DNA of 64,000 nt from Sulfolobales archaeon (GTDB lineage Archaea > Thermoproteota > Thermoprotei_A > Sulfolobales > AG1): NCBI GenBank assembly GCA_038867615.1, contig JAWBYA010000001.1, positions 416,001-480,000 on the forward strand, given 5' to 3'. Shown in pieces: positions 1 through 64,000 of this stretch. The notes beneath the pieces are model-generated. The model was not told the DNA's origin. It ran no database searches and saw only the letters and a program-made list of their open reading frames with translations. The position numbers and the translations under genes are program-made. Within the stretch, counting starts at the first letter, position 1. Every line of letters starts with the position of its first letter.

Positions 1-62
1 TAAAGCTTTTTCTCTCTAGACTACATTAATATTTATAAATAGTGGTTCATAGTATATAGATA

Positions 63-1646
63 TTGATGGGTATGCAGCCAAACCTTCCTGGGCAGTATAT
101 TCAGGCTAAAGATATACTCGAAGAGGCTGAGAGGATATACTCTTCGAGAACAGCGGTTATCGACTATGTGTCAGGCTATAAATATAGCTATAGTGATCTT
201 GGGGGAAGATCTTCGAAAATAGCCGGATTTCTCCAGGACCTCTCGCTAAAGCCTGGTGATAGGATCGCTTATATGCTCACAAACAGGATCGAGTGTATAG
301 ATCTATTTAAGGTATCAGGAATGCTGGGACTCATACTTGTACCGCTTAACTGGAGGCTATTGGGGAGCGAGCTTAGAAGCATTATCAGGAATACCGCTCC
401 TAAAGTGATATTCTATGAATCGGTATTCAGAGATCTCGCGGCAGAGGCTCTTAAAGGCATCAATGGGATCTTTAGGGTGGTTATCGACGGCGAACCAAGA
501 GAGGGTGAGTATAGCTATGAGGAAGCCCTTAAGGCAGGAGGCATCAAGACCCCGAGGAAGGTTTCTCTTGAGGAGCCGCGGATGATCCTATATACTGGCG
601 GGACTACAGGGATTCCCAAAGGTGCTGTGATATCTAATAGACAGATCCTCTTTAACATATTCTCAGAGATTCTGACATGGAGGTTAAGAGAGGATCACAG
701 GACAGTCGCTCTGCTACCTTTATTCCACACCGGGGGATGGAATCTATTGACTCTGCCTCTTCTGGCCAGAGGAGGCATGATTTATATGATAAGGAGATTC
801 GATCCAAAGCTATTCCTTGAGATCATAGAGACAGAGAAAGGGCCTTTCACGATATTCGGCGTTCCTACTATGTATTATATGATTTCTAAGCATGGGGACT
901 TTAGAGAAGCGTCTTTCAGGAACGTTGAGTGGATGATGAGCGGGGGCTCCCATATAGATAGGAAGATCTTGGAGGAGTTCTGGGCGAAAGGAGTGAAGAT
1001 GGCTCAGGGTTATGGGAGCACTGAGGCGGGACCTAATAATCTAACACCTCCTATACAGGATCTATCTCTCGACGATATGAAGACGAGGTGGAGGAGCGTT
1101 GGTAAGCCATTCGCCTTTAACGAAGTATTTGTAGTTGATGATAACGGGAACATACTGGGTCCTAATCAGTATGGGGAGCTGGTGTTCTGCGGCCCTCTAG
1201 TCTTCTCAGGATACTGGGGAATGCCTGAGGAAACAAAGCTTGTGCTCAGGGATGGATGTGTATATACCGGTGATATTGGTTTCTACGATGATGAGGGTTA
1301 TTTCTATGTAGTTGATAGGAAGAAGGATATTATAAAGAGCGGCGGGGAGCAGGTATACCCGAGGGAGATAGAGGAGCTCGTGCTTCAACACCCAGCCGTT
1401 GAGGACTGTGCAGTTATACCTGTTCCTGATGAGAAGTGGGGAGAGGTTCCCAAGCTGGTTGTTAAGTTGAGAAGCGGTTTGGGGATCACTAAGCACGAGA
1501 TCCTGGGCTTCCTCGAAGGGAAGATAGCTAGGTATAAGATACCAAAATATGTAGCGGTAGTTGATGAGATACCTAGAAACCCTGCGGGGAAGATCCTAAA
1601 GAGGGTTCTGATCGAGAAGCACGGGTCCCCGATCGATGAGATCTAG
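63..1646 (+). CDS. Acyl-CoA synthetase / long-chain fatty acid-CoA ligase (AMP-binding family)
   Basis: YTGGTTGIPKG AMP-binding loop, GYGSTE, YTGDIG, DRKKDIIKSGGE and PRNPAGK motifs. Confidence 0.92.
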   Translation: MMGMQPNLPGQYIQAKDILEEAERIYSSRTAVIDYVSGYKYSYSDLGGRSSKIAGFLQDLSLKPGDRIAYMLTNRIECIDLFKVSGMLGLILVPLNWRLLGSELRSIIRNTAPKVIFYESVFRDLAAEALKGINGIFRVVIDGEPREGEYSYEEALKAGGIKTPRKVSLEEPRMILYTGGTTGIPKGAVISNRQILFNIFSEILTWRLREDHRTVALLPLFHTGGWNLLTLPLLARGGMIYMIRRFDPKLFLEIIETEKGPFTIFGVPTMYYMISKHGDFREASFRNVEWMMSGGSHIDRKILEEFWAKGVKMAQGYGSTEAGPNNLTPPIQDLSLDDMKTRWRSVGKPFAFNEVFVVDDNGNILGPNQYGELVFCGPLVFSGYWGMPEETKLVLRDGCVYTGDIGFYDDEGYFYVVDRKKDIIKSGGEQVYPREIEELVLQHPAVEDCAVIPVPDEKWGEVPKLVVKLRSGLGITKHEILGFLEGKIARYKIPKYVAVVDEIPRNPAGKILKRVLIEKHGSPIDEI

Positions 1647-1653
1647 TGACCTC

Positions 1654-3207
1654 TCAAGATCCCTGTTGCTTTAGAAGCTCTGAGAACTTTTTCTTCAAAT
1701 ATACATAATCCACCTTACCCACCGCGGTTTTCGGGATTTCGTGGACTATCCACACATACTTAGGGATCTTATACCCAGCTATCCTTCCTCTCAGAAAATC
1801 CCTTATAGTCTGGGGATCTATTTGATAGCCTGCTTTGGGCTTTATAGCTGCTGCTACAGCCTCTCCCCATTTCTCGTCAGGGACTCCAAAGACGGCTACC
1901 TCCTCTACTCCTGGATGCTCCCTAATACGCTCTTCCACCTCAAATGGGTATATGTTCTCCCCACCGCTTTTTATCATGAACTTCTTCCTCTCGACGAAAT
2001 AGAAATGCCCATCCTCATCCTTGATGAACAGATCTCCTGTTCTCACCCACCCATCTTCTGTGAACGCTTCTTTTGTTTCCTCAGGCCTTTTCCAATATCC
2101 TGAGAAGGTTATAGGGCCTCTCACGAGTAGCTCGCCCACTTCGCCCGGCCTGGCTTCTGTTCCATCATCCTTAACGATCTTTAGCTCGGCGAAGAGGCTC
2201 TGCTTTCCAACACTCATTGGCTTCTTCTCCATATCCTCTGGTGGTGTGTAGAGGAGGTTGGGGCCTGCCTCTGTTAGTCCGTATCCTTGGAAGTACCTGA
2301 CACCTTTATCCCAGTAGATCTTTACAAGGCTATAGGGGCTCATGCCCCCTCCGCTTTTGAAGAACTTAATATTCTTGAAGCTTGTGTCTTTGAACTTGGG
2401 GGATTTTGTTAACATGTAGAAAGCTGTTGGTACCGCTATCACTAATGTGCATCTCTCTTTCTCTATAATGTCTAGCGCCTCTTCAGGATCGAATCTCTTT
2501 GTAATAATAATCCTCCCCCCGATCATGTAGAGGGGTATTGTTATCACATGCCAGCCTCCTGTGTGAAATAGTGGGAAGAAGAGAGGAGCTATATCGTCTC
2601 TTGTAAGGCTCCAGCTGATTATTGTGTTTATCGCATTCCATATAACCTGCCTGTAGGGTATCATAGCAGCCTTAAGAGTACCTGTAGTTCCCCCAGTGTA
2701 TAGAAGCATGCTTATATCGCTACCCCCGACATTCTCCCTTCTATAGTCCCTCTGGATCTGTCTCTTATAGATCCCTCTGAGGGTCTCTATCCTCTCTATT
2801 AACGGTCTGTGGGAGCTAATTTTTAAAGCCTGTTCTAAGAGATCCTTGAGCTCTTCTTGATAGAATATTAGAGAGGGCTCCACATCATCTATCATAAACG
2901 CTAGATCCTTAGGCGTGGCTCTCCAGCTCAGTGGAGCCAGTATTGCTCCTTTTTTAATGGTTGCCAGGTAGATGAAGATATACTCAGCGTTGTTATACGA
3001 TAGAACCGCGACTCTATCCCCCTTCCCAACCCCTATCTCTTCAAGTATGGAGGCGATATTATTAGCAGCCTTAGCAGCGTCGCGGTAGCTATACTCCTCC
3101 CTAGATCCCCATGAGTAGTCAACAATAGCTATTCTATCAGGATATAGTCTTGCCCCGACCTCGGCTAGGTCGGGGACTGGGTGTTCATAAGCATTATCGT
3201 GATTCAT
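1654..3207 (-). CDS. Acyl-CoA synthetase (AMP-binding family), paralog convergent with the first
   Basis: YTGGTTGTLK, GYGLTE, RTGDL, IKSGGENIYP and PKTAVGK motifs. Confidence 0.92.
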   Translation of the reverse strand: MNHDNAYEHPVPDLAEVGARLYPDRIAIVDYSWGSREEYSYRDAAKAANNIASILEEIGVGKGDRVAVLSYNNAEYIFIYLATIKKGAILAPLSWRATPKDLAFMIDDVEPSLIFYQEELKDLLEQALKISSHRPLIERIETLRGIYKRQIQRDYRRENVGGSDISMLLYTGGTTGTLKAAMIPYRQVIWNAINTIISWSLTRDDIAPLFFPLFHTGGWHVITIPLYMIGGRIIITKRFDPEEALDIIEKERCTLVIAVPTAFYMLTKSPKFKDTSFKNIKFFKSGGGMSPYSLVKIYWDKGVRYFQGYGLTEAGPNLLYTPPEDMEKKPMSVGKQSLFAELKIVKDDGTEARPGEVGELLVRGPITFSGYWKRPEETKEAFTEDGWVRTGDLFIKDEDGHFYFVERKKFMIKSGGENIYPFEVEERIREHPGVEEVAVFGVPDEKWGEAVAAAIKPKAGYQIDPQTIRDFLRGRIAGYKIPKYVWIVHEIPKTAVGKVDYVYLKKKFSELLKQQGS

Positions 3208-3291
3208 TAGTGAATCACCGTTTAATAATACATAGAGAAGAGGGATAAATTTTTACACACGTTATCTCTAATATTAGTTAGGAAGCCCAGT

Positions 3292-4509
3292 ATGCCTCGT
3301 AGGAGTAGCGCTAATATGGCTAGGCAGAAAATAATGGAGTCTTTCTCGAAGTTGGCACTTAAGAAAAGCTATAAAGATATATCGCTTAAGGAGATCTCAG
3401 AGCTGGCAGGGATCTCAGTTCCTTCTTTCTATACTTATTTCGATTCAAAAGAGGATATGCTTAGATACTATATAGACTATTCCCTCGAGCATCTAGAAAA
3501 CTTGATAAACTCACACCTCGGTCAAGCGGTCAGTGCTAGTATAACGATCAGGTATCTTCTACACATACTCTCCACACTTCTCGAGGACAGGATCCTAACA
3601 GCTTTTCACAGAGTCTTTCGTGAATACGAGTTTGTGGAAAAGAGCCTTGCCAAGCTATACTATAAGAGGCTCTTTGACCTGCTTGGGAGCTTTATTGGGG
3701 AGAGGCTCTATGAGCTCAGCTACCAGGATCCAAGGATAATATCGCTAGCCATAGTTGGGAGCTCTAGTTTCATATACCTTTTCAGAAAGATCTTCAACCT
3801 AGAGGGGAGCATTTTGATCGACATAGAGGTTTCGGGAGACCTTCTGCTTAAGGGGTTAGGGTCTCAGAGGGTTCCTGAGGTACTTCCGATCGAGAATCCA
3901 CCAGATCTCGTGGAGCTCATGGATAGATATGGAGCGCTTGAGGTTCCAGGGATGCCCAAGGGCAAGAAGCCTATCTTGATGGCGACGCTCGATATCCTTA
4001 GCTCTAAGAGTTTTAAGGATACCAAGATCTATGAGATCATGGATAGAGCTGGCTATTCTGTAGGCTCCTTCTACAAGATCTATAGGAGTAAGGAGGAGCT
4101 CTTAGAGGATCTAGTGATCATCATAGGGAGAACTCTGAGAAAGTATCTCTCTGAGTGTATAGAGGGTATAGAGGATCCCGCCGAAATCGAGGCCAAGGGA
4201 TCGGCATGCTTTCTCGGGTTTGTTAGGAAGAATGAGAACATCTATAGGATCGTTAGGGAGGCAGCATATATAGATCTTAGCATTGCTATGAAATACCACA
4301 TACCATTCCTAAAAAGATATGCAGAAAGACTAAGTGCAGAGGCGGAAAGAGGGCTTATAAGAACATTCAATACAGAATCACTAGCAATAGCCCTCATGGG
4401 GATAAACCACACAGCTGGTATAGAGGTTCGAATGTTGGAAGGTATGGATGAAAGAAAAGTTCTAGAAGGGCTAGCACGAATATATGCTAAAGGTGTTCTT
4501 AGCGCGTAA
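3292..4509 (+). CDS. TetR/AcrR-family regulator with two tandem TetR units
   Basis: Two HTH signatures: ISLKEISELAGISVPSFYTYFDSKEDM and TKIYEIMDRAGYSVGSFYKIYRSKEEL. Confidence 0.85.
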   Translation: MPRRSSANMARQKIMESFSKLALKKSYKDISLKEISELAGISVPSFYTYFDSKEDMLRYYIDYSLEHLENLINSHLGQAVSASITIRYLLHILSTLLEDRILTAFHRVFREYEFVEKSLAKLYYKRLFDLLGSFIGERLYELSYQDPRIISLAIVGSSSFIYLFRKIFNLEGSILIDIEVSGDLLLKGLGSQRVPEVLPIENPPDLVELMDRYGALEVPGMPKGKKPILMATLDILSSKSFKDTKIYEIMDRAGYSVGSFYKIYRSKEELLEDLVIIIGRTLRKYLSECIEGIEDPAEIEAKGSACFLGFVRKNENIYRIVREAAYIDLSIAMKYHIPFLKRYAERLSAEAERGLIRTFNTESLAIALMGINHTAGIEVRMLEGMDERKVLEGLARIYAKGVLSA

Positions 4510-5014
4510 AATACCTCAGCACTAAACATCCATAAGTAGCTCTCACCACTAATACTGAGGATCAGCTTATTAGAGGTTTAAATGCCGCATCCCAACCCCT
4601 GAACAGTCGCCTGCTCTAAACGCATCTTCCACACTCGAAAGCCGTCTATCCGATTTATCCGGCTCACACAATTTTTCATGATCATTGGAATAATACGAAG
4701 ATAACGATCTGCTCAGTGAGGCTTAGGTATAGCCCAACCCGTATATTTCCTTAGATCTAACAGCCTCCTAGACAGCATAACCCCAATGATTAGACTTGCT
4801 GAAGATTATAATGTTCATTGCCAGAACAGCTTTAATTATGGCGAAGTATGGGTGTTGGCAAAGAGCAGATGCTTTCTCTTTTACTGATTACTAGCGCTAT
4901 ATTTATTATAGATAATAGAAAATGAAATATCGTTTTTATGTATCAATATATGAGTAATTATGGCAGTTTCATCAGCGTTTAGGGAAAAATATATAAGTAG
5001 CTTTATGTAATAAA

Positions 5015-5287
5015 GTGATAGTGATTAGGTTGAGTAAAGTGAGGATCTATAATGTGGAGCCGGGGCTTTATAGACTGGATCTTAGAGGGTATGTGTGCCC
5101 CTATCCACAGATCTTTACGTTGAAGGCGCTCTCGGAGTTGAAGAGGGGCGAGGTTCTCGAGGTGATTATAGATAATCCAGCGTCTTGTGAGAATGTGCCT
5201 TCGGCCGTTTCTAGTAAGGGTCACAGGGTTCTTAGGGTTGATAAGATAGGTGCTGGTGTGTGGAGGATCTTGATTGAGAGGGGGTGA
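5015..5287 (+). CDS. TusA/SirA/YeeD-family sulfur carrier protein
   Basis: LDLRGYVCPYP (CPxP) motif, about 80 aa; the true start may be the TTG a few codons in. Confidence 0.9.
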   Translation: MIVIRLSKVRIYNVEPGLYRLDLRGYVCPYPQIFTLKALSELKRGEVLEVIIDNPASCENVPSAVSSKGHRVLRVDKIGAGVWRILIERG

Positions 5288-6486
5288 GGTTGGTGGAGAA
5301 GGTTCAGCAGGTTCTCAGGGCTAGGGGTGTTTTCTGGAATCGATATGGTCTCTATATCTATGCCTTGATCTTTGGTGCTGCTTCGATAGCCCTTACATAC
5401 TCCGATCTAGTCCTTTTTGGGAGGGGATCTATATGGGGGATAACTACTGGTGAGTCCAAGCTTGGAGGTATTGTGTGGGCATCGATAATAGATCCCGGGA
5501 TAGCTGCTACCCAGTATTACAAAGAATTCCCCCTTATCAACCCGCTAAGTGATCCGGCGCAGATGATTGTTATAGGGATCCTGCTGGGCGGCATGATCGC
5601 ATCGCTAGCCTTGGGAGAGTTCTCTTTAAAGCATCTGCCAAATACATGGATGCTGATCCAAGCCCTCTTGGGAGGGTTCCTCCTAGGCTATGGATCTAGA
5701 CTTGCTCTCGGCTGCAACATAGGTAACTTTCTCAGTGCATGGGCATCAGCCGGGCTGAATGCTGTTTCCTTCACACTAGGCATGATCCCTGGGGTGTTCA
5801 TAGGCAGCAAGATCTTTGAGAAGATCTTCCTATTCAGGGCTGGCCCCATAACAACGAGATCCATAGCCCCTCCCCAGAATCTAAAGATACCCTTAACAAT
5901 CCTAGTAGTATTTCTAGCAATATTTCTAGCACTATACTCACAACCCCGGGCATCACTATTCCTAGCCTTCGGGATAGTCTTCGGCGCAATAGGATATCTA
6001 TCAAAGCTATGCTGGGCCACAGGACTCAGGGAGATCGCATCACCCATATGGGGCTCGTGGAAAATGCTCAAAGCTGTATTGATAACCATAGCTACATACG
6101 CGGTCGGAGTCTGGATCCTATATATAGGAGGAGCACCACTAAGCCTAGCCCTTGCTAAAGGTATAGGACAGCTACAGATCTTTATAGGAGGAGTTATATT
6201 CGGGATCGGTATGGGGATTGCGGGAACCTGTATATTTAGCAGCGAGTGGAGAGCAGGTTCCGGTAGCATTTACTCCATGGTGGTCCTCGTATCGACAATC
6301 TTAGTAGGAATGCCAGTGCTAGCCTACCACTACCAGTGGTGGAGATCGGTCTTACCCCAGCCCCTCCCCAACATGAGCTTCTACAGCATCATGGGTCCCC
6401 TAGGCATACTACCCACACTAGCGTTCCTGCTCATTCTAATCCTTATAGTCCATATAGTTCATAGGACCTATAGCAGGGCTGGTTAA
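5284..6486 (+). CDS. YeeE/YedE-family (thiosulfate) transporter
   Basis: Polytopic; GSRLALGCNIG and GMGIAGTC motifs; overlaps the TusA-like gene. Confidence 0.88.
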   Translation: MRLVEKVQQVLRARGVFWNRYGLYIYALIFGAASIALTYSDLVLFGRGSIWGITTGESKLGGIVWASIIDPGIAATQYYKEFPLINPLSDPAQMIVIGILLGGMIASLALGEFSLKHLPNTWMLIQALLGGFLLGYGSRLALGCNIGNFLSAWASAGLNAVSFTLGMIPGVFIGSKIFEKIFLFRAGPITTRSIAPPQNLKIPLTILVVFLAIFLALYSQPRASLFLAFGIVFGAIGYLSKLCWATGLREIASPIWGSWKMLKAVLITIATYAVGVWILYIGGAPLSLALAKGIGQLQIFIGGVIFGIGMGIAGTCIFSSEWRAGSGSIYSMVVLVSTILVGMPVLAYHYQWWRSVLPQPLPNMSFYSIMGPLGILPTLAFLLILILIVHIVHRTYSRAG

Positions 6487-6578
6487 AGAAGATCCCTGAG
6501 CATCTTAAAACCTGAATATTTTAGGACTAGGATCATATTTAATGGGAGCATGTTTTGAGGCTGGGTAGGATTGTTGGG

Positions 6579-6628
6579 AGGATCGGTCATATATATCCTA
6601 TGAGAAGAAGGATCGGTCATATATATCC
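6579..6628 (+). repeat. Perfect 20-bp direct repeat AGGATCGGTCATATATATCC, 30-bp period, containing a TATA-like box
   Basis: Copies at 6579-6598 and 6609-6628, just upstream of the 6643 ORF. Confidence 0.9.
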
Positions 6629-6642
6629 AGCTAGGAGGGCAG

Positions 6643-7077
6643 GTGCTGATAGTGGCTGTAAGGGTAAAGCTCAGGATTAGATCTCTATTCTCTAACACTG
6701 AAGTGGCGACCTCAGCCCTAGTTAACTCGGGCTTCGAGGCTGAAACACCACAGCTACTCATCCCAAGATCACTTGCAGCAAACCTAAAACTATGGCCTCC
6801 ACCACCAGAGGCTCAGCTTGTTGAGGTAGGCACGGCTGGAGGTCCCGTTAGGAACTACCTGATCCCCGGGGCTGCCGAGGTCTCTGTAGATGCTGGCGAT
6901 AGGATCGTGGGTCCGGTGAGATGTGATATCATGGTCTCAAGCCTTGAGTATGAGGTTCTGATAAGCGATATGCTTGGGGGAGAGCTCGGGATCGTGATAC
7001 TGGATCTCAGAGGTAAGTGGAGATTCTCGGATGAGGATAGGATTAGGGAGAGTGAGAGGCCGCAGTACTGGTTCTAA
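6643..7077 (+). CDS. Archaeal clan AA aspartic-protease-like (retropepsin-fold) hypothetical protein
   Basis: ALVNSGFE in place of the D(T/S)G motif, TAGG, EVLISD, LGIVILD pattern. Confidence 0.6.
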   Translation: MLIVAVRVKLRIRSLFSNTEVATSALVNSGFEAETPQLLIPRSLAANLKLWPPPPEAQLVEVGTAGGPVRNYLIPGAAEVSVDAGDRIVGPVRCDIMVSSLEYEVLISDMLGGELGIVILDLRGKWRFSDEDRIRESERPQYWF

Positions 7078-7115
7078 GATCTATTAGTAGAATAAAAAGT
7101 TATTGATCGTGATCT

Positions 7116-8825
7116 TTATTTGATTGAAGGAGCCCTGATCCCCTTCTCCCTTATTATTCTTTTGGATGTCTCGTAACCTGCGTCTGCGTGTCTCACTACA
7201 CCTAGTCCTGGGTCTACTGTTAAGACTCTCTCGGCCCTTAGATCGCTCTCTCTGGTTCCGTCGAGGACTAAGCCTAGTCCTGCGTGGATGCTATAGCCTA
7301 TGCCGACTCCTCCGCCGTGGTGCACGCAGACCCATGTTGCTCCTGCTGCTGTGTTTAGGAGTGCGTTGAGGATTGGCCAGTCTGCTATTGCGTCGGAGCC
7401 GTCTAGCATTCCCTCTGTTTCTCTGTATGGGGATGCTACTGATCCTGTGTCTAGATGATCCCTCCCGATCCATATGGGGCTTATGACTCCTCTCTTCACG
7501 AGCTCGTTTATCCTCAGCCCGAAAAGGGATCTTTCTCCATAGCCTAGCCATACAACTCTTGAGGGGAGGCCTTGGAACTTAACATATCTCCTAGCATTCT
7601 CAACCCATCTAACCAGTCTTCTGTTATGTTTGAACATCTCTATAACCTCGTCGTCAAGGATCTCTATATCCCTGGGGTCTCCTGTGAGGGATGCCCATCT
7701 AAATGGTCCTCTACCCTCCTCGAACATTGGTCTTATATATGCTTGCACAAACCCTGGGAATGAGAATGCATCCTTATAGCCTGCCTCGTAGGCCATCTTT
7801 CTAATATTATTACCATATTCGAAGACAACAGCTCCTCTCCTCATGAAACCAACCATAGCTTCTACTTGTCTCTTCATGCTCTCGAGGCTCAGCCTCTTAT
7901 ACCTCTCCGGATCCCTTGATCTGAGTTCCATGGCCTCCTCAAGGCTCATTCCAGCGGGAACATAGCTGAGGGGATCATGGGCTGGTGTCTGGTCAGTAAC
8001 CACGGATATGTTGACACCTCTTCTAAGCAGCTCCGGGTAAACCTCGGCAGCATTGCCCAGCAAGCCTATAGATATACCCTCACCCCTCTGCGAATACCTC
8101 TCGGCAAGATCTATAGCGCTATCAATACTATCGGTCCATGTATCGAGGTAGCCGAACCTAATCCTCCTCTCGATCATCCTCTTATCAACCTCAACAACTA
8201 TAGCAGCTCCCCCGTTCATCTTGATAGCGAGGGGCTGGGCTCCTCCCATCTCTCCAAGCCCTGCTGTGAGGACTATCCTCCCGCTCAGGGATCCCTGGAA
8301 ATGCTTCTCAGCAACATAGGCGAATGTCTCATAAGTACCCTGGAGGATCCCCTGGGTCCCTATATATGCCCAGCACCCTGCTGTCATCTGCCCATACATT
8401 GTCAACCCCTTCCTCTCGAGCTCGAGGAAGTAATCCCAGTCAGCCCATTTGGGGACTAGGAGTGCGTTTGCCATAACAATCCTTGGCGCGAGCCTATGGG
8501 TTGTGAACACCGCTACAGGCTTTCCACTCTGGATCACGAGGGTGTCATCGCTCTTCATAGTCATGAGTGTATCGACAATCGTTTCAAAGGCCTCCCAATT
8601 CCTACAAGCCTTACCAGTGCCTCCATAGACTATCAGGTTCTTGGGATCCTTAGCAACATCGGGGTCGAGAACATGGAAGAGCATTCTCAAAGCACCCTCG
8701 ATCTGCCAGTCCCCGCTCTCAACATGGAGCTCCCTACCCCTTATAGCCCTCACACCCCTTGTTGAGGGATCATAATAACCCTTCTGAATCAGTTTATCAA
8801 TAGGCCTCCCGAACATGATCACCAT
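7116..8825 (-). CDS. hutU: Urocanate hydratase
   Basis: [25 protein letters not shown] and HHGGGVGIG motifs. Confidence 0.97.
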
Positions 8826-9068
8826 CTACAATACACCTGGAGAGAGTATAAAGCGCTCTCCACGCCTTAATCCAGATCTTCTTAACGATCTATGGCGATG
8901 CCGATCTTTGGGCGAAATACCGAGGTATAGTGGATATTGGAATAAACACTGTGATCCTAGATCGACGTGGCTAGAGGCTCGACAACCCTTGCTCGAGCAT
9001 TATTCAATAATCATGTTATAAGTAGCATATCTAATACCTTGGGTAGCGAATAAGTAGTAGGGCTTTAT

Positions 9069-10328
9069 ATGACGTCTTTTAACGCTGATCTCATAGTTAG
9101 AGCTAAACTTGTACTCTCCCTCCCAAACGTTGTGAGGGGTCGTGCTGATTGCAGATCTCTTGGCTGTGTTGAAGATGGGGCTATAGCTATTAGGAATGGT
9201 AGGATCGTTTCTGTAGGGCTTAGCGATGATATTCTCAGGAGGTATAGGGCTAGGAGGTATATAGATGCCTCTGGACATATTGTTACCCCAGGTCTTGTTG
9301 ATCCCCATACCCATTTGTTATACCACGGATCCAGGGAGGATGAGAGGGAGGAGATCCTTGGGGGAGTGTCTTACGGGGATATACTGGCTAGGGGAGGCGG
9401 GATTCTGAGAACAATGAGGGAGACTTCGAAGGCGGATCGAGAGATCCTTTTAACATCGTTGGCAACCAGGATAGACGCTTTGTTAGAGAGTGGTGTGACA
9501 ACTGTTGAGGTGAAGACCGGCTATGGGTTATCGCCTCGGGATGAGGCAAGGCTTCTCGAGATCCTTGGCGAGGCTGTTAAGGCAAGCCGTGTGGATATCG
9601 TGCCAACACTGCTTGCCCACGTACCGATGCCTGGTGTTGATTTCAAAACCCTTGTTGAGGCCTATAGGGATAGCTTGGTTCCAAGGGCTCTGGAGCTTGG
9701 GGTGAGGTTTATAGATGTTTTCTGCGATAGAGGCGCCTTTAACCCTGAGGAGTCGAGGATCCTTCTGAGTCTTGGGAGAAGCCTAGGCCTGGTTCCACGG
9801 ATCCATGCGGATGAGTTCAGCTATATAGGATGCAGCGATGTTGGTTTAGAGGTCCAGGCAGCATCACTCGATCATCTCAACCAAACACCCTCAGAGATTG
9901 TTAGAAGAATCGCGGCAAGCGATTCAACAGCAATACTCGCCCCAAGCACGGCTCTAGCTATAGTTGGTAAGAAGCCTCCCTCAAGAGAGCTCCTAGATCT
10001 CGGGGCCATAGTAGCGATAGCAACCGACCACTCCCCAGCCCTTATGAACCTCAACATGGTTGAGACAATAAACCTTGCTGTCAACTATCTCTCAATACCC
10101 CCGGGAAACGCCATAGCCGCTGCTACTGTCAACGCTGCCCATAGCCTTGGGCTGAAGGGCGAGGTTGGATCTATTGTTGAGGGTTCAAAAGCGGATCTCG
10201 TTATATGGTCCTTCCCCCACTATAGGTGGTTTGGCTATCTAATGCACAGATCCCCCATAATGTGTGTGATAAAAAACGGCGTGGTTGTTAAGAACCCAGG
10301 TGGTTGTATCGTGCATGAGGGGCTGTGA
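9069..10328 (+). CDS. hutI: Imidazolonepropionase
   Basis: PGLVDPHTH, GGGILRT, EVKTGYGL, DVFCD, HADE motifs; hut context. Confidence 0.93.
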   Translation: MTSFNADLIVRAKLVLSLPNVVRGRADCRSLGCVEDGAIAIRNGRIVSVGLSDDILRRYRARRYIDASGHIVTPGLVDPHTHLLYHGSREDEREEILGGVSYGDILARGGGILRTMRETSKADREILLTSLATRIDALLESGVTTVEVKTGYGLSPRDEARLLEILGEAVKASRVDIVPTLLAHVPMPGVDFKTLVEAYRDSLVPRALELGVRFIDVFCDRGAFNPEESRILLSLGRSLGLVPRIHADEFSYIGCSDVGLEVQAASLDHLNQTPSEIVRRIAASDSTAILAPSTALAIVGKKPPSRELLDLGAIVAIATDHSPALMNLNMVETINLAVNYLSIPPGNAIAAATVNAAHSLGLKGEVGSIVEGSKADLVIWSFPHYRWFGYLMHRSPIMCVIKNGVVVKNPGGCIVHEGL

Positions 10329-10349
10329 TATCTAATAACAGGTTCCAGG

Positions 10350-11276
10350 TTATTGAGGGGCTTTATGTCTCGCAGAGCTCGTCCACATGTTATTGATAAT
10401 TCTGTAGGCTATCAGGGCTAGGTTTCTCCCACATAGATCTCCTTGGTCTAGTGGTGGTGTGTATTCAACAATATCTCCTCCCACGATCCTGTATCTCTTC
10501 ATAACCATGTCGAGGATCTTTACAGCGTCTTTGAGAGAGATCCCTAGGGGTGATGGTGAGTTCACTCCGGGGCATTGTGAGGGATCCAGGGAGTCGGAGT
10601 CAAAGCTAATATATATCCAGTCAACGTTTGAAAAGATCTCGTCAAGAGTGTTGACCACGCTTCCAATATCTAGGTCATCTGAGTAGAGGTACTTAACCCC
10701 AAGCTTCTCGGCTAGGCTGAGCATGTATCTAGGAGTACTATGGCTCCTCACACCTATAACCGCTACTCTAAGCCTATCACCTCTTTCGGAGAGAAGATCT
10801 CTGAGATATGTTCCTGATGAGAGGCCTTCGGATAGTTCTCTCAGGTCTAGATGGGCGTCGAAGACTAGAAGCCCGGCTCTCCCGCCAAGCGTTTCTAGGG
10901 CTGAGGATACTGAGTATCTCGTGATGCTATGATCCCCTCCCAGTAGTAGGAAGCCTTTGCAGGTTCTCGATAGATTCTCGACAGCCTCATAGATTCTCTG
11001 CGAGGTTTTTCCAAGATCGCCTGGTGCGATCGCTATATCTCCCCAATCACACAAACACAGATCTTTATGGAGGTTATAGCTATAGAGATACTCCCTAAGC
11101 CTGGATGGTGCGAACCTAGCCCCAGGCCTCCCAGCGGTACTCCAATCCCAGGGAACTCCGGCTATGCATAGGCATTCTGATGGGCAGTTGGTGCTACTCC
11201 TAACAATATCGCCTAGCCTCAGATCCCCGGGATCCCTGATCATTCTCTCCCCGGGTTTTCTGAAAACGCTCATCAC
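10350..11276 (-). CDS. hutG: Formimidoylglutamase (arginase/ureohydrolase family)
   Basis: GGDHS, FDAHLD, SFDSDSLDP and PGVNSP motifs; hut context. Confidence 0.8.
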   Translation of the reverse strand: MMSVFRKPGERMIRDPGDLRLGDIVRSSTNCPSECLCIAGVPWDWSTAGRPGARFAPSRLREYLYSYNLHKDLCLCDWGDIAIAPGDLGKTSQRIYEAVENLSRTCKGFLLLGGDHSITRYSVSSALETLGGRAGLLVFDAHLDLRELSEGLSSGTYLRDLLSERGDRLRVAVIGVRSHSTPRYMLSLAEKLGVKYLYSDDLDIGSVVNTLDEIFSNVDWIYISFDSDSLDPSQCPGVNSPSPLGISLKDAVKILDMVMKRYRIVGGDIVEYTPPLDQGDLCGRNLALIAYRIINNMWTSSARHKAPQ

Positions 11277-11374
11277 GCATCCCTAGATTCTAGCGGATCC
11301 CTGCAGATATATTGCTTTGAAGGCTTGATCCTTGTTTCTATGCCTTATTGTTCTGTATTGATTCTGATCTTTGC

Positions 11375-12928
11375 CTAGTATCCAACCATCTCCAGGATCT
11401 TTGATAGTGTTGCCTCGACAGAACTGCCTAGGGGTTGGGTTTCGACAGGGATCTCCAGGATCTTTTCTACAGGGTCTCTCACACGCTTGCTTGAGCTATC
11501 TATCCAGCCCCTCATTGATAGGGCTCTCGCCATGACCATGATCTCTATCGCTGCTATCCTCATCCCCAGCTCCACTATCTCTAGAGCCTTAAGCCCTGCG
11601 TTGAGGGAGTTGCTCACATGATCCTCGTGGTTTGCTGATGTTGGTGTGTTATCAACGGTTGCTGGGTATGCTAGGCCTCTAGCCCTGTTTATGAGGGATG
11701 CTGCTAGGTATTGGAGCATCATGAAGCCAGGGCTTTTCCCAGGGTCTTTTGAGAGGAATGGTGGGAGGCCTCTGTTCATGTTCGCGTCAAGTATTGCTGC
11801 TACTCTTCTCTCGCTCTGTGTGAGGGCTGGGATCAGGGCTATTGAGAGGAGATCCATGGCTATCCCGATCGAGATCCCGTGGAAGTTGCACCCACTAACA
11901 CACCTCCCCCTCATGAACAGGGGGTTATCGGTTACAGCGTTTATCTCCCTATCTATTGTTTCTCTCACAAAGCCGATGGCATCGCTTAGGGCTCCAAGGA
12001 TCTGGGGGATGCATCTATAGCTATATATATCCTGGACAACGCCAGACCTACCTAGGTTTCCCGAGCCCTCTAGGATCTCTCTCAACCTCTCACCCTCTCT
12101 AGAGGCGCCTGGGTGTCTCTTCAACAAGCATAGATCTGGGTCTAGATGCTCTCCAGGCGTCCCCATAGCCTCCATAGCGATGGCGCCTCCGAGTTCGAGC
12201 ATTTTGAGAAGCCTCTCAGCCCCTACGAGTGCGTGGACGGCTATTGATGTTGACATAGCGGTGTTGTTGATTATTGAGAGAGCCTCTTTAGGACCTAGGG
12301 AGATGGGCTCTAACCCCTCCTCTCTGAGAGCCTCGGCAGCATCCATCCTCCTCCCCCTCTTCTCAACAAGCCCTTCTCCGGCGAGGGCTAGGCCTATATA
12401 GGCCATTGGTGCTAGATCCCCGCTAGCACCTAGAGATCCGTATCTAGGGACTATGGGTACTATGTCTCTGTTAAGCATCTCGACCAAAAGCCCCGGGATC
12501 TCTGGCGACACGGCTGAGTATCCATTTAGTAATTGTTTAGCAAGGATCGCCATGGCTCCCCTCACAATACCCCGATCCAGAGGCTGTCCCGAACCAGTTG
12601 CATGCTCCCTCAAAAAATCCCTAGATCTCTTAGCAAACTCCACAGGATCTACGGAATAACCCTTTAAACCTCCAACGCCTGTTGAAACACCATAGCATCT
12701 CTCACCCCTCATAATAATATTTTCTAGAAACTCCTCACGCCTCTTCCTAAGGATCTCAACAGCACTACCTTCTATTTTAGCCGAAGCAAGACCTATAGAG
12801 ATCATCCACACATCCCTATAACCAACAAACCCAGAAAGATCTATAACAAGCCCCAATAACACTCCCAACACACTATACAACTGGCTACATATAAAAACAA
12901 CAAAAACACAAGGGGGCATTGCAGACAA
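11375..12928 (-). CDS. hutH: Histidine ammonia-lyase (true start probably about 20-25 codons further in)
   Basis: MIO-forming GSLGASGDLAP, YGVSTG, QDIYSYRCIPQ, DNPL and HEDHVS motifs. Confidence 0.92.
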   Translation of the reverse strand: MSAMPPCVFVVFICSQLYSVLGVLLGLVIDLSGFVGYRDVWMISIGLASAKIEGSAVEILRKRREEFLENIIMRGERCYGVSTGVGGLKGYSVDPVEFAKRSRDFLREHATGSGQPLDRGIVRGAMAILAKQLLNGYSAVSPEIPGLLVEMLNRDIVPIVPRYGSLGASGDLAPMAYIGLALAGEGLVEKRGRRMDAAEALREEGLEPISLGPKEALSIINNTAMSTSIAVHALVGAERLLKMLELGGAIAMEAMGTPGEHLDPDLCLLKRHPGASREGERLREILEGSGNLGRSGVVQDIYSYRCIPQILGALSDAIGFVRETIDREINAVTDNPLFMRGRCVSGCNFHGISIGIAMDLLSIALIPALTQSERRVAAILDANMNRGLPPFLSKDPGKSPGFMMLQYLAASLINRARGLAYPATVDNTPTSANHEDHVSNSLNAGLKALEIVELGMRIAAIEIMVMARALSMRGWIDSSSKRVRDPVEKILEIPVETQPLGSSVEATLSKILEMVGY

Positions 12929-12982
12929 TTCAATGATCCATGGGTTAGCCGCAGGGTTGGGGAACCTGAATCCACAGGATTT

Positions 12983-13108
12983 TTACTCGAACTCCTCCTC
13001 AAGATCTATATCGGCTAGGTCTCCTAACCTGGCCTCCTTACCACCGATCCTCTCTCTTCTCCCCCTGATCCACTCAATGATCTCTTCTATAGTAGATCGA
13101 CGACTCAT
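12983..13108 (-). CDS. 41-aa small protein resembling the C-terminal half of crenarchaeal VapB/AbrB antitoxins (not in ORF track)
   Basis: ATG at 13108, TAA at 12983-12985; MSRRSTIEEIIEWIRGRRERIGGKEARLGDLADIDLEEEFE; G-rich RBS-like tract upstream. Confidence 0.45.
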   Translation of the reverse strand: MSRRSTIEEIIEWIRGRRERIGGKEARLGDLADIDLEEEFE

Positions 13109-13157
13109 TTTCCCCCACTCTATATATCTCCCCCTTTCAATTCTATAATAGATCTGC
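13078..13157 (-). repeat. Solitary CRISPR-repeat-like unit, 32-nt spacer-like segment and degenerate second repeat
   Basis: Minus strand GCAGATCTATTATAGAATTGAAAG (13157-13134), then 32 nt, then GTCGATCTACTATAGAA (13101-13085). Confidence 0.5.
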
Positions 13158-13258
13158 TTACCTCTATTTTATTCTTATCCTGCTTATGAGTTTTTGATGA
13201 TCTAGTATAGGATTGAGCGTTATAAGGTTGCTGCATTTATGTTGTTTGGTGCTGTGGT

Positions 13259-14194
13259 CTGCGTGTTCTTGTTACTGGTGGTGCTGGTTTTATAGGCCAT
13301 AATATCGCTATCCATCTCTTCTCAAGGGGTTTCGATGTGGTTGTATATGATAGCATGGAGAGGGCTTCTAGGCTTGGCGTTAGGAGGCTTGGGGAGCTCG
13401 GGATCCCTGTTGTGAGGGTCGATGCTATGGGGGTGAGGGATCTCAGGGGTTTCGATGTGGTTGTCCACTGTGCTGCTTATGTTGATGTTGCTGAGTCTAT
13501 GGAGAACCCTGGGATCTATTTTAGCAATAATGTTGCTGGAACTGCTAGTGTCGCTAAGGCTTCCGCCGATTCAGGCTCTCTGATGATCTATGTGAGCTCT
13601 GCCTCTGTCTATGGAGATCCTGTGAAGATCCCTATACCAGAGGATCATCCCATAAAGCCTATCTCCCCATATGGTTTGAGCAAGGCTATGGGGGAGCAAG
13701 TTGTCGAGCTCTTCTCAAGGATCTATGGTTTGAAATATATAATCCTGAGACTCTTCAACGTCTACGGCCCCGGGCAGAGCCAATCATACGCGGGGGTTAT
13801 AACCAGGTTTATAGAGAGCGTCTTGAGAAGAGAACCCCCAAGGATCTATGGCGATGGAACCCAGACAAGGGATTTCATCCACGTATCAGACGTAGCCAGG
13901 GCTGTAGAGCTCGCTATAGAGAGAAAAGCCTATAACGAGGTATTCAACATAGGATCCGGAAAACAGATCTCGATCCTAGAGCTAGCCAAGCTAATAATGA
14001 GGCTAGCAAACCTCGAAGGAGAACCAGTGTTCGACAAACCAAGGCCTGGTGATATAAAGCACAGCCTCGCAGACATATCGAGGGCTAGAAAAATCCTCGG
14101 CTTCGAACCCTCAATACCCCTAGAAAAAGGTCTCGAGGATCTATTGAGAACATGGTATAGATATCAGTCTACAAACCATTCTTCACCGCCATAG
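13259..14194 (+). CDS. NAD-dependent epimerase/dehydratase (GalE-like extended SDR), probable CTG start
   Basis: In-frame RVLVTGGAGFIGH lies upstream of the track start (13337); YGLSK (YxxxK), RLFNVYGP, RDFIHV. Confidence 0.9.
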   Translation: MRVLVTGGAGFIGHNIAIHLFSRGFDVVVYDSMERASRLGVRRLGELGIPVVRVDAMGVRDLRGFDVVVHCAAYVDVAESMENPGIYFSNNVAGTASVAKASADSGSLMIYVSSASVYGDPVKIPIPEDHPIKPISPYGLSKAMGEQVVELFSRIYGLKYIILRLFNVYGPGQSQSYAGVITRFIESVLRREPPRIYGDGTQTRDFIHVSDVARAVELAIERKAYNEVFNIGSGKQISILELAKLIMRLANLEGEPVFDKPRPGDIKHSLADISRARKILGFEPSIPLEKGLEDLLRTWYRYQSTNHSSPP

Positions 14195-14488
14195 ATCATT
14201 AAAACCACATTTAGAAACCTCCTAACATTCGCATAAAATCTGTTGGCAACGATCCGGTCTCTATAGACTCTAGGTGATGGAAGCAACATTCTAAGCCATT
14301 CGAGGATGATCTACTAAACCTGAACCTAAACAAGGGCCCATGCTGTTGAGCTCAACGGCAGCCCACGAACCCATGTGGATAAAAAGATCCCTGTGGCGCG
14401 TTGAAGTCACTTGATATGGCCATGAATGAAGATAAAGTGATCTGAATGAATATCCAGGGACATACGGTTTAGGGTGGATCCAAAGACC

Positions 14489-14696
14489 GGGGTTCAGGTT
14501 TCATAGCGGTTTTCTCTATCAACCGCTCTTCCCATATCCTCGGTCTCGGCTCAATGCTGTGGGGAACCCTACATCCTGGCTTTTATTTAACCCGCCTGCT
14601 TGGGTCTCTATCTCTATCCTCGTTGAATGTTACCATAGGACTATGATCTAATATCAATCCATATAAACCATCGTGAAACTCGAAACAGTCGGCTAC
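14489..14696 (-). mobile_element. 208-bp non-autonomous element, internally deleted sibling of 33143-33486
   Basis: Same termini (GGGGTTC...GGCTAC) and collinear similar internal blocks, e.g. TGCTGTGGGGAACCC, GGGTCTCTAT, TATAAACCATC, CGAAACAG. Confidence 0.75.
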
Positions 14697-14842
14697 AGCG
14701 GCTTGAGGGTGTGGAGCTTTATCTTTTAGTAGTGTTATGGTCGTGTTCTCAGCTTGCTGATGCAGGTCTTGCAGGCACAGATATATTCTAATTAAAATGA
14801 AGGGTTCGGGTTTGTGTGGATATTAAGAGGCGAGGATCTGTT

Positions 14843-16048
14843 TTAGGTTTGTGGTTTGCTTAGTTTTGAGGCGAACATTATTAGTTCTAGGTCGTGGTAT
14901 CTTTTCCCAATGATCTGTATTCCTACTGGCATGCCTTGGGATTTTAGGAGGGGTATTGATATTGCTGGGGCTCCTACGAGGGATGGGTAGATCACGTTGC
15001 TTGTGAGTATTGCTCTTATCTCTCCATCTTCTTTTCCCAGGACTTCCTCGATTTTTGGTGCTGGGATTGGGGTTGTTGGTGTTACTAGGAAGTCAACTTC
15101 TTTCATGGCTTTATCGAACTCCCTGGTTATTGCTTCCTTCATGTGGAGGGCCTCTATATATTCTGTAGCCTTGTACTCGAGCCCTCTCTCTAGTAGTCTT
15201 CTCACATCTTGGTGGAGCTCTCCCCACCTATCCCTTATGCCTAGGAATGTTCTTGTAGCCTCGCTATACCTTATTGCTGGGAATACTGAGTATAGGTTTC
15301 TCACTGCTAGCTCTAGCTCGACCTCCTTGTATTTGAAGCCTGATAGGAATCTATAGAATTCCTTCTCAACCTCTTCGGAGGCTTTGAAGAGCCCTGAGGG
15401 GATCCCTAGCACGGCTTTATCCGGATCTATCTCTCTCACCTTCTTTCTAAGTATATCGGGTCTGGCTATGATCCTGAATACCCTCTCGATCCACTCGGTG
15501 TTAGAGGCAATGATCCCTACGTGGTCTAGGCTTGGGGCTAGGGGATAGAGCCCTGAGGAGGGGATCGAGCCGTAGCTGGGTTTCAGGCCATAGACGCCGC
15601 AGAGGGATGAAGGGATCCTCACAGAACCCGCTGTATCACTCCCAAGAGCTACTGGGACAATCCCCGCTGCAACTGCTGCTGCAGAGCCACCGCTACTCCC
15701 ACCAGCTATTCTTGAGAGATCGTGGGGGTTTCTCGTAGGGCCGAAAACCGAGGATGTTGTTGTAACGCCTGAGGCTAGCTCGTGTGTGTTGGTTTTTCCA
15801 ACCATGATCCCGCCTGATCTCTTGATCCTGCGGATAACCTCGGCATCTATAGATGGTATGAGGTCGTAGAAGACCTTGGAGCCGAGGGTTGTTCTAATAC
15901 CCCTCGTCATAATGTTATCTTTAACAGCTATTGGGAAGATCTCTAAACCCGCTGATAAAGCTTCTCTAGCCTCTTTCTCAGCGTTGGGGTTCCACGTAAC
16001 TATAGCGTTGATCTTCTTGTTCTCCTCTATAGCGTTGAGGGATCTCAT
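14843..16048 (-). CDS. Amidase (amidase-signature family)
   Basis: AVKDNI, GKTNTHE, GGSSGGSAAAVA and GSDTAGSVRIP motifs. Confidence 0.92.
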   Translation of the reverse strand: MRSLNAIEENKKINAIVTWNPNAEKEAREALSAGLEIFPIAVKDNIMTRGIRTTLGSKVFYDLIPSIDAEVIRRIKRSGGIMVGKTNTHELASGVTTTSSVFGPTRNPHDLSRIAGGSSGGSAAAVAAGIVPVALGSDTAGSVRIPSSLCGVYGLKPSYGSIPSSGLYPLAPSLDHVGIIASNTEWIERVFRIIARPDILRKKVREIDPDKAVLGIPSGLFKASEEVEKEFYRFLSGFKYKEVELELAVRNLYSVFPAIRYSEATRTFLGIRDRWGELHQDVRRLLERGLEYKATEYIEALHMKEAITREFDKAMKEVDFLVTPTTPIPAPKIEEVLGKEDGEIRAILTSNVIYPSLVGAPAISIPLLKSQGMPVGIQIIGKRYHDLELIMFASKLSKPQT

Positions 16049-16212
16049 GACAAGATCCAGGGTCGTGGAGCAACACCAAAAAGAATCACTATAAGAGCTA
16101 TATAATAGATGCTATTAACACCACACGATCCGCCTTAATCAATAGTAAGAAATAGAGCGTTGGAGAGGTAGGGATTTATATAGCCATCACCAAAAACACT
16201 TGGTGCCCCGGC

Positions 16213-17307
16213 TTGGTTGTTAAGGTTAGTGTCTCTCCCAATAAGAGATGCGCGGATCAAGAGGATGTTTGTCATAACAGATGGCACCCCGATATAAAGC
16301 CAGCTGTCGAGATAAGCCCGGGCGACGAGATCGTGCTAGAGACCCTCGATGCCCTGGATGGCCAGATAAGGGATACGCCTGACACTAGCGATATCGCTAA
16401 TATAGATGCAGGCCCTGTCCACCCGCTCACAGGGCCTATCTATGTTAAGGGCGCCGAGCCCGGTGATCTCCTAGTAGTGAGGATCCTTGATGCAGGACCT
16501 CTCGGAAGCTTTGGCTATACCTTTGTAACAAAGGGTTTCGGCTTTCTGAGAGACGTGTTCGACAAACCCTACAAGGTTAGGTGGGAGCTTGGGAGGCATT
16601 ACGCATCAAGCCCAGATATACCTGGTGTGAGGATCCCTGCAGCCCCCTTCCCAGGCGTGATTGGTGTCGCCCCGTCGAGGGAGCAGGTTAGGGAGTGGAG
16701 GTCTAGGGAGGCTGGGATAGCATCTAAAGGGGGTCTCGTGCTTCTTCCAGACCCGAGGGGTGCTGTACCCTCTAGAGAGCCGATAGCTTCTGAGGGTCTT
16801 AGGACGCTGCCTCCGAGGGAGAATGGGGGTAATCTCGATGTGAGGAACCTAGCACCAGGATCAGAGATCCTGTTCCCGGTTTTCGTGAGAGGAGCTCTAC
16901 TATCTGTTGGTGATATGCACTACGCCCAGGGTGATGGTGAGGTTAGTGTTACTGCTATAGAGATGGGGGGTGTTATAAGGCTCTCTATCTCTCTGATCAA
17001 GGATGGTGCTAGGAAGTATGGTTTGAAGAGGCCTCTCTATAGACCCTCGCCCCTCGCGGAAGCCTATAAAGACTATATATGCATAGCAGGGCTTAATCTG
17101 GATAGTGCTGAGGATGCTACGAGTGCTGCTAGGGATGGGCTTCTCAACATGATCGAGTTCTTGGAGAGGACTGGTTATGATAGATACCAGGCATATATTC
17201 TGTTCAGCGTGGCCGGTTTCCTCAGGCTGAGTCAGGTTGTTGATGTACCCACATATACAATCTCGGCGTGTATTCCTAGGGAGGTGTTTACAAAAATTTC
17301 TATCTAG
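16213..17307 (+). CDS. Acetamidase/formamidase (FmdA/AmdA family)
   Basis: HNRWHPDI, HPLTGPI, PRENGGNLD and GDMHYAQGDGEV motifs. Confidence 0.92.
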   Translation: MVVKVSVSPNKRCADQEDVCHNRWHPDIKPAVEISPGDEIVLETLDALDGQIRDTPDTSDIANIDAGPVHPLTGPIYVKGAEPGDLLVVRILDAGPLGSFGYTFVTKGFGFLRDVFDKPYKVRWELGRHYASSPDIPGVRIPAAPFPGVIGVAPSREQVREWRSREAGIASKGGLVLLPDPRGAVPSREPIASEGLRTLPPRENGGNLDVRNLAPGSEILFPVFVRGALLSVGDMHYAQGDGEVSVTAIEMGGVIRLSISLIKDGARKYGLKRPLYRPSPLAEAYKDYICIAGLNLDSAEDATSAARDGLLNMIEFLERTGYDRYQAYILFSVAGFLRLSQVVDVPTYTISACIPREVFTKISI

Positions 17308-17386
17308 CCTCGGCAAGCTGGCAAGTGTGGACTATATGTGTGGCTAAGCTTTTTAACGTCTCCTCGCTATACTTATTGGTGATGTC

Positions 17387-17668
17387 TTGCCGGCTCAGCA
17401 GAAGCCAGAGAGCCCTATAAAGGTTCTGAGGGCTGCTATGTCTAAGACTGTTATGGTTAAGCTGAAGGATGGTTCGGAGTTTGTGGGTAGGCTTGACCTT
17501 ACGGATGGGACTATGAATGTTGTTCTGAGCGATGCTGTGCAGGTTAGGGAGGGGAGCGATGAGCCTGCTACTAAGTTTGGGAAGATATTGATTAGGGGTA
17601 GCCAGATACTCTATATCTCTACTGACTATATCGCTACTGAGTATGGTGAGAAGAGCCTTACCGGCTAG
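17387..17668 (+). CDS. Sm-like archaeal protein (Lsm/SmAP)
   Basis: Sm1 motif (VKLKDG...GRL...D.TMNVVL) and Sm2 motif (ILIRGSQILYI). Confidence 0.92.
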   Translation: MPAQQKPESPIKVLRAAMSKTVMVKLKDGSEFVGRLDLTDGTMNVVLSDAVQVREGSDEPATKFGKILIRGSQILYISTDYIATEYGEKSLTG

Positions 17669-17691
17669 GAGGTGGGTTTCTGCCCCTCCTG

Positions 17692-18570
17692 TTGAAGATC
17701 TATTCGGGCCTATCTAGGGAGGAGATCCTTGTTCTCAGAAGCCTTGCATCTCTTGTAAAGCTATATGAACACGTACCAGTAGAGGTTATTAAGAGGAGGA
17801 CGGGTCTTCCTGAGACACGTGTACCAAAGATCCTTAGGAGTCTTGTGGGCAGCCGTCTAATAGTTCCCCACAAGGTTTATGGGGATATGTATAGACCGAC
17901 ATTCATGGGGCTTAACATAGCCTCTCTACATGGCCTCCTCGGGAGGGGTGTTATAGATGCTCTTGGTGATAGGATAGGTGTTGGTAAGGAGAGCCTGGTA
18001 TACCTGGCATATAAGAATGGAGAGCCCTTGATCGTTAAGTTCCACAGGATAGGTATTAAGAGCTTCAGGCATGTGGTTAGGGTTAGGAGCTATGGCGGGG
18101 GGTTTGAGAGGCTCTGGTGGGGTGCTAGGAGTGTTATCTCTGCTGAGAGGGAGCACAGGGCGTTAGAGATCCTTAGCAGGGTTGGGGCTAGGGTTCCAAG
18201 GCCTTTTGGTAGGGAGTATAATGCTGTGGTTATGGAGTATATAGAGGGTGTCGATCTATATAGGGCTGGGGATCTTGAGAACCCCTTAGCTGTGTTGGAG
18301 GATATTATCGATACGGCTAGGAAGGCCTATATAGATGCTGGGATTGTTCACGGAGATCTAAGCCCCTTCAACGTTATTGTCTCGAGGGGTGGTGCTGAGA
18401 ATGGCTATGTTATTGACTGGCCCCAGTGGATCAAGGCTGGTGATCGTGTTTCCCACGAGATCCTTAGGAGGGATCTTAGATATATGGCTGAGTTCTTCTC
18501 TAAGAAATACGGGTTGGGAATAGATCCCGAGGATCTATTCGCAAGGGTTGTTGGGAGCGATGGGCGGTGA
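17692..18570 (+). CDS. RIO2-type atypical serine kinase
   Basis: N-terminal wHTH-like region, GVGKES, VKFHR, HGDLSPFN and IDWPQ motifs. Confidence 0.9.
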   Translation: MKIYSGLSREEILVLRSLASLVKLYEHVPVEVIKRRTGLPETRVPKILRSLVGSRLIVPHKVYGDMYRPTFMGLNIASLHGLLGRGVIDALGDRIGVGKESLVYLAYKNGEPLIVKFHRIGIKSFRHVVRVRSYGGGFERLWWGARSVISAEREHRALEILSRVGARVPRPFGREYNAVVMEYIEGVDLYRAGDLENPLAVLEDIIDTARKAYIDAGIVHGDLSPFNVIVSRGGAENGYVIDWPQWIKAGDRVSHEILRRDLRYMAEFFSKKYGLGIDPEDLFARVVGSDGR

Positions 18571-20578
18571 TAGCGTAGTCTCTATGGGGATAGATCTCTA
18601 TAGGGGGAGCCCGGCCTCGAGGCTTAGGGCGACATATGCTGTTTGCATTGTTAGGGGTGGGGAGGTTATATATGAGGCTACAGATCTCCCACTACCCAAG
18701 GTGATCAGGCTTGCCCTTGAGTATAAGCCTAACTACATAGTGATCGATAATCTCTACGAGCTTGCCAGGTCTAAGAGGGAGCTTTTGAAGGTACTCTCGT
18801 TATTCCCCTATGGGAGCCAGATACTCCTGGCGACTTTCAGCGATGCTGAGGGTTTCAAGGATCTCAGGGATATTGCTGCTGAGCACGGTATTCTTGAGAG
18901 TAGGAGGAAGCAGGATCCCCAGAGTACTGCCAGGATACTGGCTATGCTTGGTCAGAGGGGTGTGGGGCATCCTATAAGGGTTTGGGAGGAGAGGACTAAG
19001 GTTATAGTCTCTAAGGGGAGGTCTGGGAGGGCTGGGGGTAGTTCTGAGGATAGGTATCTCAGGGGTTTGAGAACCGCTGTTCTTAGGTATGTGAGGAGGA
19101 TTAGGGATGCTCTGGATAGTGCTAAGATTCCTTACCAGCTATCCTATAGAAAGGCTGAGGGCGGTCTTGACAGGGCTGTGTTTATAATAGATGCTCCTAA
19201 GGATAAGCTTGCTGGGATTGTGAGGAGTAAGAGGGGTAGGTATGTTACTGTGAGGGTTAGGCCTATTGCTAGGACTAGGGTTGTGATTTCCGAGAATATT
19301 GAGAGGAGGATGAGGCCTGTAATAGCTGGTGTGGATCCTGGGAGTGAGTATGGTGTTGCTGTGATAGATCTTGATGGGAGGGTTATAGCTACGGAGACTA
19401 TAAAGGGTGGCGATGTTTTACAGGCAATATCCTCTATACTTAGATACGGAACCCCGGTTCTTGTTGCTAGTGATAAGAAACCCGTGCCGGAGGCTGTTAG
19501 GAGGGTTGCTGCTGCCTTTAATGCCAAGCTTTACGAGCCTGACTATGTTGTTAGTGATCAGGAGAAGAGCTCTCTGGTAGCCTCCTCGGGATACCGGGTT
19601 GGGTCTGTGCATGAGAGGGATGCTCTTGCGGCTTGTCTCCTGGCTTATAAGGGCTATGTTAAGAAGTTTGAGCAGGTTGAGAGGATCCTGGAGTCCCTCG
19701 AGATCAAGATCCCTGTTTCGAGGGTTAAGGCCGAGGTGATCAAGGGTTCGAGCATAGCTTCAGCTATAGAGGCTGCTATCGAGGATGTGATCGGGAGCTT
19801 GGAGGAGGATCTGTATAGGGATACGAGTATTATTCAGAAGCTTGTTAGGGAGGCTATCGAGGATGAGGGTAAGATAAGGAATCTTGAGAGAAGGATCTCT
19901 GAGCTTCTCTCGGAGAGGCAGGTTCTTCTAGACAGGGTCAGGGGGCTTGAGGAGGAGCTTAGGAGGATCTCGAGTGAGTATGAGGCCTTCAGGAGGAGTG
20001 TTAGGGTTGAGGTTGAGAGGGAGAGGGCTGTGGCTTCCTTGATAGATAGGCTTAGGTCTTGTCAGGATTCCTATAGATCTCTTGAGGAGGCTCTTGGAGA
20101 GCTTAGAAGGAGTCTCGAGGATCTGAGGAGGATTATTCTTGAGTATGATGAGAGGGGGTATAGGAAGATCCAGAGGATCTATGCCCCGGTAGATGAGGAG
20201 GATCTCGAGGATATAGTTAAAAAAGGACCTATAGATGGGATCTATATCCTCTACACAGAAGACCCCGAGTCCCTGAAGAGACAGGATATAGAGTATATAA
20301 GGAGTAGGCTGAAGAGAATAGCCCTCATAGCACCGAGATGCCCATTCAAATACACAGGGGATAGGGAGGAGCATGTAGTATGTATAGAAACACCCCCTGA
20401 GCTGGTTGCCACTATCTCGAACAAATATGTGCTTATAGATAGACCAGCATTGGAGAAGATCAAGGGGTATTATAGAGAGCTCTACAACACAATACCAAAG
20501 AAGCCTGGAATGAGTGAGGAGGATCTGGAGAGGCTTATAATGGAGTACAGAGGATCTAAGCTCTCTTCTAAAGGATAG
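18548..20578 (+). CDS. DUF460-domain protein (RNase H-like regions plus coiled coil)
   Basis: MGIDL, IDNLYEL, GRSGRAGGSS..RY, GVDPG, HERDALAA, long coiled coil. Confidence 0.82.
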   Translation: MLGAMGGDSVVSMGIDLYRGSPASRLRATYAVCIVRGGEVIYEATDLPLPKVIRLALEYKPNYIVIDNLYELARSKRELLKVLSLFPYGSQILLATFSDAEGFKDLRDIAAEHGILESRRKQDPQSTARILAMLGQRGVGHPIRVWEERTKVIVSKGRSGRAGGSSEDRYLRGLRTAVLRYVRRIRDALDSAKIPYQLSYRKAEGGLDRAVFIIDAPKDKLAGIVRSKRGRYVTVRVRPIARTRVVISENIERRMRPVIAGVDPGSEYGVAVIDLDGRVIATETIKGGDVLQAISSILRYGTPVLVASDKKPVPEAVRRVAAAFNAKLYEPDYVVSDQEKSSLVASSGYRVGSVHERDALAACLLAYKGYVKKFEQVERILESLEIKIPVSRVKAEVIKGSSIASAIEAAIEDVIGSLEEDLYRDTSIIQKLVREAIEDEGKIRNLERRISELLSERQVLLDRVRGLEEELRRISSEYEAFRRSVRVEVERERAVASLIDRLRSCQDSYRSLEEALGELRRSLEDLRRIILEYDERGYRKIQRIYAPVDEEDLEDIVKKGPIDGIYILYTEDPESLKRQDIEYIRSRLKRIALIAPRCPFKYTGDREEHVVCIETPPELVATISNKYVLIDRPALEKIKGYYRELYNTIPKKPGMSEEDLERLIMEYRGSKLSSKG

Positions 20579-20657
20579 CCAGGGCTGCTCCGATCAGCTT
20601 ATCGCCACAGGATCTTTAGGGCTATATGCCTCCGAGGGGAGATATAGTGGTGTTAGC

Positions 20658-21464
20658 TTGAAGGCCTTTGAGTTCATAAGAATAGATGATCTACCGCCCA
20701 AGCCTAGGGATAAGGCTATGACAGAGATTAGGGGTAGCTACTACGTTGTTGTAACACCCACGTATCTTGAGGAGCTGTTTAAGATCGCTGGCGACTATAT
20801 CGATATATTTAAATACGCTGGAGGCTCTATGAGGCTCCATCCGAGGGAGATAGTGTTGAGGATAAACAGGCTCTGCCACGATCACGGGATTCTTGTATCG
20901 ACAGGCGGCTTCACCGAGAAGGTTCTGACCCAGGGTGCTGATGCTTTTGATAAATACCTAGACGAGGCTTCATCTCTCGAGTTCGACGTTGTTGAGATCT
21001 CTTCTGGCTATATCGATATAGATAATGATGATAAGGTTGAGCTTGTCAAGGCTGTGAGGAGGGCTGGGCTTAGGTCCAAGCCCGAGGTCTCTCTTGTTAA
21101 GGGTGCTGGGGGTGCTCATGAGGAGTGGGAGACGGAGAGCATGCCGTATGATCATATGTTGAGGGATGTGGAGATCTATCTATCGGCTGGTGCGTGGAAG
21201 ATCATGGTTGAGTCTGAGGGTATAACGGAGAATGTAAGGAAGTGGAGGGTTGATGTTATTGAGGCTCTTGTTAAGAGGTTTGGGATTGAGAAGCTAATGT
21301 TCGAGGCTGCTGAGAGGCCTGTGTTTAGGTGGTATGTATATACCTTTGGTAGAGACGTGAACCTGTTTGTGGATCACACGCAGATTATAGAGCTGACGGC
21401 GCTTAGGACTGGTTTATGGGCTCCTAAGGAGCCCTGGGGAAGGGTTAAATATAGGAGGTCTTAG
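20658..21464 (+). CDS. comA: Phosphosulfolactate synthase (ComA/HSA32 family)
   Basis: KPR..MTEIRG, YIDIFK, STGGFTE, VEISSG, IMVESEGITE, MFEAA and VNLFVDH motifs. Confidence 0.88.
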   Translation: MKAFEFIRIDDLPPKPRDKAMTEIRGSYYVVVTPTYLEELFKIAGDYIDIFKYAGGSMRLHPREIVLRINRLCHDHGILVSTGGFTEKVLTQGADAFDKYLDEASSLEFDVVEISSGYIDIDNDDKVELVKAVRRAGLRSKPEVSLVKGAGGAHEEWETESMPYDHMLRDVEIYLSAGAWKIMVESEGITENVRKWRVDVIEALVKRFGIEKLMFEAAERPVFRWYVYTFGRDVNLFVDHTQIIELTALRTGLWAPKEPWGRVKYRRS

Positions 21465-21473
21465 TTTTCATGG

Positions 21474-22370
21474 TCATGCTGGTCTTGGCTCCATAGCTTT
21501 TTCTCCCCTCTCTTGCCGTTCGCTGGGCTGCGTCTTGTTCTTTATACGTGCTAGTGTTTCTCTTATCCTCTTCTCGGCTGTTTTTACGTATTGCTCGTCT
21601 ATTTCGAAGCCTATGTATTTTATGCCGAGTTTTATTGCTGCTATTGCTGTGTTTCCTATGCCTATGAATGGGTCTAGGACTAGTTTTGTTCTCTCTAATC
21701 CGTGGAGTTTTATGCACATTTCGGGTAGTTTTGGTGGGAATGGTGAGGGGTGGGGTCTTTCTTCTCTAGATCTTATTGTTTCGTATGGTATGAACCACAC
21801 GTTACCCCTGTCTCTTAGATCTCTTGTTGCTGATTTCCACCTGCCTATGTTGCTTTTATCCTGGTAGGGGACTCCTATTGCTGTTTTATCAAGCTCTACA
21901 TCGCCGTTTTTTGTGAAGTGGAATATATATTCGTGGTTTATGGCTAGGTATTTCTTGCTATTCACAGGCTTATAATGACCGACAGCTATGTCGCCCCTTA
22001 TGTTTGGGTAATCCCCCACATCTTTCTTCTCGATCGCTATTGATTTGACCCAGTGGATCACGTTCTGGAGGACGAAGTATTTTCTAAAGACAAAGGCAAC
22101 CTCCCAAGCAACCCAGGGATCCCTATAGCTATACCCCATGTTGAGGAAAAGAGAACCCTGATCCGAGAGAACCCTTCTAAGCTCAGCAGCAACCCTATCC
22201 ATCCAGGCTAGATACTCATGCCTAGGTATACTATCATTATAAACACCATACCTCACACCAAGATTATAAGGCGGCGATGTAACAATAACATCAACCTCAC
22301 CATCATCCAAACACCTCCTCATACCAACAAGACTATCCATAACATAGATCCTATTAACCTCACACCTCAA
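21474..22370 (-). CDS. Orphan N4-C/N6-A DNA methyltransferase (beta class)
   Basis: TSPPYN catalytic motif precedes [11 protein letters not shown] motif; HPSPFP. Confidence 0.9.
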
Positions 22371-22455
22371 ACACCACCACCCCTACACCCAACACAGCCC
22401 CCGATCCCACTAGTAAATAAGCCCCACCATTCTAATAACCACCAAGGAGAACACC

Positions 22456-22989
22456 TTGACACACCGAGATCTAGCTATTAGCAACACCGTACGCAGAGTT
22501 GCTAATATCCTGTCCTCGCTGGGTCTAAGGATCTTTGTTATTGGCGCTAGAGGTATCATGATCCACGGTGTGGATCTTGGTAGAGAAACTAGGGATTGGG
22601 ATTTAGCAATAGATCGGTATCCCACACTCGAGCTTAGAGATAAGATCACTGAGATCCTGAGAGGCTCCGGTTATAAGGTGCAGTGGAGGAAATGGGGTTT
22701 TCTTGTCGAGGATGATATACATATAGATATCAACTATGCTCCTCTCACGCTTGATGAGGAATTCATAGCAAGATCTACAGAGTTAGAGCAAGGAATATTA
22801 TTACCCTCCCTCGAAGATATGGTGGTGATGAAGATAATGTCAGGGGAGAGAAAGGATCTAGACGATCTTAAAAAGATATTGAGCAGCAAGTGGCAGGAGC
22901 TCGACAAGCACTACCTCTATAGGAGAGCAAAACAGGCAGGGTTGGAGAGGGAGCTTGAGAAACTCGTCAGGAGGCTAAGGCTAGCATGA
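22456..22989 (+). CDS. Nucleotidyltransferase (DUF6036/AbiEii-like)
   Basis: VIGARG...RETRDWD, EDMVVMK and R.KDLDD motifs. Confidence 0.75.
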   Translation: MTHRDLAISNTVRRVANILSSLGLRIFVIGARGIMIHGVDLGRETRDWDLAIDRYPTLELRDKITEILRGSGYKVQWRKWGFLVEDDIHIDINYAPLTLDEEFIARSTELEQGILLPSLEDMVVMKIMSGERKDLDDLKKILSSKWQELDKHYLYRRAKQAGLERELEKLVRRLRLA

Positions 22990-23261
22990 GCAGTACGATA
23001 CGCCTTGTTCCCGGAATAGCGATCCCTGTTTCCATGTCCTTTCTCCTCGAGCTCTGCGAGCCTGTAAGATATACTAAAAAAGCTATTGAGGCAGGACATC
23101 TCCTAAAGATCGACTACCACCCTCCATATATCCAGTTCTCGTGTAAAGATATCGATAGAGTTATTGAAGAGGCGAGGAAGAGAGGCTTAAGAATATATAA
23201 AGCTAAGAGATGGATCACAATAACAGATCAGATCTACAGAGTCAGAATATACTTACCCTAG
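22986..23261 (+). CDS. Hypothetical protein coupled to the nucleotidyltransferase
   Basis: ATGA start/stop overlap with the upstream gene; no recognised motif. Confidence 0.6.
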   Translation: MSSTIRLVPGIAIPVSMSFLLELCEPVRYTKKAIEAGHLLKIDYHPPYIQFSCKDIDRVIEEARKRGLRIYKAKRWITITDQIYRVRIYLP

Positions 23262-23567
23262 TTTCCAATTTTATATTGTTCGATACCAACCACCCTCCTC
23301 TTGGCTTATTGGCCTTAGGATTCCTCCTTTCATTGAGACTCTATCTTTGGTCTCAACTCGTTTAGTGTGACCTCTATTCATGGCTTCTCCAAAATAGTAT
23401 AGCTGATCTTGGCTTCTTGCATCTCCTTAGATTAGATCCCGGATCGACTTATACGAACCTCTATGGAATCTGAGACAGCTAGCTGCGGCTAATCGTGCTA
23501 GATAGCTAGATATTAGGAGAAACGTGGGTTATTGCTGATGGGGGATGTTTTTAAATTTTAGAGTGAT

Positions 23568-24044
23568 ATGTTTAAATGTATGGGGTTGCTTAGGGATCTT
23601 GAGCTGTTGAAGAGTAGGCTTGAACTTGTTAGGGAGAGCTGTGTGAAGGCTGTATTGTTGTTTGGTTCTAGGGCTAGGGGTGAGCATGGGGAGAGGAGTG
23701 ATGCTGATCTTCTCGTTCTCCACGAGGGTTGTGGGATTAGTGATATCGTTATGAGGAGGAGGTATTTGTATAATGCTTTGAGGGAAGCGTTGGGAGAGGT
23801 GTTTGAGGATATCACTCTCATCGATATGGAGCTCGGGGATTTCCTCAAGCCTAGAGAGGTTAGCTCGCTGCTCTTGAACATATACTGGGATGCAGTTGTG
23901 GTTTACGATAAGACCGGGGCTATTGAGGATTTCTTGAAAAGGGTTAGGGGGAGGATAATGGAGAGCGGTCTAAAGAGGATCAGGGAGGGGAAGGGCTATT
24001 ACTGGGAGCTTCCAAAACCGATGGAGGAAGTCAGGATCCTATGA
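23568..24044 (+). CDS. Minimal nucleotidyltransferase (MNT) antitoxin
   Basis: LFGSRARG...SDADLLV motif; start may be a few codons in. Confidence 0.88.
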   Translation: MFKCMGLLRDLELLKSRLELVRESCVKAVLLFGSRARGEHGERSDADLLVLHEGCGISDIVMRRRYLYNALREALGEVFEDITLIDMELGDFLKPREVSSLLLNIYWDAVVVYDKTGAIEDFLKRVRGRIMESGLKRIREGKGYYWELPKPMEEVRIL

Positions 24045-24475
24045 GTTATAACCCCTTAGATGAAGCTAGGTATAGATATAGACTCGCCCTCGAGCATTTA
24101 AAAAGAGCTGAGAGGCTATTCTCCCTTGGCGACTGGGCTGGAACCGTTTCGGCATCACAGCTAGCGGTCGAGAATTTTGCTAAGACCATTATAGCTGTTT
24201 TTGAGATCCCAACATGGAGCCATGACCCTTCAGGACAGCTAAACAGGCTGATTGAGAGACTGCCTGCTGGAGCGAGAAGCGAAGCTAGGGAGCTTGCCAC
24301 ACTAGCAAGAGAACTTGCCCCAGAGCATGGCAGATCGAGCTATGGAGAGCCTTCTGCAGGACTATTACCAAGTGACATATATAAGGAGGAACACGCCTTA
24401 GATGCTCTTGAAAAATGTAGAAGGGCAAAAGTTATGACCGAGAGAATAATTGAAATGCTCAACATTAGATTTTGA
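24041..24475 (+). CDS. HEPN-domain protein (MNT-HEPN pair)
   Basis: AERLF..GDW, QLAVENFAK, SHDP, SSYG; ATGA overlap with MNT. Confidence 0.85.
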   Translation: MSYNPLDEARYRYRLALEHLKRAERLFSLGDWAGTVSASQLAVENFAKTIIAVFEIPTWSHDPSGQLNRLIERLPAGARSEARELATLARELAPEHGRSSYGEPSAGLLPSDIYKEEHALDALEKCRRAKVMTERIIEMLNIRF

Positions 24476-24664
24476 AAAGGAGGAATGCTGAGTTACCAGT
24501 ATGAAAGAGTAGCTAGCCTTATACCGAACTTAATAGATAACAGTCTATTCCTAGTTTGCTAACCTGCTAGGTTGTTGAGGCTAAGGCTATTCTCGATCGA
24601 TGTTTTAGATGCTGCAAGGATGATGATTTCGAACTTCTATAGAATTAAGAAGATCTCCATAGTA

Positions 24665-24706
24665 TCTTAGAGTTCTTCCGGAAGTGCGTTATGAATTCAA
24701 ACTATC
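24665..24706. repeat. Degenerate direct copy of the 3' end of the M24 gene (partner at 25077-25120)
   Basis: TCTTAGAGTTCTTCCGGAAGTGCGTTATGAATTCAAA vs TCTTCGAGTTCTTCTGGATAGTGTGTTATGAATTCGAA. Confidence 0.6.
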
Positions 24707-24798
24707 TCTGTTTTAGACTAGCTATGAGGTGGGTTTCGGTTATAGGCGAGAATAAGGTAGTATTTATATGTTTACTATGGTAGTTGTTATAGAGTAGT

Positions 24799-25029
24799 AT
24801 GGGCAGGTATGTGACGGTCTCTATAAAGATCCCTAGGGAGGTTAAGGAGAAGCTCGAGTCACGCGGGATCAGGATTTCCGATATATTGAGGAGGGCTATT
24901 GAGGAGGAGGTTAGAAGGATAGAGCTTGAGGAGGTGGAGGCAAGGCTAGCTGGGCTTAAGGATCTGCTTCAAGGGTTTACTACGGAGTTTGTTGTGAGAT
25001 CCATTAGAGAGGATAGGGGCGCGTTATAA
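24799..25029 (+). CDS. Orphan ribbon-helix-helix VapB/CcdA-like antitoxin
   Basis: VTVSIKIPREVKEKL...ISDILRRAIEEE and terminal SIREDR; no PIN toxin follows. Confidence 0.75.
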   Translation: MGRYVTVSIKIPREVKEKLESRGIRISDILRRAIEEEVRRIELEEVEARLAGLKDLLQGFTTEFVVRSIREDRGAL

Positions 25030-25057
25030 AATTATGTGTTGTATGGTTGTATGGTTT

Positions 25058-26242
25058 CTATGCTGGTATTATTAGGTCTTCGAGTTCTTCTGGATAGTGT
25101 GTTATGAATTCGAAGCCGTCTTTTGTTACTACTATTGTGTCTGAGTGTCTGAATCCTCCTAGGTTTTCGACATAGATCCCTGGCTCTACTGTCATTACCA
25201 TGCCTTCCTCGAGTGTTCTGTTATCTCCTATGTCGAAGAATGGTGCTTCGTGGTATTCTAGGCCGATTCCGTGGCCTGTGTGGTGTCTCCAGTATTTCAT
25301 TAGGTCTTTTTCTTTGAAGAACCTCCTAACATTCCTATCGACATCGCTGCACTTTACTCCCGGCTTTATGCTTTCCAGCGCTACTCTTCTGGCTTCGAGC
25401 ATTAGTTTGAAGAACCTTCTCTGCTCTTCAGATGGTTCTCCAACGATCATTGTTCTCTCGAGCTCTGCTCCGTAACCACTTACAAGGGCTGTTGCTCCTG
25501 TTACTAGCACGTCTCCCTTCTTTATGATTGCGTGTATTGTGAGGGAGTGTGGGTAGTAGGAGTGCTTCCCAACCTGTCCCCTGAAGCCTGCCCTTGCTCC
25601 TGAGCTCCACCCGGCTGGTCTGTAGATCCCTTTGAGTGCTCTGGCCATAGCCATTGTGGCATCCATGCTTGCTTTGAGCGAGACCTCGTCTTCATATAGC
25701 CCTGGCCTTGTATATTCCTGGAGCAGTCTGTGGGCTAGCGAAGCCCACTTAGCACTCTCCCTCAGAAGCCTTATCTCCTCCTCGGATTTTACAAGCCTCA
25801 TATTCTCGATCAAATCCCTCTCATAGCTATAGCTAGCCTTAAGAACCTCGCTAAGCCTCGGACCCCTATAGCCATATATATGGGCATAGCCATCAACATC
25901 AAAACCTATTCTTTTACCCTCAAGCCCGAGCCCTCTCAGATAATCCGCTATAACAAGCATTGGGTGCTTCTCATCGGGATACTCATCATAGCTCAAAACC
26001 CTATCAGCGTATGAATATCTCTCAGCATGCTCCAACTCAAGCCTAGGGACTATAAGGATCTTCTCACCACTCGAGAGAATCACGGCAGCAATAGGCCTCT
26101 CAGTAGGTATGTGGAAGAAGTTAGTAACATAAGCTATATTAGCGGCCGAAACCAGGTAGAGGGCGTCGAGATTCCTCCTAGCCATCTCGGAAGTTATATT
26201 CAAAACCCTCCTCTCAACCTCCCTCTTAGATATAACAAGCAT
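25058..26242 (-). CDS. M24 (pita-bread fold) hydrolase, creatinase-like
   Basis: N-terminal creatinase-type domain, RLVKSEEEI, AELERT, HHTGHGIG, VEPGIY, RHSDT; start taken at MLVISK (ATG 26242) behind GGTG. Confidence 0.85.
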   Translation of the reverse strand: MLVISKREVERRVLNITSEMARRNLDALYLVSAANIAYVTNFFHIPTERPIAAVILSSGEKILIVPRLELEHAERYSYADRVLSYDEYPDEKHPMLVIADYLRGLGLEGKRIGFDVDGYAHIYGYRGPRLSEVLKASYSYERDLIENMRLVKSEEEIRLLRESAKWASLAHRLLQEYTRPGLYEDEVSLKASMDATMAMARALKGIYRPAGWSSGARAGFRGQVGKHSYYPHSLTIHAIIKKGDVLVTGATALVSGYGAELERTMIVGEPSEEQRRFFKLMLEARRVALESIKPGVKCSDVDRNVRRFFKEKDLMKYWRHHTGHGIGLEYHEAPFFDIGDNRTLEEGMVMTVEPGIYVENLGGFRHSDTIVVTKDGFEFITHYPEELEDLIIPA

Positions 26243-26450
26243 ATAGACACCAATGATAATAATCAAAGCTATATATAAATCGCGGTTCCCATAGCGGGTA
26301 GGCATCTAATCACAGATCACTGGTTTTTAACCTATAGCAGTGTTGCTAGCCATCGCTATAAACGTAATATAGATAGTAAATATAATAAATTAGATATAAG
26401 AGCAGTAAATATAAGAGCCCTTTATCCCAGGTATAAGTGAGGTGGTATAG

Positions 26451-28325
26451 ATTAGAGAGCAGATTATCCCTATAACTAGAGGTCTAGCCAGCTTCGTAAT
26501 GCTGGTTATAGCTGTTATGAGTATAATAGGACCAGCAATACCCGGGCTCATACTAGTAGCCGAGGCCCAGGCGAGACCCAGGCTTAGCTTTGAAATGCTC
26601 TCCCTCCCATGGTTCCCTCTCTCAGATAAGGCTGCAGAGGTGGTTGCTGAGCAGCTGAAAAAAGTGGGTATAGAGATCAAGGTTGTTAAGCTAGAGTCCT
26701 CCGTAATGTATCCGAGGATCATGAATACCTTTGACTACGACTCCTTCGCACTAGCCGTATCCCAGAGCCCAGACCCTACTGGGATGCTTAACGCTATGCA
26801 TAGTAGAAACGCCATACCAGGCGGCTCTAACTACTGGGGCTATGCAAACCCCGAGGTGGATAGGCTTATAGATATGGTTCTAACTGCTAAGAGTGAGGAT
26901 GAGGCTAGGGAGCTGGCGTGGAAGGTTCAGGCAATGGTGGCTAATGGTCCATTCATACCGCTATATCTAAGCATAAATACACAGGTGATAAGGGCTGAGT
27001 GGAAGAACTATACATTGATGCCTGGAGGTATAGTAGAGGCTTATAATAGGTGGAGCCTGCTCTACATGTATAAATCCGATAAGCTTGAGGAGAATGTGTT
27101 TAGAATAGCCTTCCCCTCAGATATACTGAGCCTCAACCCATTCATGGCAACTGATCTGAGGTCCCTTTGGATCATATCCCAGATCTATGATCCCTTAGTA
27201 GCGCTCAGCCCAGACCTCAAACCAGTCCCCTGGCTAGCCGAGAGATGGGAGGTCTCGCAAGACGGGCTTAACTATACATTCTACCTGAGAAAAGGGGTTA
27301 AGTTCCACGACGGTTCAGAGCTGACCGCCGATGATGTGGTCTTCACATATAAATTCGGCATATCTAATAAAGCACCGAGATATCTGGGAGCAATAGCTGT
27401 TTTGATCAAGGATATAGTTAAGATCGATGACTACACGGTTAGGTTTATCCTGAAGGATCCATCGCCATTCTTCCTAGTAAGCCTGGCCACCAGCTTCCAG
27501 TTCATAGTTCCGAAAAAGATCTGGGAGAATCAGAACGTAACATGGGCTAACCCCAACCCAGTGGGGACAGGGCCTTTCAAGTTCGTGAGCAGAACTCCTG
27601 GAGAGAGCATTGTTCTAGAGAGGAATCCCGATTACTTCAAAGGAGCCCCAAAGATCTTCAGGGTTGTGATGAGGGTTATTCCAGAGGCAGAGACCAGGTA
27701 TTACTCAATAAAGAGAGGGGACGTCGATACCGAGAGGTATGCTACAAGCTTTAGCCTTATCCCCGATGCGGAGAAGGATCCCAACCTAAGGGTTGTGAAA
27801 ACCCCCGATATATGGCTCATCTATATAGCCTTCAACTATAGGAGATATAATGACACGAAGGTCTTTGAGGCTATCAACTACGCCCTCGATAGAGATGAGA
27901 TTATAAAGAGAGCCGCTGGAGGGTATGGAGTGCCTGTATATACTATACTTAATAAGGAGTGGCACGGTGGTTATGCAAACACAAACATAACGTTCAAATA
28001 CGATCCTGCGAAGGCGATCAAGATCCTGGAGGATGCAGGCTGGCTTCCAGGACCCGATGGGATAAGGATCTATGTGGGGAAGCAGCAGACAGCAACCCCG
28101 ACACCACAGACAACACCGCCCACCACGCCTACCACGACTCCAACTACGACTCCAACCACGCCTACACCGACTATAACGACACCACCGCCACAGACAACAC
28201 CAGCCCCTCCTGCAGCGCCTGGGGCAGCACCTGGTCAGGGTATGATTATTGCGATAGCTGTTGTGGCGATCATAATCATAGCGGCTATAGCTGCTATAAC
28301 AAGGATCCTTAGAAGGAGGTCGTAA
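26451..28325 (+). CDS. Family-5 ABC solute-binding protein, circularly permuted, with Pro/Thr linker and C-terminal membrane anchor
   Basis: PWLAERW..S.DG..YTF.LR.GVKFHDG, GTGPF, YDPAKA motifs; probable ATT start at 26451 (track start 26499). Confidence 0.88.
   Translation: MREQIIPITRGLASFVMLVIAVMSIIGPAIPGLILVAEAQARPRLSFEMLSLPWFPLSDKAAEVVAEQLKKVGIEIKVVKLESSVMYPRIMNTFDYDSFALAVSQSPDPTGMLNAMHSRNAIPGGSNYWGYANPEVDRLIDMVLTAKSEDEARELAWKVQAMVANGPFIPLYLSINTQVIRAEWKNYTLMPGGIVEAYNRWSLLYMYKSDKLEENVFRIAFPSDILSLNPFMATDLRSLWIISQIYDPLVALSPDLKPVPWLAERWEVSQDGLNYTFYLRKGVKFHDGSELTADDVVFTYKFGISNKAPRYLGAIAVLIKDIVKIDDYTVRFILKDPSPFFLVSLATSFQFIVPKKIWENQNVTWANPNPVGTGPFKFVSRTPGESIVLERNPDYFKGAPKIFRVVMRVIPEAETRYYSIKRGDVDTERYATSFSLIPDAEKDPNLRVVKTPDIWLIYIAFNYRRYNDTKVFEAINYALDRDEIIKRAAGGYGVPVYTILNKEWHGGYANTNITFKYDPAKAIKILEDAGWLPGPDGIRIYVGKQQTATPTPQTTPPTTPTTTPTTTPTTPTPTITTPPPQTTPAPPAAPGAAPGQGMIIAIAVVAIIIIAAIAAITRILRRRS
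28090..28210 (+). repeat. Low-complexity Thr/Pro linker (TPTTTP-type repeats); boundaries approximate
   Basis: TATPTPQTTPPTTPTTTPTTTPTTPTPTITTPPPQTTPAP before the C-terminal TM helix. Confidence 0.75.
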
Positions 28326-29302
28326 TGGGGTTCGCCTCCTATATATCCCGTAAGGCGGCCCAGCTGGCAGTAGTAATGGCTATAGGTATAATTGTGTCTT
28401 TTTTCATGTTCCGCCTACTCCCAGGAGATCCTACCGCGTCTCTTCTAGATCCGAGGCTGGATCCCGAGGCCAAGATCGAGATAATAAGGAGATTCGGTCT
28501 TGATAAACCGCTCTACGAGCAGTTTATCCTCTATATCACGAACATCCTCAGAGGGGATTTCGGGATCTCCTTCAGCTATACTGGTATGTCTGTCTCTGAG
28601 GTGATCTTTGGGCAGAGGCTCATAAACACCTTGGCCCTGATGTCAACGGGGATCGCGTTGTCAGCTGTTATAGGGACGTTACTGGGCTTAGCTATTGGCT
28701 GGAGATCTGGGGGTATTCTTGATAGAACCTTCACGGGGCTCCTATACATGGTATTCTCGGCCCCGGTGTTCTGGGTGGCCCTCCTCATACAGTTCTATCT
28801 AGGCTATCAGGCTGGCTTAATACCTATTAGTGGTACTTCATCGTATATAGGTGTTGATGTTGATTTCACCACATATCTAGCTGACTATATGTTGCACATG
28901 GTGGGTCCTGTAATAACCCTTGCCTTCTTCTTCATACCTAGCTATTATATATACATAAGGAATGTTGTCTCCAGTATGAAGGGCGAGGATTTCGTTGTTA
29001 CTCTAAGGGCTGTGGGGCTTAGCGAGAGGATCATTTTGGTGAGGCATATAGCGAGGCATGTGGCGATACACACGCTCACCATAACATCTAACCAGTCGCC
29101 TCTGCTTGTAACAGGGGCTGTCTTCACAGAAACCGTCTTTGGGTGGAACGGTATTGGGAGGCTTCTCTACGACTCTATCTTAAGGGCTGACTACCCGGTG
29201 CTTCAGGGGATATTTATTTTAACGATCCTTGTGGTTGTTATCACCAACATTGTTACTGATGTTATTTACTACATAATAGATCCGAGGATCAAGGTTAGGT
29301 GA
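28325..29302 (+). CDS. Peptide/nickel ABC permease (DppB/OppB type)
   Basis: LPGDP, FGLDKPLYEQ, GDFGIS, ETVFGWNGIG, DYPVLQG, IDPRIK. Confidence 0.92.
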   Translation: MGFASYISRKAAQLAVVMAIGIIVSFFMFRLLPGDPTASLLDPRLDPEAKIEIIRRFGLDKPLYEQFILYITNILRGDFGISFSYTGMSVSEVIFGQRLINTLALMSTGIALSAVIGTLLGLAIGWRSGGILDRTFTGLLYMVFSAPVFWVALLIQFYLGYQAGLIPISGTSSYIGVDVDFTTYLADYMLHMVGPVITLAFFFIPSYYIYIRNVVSSMKGEDFVVTLRAVGLSERIILVRHIARHVAIHTLTITSNQSPLLVTGAVFTETVFGWNGIGRLLYDSILRADYPVLQGIFILTILVVVITNIVTDVIYYIIDPRIKVR

Positions 29303-29308
29303 CCTGGC

Positions 29309-30142
29309 ATGAGGTCTTCAGACTCTGTGATAGCATCGCTAAGAGATCCAGCAATACTGGCTGGCTTGGTATCACTGCTGGCTATGATCATGCTCTCCTT
29401 AACAGGCTTACTGCTAACCCCATGGGATCCTAACCTGATCAGGGGAGATCCATTGAGCCCTCCCTCCCTAGCACATCCCCTAGGTACTGATGACATTGGT
29501 AGGGATGTTGCTGCCATGATCTATAGGGGGGTTCTTACATCGATATTCATAGGGGTTTCCGCAGCAATTGTTACAACGATCCTGGGGCTTGTGGTGGGGA
29601 TAATAGCATCGATATTCAGGGGCTTTGTAGACGCGACTATGATGAGGATTGTTGACTTCCTGCTAGCAACACCCTCCCTCGTCCTCGCATTAATACTAAT
29701 AGCATTTCTAAAGCCAAGCATATATAACGTGATACTCGTGCTCGCAATAACAGGCTGGCCCGGTGTTGCAAGGATAGTGAGGGCTCATTCGCTGCAAATC
29801 CTCTCAACAGGCTATGTGGAGGCAGCCAGAGCTCTGGGGGCGAGTTCGTGGCATATAGCGTTGAGACACCTAGTCCCGGCATCGATCCCCGTAACCCTGG
29901 CTGCTATAGTGACCACAACAAGGGCGGCTGTCCTGCTAGAAGCTGGGCTAGGCTTTCTAGGGCTGGGTGATCCTTCAACCATAAGTCTCGGAACAATCCT
30001 ATTCTATGCGAGAAGATCAGCAGCCCTCGCCTCAGGAGCATGGTGGGTCATAGTCCCTGCAGGGCTCCTCATAACAATCATAGTGTTCGCACTAACAATG
30101 ATCTCGATAGGGATGGAGAGCAGGACTTTAAAGAGGGGGTAG
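29309..30142 (+). CDS. Peptide/nickel ABC permease (DppC/OppC type)
   Basis: HPLGTDDIGRD, YVEAARALGA (EAA loop), EAGLGFLGLG. Confidence 0.92.
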   Translation: MRSSDSVIASLRDPAILAGLVSLLAMIMLSLTGLLLTPWDPNLIRGDPLSPPSLAHPLGTDDIGRDVAAMIYRGVLTSIFIGVSAAIVTTILGLVVGIIASIFRGFVDATMMRIVDFLLATPSLVLALILIAFLKPSIYNVILVLAITGWPGVARIVRAHSLQILSTGYVEAARALGASSWHIALRHLVPASIPVTLAAIVTTTRAAVLLEAGLGFLGLGDPSTISLGTILFYARRSAALASGAWWVIVPAGLLITIIVFALTMISIGMESRTLKRG

Positions 30143-30345
30143 GCTCTCGTTTTTATACGCTGCGAATTATCATGTATTGTCTAGATCTATATCCTCGTTA
30201 TCCACCTATGTTTAGCTCTACGCTAAACCACAGATAGATCGGGAAAACTACCTATATCCTATAGAGGGCTGTGATAGCTACTAGGCTACTAGATCTCTTG
30301 AGATATATTATGAGCATGCTAAGGAAATGATACAGGGTGCGTTGA

Positions 30346-31191
30346 TTGTACCATGTCTGCTTAACATTTGATTTCGACGCATACTCCCCCTGGATAGCTA
30401 GGAGGCTGACTAACTATACTAACCTATCTAGAGGTGAGTTCGCATCAATAGGGGTTAAGAGGATCCTCAAGCTATTGAGGGATCACAATATAGAGGCCAC
30501 CTTCTTCATTCCAGGCCATACCGCTGAGCATTTCCCAGAAGACGTGGGTTTAATAAAGGATCATGGGCATGAGGTTGCCCACCATGGCTATATACACGAG
30601 CCCCCGGAGACTCTGGGAGGTCCTGAGGAGGAGAGGAGAGTGATTGTAAAGGGGATCGAGGCTCTCAGGAAGACCGTTAATATAGTTCCCAAAGGCTATA
30701 GATCGCCCTCGTGGGCTTTGACGAAATATACACTCTCTATTCTGGAGGAGCATGGGTTGATCTATGACTCGAGCCTCATGGGTAATGACTATACACCGTA
30801 TAGGCCTCCGCTCTACCTTGAGGTGGATAGCGAGGGGAGAGTTGTTAAGGGGCCTCTCTCGAGGCTCGTAGAGATCCCGGTTCACTGGAGTCTTGATGAT
30901 TACCCGCACTTCGAGTATGTTAGGTTCCAGAGCTATGTGCTTCACGGACTATACTCTGTGAGTGATGTGCTTGAGAACTGGATCCTTAGTTTCGAATATA
31001 TGGTTAATAACATGGATGAAGGCGTTATAGTATATACATTCCACCCCGAGGTTGTTGGTAGAGGACATACAATGATCTTTCTTGAGAGACTAATAAGCCA
31101 TATCAAATCACATGTAAAGAAGGATAGGATAAGCTTCTCAAAAATGATCGATGTTGCCAACAAGTATAGAGAGAAGCTAGGGATAGTGTAG
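30346..31191 (+). CDS. Polysaccharide-deacetylase-family (CE4, PuuE-like) hydrolase
   Basis: LTFDFD, ATFFIPG, HEVAHHGYIH, GYRSPSW, YDSS, FHP motifs. Confidence 0.88.
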   Translation: MYHVCLTFDFDAYSPWIARRLTNYTNLSRGEFASIGVKRILKLLRDHNIEATFFIPGHTAEHFPEDVGLIKDHGHEVAHHGYIHEPPETLGGPEEERRVIVKGIEALRKTVNIVPKGYRSPSWALTKYTLSILEEHGLIYDSSLMGNDYTPYRPPLYLEVDSEGRVVKGPLSRLVEIPVHWSLDDYPHFEYVRFQSYVLHGLYSVSDVLENWILSFEYMVNNMDEGVIVYTFHPEVVGRGHTMIFLERLISHIKSHVKKDRISFSKMIDVANKYREKLGIV

Positions 31192-31385
31192 AGATCTTCA
31201 CAGCATATTCTATGGTTTTTCTTTGGGAAGCCTGGGTTTGTATTTGGGTAGGCTCTATACCTTTATCCAGGCTCGATCCCCTTCAGCGATCACCAGGACC
31301 TGGTTGGTAAGCTTCGTGTCTGTGGAGGCTGTTTCAAGGACTCTGTGGCTTTTATAGATAGCTATTTATACTTCAAAGCAATATA

Positions 31386-32405
31386 GTGTGGTGCAGCCAG
31401 TTGATTCCAAGGATCCTTGATCTCCCGAGGTTCAGGCTGATCAACACCATGTCGCCTCTCGAGAAGGCTGTTAATCTTAGCAAGGAGCTGGGCGTTGACC
31501 TCTATATTAAGAGAGACGATCTTTTGGAACTAGCGCTCGGAGGCAACAAGGTCAGGAAGCTCGAGTTCATCTTGGGAGACGCTCTTAGGAGGGGGTGCGA
31601 TACATTGATAACAACTGGGGCTGTTCACTCCAACCATGCTAGGCTTACCGCGGCTGCTGCTAGAAAGGCTGGGCTTGAGGCCTACCTGGTTCTCACACCC
31701 CCTGGTCCTAGAGATCCTAAGGGTAACCTGCTCCTCGACAGGCTTTTTGGTGCGAAGGTGATCTATGTTGATTCCCGTGAGGAGGCTGACGAGGCTATGG
31801 AGAGGCTTGCAAGGGATCTTGAGGGGAGGGGTAGGAAGCCATATATAGTTAGGCGTGGTGGTGCATCTCCCCAGGGGGTTATGGGCTATGCTTTGGCTGC
31901 ATACGAGATCTTGATGCAGGTTTATGGGCGGGGCATCAAACCCAACTATATTGTCCACGCGACAGGGACTGGGGCTACCCAGGCCGGGTTGATCCTTGGA
32001 TCTAGGTTGGTTGGGCTGGATGCAAAGATCATCGGGATCAGTGTTGGCAGCCCTGCGGATAAGATTAGGAAGGAGATACACAGCCTAGTCCTTGAGGGTG
32101 CTAAATACGCTGGGATTAAGGGCTTCGATATAGATCCCGAGGATATAATTGTGATCGATAGATATACATACGGAGGCTACGGATCAATAACAAAAGAAGT
32201 GGTTGAAGCAATAACCCACGTTGCTAGAAAAGAAGCACTACTACTAGACCCAGTCTATACAGCCAAAGCCATGCTAGGCCTCATAGATCTCGTTGATAAA
32301 GGCTATATAGAGAAAGAATCTAAGGTAATCTTCATACACACAGGAGGAATACCAATAATATTCCAATACGACAACATACTAGCACAATACACCCCAGAAA
32401 GCTAA
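31386..32405 (+). CDS. D-cysteine desulfhydrase / ACC deaminase family PLP enzyme
   Basis: IKRDDL, GGNKVRKLEF, SNHAR, GTGATQAG, LDPVYTAK, IHTGG. Confidence 0.92.
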   Translation: MWCSQLIPRILDLPRFRLINTMSPLEKAVNLSKELGVDLYIKRDDLLELALGGNKVRKLEFILGDALRRGCDTLITTGAVHSNHARLTAAAARKAGLEAYLVLTPPGPRDPKGNLLLDRLFGAKVIYVDSREEADEAMERLARDLEGRGRKPYIVRRGGASPQGVMGYALAAYEILMQVYGRGIKPNYIVHATGTGATQAGLILGSRLVGLDAKIIGISVGSPADKIRKEIHSLVLEGAKYAGIKGFDIDPEDIIVIDRYTYGGYGSITKEVVEAITHVARKEALLLDPVYTAKAMLGLIDLVDKGYIEKESKVIFIHTGGIPIIFQYDNILAQYTPES

Positions 32406-32573
32406 GGTTAATCATCCATGCGCCTCAGCTTCACAGCGATCTTCCCACCCTCTATACCTAGCTCTAACCACACACCGCATCGGCATAAATGTTATATCTT
32501 CGTGCTACAATCATAACTACACGGTTATAATAGGTTGTTTATTTAGGATAGATAGCATTTCTAGTATGGGAAT

Positions 32574-33627
32574 ATGCCAGAGAGATCACAGTAATAATAA
32601 CCATTCTGGGCACCTTAATACCGATCCTAGCCACTCTTGGGGGTATGACATACCGGCTTGGAAGGAGGTTTGCATTAATAGAAGCAAGGTTTAGAGAAAT
32701 AGACAGAAGATTCGAAGCTATAGACAAGAGATTCGAGAACATTGATAAAAGATTCAGCGAGCTAAAAGAATACGTAGATACAAGATTTAATGAATTAAAA
32801 GTCTATGTTGATTCAAGGTTCAATGAATTGAGAGAATATGTTGACTCAAGGTTTGATGATCTGAAGGGCTATGTTGATTCTAGGGTTTTGAGAATCGCTG
32901 AGGCTTTTAGATCTTACCAGGAGTTCTTCATAGAGTATCTATCTTATCAAGGCGTAATCAGGGCTCCTCTAGAGGCTGAAATGCTTAAGAACGAGGCTTC
33001 CAGAATGATGAAACTAGCAACAATGAACCCCCTAACCAAGGAGGAGTGGGAGAAGATCAAGTACTACTTAGAGAAGGATCAATTGACACTCGAAGAAGCA
33101 TTAGAATTCAGAGAGCTTGCTAGAAAGGTTACAGACGAGTATGGGGTTCGGGCTTCATTGCGGTTGATTTTTATACCAACTGCTCTTCCCTTGGCTTCAT
33201 GGGCCTCAGGGCTCCTTTCATTGGAGCCCTTATCATTGGCCTCCACCCATTCGGGGTGACCCTAACCCACAGCTCCCCTTCATAGATTTTCTCTGGTTCA
33301 TTGCTGTGGGGGAACCCCCACATCCTGGATCTCTTTACCTCTACCCCGCCCACTCGGGTCTCTATCCCCACCCTCATTGTTGGGCGGGCATCCCCATTAG
33401 AATAATAGAGCTTATATAATGTTCCACAGAGAAAAATTCGATATCAACCCCTATAAACCATCACGAAATCCGAAACAGCTGGCTACGGTGATAGACCTGA
33501 GGCTTGGAAGCTACACATACTAGCATCAATAAGAGTGGGAGAAGCGATGAGGAGAATGAAAGAAGAAATGGAGAAGAAGAAAGAGAAAGAAAAACAGGAG
33601 AAAGAAGGATCTAAGCAGGAAGGTTAG
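32574..33627 (+). pseudogene. PaREP-type coiled-coil repeat gene, split by a 344-bp insertion and frameshifted near the start
   Basis: ...RKVTDEY | insertion | GDRPEAWKLHILASIRVGEAMRR...stop 33625-33627; removing one AG from ATGCCAGAGAGATC puts ATG 32574 in frame with the hydrophobic N-terminus; IDxRF and YVDSRF repeats. Confidence 0.8.
33143..33486 (-). mobile_element. 344-bp non-autonomous IS607/TnpB-derived element (MITE-like)
   Basis: Interrupts a gene exactly, no target duplication, GG at both junctions, sibling at 14489-14696, no transposase ORF; family assignment inferred. Confidence 0.8.
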
Positions 33628-33792
33628 GTTTAATACTAGCTATTCTACCCTTAGCTTCGCTATCACCAGGATCTCTTCGGTGGGATCTCCTTAGTGCTGT
33701 AGGAAGCCCTTGCATATTGGTATATCCCTGCCTATCCATCGAGGGGCTCTGCCCCGCGCTATATATGAGGTTTGAGTAGATGCTGGTTTTTG

Positions 33793-34503
33793 CTACCACA
33801 TTGTGAGGATCTTTTTCATAGCTCTAGCGTTTTCAAGCATCCAGTGGTTGTTGTTGAAGAATACATATATTTTTCTAGGGTTTAGCTTTATCACCGCTCT
33901 CGCTATTTCCTCGAGCTCCTCCTCTGTGTATTCGTATGAATACCATGCCTGTCTACCGTGGAGTCTTAGGTAGACGGTGTTGTTGCTCGAAACTATCCAC
34001 GTACCTATCGGTGAGTCTATAGATACGAGCGTGATCCCGATCTCACGGCATATTCTCACTGTGTTCTCGTTAAACCAGCCGGGGTCTCTGAGCTCTAACG
34101 CCATCCTCTCGCCCAGCCCTGTTGCCTCTGCAAACCTCCTAAGCCTTGTGAGAGACTTCTCATTCATCTTAAATGCTGGGGGCATCTGGAATAGGTAGAA
34201 GTCGATATAATCATCAAGCGGTGCAAACAGCCCTCTAAACCTATGCCATATATCCAGGGAACCCTCACCAAGTCTCCTAAGATGAGTTATACTCCTATGA
34301 ACCTTCACAGCCCAGCGGATCCCGGCAGCTTCTGTTCTTTTCTTCCAACCGGCTATCTGGTTTGGAAATGGGAATCTATAGAAGGAAGCGTTTAGCTCAA
34401 CTGCATTAAGCCCTGAATATCTTAGATACCAGTCAAAAGATAGATCCTCGTTCCAGTCATAAAGCCACCCGGAGGTACCTACATAGACTTCCACCAATAC
34501 CAC
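33793..34503 (-). CDS. DUF72 (YecE-like) protein
   Basis: VGTSGW, VELNASFY, VKVHRSITH, LFQMPP, YLRLHGR, FFNN. Confidence 0.9.
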   Translation of the reverse strand: MVLVEVYVGTSGWLYDWNEDLSFDWYLRYSGLNAVELNASFYRFPFPNQIAGWKKRTEAAGIRWAVKVHRSITHLRRLGEGSLDIWHRFRGLFAPLDDYIDFYLFQMPPAFKMNEKSLTRLRRFAEATGLGERMALELRDPGWFNENTVRICREIGITLVSIDSPIGTWIVSSNNTVYLRLHGRQAWYSYEYTEEELEEIARAVIKLNPRKIYVFFNNNHWMLENARAMKKILTMW

Positions 34504-34595
34504 CTACTAATCCTAAACTGTTTGTCTCTTCTCGATTCTATGGTAGATCTACTTTATTTTTATTTTTGTCTTGCTTATAAACTTGGTTTGGGTGT

Positions 34596-35714
34596 ATGGT
34601 GGGTTATCTGGTGTTTCTTAGGAAGTCTGGGAGTGCTTTGGCGATTATGGCTTTGGCTCTTCTTGTGGCTGTGGCTGTTTCTATGACTTCTGTTGCTAAC
34701 TATGTTGGTTCTCAGCCTGGGGTTTTGGCTGGTTCGGTGCGTGTTGGTGGTAGTTATCTTATCCTGGGTAGGGGTGCTGATGGTTTGATTGATAGTCGTG
34801 TTGATTCTGGGCTGGTTGGGCTTTTCTCTGGTGTGAAAGGAGTTAGCTATGTTTTTCCCCAGAGGGTTTTTGAGTCTAGCTTGCACACTGGCTCGGGGGA
34901 TCTTGGGGTGAGGGTTAGGGCTGTGGATCGTCTTGGTGATTATCTAAGACACTATGGTGCTAGTGTGAGGGGTTCTCCGGCCAAGGGGGTTTATGAGGCA
35001 TGCGTTGGTGAGGTTCTGGCTAGGATTGCTGGTGTTGATGTGAATAGCACTTTAAGGCTCTCCCTAGATGGGAGGGATACTAGCTTCACTGTATCTTGTG
35101 TTTATAGGTCTCGGTCGGCTTTGGATTCAGAGATCCTAGTACCCCTCACTATGGCAAGGGGCTCTGAGCTATCTATCATAGAGTTTGTTATCGATCGCGG
35201 TGCTAGCGAGGCCGAGGTTCTTGGATACCTAGGCAAAACGCTGCCCAGTAGTGTGAGGATTGTTAAGGTTCAGCAGCTCGATGTCTTTTTATCAGATATG
35301 AATTCCCAGACCATGGGTCTCCTGGGCTTTTGGAGCTCTATGGTCTATGCATCCGTGTTTGTAGCTTCATACGTGATCACCACGAGGCTTGTGCTCGAAT
35401 CAAGCTACGAGCTATCAGTCCTCAGGGCTTTGGGGGCTGGGAGGAGGTATATCCTAGCCTCGTTATTAGTATATATAGTGATCGTAGCAATAGCAGGCTC
35501 TGCACTGGGCATTGCTATAGGTGTTGTGGGAGCACAGGTTATCTCAACAACCCTCAGGTGGGCTCAGCTTGGTATAGAGCTAGCACCGTTCCTCAAGCCG
35601 GAGCAGGCTGCCTGGATATCGATGCTCACAATACTATCATCAATCCTGGGCTCGCTATACCCAGCCCTCAGGTTTATCCACGAGAGATATAGGGATCTGT
35701 TCTACGAGGTGTAG
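34596..35714 (+). CDS. MacB/FtsX-family ABC permease
   Basis: TM1, large extracellular domain, ELSVLRALGA, three C-terminal TMs. Confidence 0.8.
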   Translation: MVGYLVFLRKSGSALAIMALALLVAVAVSMTSVANYVGSQPGVLAGSVRVGGSYLILGRGADGLIDSRVDSGLVGLFSGVKGVSYVFPQRVFESSLHTGSGDLGVRVRAVDRLGDYLRHYGASVRGSPAKGVYEACVGEVLARIAGVDVNSTLRLSLDGRDTSFTVSCVYRSRSALDSEILVPLTMARGSELSIIEFVIDRGASEAEVLGYLGKTLPSSVRIVKVQQLDVFLSDMNSQTMGLLGFWSSMVYASVFVASYVITTRLVLESSYELSVLRALGAGRRYILASLLVYIVIVAIAGSALGIAIGVVGAQVISTTLRWAQLGIELAPFLKPEQAAWISMLTILSSILGSLYPALRFIHERYRDLFYEV

Positions 35715-35718
35715 GAGC

Positions 35719-36900
35719 TTGGGATCAGCTATCACAAGGCTCTCGGGGTTTAGCTATCTGAGGAGGCGTTATATCCTAACACTAGTACTTGTTCTCACAA
35801 TAGCATCAGCACTATTCTCCACAACAGCATTCATACTGCTAGGGATCTACGAAACCCTCGAAGCCCAGCTTGGTGGTGGTAGCAATATAATGATAATCTA
35901 TAACCCTGGGAGCAGGACACCATACACAAGCTCTGTCCCCGCACATCTAGCAATAAGGCTATCAGAGATCGGGGGAGTGCTAGCTAGCAGCCCTGAGGTT
36001 ATAACACCATGCATTGTTAATGGGAGATCTGTTTTTATGAGGGGAGCGATCCCAGAGGATCTGGGCAAGATCGACGGGCTAACCATCATAGACGGCGACC
36101 GGATAGGCCTAAGCGATATAGACTCAGCCCTCATAGGTAGAAACGCTGCCGAGAGGCTCGGGCTAAGGGTAGGGGATACGGTGCTTGTCTTCAGCATTCT
36201 GAGCGATAGATATGTAGAGCTAAGGATCAGAGGTATATTCATCTCAGGCTCAGCTCTGGATGACGAGATCGTAGCACCATTATATGTTGCACAGTGGCTA
36301 AGCGGCCTGGACTATGGGAGCGTAACCCTCATAAGGCTCAAGCTAAGCCCCTCCGCAAACATCTCCGAGGTGCTCAGCATTGTTAGGGCAGAGCTTCCGA
36401 AGCCCACCCAGCCTGAGCCGGGGGAGCTCACGCCCTTAGAGCTGCTAGTGCTATGGAGTGCTGGGAGGTCTGGCCAGGTGAGTGCTGAAGAGGCTTCGAG
36501 GTTTGTTGAGAGCTATGTTGGTAGGTATGGCGTTACTAGGGAGGCTCTCCTAACAGCATCGATCTCTACTCTTGTCTTCTCAAGCCTAGCAATAGTCCTG
36601 GCCTCGAGAACCCTTGTTGCCCAGCATAGGGGTGAGCTGGGTGTTCTGAGATCTCTGGGTGCTTCTAAAAAGCTCCTCAAGATAGATCTATTGATCAAGC
36701 TACTACCATGGATAATAATATCCTCAATACTCGGGATCCTCATAGCCTCAGCATACCTAGCCATAATCCAGAGCTACGGCTTTCTACAGATATTCTCGCA
36801 CACAGTAAAGCTCGAGATCGACCCGCTCATCATAATCCTAAGCATAGCCTCATCAACAACGCTAACAACACTCGGAATCCTTGGGTGCGAGCTACAATGA
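35719..36900 (+). CDS. MacB/FtsX-family ABC permease (second subunit)
   Basis: ALIGRNAAERLGLRVGD and ELGVLRSLGASK motifs. Confidence 0.82.
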   Translation: MGSAITRLSGFSYLRRRYILTLVLVLTIASALFSTTAFILLGIYETLEAQLGGGSNIMIIYNPGSRTPYTSSVPAHLAIRLSEIGGVLASSPEVITPCIVNGRSVFMRGAIPEDLGKIDGLTIIDGDRIGLSDIDSALIGRNAAERLGLRVGDTVLVFSILSDRYVELRIRGIFISGSALDDEIVAPLYVAQWLSGLDYGSVTLIRLKLSPSANISEVLSIVRAELPKPTQPEPGELTPLELLVLWSAGRSGQVSAEEASRFVESYVGRYGVTREALLTASISTLVFSSLAIVLASRTLVAQHRGELGVLRSLGASKKLLKIDLLIKLLPWIIISSILGILIASAYLAIIQSYGFLQIFSHTVKLEIDPLIIILSIASSTTLTTLGILGCELQ

Positions 36901-38885
36901 GATCTCCATGGCTCCTCCCCGTAATACTGATCCTAGTATTAGCGATCCTAGCAACCCACCTAACTCCCCGGACACAGCCATACATATACCTCAGGGCTGC
37001 TGCAACCTCAGCAATCCCACTATTCCTAGTAGGATTCGCGTTCGTCAAGCTCCTCCTAGTCCGCGAAGCCCTGGGCTTTCTAGAAAGAACTGTGATCTCG
37101 ATCTGTGTGGGCCTCGCACTAACACCCCTAATCACGCTAATCCTCAACTACACCCCCTACGGGATCAAGGAGGATCCCCTCCTAATAACACTCTCAGCAA
37201 TAACCCTCCTCCTAGCACTATGTGCAGCACTCAGGGAGAGGAGTGGAAGAAGCACGGGCAGCACTCCCCACACAGTGTTTCGAGGGGGTGCCAGGGATCT
37301 TGGTTCCGTCTTGTCAGCAGCCTTTCCCCTGGTTCTAGCCTTCTCGCTAAGGATCAGTCCGTTTCTGATGAGCGGTTTACCATTCTCGGTCGATGCATGG
37401 CCATCTATAGGCTATGCTGCATTCCTACTCAAAAACTCACCCACAGAGCTGGATGCGTCTCTAAGCAGCGAGGAGCTTGGGGATCGCCTCTTCGGAGCGG
37501 CTATATCTGCTCTAACAGGCTTGGAACCAGTTATAGCTATGGCTTTCTTCCTACCCCTTGTGGGCGCTATCTCGATCCTTGTCTTCTACACACTGGTAAG
37601 GGGGATATATGGTGAGAGGGTTTCCCTCATAGCATCCATACTGCTCTCCACAGCATTTACAGACGCTATACTGACTGCTGGGGTTAAGGGTGAGACGTAT
37701 GCACGCCCCCTCCACATGGCCCTACTCCTGATCTTTCTACATAGGTTGATACCCTTTCCAAAAAAGATCCTATTGTTCATATTGATCGGAGCCTCACTAG
37801 TCATCACACACTACTACCTAGCACTCGTAACCATAGCTATATTGATATCCATGGGTACAGCGATCTCCATACTCAGGTGGAGGAGCGGATCAGGGCTTGA
37901 GATCCGCGGCCTCCTCTTCCCACTAATCCTAGCACTCCAGACCCTAGCATACGCCATGCTCTACGCCAAACAGATCCTAAGCTTCACCTCGACTATCGAC
38001 TGGCTATCAGCATCATCCTACCAACTCCTATTCTTCTCCCTAGCCCTATACCTAGCACTCAGAAGACCGCCAAGCCGTGCTGAGATCGCAGCACACATCG
38101 CTGCGATAGCATCGGCAGCACTGCTCCTCACAATAACAGCAACAAAAGTATCACTAGTCCTCGGAGCCCCAGTATTTCCCCAACACTACCTAGTATACGC
38201 AGCCCCCCTCATAGTATCCGCCCTACTAGGGGTTCTGGGATACGAAGCGCTTAGCAGGACGCGTAATGATCTCCAGATGCTAGTCCTATTCTGGCTAGCC
38301 GCGGTGCTCGGGCTCGAGGCATACTCTATCTTTGGGAGCACAGAGCTAGGGCTTATAGCGCATAGGGGTTTGAACCACATAATACCCCCACTATCGATCA
38401 TATGTGCCCTCGGCCTCCTCAGAGCATTTAGGGCTAGAGGCTCCGGCCTAAGGAGGGTTGGTGTGGTTCTAGCTATTGCTGCGTTCATCTTTATCCTGGC
38501 TGTTAATCTCTATGCTTTCTACGCAACGCTTCTGGCTTTTGAGCGCTATACGGGCTACTTCTGGCTCTACAGGTCTTCGGAATACTATGCTGGTCTATGG
38601 ATCTCGAGCAGCTATGATGGTGTTGTTGCTGGTGATATGAAGTTCTACTACTTCTTGAGATACTATTTCGGGGTGGATGTTAATGTTATGCAGGGGCTTC
38701 TCTACCTATCGGGGAGGGATCGGGCGCCTGAGATGCTGGTAATATATGATCAGATGTTTTCAAAAGGCTATGTAGTCTCGCCAGGCTATGGTGTTGATAT
38801 GCCTGAGGGCTGGGTTTCAAGGCTCGGGGATCTGAGCCTAGTATACTCAAATGGCGTTGTTGAAATATATGGGAGGCCTGGCTAG
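36897..38885 (+). CDS. Large polytopic membrane protein: DUF1616-like N-terminus plus GT-C-like region
   Basis: ATGA overlap at 36897; ERTVISICVGLAL..LILNYTPYGI resembles the DUF1616 gene at 62 kb; many TMs, SVDAW loop, soluble C-terminal domain. Confidence 0.65.
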   Translation: MRSPWLLPVILILVLAILATHLTPRTQPYIYLRAAATSAIPLFLVGFAFVKLLLVREALGFLERTVISICVGLALTPLITLILNYTPYGIKEDPLLITLSAITLLLALCAALRERSGRSTGSTPHTVFRGGARDLGSVLSAAFPLVLAFSLRISPFLMSGLPFSVDAWPSIGYAAFLLKNSPTELDASLSSEELGDRLFGAAISALTGLEPVIAMAFFLPLVGAISILVFYTLVRGIYGERVSLIASILLSTAFTDAILTAGVKGETYARPLHMALLLIFLHRLIPFPKKILLFILIGASLVITHYYLALVTIAILISMGTAISILRWRSGSGLEIRGLLFPLILALQTLAYAMLYAKQILSFTSTIDWLSASSYQLLFFSLALYLALRRPPSRAEIAAHIAAIASAALLLTITATKVSLVLGAPVFPQHYLVYAAPLIVSALLGVLGYEALSRTRNDLQMLVLFWLAAVLGLEAYSIFGSTELGLIAHRGLNHIIPPLSIICALGLLRAFRARGSGLRRVGVVLAIAAFIFILAVNLYAFYATLLAFERYTGYFWLYRSSEYYAGLWISSSYDGVVAGDMKFYYFLRYYFGVDVNVMQGLLYLSGRDRAPEMLVIYDQMFSKGYVVSPGYGVDMPEGWVSRLGDLSLVYSNGVVEIYGRPG

Positions 38886-38886
38886 G

Positions 38887-39555
38887 ATGACCGCTCTAGA
38901 GCTCTCAGGGATATGGAAATCCTACGGCCCTATAGAAGTTCTCAGGGGTGTGGATCTAGGGGTTATGGGGGGTGAGTTCATATCGATAAGGGGCAGATCT
39001 GGTGTTGGTAAAACAACACTCCTAAAGATCGCGGGGCTTTTAGAGACACCAGACCGGGGTGTTGTGAAAATCCTAGGCAGAGATGTGGGTAGGCTGAGCG
39101 ATGGGGAGAGATCCTCGATAAGGCTCCACTACATAGGATTCATCCCCCAGCTCTTCAACCTAATACCAACACTAACAGTCCTTGAAAACGTAGAGCTACC
39201 CCTAGCCCTAGCAGGGATCAGCAAGCCCGCGAGGAGGGAGAGAGCCCTAGAACTCCTAAGATACTTCGACATAGCAAACCTAGCAACAAGATTCCCAAAC
39301 ACACTAAGCGGAGGAGAGAGACAGCGAGTAGCAATAGCAAGAGCACTAGCAAACAAACCAAAAATAATCCTCGCAGACGAACCAACATCACACCTAGACG
39401 AAGAAAACTCAAAATTATTACTAGAGCTGCTCAGCAAAATAAGCAGAGAAGGAGTAGCAATAATCATAACAACAACCGACCCCCACGAAAAAATACCAAC
39501 AACCAAAGACTATCTACTAAAAGAAGGCCGCCTACAACTGCTCAACAAACTCTAA
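38887..39555 (+). CDS. ABC ATPase, LolD/MacB type
   Basis: GRSGVGKTT, LSGGERQRVAIARAL, ILADEPT; H-loop reads TTD. Confidence 0.92.
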   Translation: MTALELSGIWKSYGPIEVLRGVDLGVMGGEFISIRGRSGVGKTTLLKIAGLLETPDRGVVKILGRDVGRLSDGERSSIRLHYIGFIPQLFNLIPTLTVLENVELPLALAGISKPARRERALELLRYFDIANLATRFPNTLSGGERQRVAIARALANKPKIILADEPTSHLDEENSKLLLELLSKISREGVAIIITTTDPHEKIPTTKDYLLKEGRLQLLNKL

Positions 39556-39763
39556 AACCACCCCACCGGATCCACGTTCGGGGTAAGGGGCCCGTATAAT
39601 AACTAAACCTATATAGAATAAAGGGTTATAGAATGAACAAAATATAGTTTCAATGATAAACCACGTCTATCACCTAGCCAGCAATACTATCAATAAGGAC
39701 AGATGCTCCACGTGGGTTCCTACTCTGACAAGCTCTATGGCTAGCTTCTTCACGATTCTTTGA

Positions 39764-41344
39764 CTAGGTTTTCGTTCGGGTTCTGAGGTTTAGGATTTTG
39801 TATTCGTAGAGTAGGATTGGCTTGATGAGGGGCCATAGGATCTTGATCTTGCTGAAAAGGAGTTTGAGGATCTCTAGATCTTGGGTTTGGATCCCGTTGA
39901 TCAGTGGGAGTATTGTTAGGTATGTGATGAAGAAGACTAGGCTGCCGAGCGCGATGTTAGGGATGCTATGTAGCGGTGAGAGGTGGATGAATAGTGTGAG
40001 GGGTATGGCTGAGACTGCTGATGCTAGATAGATCCTTAGCGAGGATGATATGTCTAGACTTACACCAACCCTCTTAACCGTTATGAGAAGCCCGTAGATC
40101 AGCGAGATCAGGCCTGAGATCAGGATAGAGGCGATCAATCCCAGAACCCCGTAGAGCATTGTTAATACTGTGGCCAGGGGGATTAAAGAGGATGTGTTGA
40201 TAAGATTGTATTTAAAAACGATCCTCGTCTCACCTATACCCCTAAGCATGTGCTCCAAAACTATGGAGCCCAAGCCCGCATAGATGTAGATCAGAATGTA
40301 TATGGATAGATATGTAGGAGCAAGGCTGTAGGCGTGGCCATAGAGAACATACACTATATCCTCAGCAATAATAGCCATAGCAATAGACGTCGGGACAATT
40401 AGTAGGGCTGTGTATTTTACAGATAATCTGAAGAGTCTTTTTAAATCCTCACCATTAGGATCAACTTTAGCAAAAGCCGGGAAGAGCGTTGTGAAGGGAA
40501 ACGCTAGGATGACTATTATTGTTGATAGCGTGGTTGCTGCTTGGAAATTACCGATCTCTGTATTCGAAGTGAAGTAAGATAGTATGATGACCCGGTATTG
40601 GCTTGAGAGGAGCATTAACAGTGCGGAGAAGTATAGCGGGAGACCGTATCTAAGCATTGCTCTAAGGTTATCTGAGAAGCTTAGACTGGATAGGCTGTCA
40701 AGGCTTTTATAGAGCTTGAGTAATATGAAGATCCCGGCGATGCTTGCAACTGCATAGCTCAGTACATGGCCCGTGATTGCGCCCAGAACGCTGAAACCCA
40801 GCAATATGAGCAAGGGCGCCAGGAAGGTTTTCATAATAGACTGGAGGTTCATTAATAGAGCATTGTTCTCCATCCTGTCTAGACCGATAAAGGCCGAGCT
40901 TACTGTGGCGAGAAGGCTTTGGAAAAGGATTAGAGGTGAAGCTAACCTGATGTAGAAGCCCAGCTCGGGTCTATTCACTATAAAGGCTGCCAGGCTATCA
41001 GAGAATGTGAGGCAGAAGAAAGACATAGAAGCCCCGATTAGAAATTTGAATAGAAGCCCTGTCCTCAGAACGCTTGCCACAAGCTCATTCCTAGATTCAG
41101 CTCTAAGCCTAGCCGAATACCTAACTAAAGCCGCATCTAAGCCAAAGCCTATAAACCCTATAAGGAGCGAGGGTATAACGAGCGAGATACTGTAAACACC
41201 ATAGTTCTCGGGACCTAAAAGCCTAGCTATGATAATAGAGCCCACAGCCGATATTACCGTTGATAAAGCATTACCAGTTAGAAGGAATAGTCCTCCACGA
41301 ACAGCATCCTCAGCTATTCTGACAAGCTTGTTCGACGTGATCAC
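39764..41344 (-). CDS. Oligosaccharide flippase (Wzx/MOP family)
   Basis: IARLLGPENYG motif, many TMs, LFPAF. Confidence 0.88.
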   Translation of the reverse strand: MITSNKLVRIAEDAVRGGLFLLTGNALSTVISAVGSIIIARLLGPENYGVYSISLVIPSLLIGFIGFGLDAALVRYSARLRAESRNELVASVLRTGLLFKFLIGASMSFFCLTFSDSLAAFIVNRPELGFYIRLASPLILFQSLLATVSSAFIGLDRMENNALLMNLQSIMKTFLAPLLILLGFSVLGAITGHVLSYAVASIAGIFILLKLYKSLDSLSSLSFSDNLRAMLRYGLPLYFSALLMLLSSQYRVIILSYFTSNTEIGNFQAATTLSTIIVILAFPFTTLFPAFAKVDPNGEDLKRLFRLSVKYTALLIVPTSIAMAIIAEDIVYVLYGHAYSLAPTYLSIYILIYIYAGLGSIVLEHMLRGIGETRIVFKYNLINTSSLIPLATVLTMLYGVLGLIASILISGLISLIYGLLITVKRVGVSLDISSSLRIYLASAVSAIPLTLFIHLSPLHSIPNIALGSLVFFITYLTILPLINGIQTQDLEILKLLFSKIKILWPLIKPILLYEYKILNLRTRTKT

Positions 41345-41704
41345 TCACCCAAAGCATTCTTCCAGTCTTTTCTTAATACCCACGGTTATTAATATGCATC
41401 GCTCTGCCTATGAAAAACCCCTTCTATCTCTTCGGAAAATCGCAAAACATTTTAGGATTAACATGTAAATAAAAGTCGAAAAGAGCTTTTCCAAGCATTC
41501 AATCCCATCTCTAAAGACGAGAAATACCCCAAAGACTACAAACACTTTCTCAAAACAAAGGATCTTCAGGAAAAACCAACGATACCCTAGAGGATCAAAG
41601 CTTTCATTGTGAGGCAATAAGAAAAACCGAATCGCTCTGAATCCCGCATTTTAAAAGATCCTCATATATCAGAGCACTGCTAGCTCATAATATGATCTTG
41701 AATA

Positions 41705-42027
41705 CTAAACCATCCATGTTGACGGATCCACCTTTAACCCTAACTTCTCAAGAACTGTAATGCCGAGTAGAGGCTCAGGAGGCTCCATGATAGCTACGGG
41801 GAATATACCCTCCCTTATTTTTATATATGCTAGAGATATGCTTGCCTCAGCAACACGCTTATCAGTCAGCGTTAGCTTTGTCCTTGCGTACTCCCGGATC
41901 CCGAGATCCTCTGCAATATGTGGAGGAATAACAGTATAAAAAACCCTGTATCGACCAGGAAGTCAAGCTCCCTGACATATGTCTTATCAATGCTTTCTAC
42001 AAGAGCCCTAACTCTAACATATCCCAT
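41705..42027 (-). pseudogene. Clan AA aspartic protease (AF_0612-like), frameshifted at a T6 run (not in ORF track)
   Basis: MGYVRVRA...FLVDTG, then in the -1 frame YTVIPPHIAEDLG...EPLLGITVLEKLGLKVDP; 323 nt total. Confidence 0.8.
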
Positions 42028-42290
42028 GTTTTATACTCTATATAAAATAGGTAAAAATAGGACAACCCTATTGCTTTTCATTCGTGTTTCTGGTTATTCT
42101 ATCTATGATTGATAGCAAGTTTCGTATCTCCAGGCTCCTCTCGCTATACTGTGTTCTGGTTTAAATTTAAAATATATTTAATATTTAAGGCCTAAAATTT
42201 TGTTGTCTGTATGCTGCCTCCTCATAGCCTATTCCGTAGATTCTTAAGCTATGTCCTCCCTCTGTGATGGTGGGATTTACCTTAGTATTT

Positions 42291-43148
42291 TTAGTATGTT
42301 TGTCTAGTTAGCCTTGACATTATTAGTCTTCCTATGCGTGAGTCTTGTGTCTTATTAAATATGTGGGCGAGGGTTGTTCTTGTAAGTGGGTCTTCTCGGA
42401 ATTTGTGTATCATGTTTATGAGCCAGAGTGGGGGTGGGAGTTTGTATGGTGTTTCGAGGGCTCCTCTCTCGATCATGTGATTTATTTTTATGGAGAGCTT
42501 GAGTGCTGATTTGCATTTTAGCTCTTCTGCAAGTTTAAGGCTTTTAGCGCTTATCCAGCTCTTGGTTGTGATGTAATCGTTTAGCGTGTAGATCTGCTCC
42601 TTATATATGGCGTGGGATGCTGTGACGAGGGCTTCGGCGTATTTTTCGAGAACTCTTGCCTCGACGCCGCTGAATTCCGCGATCCCGGTGTGGTCTAAGA
42701 GCTTCTGGCCGTCGATGAAGATAATGCCCCCAACACTGGGTTGCGTATATAGGTCTATCATCGAGCCCCCCTTAGCTAGGGTTATGCAGTATGGATCCTT
42801 AACCACAAGCCTATACCCCAGCCCAGCGATGGTTTTAGTTATTTTCTTAGCCTGATCAGCTCTAACCAAAAGATCTATATCTGCTGGAACATAGCTTACA
42901 GGCTTAACAAGCTTGAAGAACGCGTAATCATAACCCCTCAGGATCTTCGACAAGACCCTTATAACCTCAACTACCCTCATCATAGCTCTCTCCTGCGAAG
43001 CTCTCAAAGAGCCCTCGATATTGAGGATCCTGAGTACATGGAGCAAAACCTTATTCCTCGAGGCAAACTCCACCAACATCACTGGATCTATATCTAGGCT
43101 ATGTCCCCTACCATCTAGAACATCGATTATCCTCTTAGTAAGAGTCAC
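42291..43148 (-). CDS. Uncharacterised nucleotidyltransferase-family protein
   Basis: FFKLVKP...PADIDLLV, LGY, IDLY, HAIYKEQ pattern. Confidence 0.7.
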   Translation of the reverse strand: MTLTKRIIDVLDGRGHSLDIDPVMLVEFASRNKVLLHVLRILNIEGSLRASQERAMMRVVEVIRVLSKILRGYDYAFFKLVKPVSYVPADIDLLVRADQAKKITKTIAGLGYRLVVKDPYCITLAKGGSMIDLYTQPSVGGIIFIDGQKLLDHTGIAEFSGVEARVLEKYAEALVTASHAIYKEQIYTLNDYITTKSWISAKSLKLAEELKCKSALKLSIKINHMIERGALETPYKLPPPLWLINMIHKFREDPLTRTTLAHIFNKTQDSRIGRLIMSRLTRQTY

Positions 43149-43187
43149 GGCATCTATCCCCCATTGTTAAACCTCCAGCCAGTATAC

Positions 43188-43823
43188 CTAACGCCTAAGC
43201 CTTATCCGGCGTTGAAGATAGCTCCAGAGCTCTGCTAGAGACTCCTCAACACTCCTGCCAGTCGTGTCAAGCTTAAAAGCGTTTAATTGCTTAGCCATTA
43301 TATCGTATAGCCTTAGCTGTCTCAAGATCTTGTTGCGACCCACATCATTCTTCCTCCTTAAGAGCTCCTCAGGCTCAGCTGCCACATAAACCATTATCTC
43401 AGCTCTTGATGCCAGCCCTAAGAGAAATCTTGCAGCAATAGAGTTCACGTAACGGGGATCCCTGGTGGTTAGCGCAACCCACACTATAAAGTCCGGAATA
43501 TATCTCTCAGCTATCACAGTATAGCCTAGAATGCTTGGAACAAGAAACTTAGCGAGAAGAACCGGTAACATGGATACGAATTCTATGAATTGCCACATCT
43601 TCTTAAGCCTCCTAGGGATGCGTATCCCATAGTATGGGTTATCAGAACCCCTAAACACGCTAAACCGTGACAGAAACTTGGCAAGCAGAGAGGCTGAAGT
43701 ATGTGTCCCCCTCATCCACGAAACCCTAACCCTGAAATTTTCGTTGTTTAGCCTTTTGGCTAAGATCTTAGCTAACGTGCTCTTGCCAGAGCCGTCTGGC
43801 CCAAAGAAGCAGATTATGGGCAT
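43188..43823 (-). CDS. Thymidylate-kinase-like P-loop protein
   Basis: FFGPDGSGKST, AERYIPD, LLRRK lid, LDTT. Confidence 0.8.
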   Translation of the reverse strand: MPIICFFGPDGSGKSTLAKILAKRLNNENFRVRVSWMRGTHTSASLLAKFLSRFSVFRGSDNPYYGIRIPRRLKKMWQFIEFVSMLPVLLAKFLVPSILGYTVIAERYIPDFIVWVALTTRDPRYVNSIAARFLLGLASRAEIMVYVAAEPEELLRRKNDVGRNKILRQLRLYDIMAKQLNAFKLDTTGRSVEESLAELWSYLQRRIRLRR

Positions 43824-43929
43824 TTTATATTAATTAAATTGATTCCGCAATTATCACAAAATACTCATACAGTACTACATTGGGTGTTACTTTTAACTCT
43901 TCGTGTGTGAGGGTCAGGATCTACCAACA

Positions 43930-44620
43930 TTACCGCTTTTGCACGTTTCGTATTGTTTGCACTAAATATAAGATAGAGCGGCCTAAATCATCTATCAGAT
44001 AAGGCTTTATTGAGAGCTTGTTAAACAAGAATTTTAGTAAGGAGCCTAAAATTCTTCTCAGCAATATCCTTCTTTTAGCTCTTTTTCCTCTGTAAACGCT
44101 GATCACCTTGAAGCTGTGATATTTTAGAAGAGCAAGGAGTTCACCTAAATAATATTCCTTTTATGTTGAGGATTAAGAGGGTGTGGCAGTAGCGGTGAAC
44201 TATACATTTTATTTGGGGTACTAAGAATCAACCTTCCCCCTCTTTCTAAGACACGTTTGATCTCATTAAGAAAAGCATTATGATCTTCTATATGTTCTAG
44301 CGTCTTGAGGGAAACTACTGTATCAAAGCTATACTCTCCAAAAGGAAGGTGTGTAGCATCCGCGCATACACAGTCAGCACCGTAAACCATTCTCCCATAT
44401 CGGAGGGAATCTACATCCAAATATCCAAATCTACACTCACGACGGCTTTAACAGCACTACTCCTTCTTAGGATACTAGACCCACAGCAAGTGCCTGATGC
44501 AACATCTAATACTATTCCGTAGGCAAACTTAGAGGCAAATAAATATCTTGAAATATGCTCACTAGCTGTCTCGTTGCTACACCATCTGAGCAAGATAAGT
44601 TCTGGGATTTTGGTGTCGGG
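43930..44620 (-). pseudogene. Class I SAM methyltransferase broken by frameshifts; 5' boundary approximate
   Basis: EHISRY, VLDVASG, DATHLPF, TLEHI, STPN spread across frames; 8-bp tandem duplication at 44415-44430; second shift near 44160. Confidence 0.8.
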
Positions 44621-44657
44621 ATCTATAGGATTTTCCGGACTAGGTTAATAAGTTCGG

Positions 44658-45407
44658 TTATTTCGTCTCACCCATTAGTTGTTCCTTTATTAGTTGGTGC
44701 ACTTTTTCTGGGGTTTGCTTACTTGTATTCACGTAGAGTAGACCATTAGATGAAAGCTCTTTTGAAACTTGGAGGAGTAATGTGCGTTGTATATTTATAT
44801 AATCGCCTCTTTCATCGGGACTTCCTCTGCGTTTCCAACGATGCTTTAACTCGCTGTTTTCAGCGTCTAAGAAAATTATCTGTGTGAAGCCTCCTAGCTG
44901 CATGAGCCTTAATAGGAAAATAACGGTGAAAGATCGAGGTCTAAGCGACAATCCTATGGTTCTACTCAAATATAAGTAATCAGATATTGTAGCTGGGATG
45001 TACTCTTCCACAAGTATAGTGTAGCCGAGCTTTAGAGGGATATATATGTTAAAAAGGAACTTCAGAGAGACACTAATAATATCTAATGCTAGCCATAGCC
45101 TGAAGATCCTCCTAAAGATGTGAGGTTTCTCTGCAACAAGAGCTCCTATCGGGTATAGATCTCTTCTCCTAGTAAGCATCTTAGCTAAGAGAATCGTTAG
45201 AATGTAAGCAAAGACGTGTCCCGATTTCAGGAAGGTTACTCTAACTTTAACCCCTCTACGTCTTAGCTCTGAGGCTAAAAGCCGCATATGTGTCGACTTT
45301 CCAGACCCTACAGAGCCGGAAAACACTATTATACGCATGCGAAACACCATTATAGCATACACTCGATCTATGGTGTCTAGTAAACTGCCATAGTGCTTAA
45401 ATAACAC
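44658..45407 (-). CDS. Second thymidylate-kinase-like P-loop protein (start probably at MRIIVF)
   Basis: FSGSVGSGKST, VEEYIP, IFLDA, RWKRRG. Confidence 0.75.
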   Translation of the reverse strand: MLFKHYGSLLDTIDRVYAIMVFRMRIIVFSGSVGSGKSTHMRLLASELRRRGVKVRVTFLKSGHVFAYILTILLAKMLTRRRDLYPIGALVAEKPHIFRRIFRLWLALDIISVSLKFLFNIYIPLKLGYTILVEEYIPATISDYLYLSRTIGLSLRPRSFTVIFLLRLMQLGGFTQIIFLDAENSELKHRWKRRGSPDERGDYINIQRTLLLQVSKELSSNGLLYVNTSKQTPEKVHQLIKEQLMGETK

Positions 45408-45629
45408 TCTTTAATTTTATTACCATAAATGCGCTCCCGGTAACGGAACAAACTTTGTTGTTAACCTTAGGATCTCCATCGTAATACACTATATTCTAGC
45501 TAATGTTATTTGCCTTATTACCTATTATGAGACTAGCAAGTTTAATTGTGAAAATTACGCATTCTAGATAGCTATCTCTTAGCTGTTATAGTTAAACCAC
45601 ATAACCTTCTACTTCCAATAATATTACAT

Positions 45630-46829
45630 TTATGAGAATACCCTTACCAGTTTCGCCTTTATTGATTCTAGATCAAACTTTTTAATCGTTACCTCTCTTA
45701 ATTTTAATCCGACATCTATGAGCTGTTCTTTATTTAGCGAAAGCACGTATTCCACAGGTCTTATAAATTCGTCAACATTGTCCGGCGAGAATAGCATGCC
45801 CTCAGCGAATGTTCCCTCAACGATCTCTGGCACACCACCTACCTTTGAGGCTATTGGCAGGGTTCCCATGACCATTGACTCTATGATAGCATAAGGTAGG
45901 GGTTCTTCTGATATTGAGGGGAATAATAGAGCCCATAGGTTCTCATGTAATTTGAGATAGTCCTGGTGGCTTAGTCTTTCCATGATTATGAGTTTTGAGG
46001 TCTTTTTCTGTATTTTCTTAAGGGCTTGTAATTCTCGCTTTCTAAATGGCCTGCTACCTGAGATTACATATAAGGTTGCTCTGGTTTCCCTCAGGATCCT
46101 GGGTGTCGCATTTAAAAGGATGCGAAACCCCTTAACATAGCTTGCTCCGCCGATATATGCTAACTGGGGCTTCTCTGATGGCTTCTTATCTATGTTGGGG
46201 ATCTGGGGGAGGGGGTTGTATATGACGTGGGCTTTCTTCATGATGTCTCCTAAATGTTGCCTTAGTATTTCAAGCTGTGCTTTGGAGACTGTGATAATCT
46301 TGTCTGAGTAGTATAGTGCTAAAGTGTTTATAAAATTCAGAGGGCTTATGAGGCCTGTGAGCAACGCTCTTACAAGGCTTCTGTTTTCTAAGTATTCTAT
46401 CATAGCCTGGGATGCTGGAGTGATCCTAGAGCCTCTCATATATATTGAGGTGTAGCTTATAGGCTGGTAGTTGTGGAGGTGAACGATAACCTTAACTTTA
46501 GGGTTAAGCCTCTTAGCCGTTATAGCTAAGGGTAATAGTGTGTGGGATGGTATATAGACAACCTGGGAGCTTTCCACTATTTTTCTGAAAGCCTTAAAGC
46601 TGAAGAATAGCCTGAACCACTCGAAGGGTTTAAAAGGAGTCCTTAATAGAGAATAATAGATATACTTGCACACTCTAAGAATATCCTGGCTTGGATCTTC
46701 AGTCCCTGAGATTATAGTAACGTCAAAGTACTCGGGGAGCATCTTAATTATGAGATATGTAGCTAGCTCGCCACCACCTCCTTCAGGCCAGAAAAGCTTA
46801 GAGAAAACCGTAATCCTGGGTTTCACCAT
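45630..46829 (-). CDS. Glycosyltransferase family 4
   Basis: PEGGGGE, HLH, KG, EPLPYAIIESM (EX7E), VGGVPEIV. Confidence 0.9.
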   Translation of the reverse strand: MVKPRITVFSKLFWPEGGGGELATYLIIKMLPEYFDVTIISGTEDPSQDILRVCKYIYYSLLRTPFKPFEWFRLFFSFKAFRKIVESSQVVYIPSHTLLPLAITAKRLNPKVKVIVHLHNYQPISYTSIYMRGSRITPASQAMIEYLENRSLVRALLTGLISPLNFINTLALYYSDKIITVSKAQLEILRQHLGDIMKKAHVIYNPLPQIPNIDKKPSEKPQLAYIGGASYVKGFRILLNATPRILRETRATLYVISGSRPFRKRELQALKKIQKKTSKLIIMERLSHQDYLKLHENLWALLFPSISEEPLPYAIIESMVMGTLPIASKVGGVPEIVEGTFAEGMLFSPDNVDEFIRPVEYVLSLNKEQLIDVGLKLREVTIKKFDLESIKAKLVRVFS

Positions 46830-46886
46830 CTTTAGACCCGTTTCAAGAACTTCTTAGTGAGATTGCATTTAAATTTCTATATGTGG

Positions 46887-47903
46887 TTAGATGAACATCC
46901 TTTTAATGCTGAAGCCGTAACCTTTTAGCCTCTCTATTAGTGTGGGTTTATAGCTTGCCATCGCTATAGTACAATTTCGTGCAAGATCTGTTAATTCTTT
47001 TTTATCAAATATTATAAGGTTTTCCCCTGTGGAGCCTATAACAATATCTTTTCCCTCGGCTATTGATACGTGATAGTTGAAGTTGGGGTCAAACCCTTCT
47101 ATATGAGCTACACACCACGTTTTAAGATCCTTGGATACCAGGAAGGCTTGCGGAGCGCCTAATGCCGCCATCCAGATACCGTTATCAAGGAGCTTTAGCT
47201 CACTTATCTGGGCAAAACCAACATTAGCATCATACCATCTAAGAAAGATGAAATCCCAGCGACCCTCACCAGGATAGTATATACCTACGCCTCCCCTCAC
47301 AATCCCAGAGTCCATCCCGAACACTATCCTATCCTCCAGCACCTCTATCGGCACGAACTGCCACGGACCTTTGTATAAAGGTTTCCAGGTATTGCCGAGA
47401 TCCTCAGAGTAAGCAGCTCTAGTTAAACATCCATCACCCAGAGTCGTGATCAGCCATCTTCTGTAAGCGTCGTAAGCTATACTGTGAAAATGTTTCGAGG
47501 ATCGATCGATTTCCATGTTCGTTATAAGCCTTTTCCAATCCTCTAGATCCTCAGATACGTATATGCCTGTAGGAGCCTCGCCGTATTCGTGTACAAATAT
47601 CCTACCCTCAGCCTTGATAGCATGCCAAAAGAAGTTCTTTGGATTAGAAGCTTTTAATACCAATTTACCTTTATGTTCCTCCATTAAGTAAAGGTTATTG
47701 TCTACAGAGACAAGGTATCTATCTCCAATTCCTAGTATAAAGCCTATGGATCCATTAAACCTTGCCAGGTCGATTACCTTTCCTAGATCGATATCAAGGT
47801 AACTTAAAGTTAAACTTCCATTTCTCATAGTCAAAGCTATAGGCTCGTCATTAATAACGTTCACACTTAAAGCGTTTAAACTGAGTATCTTCATGCTACT
47901 CAA
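46887..47903 (-). CDS. Hypothetical beta-propeller (BNR/Asp-box-like) protein
   Basis: SEDLEDW, SEDLGNTW, SKDLKTW Asp-box-like motifs; HEYG, KHFHSIAYD, TLGD, FGMDS. Confidence 0.65.
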   Translation of the reverse strand: MSSMKILSLNALSVNVINDEPIALTMRNGSLTLSYLDIDLGKVIDLARFNGSIGFILGIGDRYLVSVDNNLYLMEEHKGKLVLKASNPKNFFWHAIKAEGRIFVHEYGEAPTGIYVSEDLEDWKRLITNMEIDRSSKHFHSIAYDAYRRWLITTLGDGCLTRAAYSEDLGNTWKPLYKGPWQFVPIEVLEDRIVFGMDSGIVRGGVGIYYPGEGRWDFIFLRWYDANVGFAQISELKLLDNGIWMAALGAPQAFLVSKDLKTWCVAHIEGFDPNFNYHVSIAEGKDIVIGSTGENLIIFDKKELTDLARNCTIAMASYKPTLIERLKGYGFSIKRMFI

Positions 47904-48255
47904 AGACGAATACGTAATTTCTTTTCATAATTATGATTATATATTCATGTTCATGATTCTAATTTATATGAGATAGCCCTAAAAGGTAACTTTTTAGTTT
48001 TATTAATCAAATGTCTAACAAGGGCCTCTTTACATAGAGAATATGTTACTATCAAATGTGATCTGTTTACTTCGCCAGATAATAGAGAGCCGTACTGGAT
48101 AGAATTCCTTTCTTCAGCTAAAGAAAAATTTAAGAGAGGAGGCAGATTTCTAAACCTTAAAAATATGCCTATTAACAACATTGATGTTAATTGCAGTTAA
48201 TAAGCTTAAAAGCTTGTCAGGCATATTAATTATATTCATAGATCTTCACAGTCGT

Positions 48256-49431
48256 TTATCGTACAACTGACTCTATGGACTCTATGATATGTTTCATAGC
48301 TAACCCACATTTTCTTGCTGAAAAGAAGGAGCTATAGGCTTCTTTAGCGCCCCAAGCAAGATCTTCAAGCAATATGTCATCTTTAAGCAATTTTCTAACT
48401 ATGTTAGGATATTCTAGGTAATTATTTAATATAAATATATGATATAAATGCTTTAACTTATTATGTAACAGCTTAGCAATACTGTTTGTAAGAATAGGTT
48501 TTCCATAAAATAAGGCTTCAAGAAGCCTGTTGCTCACAGATCTAAAAAAGATAGGAATTACAACTAAACGTGCATGCCGGTAAAGCACCCTAAGCTCGTC
48601 ATCTGAAAGACCTCTACCAGCAAACAAAAGATTCTTTGGTAACAACTTTAACCCAAACTTTTTCCTAGCTTCTTCGACAGTTCCACCTGCAATGATAACA
48701 TTGATCTCTGGATATTTTTTTGCAATTAAATATAAGATTCTGAAGAGCATCTGCTCCAGTCTAAATACGCTCCCTGTTTTGCTCATAGTAACAAAACTGA
48801 AGACGTAATCCTCATTTTCAGCTAGCTCTCTTACCCTCGGTGATATATAGCCATCATTGTTATAAAGTGCTGCATAGGTGGGATAAATCACATTTAGCTT
48901 CTTGAATAATGGCAGTCTTCTCAAGAACTTTGCTGTGGAATCATCTAAGACCACTAAAGCTTGAGAGCTCCAGATCTGCATTAAACTATGCAATATGCTA
49001 GGGTAAAAGTTCAGTAGTTCCAAATAATTCTTACCATAAATAATATGGTCGACTAGCTTGTTTGCCCTAATACCCCATACTCGGAGAATTAAAGGTATAT
49101 TAGATTTCCTTGCAATATAGTAGGCTATATAAAATGGTATTGAAGGAGTGACTATAGCAATATCGAAACATTCCTTTTCTATAATGGTTGGAATTAGTTT
49201 TTTAGAAGAAAGTATTGCATGTACCAAAGAAGAAGTGTGTGTAGTTTGTATCATTGGAACTCTTACTACTCCACTATCGATAAAGACGGTCTTTTCCAAT
49301 AATGGTTCATATGTAGTTCCTAGGTGCACATAAAGCACCTCATAGCCTTGCATTATGAGAGAGGCAGCACAACCTAACTCGTGCCTAATCTCACTTCCAA
49401 CGTGAAGAATTCTCAAACGCCTCTTTGCCAT
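48256..49431 (-). CDS. Glycosyltransferase family 4 (divergent)
   Basis: RILHVG start; LVVIP...SNRLLEALFYGKPILT. Confidence 0.8.
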   Translation of the reverse strand: MAKRRLRILHVGSEIRHELGCAASLIMQGYEVLYVHLGTTYEPLLEKTVFIDSGVVRVPMIQTTHTSSLVHAILSSKKLIPTIIEKECFDIAIVTPSIPFYIAYYIARKSNIPLILRVWGIRANKLVDHIIYGKNYLELLNFYPSILHSLMQIWSSQALVVLDDSTAKFLRRLPLFKKLNVIYPTYAALYNNDGYISPRVRELAENEDYVFSFVTMSKTGSVFRLEQMLFRILYLIAKKYPEINVIIAGGTVEEARKKFGLKLLPKNLLFAGRGLSDDELRVLYRHARLVVIPIFFRSVSNRLLEALFYGKPILTNSIAKLLHNKLKHLYHIFILNNYLEYPNIVRKLLKDDILLEDLAWGAKEAYSSFFSARKCGLAMKHIIESIESVVR

Positions 49432-49443
49432 TATTTTAAAATA

Positions 49444-50688
49444 TTAGTTTTTTTCTTTTGTATTAAAAAGTTTTTTAATCTTTTTAGTTATGTTTAATAA
49501 TGGTTCTAATTTGAGTTCGTAGGCTATTCTAAATAATGAATTTTGAATCACCGAATATCTCAGATTTTTCTCTATTAATTTTGATAAAGTAGCATTCCTT
49601 ATACCTAAAATATTATTTTTATCAGCTAATTGTATCTCTTTCCAGAGTATAAGGTCAATCATATTTAGACGTATGTTACTGAGTCTTCCTTTAATGTTCA
49701 TGTTAAAGAAAGGAAAACCCCAATCGACGGGATTCTGTCCTAGTATCATCAATTCTGCTATAGTACGTAAGCATTTCTCACATAATCCACAGTTGTAAGT
49801 GCCTTTGCTGGCGAAACATACCCTTAATCGAGGTTGAAAGTTAAACTTCTTTGCATAATTTATTAAGTATGAAAGCTTATGAAGACGGGTTTGACTTTCA
49901 CTTCTAACCTCTATTCCACCAAATTTAATACTTTCATAAATCATTTTATAATCGGCCCATGGAAACCATTTAGAAAAAATGTCTGGCAAACCAGCAGCGA
50001 TATAAACTTCTTTAACTCCATTTATAAAAGCAACTGGTATAATTAAAGCTACTGTTGCTATCGAAGAAGCTAAGCCTCCCCAAAAATCGTTGTACCTTAA
50101 ACGAGTAAATGAAAAAATGTCGAGTTTCTCCATAGCAAAAGGGCTTACAAATGTTACTAAGTTCCAAGAAAGATTAAAAACTTTACATATTTGAGTAATA
50201 TAATTAATGGTTTCATGGATTTTCCTTAAATCAAACAACTCTATATCTGTTCCCCAAATAATCGTCAGAATAGGTCTTTTTGATTCAGAGAGTAACTTAA
50301 ATAATAGGTAGGTGCTATAAACTCCCCCACTAAAGGCTAAAAGAGCACCTGTTCTCGTAGCCGCAGAATTGCTTTCTTCCTGCTTTACATCAATGATATC
50401 ATTATCATAAGGAAGACTTGGATACATTAAATGAAAGATTTTCGCGAGTCTTTGAAGACTATATAAAAAATCTCTATCTAAAACATCAACACTTATTCCC
50501 TCCCCAGAAAGGAGAGCCAACGGAAAGAGAATACCAACTCCTACAGCATTTACTAAACTCTTAGGGATGTCTTCAACGTTCAAATCATATTTGACGAAGA
50601 AATGCGTTCTTAGGAAATTCTTAGTTTTGCCGTCGGGAATTATCTCAAGAAAAAAATTATTCTTTTTAACTTCTGTGAGTACCTTCAT
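49444..50688 (-). CDS. Hypothetical protein with PP-loop-like motif and Cys cluster
   Basis: AFSGGVYST, WGTD, LRVC, NCGLCEKCLRT. Confidence 0.6.
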   Translation of the reverse strand: MKVLTEVKKNNFFLEIIPDGKTKNFLRTHFFVKYDLNVEDIPKSLVNAVGVGILFPLALLSGEGISVDVLDRDFLYSLQRLAKIFHLMYPSLPYDNDIIDVKQEESNSAATRTGALLAFSGGVYSTYLLFKLLSESKRPILTIIWGTDIELFDLRKIHETINYITQICKVFNLSWNLVTFVSPFAMEKLDIFSFTRLRYNDFWGGLASSIATVALIIPVAFINGVKEVYIAAGLPDIFSKWFPWADYKMIYESIKFGGIEVRSESQTRLHKLSYLINYAKKFNFQPRLRVCFASKGTYNCGLCEKCLRTIAELMILGQNPVDWGFPFFNMNIKGRLSNIRLNMIDLILWKEIQLADKNNILGIRNATLSKLIEKNLRYSVIQNSLFRIAYELKLEPLLNITKKIKKLFNTKEKN

Positions 50689-51791
50689 TTTAATCTTAAA
50701 TCTATAGATTCTTTAAAAGGTATTCCTAGGAGCCTTAAACCAATTAATTTAATATAATAATAGTCATCCACAATAATAGGTATAAGATCTCCCCTCATTA
50801 CGTAACCCAAAATGTTGAAGTGAAAACTCATTCCAATAAAAGTTCTCGCCTTAATATTCATTAATAAATCTTCGTAGGTCTCAGCTCTTACAACTTCTAT
50901 ATGATTAGCCGGAAAACCTTTATTCCGTATGAACTCTAAAAACCTTCGGATGTGACTTTCTTCTTGAAGATCCATGGTAATGATTTGAATAAAATCTGGT
51001 TTTAGATCAGCAATCTTATTCCATACTGCTTCATAATACTCTTTTTCCAACTCTTCCTTCCACGGACGTATATGAACAGCAATAATTCTTTCTGAAGGTC
51101 TAAGATTATAATTATTATTAATGATAAATTTAAATAAATTTAAATATCCCCAGTCTTTAGCTAAACGAATTTTTGCTTGATCGACGTAAAGATCTTTAGC
51201 TATGGCTAAACTCACCGGCTCTCTCACATAGATTAAATTTATTATTTTAAATAATAATTTAAGAGTCGCTTTAAATTTTCTAGTTATTATCGGTCCTATG
51301 GAGGACGGCCCTAATATTACTTTAATCCTGTGAAGTTTAGCAATTATAGAAAGCATTAGTAAGGGAATTAAAGTGCTTCTCCACCAGTTTTCATTGAGAT
51401 ATCCACCTCCAGAGAACACTAATACATCAGCTTTACGGATCGAGGCTACTAAATTTGCTTTAGGATTTTTCAATCTAGTTAATATAGATAAAGGCAGTAT
51501 TGATATACTAAGAAAACTTATAATATTTAAAAGCACTTCAAGTTTCCTTAGCAATTTTCTTTTGAAACGCTTAGGTCGACATATATCTATAACATCCGGG
51601 ATAACTATGACTTCTTCAAGTTTACCCTTTAATTTCGGATATATGTATTTTTTAAAGTTTCCATAGTCTGGCGCGATTATCGTTAAATAGCCGATCTTAG
51701 AGAAGAATTCTATCGCAAACAAGTCTATCGCTTTATCGCCTAGGTTTGTATATTCTGAATCTAAACGCAAGACTATATTGTATTTTGACAT
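50685..51791 (-). CDS. Polysaccharide pyruvyltransferase (WcaK/CsaB family)
   Basis: NLGDKAI, SGGGYL, SIGP, YVREPVS, D, GMSFH motifs. Confidence 0.85.
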   Translation of the reverse strand: MSKYNIVLRLDSEYTNLGDKAIDLFAIEFFSKIGYLTIIAPDYGNFKKYIYPKLKGKLEEVIVIPDVIDICRPKRFKRKLLRKLEVLLNIISFLSISILPLSILTRLKNPKANLVASIRKADVLVFSGGGYLNENWWRSTLIPLLMLSIIAKLHRIKVILGPSSIGPIITRKFKATLKLLFKIINLIYVREPVSLAIAKDLYVDQAKIRLAKDWGYLNLFKFIINNNYNLRPSERIIAVHIRPWKEELEKEYYEAVWNKIADLKPDFIQIITMDLQEESHIRRFLEFIRNKGFPANHIEVVRAETYEDLLMNIKARTFIGMSFHFNILGYVMRGDLIPIIVDDYYYIKLIGLRLLGIPFKESIDLRLK

Positions 51792-51794
51792 AGT

Positions 51795-53051
51795 TTAGTG
51801 TCTATAACCTCGCAGAGAATCTCTTATGATCGTAATATATATGCTTCTCTCCTTTCTCAGTATAGCGTCCCAAGTTAAACCTCTAACATGCGACTTAGCA
51901 ATCTCGTTTAAGGTCTCAAGCGCAACAGTATCCTCTAATAGATCTATCACTTTTCGAGCGAACTCCTCTATATTACCTTTAGGAATAGAGATTACCGCCC
52001 TACACTTTTTAAAGAAGGGATCTTTAAATGCAGAGATATCATAGACTATAACAGGTAATCCCATAGCTAAAGCTTCCACAATCGTAATAGGGAAAGCTTC
52101 ATGCTTACTCGGAAATATAAAGACTTTTGATCTGGCAAGAAGTTGAATTTTCTCCTCCTCATTTACAGACCCCATTAATAAAATATTTTCATGCAAGCTA
52201 TACTCTCTTATTCTACCAAGTATTTTATCTTTCATGTGCTTTGGAATTATTCCACACGTTACTAGCTTCGCATTAGGCTTAACTCGAACGACATGCTTCC
52301 ATATTTCTATTAGATCTAAAATTCCCTTTCGCTCGTCATGTACACCGATAAAGATGCCGTCATATATCTTCACTTCTTTGTAATCCTTCATAATCATATC
52401 CGAAACACCATTATAATTCACAAAGATAGGCTTTTTCGTATTTACCAAGTTAAGAAATTCAGCCTTAGTCAACGCGCTAACAGCTATCAGATAACATCTT
52501 TTTAAAATAATTAGAAAGATAAAAGCAATTAAAGTATTAAAAATTGCTTTTAATATTCTATACTTGCTTTTAATATACCTGTAGAGCGATTTAATGCTAG
52601 ATCCTCGCGATTCTAATAGCCATTTTGGAATCAGCTGTATTGTAACCACGCAAGGTCTACGCAAAATTACACTTACCAAATAGCCGTATAACACCCAAGA
52701 AGATAGCACATCAGGTACAAGGATAATATCTGGATAGTGTTTAGCACGACGAATCTCAATAGTTTTTTTAAAAATTTTAAAGAAGTTTATAATAAGGAAG
52801 GGTATTCTTTCTTCGTTGTATCCTTTACCGTAACCTTTAACTGGGTATGCTTGATAACGCGGTAAATTATAACCGAGAGTTCTTTGTATGAATCCCCTCA
52901 ATCGAGCTATAGAAGTAAATTCTATTGTCATATAGTTTATTCCCGTTTCTTTTCCTCTAATTAAAAGCTCAAAAATTCTTCTATAGTTTCCGGAGAAAAT
53001 ATCTGGCGTAAAATGGGGCATGATCATTAAAACATTAATATCTCTTTTCAA
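51795..53051 (-). CDS. Glycosyltransferase family 4
   Basis: NGV, RKG, FPSKHEAFPITIVEALAMGLPVI. Confidence 0.9.
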   Translation of the reverse strand: MKRDINVLMIMPHFTPDIFSGNYRRIFELLIRGKETGINYMTIEFTSIARLRGFIQRTLGYNLPRYQAYPVKGYGKGYNEERIPFLIINFFKIFKKTIEIRRAKHYPDIILVPDVLSSWVLYGYLVSVILRRPCVVTIQLIPKWLLESRGSSIKSLYRYIKSKYRILKAIFNTLIAFIFLIILKRCYLIAVSALTKAEFLNLVNTKKPIFVNYNGVSDMIMKDYKEVKIYDGIFIGVHDERKGILDLIEIWKHVVRVKPNAKLVTCGIIPKHMKDKILGRIREYSLHENILLMGSVNEEEKIQLLARSKVFIFPSKHEAFPITIVEALAMGLPVIVYDISAFKDPFFKKCRAVISIPKGNIEEFARKVIDLLEDTVALETLNEIAKSHVRGLTWDAILRKERSIYITIIRDSLRGYRH

Positions 53052-53127
53052 CTTGTTGCATCCTCAGCTATTGATTTTATTTACGTCTTTTGCTTAAGTT
53101 ATGCTCAACTTTAAATATAGCTGTTAG

Positions 53128-54924
53128 TTAGCCTGAGACAATGTAATATTGAGTTGAAACATATAATGCATTTACTTTTACATCGTTTTCCGAGCGATAA
53201 TATAAGAGAGGGTAAAATGTTTCTTTATCTAATACAAGTAACTCGCCAGGTTTAATAAATCTTACAATATCTTCAGGCTCAATTTTACTACCTTTTTTAA
53301 TATTATAAAGCATGTGGTAGAATTCTGGGACGTGCTTATAGCTTTTTCCATCTAATAATGCTAAGTAATAAAGCGGATCGTTGATACCACGTACAGCACT
53401 TACTGTAGAGCGATCCGGAATAAGCTTGACGATCATCGAACTTATTGTCTGGCCATAAGCATCAGGAAACCTCGTCGTTGTAGTTCTATATTGATCTGGA
53501 GCCCAATTTACGGATAGCGATCCCGAGCTGAGCATCATTAAGGCTATCAATATTGTTAGTATTTTAACCCACATGTTCCCCTTTCTTATTAATGATATAA
53601 AGCATATAATTGCAGGAATGAGTAGACATATGTAAGCTGATACGCCCAGATACCTCGTGTCTGACCATGCTCCAAACTTATAGAAGGAAAGAAAAGCAAA
53701 TAAAAGGATGGCGCCTCCTATTATAGCAAGATATGCGGAAAGATCCTCATATGAATTTCTTTTAGACTTTTTCAAGGTTTTTAAAAGATACCAGTAAACA
53801 TATGAGGCAGCAAAGGCAACCTGGATAGAGTAGGATAGTGTAATGTATTCGTTTTCTGTCTGAAGAGCTGGTAACCTAAAACTTGCTACAGGACTCTGAA
53901 TCTGGTTCATTAATCGAAATACATAGAATTTTAGTATAAATTCAAAAATAAGCGTTAATATCCAGTATGTATATGTTATAACCACAACTAAAGTGAGAAG
54001 TTTGAAGAACATGTATATATCAGACTTTTTACCTTGCCCATTCATTGCCTTTACGACTGCTAGGAAAATCATGCTGACTAACAACGAAATTATGGCAATT
54101 ACAAGAGAAACATGTACCATAATAATTACCGCGATCAGTATTAAGAACGTATAGAGCTTTTCACGAGTAATTAAAATTCTCTCTTTTTTTAGCAAGAGGC
54201 TGAAAAGTGTTAAGCTTAGTAGAGATGCAAAGCCTTGATGCGAGATGCTCCAAAAAGCCAACATCGGGTTGGAGAGAATGAATAATGCTGACGCAACCAA
54301 TGCTAGCCTGTCTTTCTCAAATATTTTCCATATGCATATGTATAAAATAAGTGTGCCTAAAAATGGAAACAATATTGACAATATAGTGTACGCGTGATAA
54401 AGTGAGACGTTTATAAGAACACTAAGTACAGCTACTAAAATTTCAGTAATTGGCGCAGGCATGTTGTAAGTGGGCATCAAAGCAGAAGCCTGCCAAAAAT
54501 TTCCATCAATAATTATTAACTGGGCGGCTGCAAAATCTCTCCAATGATCTGAATGAACTATCGGCGTTCCCTGAGCGGAAATTATCGCAATGGACGTTAG
54601 GGCCACAATTATCAAGGGTAAAATAAAGGTGTCAAGAGAGTTAACCCTCCATGTTAATAAAACGATGGTAACGTACATAAGGATAGACTGCATAACGAAC
54701 CATGACAATGGTCTTTGACCGTATGAAATGGAACTATTTATAAAAACACCTAAAATAAGAATCAATATAAGCTTTATAAGAATAACAGCTCTACCTTTCT
54801 TCTCTTTTACATAAGAGGCCTTTTCGTCTATCTGATGTATCATAAATATTAAAATAGCCGTTACACTAATTGCTGTGATTATCAGTAATAACGTAAGGCT
54901 CATACTAAGTTTCTCAAATAACAT
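53128..54924 (-). CDS. Polytopic membrane protein, possibly GT-C or glycan-polymerase-like
   Basis: Many TMs, SDHWRD loop, H in a TM, TRY, soluble C-terminus; glycan-locus context. Confidence 0.5.
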   Translation of the reverse strand: MLFEKLSMSLTLLLIITAISVTAILIFMIHQIDEKASYVKEKKGRAVILIKLILILILGVFINSSISYGQRPLSWFVMQSILMYVTIVLLTWRVNSLDTFILPLIIVALTSIAIISAQGTPIVHSDHWRDFAAAQLIIIDGNFWQASALMPTYNMPAPITEILVAVLSVLINVSLYHAYTILSILFPFLGTLILYICIWKIFEKDRLALVASALFILSNPMLAFWSISHQGFASLLSLTLFSLLLKKERILITREKLYTFLILIAVIIMVHVSLVIAIISLLVSMIFLAVVKAMNGQGKKSDIYMFFKLLTLVVVITYTYWILTLIFEFILKFYVFRLMNQIQSPVASFRLPALQTENEYITLSYSIQVAFAASYVYWYLLKTLKKSKRNSYEDLSAYLAIIGGAILLFAFLSFYKFGAWSDTRYLGVSAYICLLIPAIICFISLIRKGNMWVKILTILIALMMLSSGSLSVNWAPDQYRTTTTRFPDAYGQTISSMIVKLIPDRSTVSAVRGINDPLYYLALLDGKSYKHVPEFYHMLYNIKKGSKIEPEDIVRFIKPGELLVLDKETFYPLLYYRSENDVKVNALYVSTQYYIVSG

Positions 54925-55110
54925 TTATTAATCAAATTAATAACTTGAATTTGTATACTCACTTTTGATAGGAGTAATTCACTTATAGGTACTTCTTCTA
55001 ATGATCAAAGATAATCAATATAAAGACTCTTTAAGTTTTCTTTAAATTTAAAGCTTCTACTAATTCTAGTAATATACAATTATAGATATACTCTTAATTA
55101 TTTAACCTTA

Positions 55111-56181
55111 CTACAGATTATACAGATTTTTAACATAAATATCCACTATTTGGTTCCAGCCAGGAACTTCTGGTTTAGGTTGCTTCCTAATCTTACTTAG
55201 AAAAGCTATTATTTCCTGAGCTATGTCTTCGTTGCTCTTATAAAGTTGAGTTATTAGCGTCCTGCTCTTCTCAGAGAAGTTGAGACCCCAGGGCTCAACA
55301 ATCACAGCTGGTACTCCTATTGCATTAGCTTCATTGATTGTCAGCGCGTATGCTTCTTTAGTTGATAAGTTTGCTATGAACAATGCTCTTGACAATATTT
55401 TTATATACTCCTCGTATGGTTTAAAGGGTGACAGTTCATAATCTACTCTTAGCTTTTCGAGATGTTTGATAAGCTTTCTTTTGTGAGGGCCGTCGCCGAT
55501 TATTTTTAATTCTAGGTTAAGCCCGTGATTAATGTTCAATATTTTAATTATTCTTGCAAGCCTCTCGATGTTCTTGTACCATTCTATTCTGCCAGCATAG
55601 AGCGCGTAGTCTTCGGGCTTCCACTCTAGGCTTTTGATTTGCTCGTCAACACCATGCTCTATAACAGTGCAACCAATTTTTAAGCTTCTCCTTACTAAGT
55701 TAGCCTCATGGTTTGATACACAATGGATCACATCCACGCTCTTGATTAGTCTAGAAACTAAGCGTCTCCACAAAATCCACAGTATACTCCTAAATAACGT
55801 GTGCCCTGTACCGTGATAATGTGGAGTCAAAACTTTACGCACGCTAGAGCTCCTCAGTACCCGTAGAGAGTACATAGGTAGAATACCGTGAACGCTGTGG
55901 AGATGAATCACATCGCATTTATTCCCAATACCTAAAAGCCATCTCGCTAGCCTATTTCTCATCTTCGGGATATGATAAGCATCCCCAGGAGACCATACAG
56001 GCCATCTCACCACATGAACACCATTAACCCACTCTTCCCTGGGAACGTTGATACCGGTCTCACCACATAGCACTGTGACATTGTGTCCCTGTTTGGCAAG
56101 CCTCTCAGCCACAGACTTTACAACGTATTCGATACCGCCAACATGAGGATAGTAACGGGGTGTAAGGTAGAGGATGTTCAT
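55111..56181 (-). CDS. Glycosyltransferase family 4
   Basis: YYPHVGGIE, TPHYH, GRIEWYKN, EAYALTINEA. Confidence 0.9.
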   Translation of the reverse strand: MNILYLTPRYYPHVGGIEYVVKSVAERLAKQGHNVTVLCGETGINVPREEWVNGVHVVRWPVWSPGDAYHIPKMRNRLARWLLGIGNKCDVIHLHSVHGILPMYSLRVLRSSSVRKVLTPHYHGTGHTLFRSILWILWRRLVSRLIKSVDVIHCVSNHEANLVRRSLKIGCTVIEHGVDEQIKSLEWKPEDYALYAGRIEWYKNIERLARIIKILNINHGLNLELKIIGDGPHKRKLIKHLEKLRVDYELSPFKPYEEYIKILSRALFIANLSTKEAYALTINEANAIGVPAVIVEPWGLNFSEKSRTLITQLYKSNEDIAQEIIAFLSKIRKQPKPEVPGWNQIVDIYVKNLYNL

Positions 56182-56254
56182 TTCTATTCAGCTTAGTTAT
56201 ATATTAAGTTACTTCATACTTCGTATTTTTAGTATTAGATATTGAGCGTTAAGA

Positions 56255-57076
56255 CTAAGAAGGCTGTCTATATGCCTTCACTACTATTATTTTTGGTCTA
56301 GCTAATATTGAGACAAAGATTCTATAAAGCGCTATAATCAATGTATAAAATTTCGGGCTAACTTTTACCCATAAATTTGCAAATGCTCTAGTTATATGAT
56401 ATTCTTTAATTTTGGTTTGGAAGCCCGATTTTTGAAGTACCTCAATAATAGGCCCGTATTTTCCGTGAATCTCGGCTGCTAGGATGTTGACGTGTTTCAG
56501 CCATTTTTTCTGCTTAAATAGTTCGTATTCTGCTCCCTCAATATCCATCTTGACTAGCACTGGGGGATCAACTTTTTCTAGAAGTTGATCGATAGTTATA
56601 ACGTCAACAACTATTGTTTCCGCTGAGGGGGTACTAGTGAGATGCGGCGATTCGCTCCATGCAGTTATCTTTAGAAAGCGTTTGCCTTGCTCAGCTCCTA
56701 CAGCTTTGCAAATTGCTTCTACACGTAAATGTTTAGCTATGATTACCTCATAATTCAATTTTATGTTATTTAATAATAAGCGGAAAGCCGCCGGATTCGG
56801 CTCTACAGCTATTATACGTGAGCCCTTACTAGCATGCCTTATCGCGTATACCGTGAATGAACCGTGATGCGCGCCGAGATCGATTATTGTATGAGCCGCA
56901 GATATCTCCTCTGGGCTGAAATAAATGTTAAAGTCACTTATGAGATTTTCTTCAAGACTACCGAAAGCGTCAGGCATAATATAGAGTCTACTGTCTCGTA
57001 CAGTTACTAGAAGATATGGAATTTTATTAAGGAACTTTATAAGATATCCGCGTAGTACCTCTAGCAATTCTAGCAA
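56255..57076 (-). CDS. FkbM-family methyltransferase
   Basis: IDLGAHHG, AVEPNP, KMDIEGAE, EIH. Confidence 0.9.
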   Translation of the reverse strand: MLELLEVLRGYLIKFLNKIPYLLVTVRDSRLYIMPDAFGSLEENLISDFNIYFSPEEISAAHTIIDLGAHHGSFTVYAIRHASKGSRIIAVEPNPAAFRLLLNNIKLNYEVIIAKHLRVEAICKAVGAEQGKRFLKITAWSESPHLTSTPSAETIVVDVITIDQLLEKVDPPVLVKMDIEGAEYELFKQKKWLKHVNILAAEIHGKYGPIIEVLQKSGFQTKIKEYHITRAFANLWVKVSPKFYTLIIALYRIFVSILARPKIIVVKAYRQPS

Positions 57077-57087
57077 TCATATTGTCA

Positions 57088-58215
57088 TCAAGAGAGTAGT
57101 TTAGCTTGCTTGTTCCAGACTATCTCTTTAGACCATAGGTTTTTTAGTGTTGCGGTTAGGAGGTAAGTTTGCATTGTTACCCATATCCTATAGGGTTTTA
57201 GTATTAGTAGCGCTACTCCGAGAGCTAAAGCGGTTATGGCTATAGGTGAGCGTGCTATTAGCGCGCTTGTTGCTAGCAATGTTACTGATATAAATAATAG
57301 GAGTGGGTTTAACATGTGAAGGTAGGCTTCTATGAGGAGTATCGCCTTAAGCTCTCTCGGGGTTCTTCTCAGCTCTTTGAGTACCTTGATAAAGTGTTGT
57401 ATCAAGTGCTGAGCCCTCCTTGCTCTCCATTGGGAGTAGCTTTTGCTAGGGGCTATCTCCTCAACAAAGAGGTTTTCAGGTATTATAGCCTTATAACCCA
57501 TCAAAGCTATTCTCGTGGCTGTGTGGCTGTCGTCTGCACCAATGTCTATAGGGAAGCCGCCTAGTCTTTCTAGTAGATCTTTTCTGAAGGCTGCTAGTTC
57601 TCCGTGGAAGATTGGTGTGGAGTAGGCTTTGCTCTCAGCGATCCTCAGGGTATTATAATAATATCTATAGCTCTCCTCAATATCCCTAACCCTCGCTCCC
57701 AGAGGCTTTTTCAGACAGGATACAGCCCCGACTGTGGGGTCTGAGAACCATTTTAAAGTCTCTTTGAGAGCCTCTCTGGGCCATAGGGCGTCGGCGTCAG
57801 CTATAACTATTATTTCGCCGCTGGCGTGCTTTAAAGCGTGGTTTAATGCTTGGGCTTTTCCTCTCCTCTCAGCTTCTTCAATTAGTTTCAGGTTGAAATC
57901 TCTATGTCTAGAGATCCATTCCTTGACCAGATCGGGGGTTCCATCGTTGCTTGAGCTATCGATGACTATTACTTCGATCAGCTCTTTTGGATAGTCCTGG
58001 GTATAGATATTATCAAGCCTGCTCTGGATAAGCTTAGCCTCGTTGTATGTCGGCAATATAATGGTCGCTCTAGGCCTGTAGCTCTCATCGACCTTAATAT
58101 TCCAGGGCCTAGGCAACCATGCTCTCTTAGCATAGAGGTAATAAGCTATGGGGAATCCGAAGTGTATAGATGCTAGAGCTAACGCTGCTACATCAAATGG
58201 TGTTATGCCTAGCAT
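57088..58215 (-). CDS. Glycosyltransferase family 2 with TM helices (processive/CESA-like)
   Basis: PTYNE, DSSSNDGT, GKAQALN, ADAD, ADD, WRARRAQ. Confidence 0.9.
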   Translation of the reverse strand: MLGITPFDVAALALASIHFGFPIAYYLYAKRAWLPRPWNIKVDESYRPRATIILPTYNEAKLIQSRLDNIYTQDYPKELIEVIVIDSSSNDGTPDLVKEWISRHRDFNLKLIEEAERRGKAQALNHALKHASGEIIVIADADALWPREALKETLKWFSDPTVGAVSCLKKPLGARVRDIEESYRYYYNTLRIAESKAYSTPIFHGELAAFRKDLLERLGGFPIDIGADDSHTATRIALMGYKAIIPENLFVEEIAPSKSYSQWRARRAQHLIQHFIKVLKELRRTPRELKAILLIEAYLHMLNPLLLFISVTLLATSALIARSPIAITALALGVALLILKPYRIWVTMQTYLLTATLKNLWSKEIVWNKQAKLLS

Positions 58216-58591
58216 CTTAGAGAGTTCGATAACGATGTTCTACCCAGTAGCTAGAAAATAGGCGCTGTTGCTAATACAGCTAGCATGTAATACAAATTTC
58301 TCTTTATACCTGGAAAATGTGTCATAATATTGTGAAAGCTCTTCGAGCATCATAATCATGTCTTTAAGCCTCTGGGGCTTTTTCGTATATTCTTAGCCTC
58401 ACGAATCAAAGCGTAAGAGTATTTGCCAAGCCCTAACCCGACAGAAGGCGCTTTACCTCTTTCTTCTAGCCAGCCTTTTATATTCATAGGCCATATCCGC
58501 AATCATGTAGCCAGTTATGTGGATGTCATGCGGAGACGTACTCTTAAAAAGGCTGGCTATAGCTGGTTCTGTCAATGTGAGGAGCAAAGTT

Positions 58592-59252
58592 CTAACGTCT
58601 CTTCTCAAGTATGAAAATATAGGCTGGGGCTATTGGTAGTAGTTTCATTATGTTTAGGTGGTACACATCTACTCTTTCCTTTAATTTAAAACCCCATGCT
58701 TCAAAGAGCGTCAGTGCGTAGTTTATTGTCACTTCCATGTTTACATAGCTGTAATTGAGCATTTCGAAGATCTTAGACTGAAATCCTCTTGGCAAAAGAA
58801 ACAAAAACGGCCATTTGCTGTGAGGCTCGATCGGGTATTGAAGGTTTGGCAACTGAAGAATCACTTTTCCTCTATCCTTAAGAACTCTATGTAGTTCTCC
58901 CACATGCTTTTTCGGCCCTTGAAGATGCTCCATTAATGAGATAGAGAGAACGCAGTCGATAGAGCCTCCACGAAATGGAAGGTAGTGGGCATCAGCACAG
59001 ATCCTCTCGATATTGTATCCTCTAACATTTCTCAGTAGCTCACATTGAATATCTAACGCCACGATTAGGCGCTTCCCATCATCCAAGGCTTTGCTGAAGG
59101 TGCCTGAGCCACACCCAACATCAACTACCACTTTCGCGTTTTCAACGTATTGCCTGAAAAACCCTAGATACCTACTTTCCCTTTTTTTCGTATAATTGAA
59201 GGCGTGCTGCTAGGCTGACTATGCTTTGATAGAAAAGTTTAAAGATGTTCAA
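58592..59252 (-). pseudogene. Class I SAM methyltransferase with apparent extra A in an A7 run near the 5' end
   Basis: VDVGCGSG, DAHYLPF, LMEHL in 58592-59131; TTG 59252 (MNIFKLF...) joins this frame if the run at 59182-59188 is one base shorter. Confidence 0.6.
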
Positions 59253-59379
59253 GGATGATCTTAGCTTTAGGTAGATTCAGTGTTTTTAGAACTGTGATTC
59301 TTAGCGTTAACCTTTCTGGACGCTCTTTAAGTTTGGGTCGCTTATCGGCTTTTTAGTAGCTGTAAGACTTGTGGAACTT

Positions 59380-60873
59380 CTAAGTCCTGCTCTCGTTCTT
59401 TTCGATTTTCTCTACTATTCTGTGTTCTATTCGTTTGAGCAGGATTGCTATTGTTCCTAGGGTTATGGATTGTGATGCGAAGAGTAGTAGCATTGCTCCT
59501 AGGAGTGCCCAGCCGCTATGCCAGATTCCGTGGAATGTGAGGCGGTAGATGACGAAGGCTAGTATGACCATGGCGGGGATTATGGTTGAGGCTGCGATTG
59601 CTGAGAATAGTAGGATTGGGTTGTGTTTTCTTGCGAGCTCTATGAGTGAGAGGAGTATGGCGAGGCCGTGGCGCCATGTGGATAGCTTGCTCTTACCAAT
59701 CCTGGGTCTGTATTTTATGGGGACTTCGGTTATGCTTCTCTCCATGGCTGCTTGGGCTGCGATTTCTACTTCTGTTGAGAATCCTCTTGTCGCTAGCTCG
59801 ATGTGTTTGGCGAAGTCTGTTTTTATTAGATACATGCCTGAGCATACGTCGGAGAGGTTCGTTCCGAAGAGCATGTTGAAGGCCTTCGTTATCACCCAGT
59901 TCCCAAGCCTGTGGAGGCGGCTCATATTACGCATATCCCTAGCCCCGATGACTAGTGAGTAGAGCTTTCCATGGATCAGCAGCCGCTTAATATCCCTAGG
60001 ATCATATGTGTGATCACCATCCATGACAAGGATATATGGCGTGGTCACATGCTCAACAGCTGTTTTAAGAGCACCAGTCTTCCCCGAGCTATGCTGATAT
60101 ATAACACGAACACCCTTGGACATCGCGATCCTATCAGTCCCATCCTGGGAATAGCCATCCACAACCAAGATATTATTATAACCCTCACCCCTCAACTCAT
60201 CTATAACAACACCTATAGCCCCAGCCTCATTCAAAGTAGGAATAACAACCGTAACATGATCAGGCAATATATCCCCATAACCCGTAACAGAAGATCCCCG
60301 CATAACACTCCCACCAACCCCTCCATCCATCCCCATAGCCACACTGGATCGCATAGCCTCAGAAACCCCCCAACCCCTAACAAGGCTCATGAACGCAGCT
60401 ACAAGCAATATAGAGGAAACCATCAACCCCTCCCCCGTAAATAGCGGGGCATCAAAGCTTTGGAGAACACGGAAATCCACAGGCTCTGCAACTATAGCCA
60501 GATCCGGGTCTAAGCCCATGGAAGAGCCCAGATGGATCGCGAGATCAGCCTTAACCCACAGAGCATTCCCATAAAACGGCCAAAACACCGGCGTAGCCCC
60601 TGAGAAGACATCAAGAGCAATGTGAGAAGCTAGCGAGAAGAAGGCCAGAGCAAATATACGCATCCCCCTCCTCAAAGCATGGGCTATAGCGAAAAGCGGA
60701 AGAAACAATGCTGTTAAAACCACGAGAGAGTGGGAGAAAGACCTATGAACAAGGAACAAAGCATCAAAATCAGGGATCAGAGCTAGAAGCGCTAGAAGCG
60801 AAGCCTTTTTAAGATTTAATCCCAAGAGAACCAATACCAAGAAGGGAACCGTGAAGTGTATCAAAGGCTCCAT
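59380..60873 (-). CDS. Fusion of YdjM-like membrane metal-dependent hydrolase and GT2 dolichol-phosphate glycosyltransferase
   Basis: N-term H..PDFD..HRSFSHS..SHIALD..FWP; C-term PTLNE, VDGYSQDGT, MDGDHTY, DVCSG, YRPRIGKSKL and two TMs. Confidence 0.8.
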   Translation of the reverse strand: MEPLIHFTVPFLVLVLLGLNLKKASLLALLALIPDFDALFLVHRSFSHSLVVLTALFLPLFAIAHALRRGMRIFALAFFSLASHIALDVFSGATPVFWPFYGNALWVKADLAIHLGSSMGLDPDLAIVAEPVDFRVLQSFDAPLFTGEGLMVSSILLVAAFMSLVRGWGVSEAMRSSVAMGMDGGVGGSVMRGSSVTGYGDILPDHVTVVIPTLNEAGAIGVVIDELRGEGYNNILVVDGYSQDGTDRIAMSKGVRVIYQHSSGKTGALKTAVEHVTTPYILVMDGDHTYDPRDIKRLLIHGKLYSLVIGARDMRNMSRLHRLGNWVITKAFNMLFGTNLSDVCSGMYLIKTDFAKHIELATRGFSTEVEIAAQAAMERSITEVPIKYRPRIGKSKLSTWRHGLAILLSLIELARKHNPILLFSAIAASTIIPAMVILAFVIYRLTFHGIWHSGWALLGAMLLLFASQSITLGTIAILLKRIEHRIVEKIEKNESRT

Positions 60874-61069
60874 TCTACTCCACTATACGAAACAATGCTC
60901 CAACCACCTAGGCATAGATCATAGATCCCGTGGGGTAGAGAGATCCCTGGATAAAAAGAAAACGAAGGAATCTATATACATCCAGGAACAATGAATAACA
61001 ACAGCTGACACCAGCCCCGGCTAGAGATGCTGTGAAAGCTATAAACATCCAGGCTCCCCTTAAAACCCC

Positions 61070-61230
61070 TTATGAATGCACAGTAATCCAGAGATACAGT
61101 ATTCTATATGGCTTCTCAAAACCCTCCCTATATAGGAGGAACTCAAGCCTAGCCCTCTCAATAGAAGACTCCGCGACTCTCCTCACAGCACTCTACCCAT
61201 GATCTCGGGGAGAGTTCTACTGACAGGCTT
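61070..61230 (-). pseudogene. Relic C-terminal fragment of a DUF1616-like gene; 5' boundary approximate
   Basis: ARLEFLLYREGFEKPYRILYLWITVHS-stop resembles DUF1616 C-termini (compare LIFELWLY...NHLYVSV at 62.6 kb). Confidence 0.45.
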
Positions 61231-61254
61231 CCGACAGTTCTCACAACACTATTG

Positions 61255-61677
61255 TTAGCCGTAGAATCGCATTAGTGGTGGGTTGTTTAGGTACATGATG
61301 CCTAGGCATAGGATCTTCTCGGCGTTTGATAATATGTCTTTGAGGGATCCCATGCCTTTTTTGAGGAACTCTATGGATCCGTAGAATAGGGCTTTGCCCT
61401 TGAGGCCTGCGAGCTCTATCTCCAAGAATATCCTTGATAACACGTGGGCGAGGGTATGGGATCTTACGGGTTTGGGTAGCCTCCTACAGATTGTGAGGAG
61501 AGCCCTGGCCTCGAGGGCTAGCTCCCTCCAGACCCCAAGCCTTAGAGCCTTCCTAATATATTTTGTAACAACCTCGCTCGTTATAAACCTGGGTGCTAGG
61601 AGCTTTAAGAGAACCCCGCGGATACTGTTCTTCAGGTTCTCACTTACATATTGATCGGGGTCTGGAGGGATGTACGT
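61255..61677 (-). CDS. Crenarchaeal hypothetical protein, 140 aa, probable ACG start (track shows the last 62 aa)
   Basis: Frame is open from TAG near 61693; YIPPDPDQY...KALRLGVWREL..EARALL...YLNNPP; AGGTG 7 nt before ACG. Confidence 0.6.
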   Translation of the reverse strand, partial: TYIPPDPDQYVSENLKNSIRGVLLKLLAPRFITSEVVTKYIRKALRLGVWRELALEARALLTICRRLPKPVRSHTLAHVLSRIFLEIELAGLKGKALFYGSIEFLKKGMGSLKDILSNAEKILCLGIMYLNNPPLMRFYG

Positions 61678-62083
61678 TTCGGAACACCTATTCTAATTTC
61701 TGTGGGGGTATTTAAGCCTTAAACACGAAATTTTCAAAGCCACGGTATTACTGTGTATCTCGCGGAAAACAACCACTAGGCGGCTTTAACGAATTTTATA
61801 GTACCGTATTACTATTTATTGTTCGTCCCTGGATGCTCGTCCGTGTTTGCCGACGATCTTTCGGATACTGTGTCCAGGGATCTCTGCTTAGATGGCTTAA
61901 AGTGCTGTTCCACTCTATCTGGCTCGAATCTTTCTCTCGCGTCTGAATATTCTGCTTGCTTGGGTCTCTACTATATATCTGCGGTCTGAGATACCTGTTG
62001 TTTGAATCCAAAGTTTGTTCGAAGATATATTGTGATGGGTTCTAAACAGGGGTTGGAGCGATATATTGGAAGCTTTGAGGTTT

Positions 62084-62614
62084 TTATGCTGTTTGGCGTA
62101 GTTTTTCGATCTCCCATTTTCTATGTGCTGCTGTTATGAGTATGATTGTTACGTATATTGCTAGGGTTAGGGTTACGCTCCAGAGTCTTATGCCCCATGG
62201 TGTGTAGTTGAGTATCAGTCCTATTAGTGGTACTATTGCTAGTGAGAGTCCTATTGAGAGGGCTAGCCTCTCAAGGGGTTTTAGGCTGTTTTCGTCTGGG
62301 TATAGGGCTTCTATTGTTGAGTATCCCGGGAGGAATAATACATAGATTGCTCCAAGAACATATCTAGAGGGTTTTAAGGGTTCGAGCTGGAGCATCTCTG
62401 TAGATACTATGATAGCTATCGTTAGCCATGTCAATGCTAGCCCAGTCCAGAGCCATAATGTATATGGGGGTCTGAAGAGATACTCCTTGAAGCTATGTGG
62501 AGGACTCGGATCCACAAGCCTAAGCTCACCGTTAGACGCCAGCCTATAGACATCGGCTAGAACCCTAAACTTAGGACCGCCTTTCTTTCTAATGTGATCC
62601 TCTAGGGTCTCCAT
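62084..62614 (-). CDS. DUF1616-family membrane protein (TM half)
   Basis: LFLPGY...ALYP...LERLALSIGLSLAIVPLIGLILNYTPWGI; start taken at METLED. Confidence 0.82.
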   Translation of the reverse strand: METLEDHIRKKGGPKFRVLADVYRLASNGELRLVDPSPPHSFKEYLFRPPYTLWLWTGLALTWLTIAIIVSTEMLQLEPLKPSRYVLGAIYVLFLPGYSTIEALYPDENSLKPLERLALSIGLSLAIVPLIGLILNYTPWGIRLWSVTLTLAIYVTIILITAAHRKWEIEKLRQTA

Positions 62615-62615
62615 C

Positions 62616-63110
62616 TCAGCCCACCACGCTAACGTATAGATGGTTCCACCTTCCAGAATAAACCCACTCCATCCTCCCAGCATCATAGAGCCATAGCTCG
62701 AATATTAGTGCAACCTTCTCTCCGATCTTTAGCTCCTTAGGTATGGTTATTACTATTATGCGTGTCTCGTTAGCCCCATGGCTCAATACACCTCTCCACT
62801 CAGCTATCGGAGGTTGGGACGAGGGCTTCTCCTGAGTCGGCAGTGTCTCGTTAGATCCGATCTTATAGACTACACTCCAGTATATAGGTTTACCCTCATG
62901 GTTGTATACATATATGCATAGGGTCACATTATCCCCGGGGATCACCCTTTTAGGATAATCCCCGATCTTGCAGCTAGAGTCTAGAAGCCCTAGGGCTGTG
63001 AAGGGCTCCACAGAATAGTAATCCCTCAATGTTAAAGCCACCCCTAAGATCGAGGCTATAACCACTACCGCAAGTATGACGGCTAGAACCTCATCGTCTA
63101 GAAGCAACAA
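62616..63110 (-). CDS. DUF1616-family protein (extracellular half)
   Basis: EPFTALGLL...DYP, VYNHEG, LIFELW, WNHLYV. Confidence 0.8.
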   Translation of the reverse strand: MLLLDDEVLAVILAVVVIASILGVALTLRDYYSVEPFTALGLLDSSCKIGDYPKRVIPGDNVTLCIYVYNHEGKPIYWSVVYKIGSNETLPTQEKPSSQPPIAEWRGVLSHGANETRIIVITIPKELKIGEKVALIFELWLYDAGRMEWVYSGRWNHLYVSVVG

Positions 63111-63507
63111 GCCATCTCCTCCTAAAATAATACCACAGCCTTAGGTAAACCCTGGGTAGGCCGAAGTATACTATGAGGGGGAGTGAGAGGAAGGCTAGAA
63201 CCCTAACAGCTAATCCTAGATAGAACTGTACCTCTATAACCCAAGCCCTCTCCTCCAAACCCGAGATCTCAGCATTAACACCATCAACTACTCTGAGAGC
63301 CTCATCACGCTTCCCAGACTCCCACAGCCTAACCGCCTCACCCAGCCTGGCTACAATGCCATCAATATCGGTCTTCATGTTAAACCTCTCAAGCCTCGCC
63401 AGAGCCTCACCAACACGTGCATCAAAATCACCCTGGCTAACCTCAGCGTTAGCTAAGAGTGCTGTGAGGGCTAGGGTTAGGATTAAAGCTGCGATGAAGA
63501 TCTTCAA
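63091..63507 (-). CDS. Hypothetical secreted or membrane-anchored protein
   Basis: Signal-peptide-like N-terminus, helical core, C-terminal TM with basic tail. Confidence 0.7.
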   Translation of the reverse strand: MKIFIAALILTLALTALLANAEVSQGDFDARVGEALARLERFNMKTDIDGIVARLGEAVRLWESGKRDEALRVVDGVNAEISGLEERAWVIEVQFYLGLAVRVLAFLSLPLIVYFGLPRVYLRLWYYFRRRWLVASRR

Positions 63508-63998
63508 GCGCCAGCACCTACCTCTTCAAAATAGAGTGGGCAGCAGTATATAATTTTCACACCAACCCCTCTAAGCTTCCCGCAAACCCTCTCGTGGGTT
63601 TCGTGGATAACATAGGCATCTTCGAGATCCCTAGCATCGAGCCATGGCTTATGGTGTGTTATGAGGGTAACATTATCTCCACCCAGGGTTTCAGCAACTT
63701 TTAGCAGGTCTTCGACATTGACTAGGGTGCTTGAGACGGCTATTAGGAGTCCCTTCACATCAAAGATCCATGGATCCTTGGTCTGTTTCAAATCTTTAAG
63801 GTGGATCTTTAGGAGTCTTGCTATTTCAGAGTGTGTGAGGGGTTCGATGAACTCGTATATGCTAAGCTTATCCGCAACCTCGGGCTCCAGGACTTTGGAC
63901 AAGCTATATGCTATAAGCCCTGTAGGATCAAGATCCAGGGTCTCTCTGCTACTAGCGTCATAAACCTTTATCCTACCCCCCAGGCTCCTTGATGCGAG
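63504..63998 (-). CDS. 3' part of a larger gene cut by the window edge (possibly DUF58-like)
   Basis: Frame stays open from the track start (63902) to the window end; product guessed from context only. Confidence 0.5.
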   Translation of the reverse strand, partial: LASRSLGGRIKVYDASSRETLDLDPTGLIAYSLSKVLEPEVADKLSIYEFIEPLTHSEIARLLKIHLKDLKQTKDPWIFDVKGLLIAVSSTLVNVEDLLKVAETLGGDNVTLITHHKPWLDARDLEDAYVIHETHERVCGKLRGVGVKIIYCCPLYFEEVGAGA

Positions 63999-64000
63999 GG

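Follow-up and report, generated by a model that had tools for sequence, protein, structure and literature searches.

A protein-less, MITE-like IS607-type element with an omega-RNA-like module interrupts a coiled-coil gene in a Sulfolobales archaeon

A gene for a coiled-coil protein is interrupted in the window (the 64-kb stretch of DNA analysed here) by 344 nt that read in the opposite direction. What is this insert, from which kind of mobile element does it derive, and may it express a guide RNA, as was proposed by a sequence-only reading of the same DNA? That reading had noticed that removal of 33143-33486 restores the reading frame. In-silico excision indeed joins ...GAG TAT / GGT GAT AGA CCT... 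in frame and results in a 212-aa ORF ending at 33627, while in its present state the host ORF runs into a stop at 33259, within the element. The host protein matches no Pfam family above the cut-off. Orthologues that are not interrupted occur in two genomes of the same genus (G003:C15 near 106213 and G002:C18 near 81844).

The empty sites of these orthologues contain GG only once, at ...GAGTATGG/TGATAGACC in G003 and at ...GAGTATGG/CGATAGACC in G002. The occupied site in the window reads TATGG, then GGTTCGGG...GGCTAC as the element, then GGTGAT, with GG at both junctions. Thus there is no duplication beyond the GG core, which agrees with the crossover at GG without target duplication that had been postulated. 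A GG core dinucleotide without target-site duplication is a characteristic of IS607 elements. As GG is shared by both junctions, the boundary is ambiguous by 2 bp, and both versions are given in Table 1. The comparison indicates that the element entered the 3' part of the coiled-coil gene after the split from two sister species.

The order of features on the minus strand is the one that had been read from the letters, with a left end, a TATA box, and a hairpin-bearing stretch that is rich in G+C (56.1% in 33143-33395, versus 44.9% for the window). A minus-strand ORF (33171-33377) encodes ...KRSRMWGFPHS..., and the resemblance of its RMWG stretch to tnpB 3' ends, which that reading had pointed out, holds, as the peptide matches the C-terminus of the parent TnpB described below. 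Terminal inverted repeats had been said to be absent. This holds for long ones, but short imperfect inverted motifs exist in both ends, which is typical of IS607 elements. The sole inverted repeat that was computed is between 33154-33168 and 33443-33457 (15 nt, 80% complementary), and by eye the subterminal TTCGG...GGTT stretches show an inverted match of ~23 nt at ~70%. A tRNA scan of the window returned none.

Table 1. Features of the interrupted gene, the inserted element and a related fragment. Positions are those of the window; the strand is given relative to it.
Feature	Position	Strand	Remarks
Interrupted host gene	32645-33627	+	Uncharacterised coiled-coil protein; intact form 32645-33142 plus 33487-33627
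Whole non-autonomous element	33143-33486 (or 33145-33488)	-	344 nt; tnpB orientation is the minus strand of the window
Left end, element positions 1-47	33440-33486	-	Starts GTAGCC...; motifs TTCGG, GGTTTAT and GGTTGAT recur inverted in the right end
Left-end flank TCACC, target/TAM-like motif	33487-33491	-	Family consensus HGCC; ACC in this copy is rare
TATA box TTATATAA, former tnpB promoter	33412-33419	-	Palindromic; homologous to AACATTATATAAG of the parent
Hairpin CCCGCCCA...TGGGCGGG	33345-33388	-	Derived from the zinc-ribbon coding part of tnpB
Omega-RNA-like module	33143-33328	-	Last 186 nt of tnpB plus right end
H1 helix	33306-33321	-	
TGTGGGGGTTCCCCCACA hairpin	33305-33322	-	
H2 helix	33251-33265	-	
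H3 and H4 helices	33202-33241	-	
H5 helix	33160-33183	-	
H6 helix	33245-33249 with 33149-33153	-	
Right-end terminus ...GAACCCC	33143-33149	-	Last CC is the core dinucleotide
Predicted guide segment ATACTCGTCTGTAACCTTTC	33123-33142	-	Flank read through from the right end; predicted from position
Degenerate family fragment, 153 nt	14544-14696 (G000:C1:430544-430696)	-	Element positions 1-46 and 108-197; 76-83% identity; without right end

The insert belongs to a large family of repeats, as had been suspected. A genome-wide BLAST search gave 112 HSPs, which were chained into 79 loci: 2 are tnpB-bearing, 17 are full-length (the insert being one of them), 21 are shorter but two-ended, and 39 are partial. 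This repeat pattern is far beyond chance. The reported sibling at 14.5 kb was found as well, in the form of a degenerate fragment. Identity between the insert and other copies in the genome is 77-90%. The unit recurs in either orientation at dozens of unrelated sites, most of which are not orthologous, and only 6 groups with shared flanks are found among 52 full-length copies from three species. Most insertion sites are species-specific, and the family seems to have been active after speciation. Two sister species carry similar family loads.

The parent is a tnpB-only element of 1564 bp (G000:C1:11137-12700), which is present in one intact copy. Pieces of the insert map to the parent left end (G000:C1:11137-11188), its TATA region, its zinc-ribbon region and its last 190 nt. 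The TATA counterpart of the parent is located 27 nt upstream of the ATG of tnpB. The hairpin at 33345-33388 aligns to C1:12382-12444 of the parent, where the stem is TGCCCAC...GTGGGCA; it also matches within tnpB of another genome (G028, L049:1892-1938) and is present in both the MFE and the centroid structure. Judged by these alignments, the 344-nt insert is an internal-deletion derivative of the 1564-bp element. The alignments trace a line of descent from an IS607 element with tnpA and tnpB, via the tnpB-only form of 1564 bp, to the 344-bp form and on to shorter ones of 200-290 bp. What all forms have in common is limited to ~89 nt at the left side and 47-67 nt at the right side.

The family has both ends of its parent but no transposase ORF, occupies many unrelated sites and shows insertion polymorphism, all of which are characteristics of MITEs and PATE-like elements. 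Since there is neither a target-site duplication beyond the shared GG nor a long terminal inverted repeat, we call the element MITE-like and do not consider it a classical MITE.

A parent with tnpA, tnpB and the same ends had also been named as something to look for. A parent with these ends is found in the genome, but it is tnpB-only; intact tnpA-tnpB elements are seen in other families. At G027:C5, G027:C39 and G030:C16, homologues of tnpB (60-63% identical) are immediately preceded by tnpA, which codes for an IS607-type serine recombinase with an N-terminal MerR-like HTH and a resolvase catalytic domain. These tnpA-bearing closest autonomous relatives represent two other families of the order. 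Their left ends, GCC/GTAG...GGTTTATAAGGGTTGATATT, and right ends, ...AATGAAGCC.AAACCCC/ (slashes mark the junctions), are homologous to those of the element, and the left end of the insert also aligns with the left ends of the autonomous IS607 relatives L047 and L046. By analogy with work on IS607 of C. botulinum, the left end is probably the region bound by TnpA(Ser).

At the left-end junctions, G is found at -3 in 44 of 47 cases, C at -2 in 43 and C at -1 in 41, while G at -4 occurs only once. The left flank is GCC in 36 of the 47 junctions and ACC, as in the insert, in 2. The right end terminates with CCCC in 43 of 50 junctions; right-end terminus and left flank (GCC) differ at -3.

An intact IS607-type tnpA was not found in this assembly (94.44% complete), which contains two remnants only. 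There is one resolvase/invertase-type gene on C23, which was considered as the missing transposase and rejected, because it has the HTH behind an N-terminal catalytic domain, at the C-terminus, which is the order of resolvases/invertases and not that of IS607. A second IS607 lineage of the genus (L055/L056) is a possible mobiliser, with ends that are only weakly similar to those of the mini-element. According to our model, TnpA(Ser) supplied in trans would move the element via a circular intermediate, with recombination at the GG/CC core and a target preference for HGCC on the tnpB strand.

We consider the insert to be a miniature protein-less (MITE-like) deletion derivative of an IS607-family insertion sequence, which is the best explanation for the whole and to which we assign a probability of roughly 0.8. 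The sequence-only reading had already described it as a transposase-less and TnpB-less derivative of an IS607-type tnpA-tnpB lineage, and the parent as well as the tnpA-linked relatives with their homologous ends support this. Two observations had been named that would speak against that view: ends that match no IS607 or IS605 element, and the lack of a conserved RNA structure among the copies. Neither was made, as the ends match IS607 elements and a structure is conserved in 57 sequences.

The omega-RNA-like module shows 88% nucleotide identity to the 3' end of the parent, up to the parent right end. Even in other families of the order its nucleotide identity is still 74-77%, although a DNA search does not detect the remainder of tnpB there. 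Beyond approximately element position 245, the peptide is not conserved among homologues while nucleotides and base pairs are. The structure was analysed with 37 base pairs in 57 sequences, using slid controls and 500 shuffles. As the RNAalifold consensus gave only 21 pairs, the helices were specified by hand, and they were drawn from the same sequences that form the test set. With these helices, 89.9% of the cells are paired (35.7-57.3% in slid controls), 143 cells are changed on both sides (10-45 in the controls) and covariation scores 0.259 (controls 0.053-0.099). The observed value was reached by none of the 500 shuffles in four of the five measures and by 39 in the fifth. Compensatory changes are mostly lineage-level and thus represent few independent events. 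RNAalifold pairs columns 24-31 with 62-69 in an alternative helix, which is in competition with H1 and in which no pair is changed on both sides. The fold has a z-score of -3.12.

The module thus has the position of an omega RNA, being located at the tnpB 3' end and overlapping the right end, from where a guide would be read out of the flank, and it has a covarying secondary structure, with the helices drawn by hand and few independent events behind the covariation. The palindrome of H5 could equally be a protein-binding DNA site. Rfam gave no match at gathering score in the whole window and only chance-level matches to the element when E values up to 10 were accepted (E 0.32 or worse); a model of this lineage may be lacking in Rfam. 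No RNA run is listed as containing the stretch, and 0 reads from four sets (three metatranscriptomes of hot springs and a set of contigs) aligned to 32600-33700, which speaks neither for nor against a transcript.

How might such an RNA be produced and used? A TATA-like word occurs at the same place in 33 of the 38 two-ended ORF-less copies, and the mean major-allele frequency in the TATA box is 0.94 (52 copies). Transcription is predicted to start ~25 nt downstream, near 33390-33396. The TATA box would drive a leaderless transcript of ~250 nt through the right end into the flank, yielding an omega RNA with a guide that is set by each insertion site. The single cognate TnpB could load this RNA and recognise the empty donor site, so that retention of the mini-element would be favoured. 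We regard this function, a TATA-driven guide RNA loaded by the cognate TnpB for retention, as a serious possibility that falls somewhat short of an even chance. With its non-consensus flank ACC and two stem mismatches, the insert itself might be poorly suited as a substrate, even should the family function in that way.

There is a nearly even chance that the RNA module is inert. The 186-nt tnpB tail would then be kept only because the cis-acting right end is contained in it and adjoins it, no guide RNA would be made or used, and the TATA box would be a relic or belong to the region recognised at the left end. Among the two-ended ORF-less members, half (19 of 38) have no module core and still form multi-copy subfamilies, and thus the RNA is not needed for propagation. 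Post-insertion singleton substitutions occur at 0.36 per column in paired and unpaired columns alike and are not rarer in the TATA region (0.56; 52 copies); this equality of paired and unpaired columns does not support selection acting on individual copies. For IS607 of C. botulinum, a left end of 40 bp and a right end of 60 bp are reported to be enough for excision (bioRxiv 10.1101/2023.11.20.567912). The deviating flank and stems of the insert also fit an inert module. However, the commonest single form, that of 344 nt, keeps every helix and the promoter, while the purely coding ~75 nt that separated two of the helices have been deleted. Retention of the TATA-like word and of a structure that shows compensatory changes where the peptide is not conserved likewise argue against an inert module.

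The proposed guide RNA would have one partner in this genome, as the cognate TnpB is present as a single intact copy. The parent TnpB (P0001, 457 aa, encoded at G000:C1:11373-12743) matches PF07282 with E 7.9e-14 and scores 63.9 bits against the NCBIfam model guided_TnpB, under the cut-off of 100. With dN/dS values of 0.13-0.15 between the copies of the species, tnpB is under purifying selection. Zinc ribbon and TNB domain are present, and the alignment shows that the RuvC-I Asp and the RuvC-II Glu are kept. At the RuvC-III position, where the catalytic Asp is found in the aligned Cas12f and TnpB proteins of solved structure, the protein has Gln. It differs in this respect from a canonical TnpB nuclease, and cleavage is not assured. 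Of 16 homologues sampled, 15 have RQ and one has RH at the RuvC-III position, and Gln is also found in tnpA-linked relatives. A domestication of tnpB was considered and rejected, as the tnpB elements of the three species share no flanks. The Gln clade may already appear in the supplementary tables of PMC10691335.

If guide RNAs are made by many copies, the mini-elements could be hyperparasites, with dozens of promoter-driven, site-programmed guide RNAs competing for the one resident TnpB with its RuvC-III Gln. We consider this rather unlikely. If true, one protein gene would sustain or police genome-wide RNA-only mobile elements, maybe with non-canonical catalysis or by binding without cleavage. 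The TnpB clade with RuvC-III Gln that is invoked here is crenarchaeal and widespread.

It seems quite improbable that the mini-elements guide a TnpB which binds without cleaving and thus serves in regulation or targeting, as do TldR-type repressors, and not in homing by cleavage. The replacement of the catalytic Asp, its prevalence among the sampled homologues and its presence in tnpA-linked relatives, and the purifying selection on the protein speak for this, and inactivated as well as rearranged TnpB clades have been described (PMC10691335). However, Gln is also found in homologues inside complete, apparently mobile IS607 elements, so that it has to be regarded as normal for a protein of transposons and not as a sign of exaptation. 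Conserved RuvC substitutions often represent a rearranged, still active site, according to the same source (PMC10691335), and the other two catalytic residues are retained. In addition, the tnpB copies of the three species are at different loci, so tnpB has not been immobilised.

We give very little credit to an assignment as an IS200/IS605-type PATE that is moved as single-stranded DNA by a Y1 transposase. A perfect subterminal hairpin (H5) is located ~17 nt from the right end, and tnpB-only parents are typical of the IS1341 group, but Y1 transposases (PF01797) were found neither in the genome itself nor in any of the five relatives searched, the closest autonomous relatives code for a serine recombinase, and the GG core is found at both junctions and once in empty sites. 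Hardly any credit is due to the view that the insert is intron-like (an IStron or an archaeal intron), being spliced from the host mRNA and leaving the gene functional: the exact restoration of the frame is a prediction of serine-recombinase insertion, while the element is antisense to the host gene, has no Rfam match to group I or II introns or to any other family with E values up to 10 accepted, beyond chance-level ones, and occurs at its dozens of unrelated sites in both orientations.

The IS607 derivation accounts for a disrupted gene and for a large repeat family (79 loci) in an uncultured hot-spring archaeon. The natural IS607 deletion series marks the parts that are dispensable for spread and those that are kept along with the promoter, namely every RNA helix. 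In this way the series maps what an archaeal, thermophilic IS607 omega RNA minimally comprises, together with the likely TAM (HGCC). Expression of the RNAs, if it occurs, would make the family a clear example from archaea of elements that consist of a guide RNA only and live off a TnpB in trans. The Gln-for-Asp RuvC-III clade merits biochemical study in itself. The element is real and well explained, and it cleanly represents an already known type of selfish DNA.

The novelty implied by the sequence-only reading was overstated in this respect, as ORF-less omega-RNA elements served in trans (PMC10055086) and crenarchaeal IS607 MITEs (PMC2678158, published in 2009) are already in print. The PATE-like ORF-less IS200/IS605 elements of Geobacillus stearothermophilus (Meers et al., PMC10055086) are described as protein-less, with both ends and an omega-RNA template, as in our case, and both kinds of element are presumed to depend on TnpA and TnpB in trans. 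They differ in being of the Y1 type, with single-stranded DNA, hairpin ends and TAM/TEM, whereas the element described here is of the serine-recombinase IS607 type and additionally keeps the former tnpB promoter.

The ~260-nt MITEs of Staphylothermus marinus (Anderson et al. 2009, PMC2678158) resemble our element by their description: they are IS607-related, crenarchaeal, multi-copy and protein-less, and they interrupt genes. IS607 elements of that organism are reported to include one with two ORFs and several that are tnpB-only; the MITE resembles the region upstream of tnpB, and inverted repeats were noted in that report, which predates omega RNAs (PMC2678158). In a literature search of partial coverage, archaeal IS607 mini-elements with an omega RNA were described by none of the papers found. 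SisTnpB1 of Sulfolobus islandicus (bioRxiv 10.1101/2023.03.06.531077) is, like the TnpB considered here, archaeal and thermophilic, and has a guide RNA derived from the right end. Unlike our element, its source is of the IS200/IS605 type, has an AT-rich TAM (TTTAA) and is not protein-less, and its activity has been shown experimentally.

The bacterial CboIStron/IS607 system of C. botulinum (bioRxiv 10.1101/2023.11.20.567912) shares with the archaeal element the GG core at both junctions, the absence of target duplication and of long inverted repeats, short inverted motifs in both ends, and the position of a structured RNA behind tnpB, in overlap with the right end. TAM and right end differ at -3 there (TGGG/TCGG) as they do here (GCC/CCC), and gene-less mini-elements are reported to be excisable in trans. 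The element described here differs in being archaeal (protein relatives point to a crenarchaeote of hot springs), in having no group I intron and in having its core as CC on the tnpB strand. Furthermore, this copy is gene-less, and its partner TnpB carries Gln in RuvC-III.

The 344-nt block at positions 33143-33486, which the sequence-only reading had taken for an insertion, is indeed one. It splits a plus-strand ORF starting at 32645, its removal in silico yields an open frame (...TDEYGDRPEAWKL...) up to the stop at 33625-33627, and the uninterrupted orthologue is present in two species of the same genus, G002 and G003. Their empty sites, ...GAGTATGG|CGATAGACC in G002 and ...GAGTATGG|TGATAGACC in G003, have a single GG, while in the window GG flanks the insert on both sides. 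Thus, the insertion is real and postdates the split of these species, there is no duplication past GG, and the boundary of the insert is ambiguous by 2 bp. The interrupted gene codes for a coiled-coil product which has extra tandem heptad-like units of type RF.E(L/I) compared to the orthologues. The restored protein is 212 aa long; counted from the corresponding Met, the orthologues reach about 180 aa.

In the genome that contains the window (G000, with the window at C1:416001-480000), both ends of the element occur about 1.5 kb apart at two loci, one with an intact 457-aa ORF, the other with a frameshifted copy. The ORF codes for TnpB (PF07282, E 7.9e-14); it scores 63.9 bits against NCBIfam guided_TnpB, under the cut-off of 100, and solved Cas12f and TnpB chains match it weakly. 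As tnpB is on the minus strand of the window, the left end of the element is at 33486 and the right end at 33143. The anatomy guessed from the sequence, that of an element devoid of its protein genes, was borne out by piecewise alignment to the intact parent, and the positions proposed for the TATA word, an 18-nt palindrome and a ...RMWGFPHS... frame are all correct. The GC-rich stretch pointed out in the same reading (33143-33395) has 56% G+C, compared to 45% across the window. Relative to the parent, the element lacks about 190 nt between left end and TATA box, almost the whole of tnpB, and another ~75 nt encoding the RuvC-III region. The zinc-ribbon coding region forms a stem in the parent too, with different letters than in the mini-element. 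The parent tnpB frame is open through the entire RNA module and the right end, with its stop 43 nt into the flank, so that the last TnpB residues depend on the insertion site.

A BLAST search of G000 with the insert resulted in 112 HSPs, which were chained into 79 loci. The supposed sibling at 14.5 kb is among them, but as a partial piece only. Among the 21 loci with shorter two-ended copies there are at least four recurrent types, with 3-5 copies each. All of these forms retain a left segment of about 89 nt and a right segment of 47-67 nt, so that nature has in effect mapped the minimal ends. Only six flank-sharing groups occur among 52 full-length copies from the three species (among the matches listed for G002 and G003), and most insertions are therefore species-specific.

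Coordinates of the mini-element, its parts, its family and related elements (G, genome; C, contig; element positions are counted from the left end on the tnpB strand)
Feature	Location	Remarks
Interrupted gene	window 32645-33142	
RNA module	window 33143-33328	helices H1-H6
Helix H1	window 33306-33321	
Alternative partner of H1 3' arm	window 33265-33272	
Partial piece near 14.5 kb	window 14544-14696	
Parent element	G000:C1:11137-12700	intact ORF
Parent tnpB	G000:C1:11373-12743	457 aa
Parent tnpB beyond right end	G000:C1:12700-12743	
Frameshifted tnpB element	G000:C1:50097-51743	
Parent left end	element 1-53	
Parent TATA region	element 64-91	27 nt upstream of tnpB start codon
Parent zinc-ribbon coding region	element 99-158	
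Last 190 nt of parent	element 159-344	88% identity
tnpB-bearing elements		2 of 79 loci
Full-length copies		17 of 79 loci; 334-356 nt; 77-90% identity to window copy
Shorter copies with both ends		21 of 79 loci; 202-337 nt; several recurrent deletion patterns
Partial or one-ended pieces		39 of 79 loci; some at contig ends
Shorter form a	element 1-189+278-344	
Shorter form b	element 2-170+253-344	
Shorter form c	element 1-89+156-250+298-344	
Shorter form d	element 1-137+280-342	
Examples of shorter forms	C1:20283-20539; C5:28448-28699; C2:98644-98894; C6:73628-73883	
Decayed IS607-type tnpA remnants	G000:C7:65739-65980; G000:C4:194160-194299	two different genes
Resolvase/invertase-type gene	G000:C23:6589-7361	205-aa open frame, at contig end
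Further IS607 lineages	G003:C4:18657-20536 (L055); G002:C73 (L056); G002:C35 (L057)	

No Y1 transposase was found in G000 or in any of the five relatives searched. When G000 was searched by tblastn with IS607 TnpA proteins of its relatives, only two decayed remnants were detected, beyond which the assembly shows no sign of a serine transposase; the mini-element copy C7:66950-67283 is located about 1 kb away from one of them. The only resolvase-domain gene of G000 was rejected as a candidate, having the domain order of resolvases/invertases; this serine recombinase gene is followed by G+C-rich inverted repeats and is unrelated to the mini-element family according to BLAST. In other families of the order, tnpB homologues with 60-63% identity to the parent (two loci in G027, one in G030) are located immediately downstream of a gene whose product combines an N-terminal MerR-like HTH with a resolvase catalytic domain. 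This is the IS607 TnpA arrangement. These autonomous elements have ends homologous to those of the mini-element: on the left a flank ending in GCC, the element start GTAG... and then a GGTTTATAAGGGTTGATATT block, on the right the finish ...AATGAAGCC.AAACCCC. In G000 copies, the left flank has G at -3 in 44, C at -2 in 43 and C at -1 in 41 of 47 junctions, with G at -4 in only one, and the CCCC terminus is found at 43 of 50 right junctions. The window copy has the rare flank ACC (2 of 47). Two additional IS607 lineages are present in the sister species, with an intact tnpA and a different tnpB that encodes the canonical Arg-Asp of RuvC-III. These lineages resemble the mini-element only faintly at their left ends (GTTTATAAG...TTGA) and are candidates for cross-mobilisation.

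In a DNA search of 31 genomes, the entire mini-element was found only in G000, G002 and G003. Its last ~186 nt, however, are detected with 74-82% nucleotide identity in all five genomes of the genus and in three other families, where the remaining tnpB sequence has diverged too far for DNA detection. The predicted transcript from the TATA box to the right end (-95.1 kcal/mol, z = -3.12) folds better than shuffles. On an alignment of 57 distinct copies of this segment (A1), RNAalifold gives a cautious consensus of 21 pairs. Six helices were drawn by eye and then counted in A1, and were thus chosen from these same sequences; 89.9% of their cells are standard pairs versus 35.7-57.3% with partners shifted by 1-3 columns, both sides are changed in 143 cells (10-45 in the shifted controls), and the covariation score is 0.259 (0.053-0.099). 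The observed value was never reached in 500 shuffles for four of the five measures; for the fifth, the count of pairs showing a double change, it was reached in 39 of 500. Pairs are swapped between lineages in H4 (three adjacent pairs), H3 (one) and H5 (two), the compensatory changes falling largely between two or three lineages. The window copy has mismatches in H2 and H5, and no Rfam family matched the window or the element.

The initial third of the module (H1, H2) doubles as coding sequence for the peptide M(W/R)GFPHS...ELW.GVT, which is kept in homologues down to 54% identity, and so protein constraint contributes there; downstream, peptides diverge while nucleotides and base pairs persist. 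H5 is a DNA palindrome, for which a dimeric protein could equally account. The 3' arm of H1, CCCACAGC, can alternatively pair with GCUGUGGG, 35 nt downstream. This helix (A1 columns 24-31 with 62-69), which excludes H1, is preferred by RNAalifold, and no double changes are seen in it; such mutually exclusive pairings would be in line with a switch or pseudoknot-like folding.

A potential partner exists in each of the three species, as one intact cognate tnpB element, located at different loci and with tnpB under purifying selection (dN/dS 0.13-0.15 over 373 codons). Typical TnpBs have Arg-Asp in RuvC-III. The cognate TnpB has Asp at the RuvC-I and Glu at the RuvC-II position, but Gln where solved relatives carry the RuvC-III Asp. 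Among 16 homologues hand-picked across the best 120 of 240, this site is Arg-Gln in 15 and Arg-His in one, and tnpA-linked relatives also carry Gln. By source names, the Gln clade includes Ignisphaera, Zestosphaera, Desulfurococcaceae, Fervidicoccaceae and others (homologues P0004-P0121). All 16 share a Glu within the conserved ...ELW.GV... stretch of the C-terminus. Clades with conserved RuvC-III substitutions have been described and are considered to be often active (PMC10691335).

We give a probability of roughly 0.4 to the reading that RNAs of this family are made and loaded by TnpB. Three metatranscriptomes from the same study contributed no reads over the element, which speaks neither for nor against its expression. 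In its favour, the commonest form retains the promoter and every helix while pure coding sequence between the helices has been lost, and a TATA-like word is present in 33 of 38 two-ended ORF-less copies. However, the module centre is gone in 19 of these 38, which still form multi-copy subfamilies, so that the RNA is dispensable for spread. In addition, singleton substitutions are even over 52 full-length copies from three species (0.36 per column in both paired and unpaired positions, 0.45 at the left end, 0.56 around the TATA box), and single copies thus show no sign of selection. The RNA function of the mini-element is to be considered putative.

In the literature searched, with partial coverage, we found no description of an archaeal IS607 mini-element bearing an omega RNA. 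A GG/CC core at both junctions, the absence of duplication and of long inverted repeats, and the short inverted motifs are all described for IS607. For Clostridium botulinum IS607, TGGG is reported as both the target and the TAM, with TCGG as the right-end terminus (bioRxiv 10.1101/2023.11.20.567912); as in our family, flank motif and right-end terminus differ at -3. PATE elements "often encode" omega RNAs, necessarily used in trans by TnpB of other elements, according to Meers et al. (PMC10055086), and Anderson et al. describe a ~260-nt MITE in 14 copies, along with five IS607 elements, in Staphylothermus marinus (PMC2678158). Both protein-less elements with an omega RNA and crenarchaeal IS607 MITEs are thus known kinds, and the mini-element joins them.
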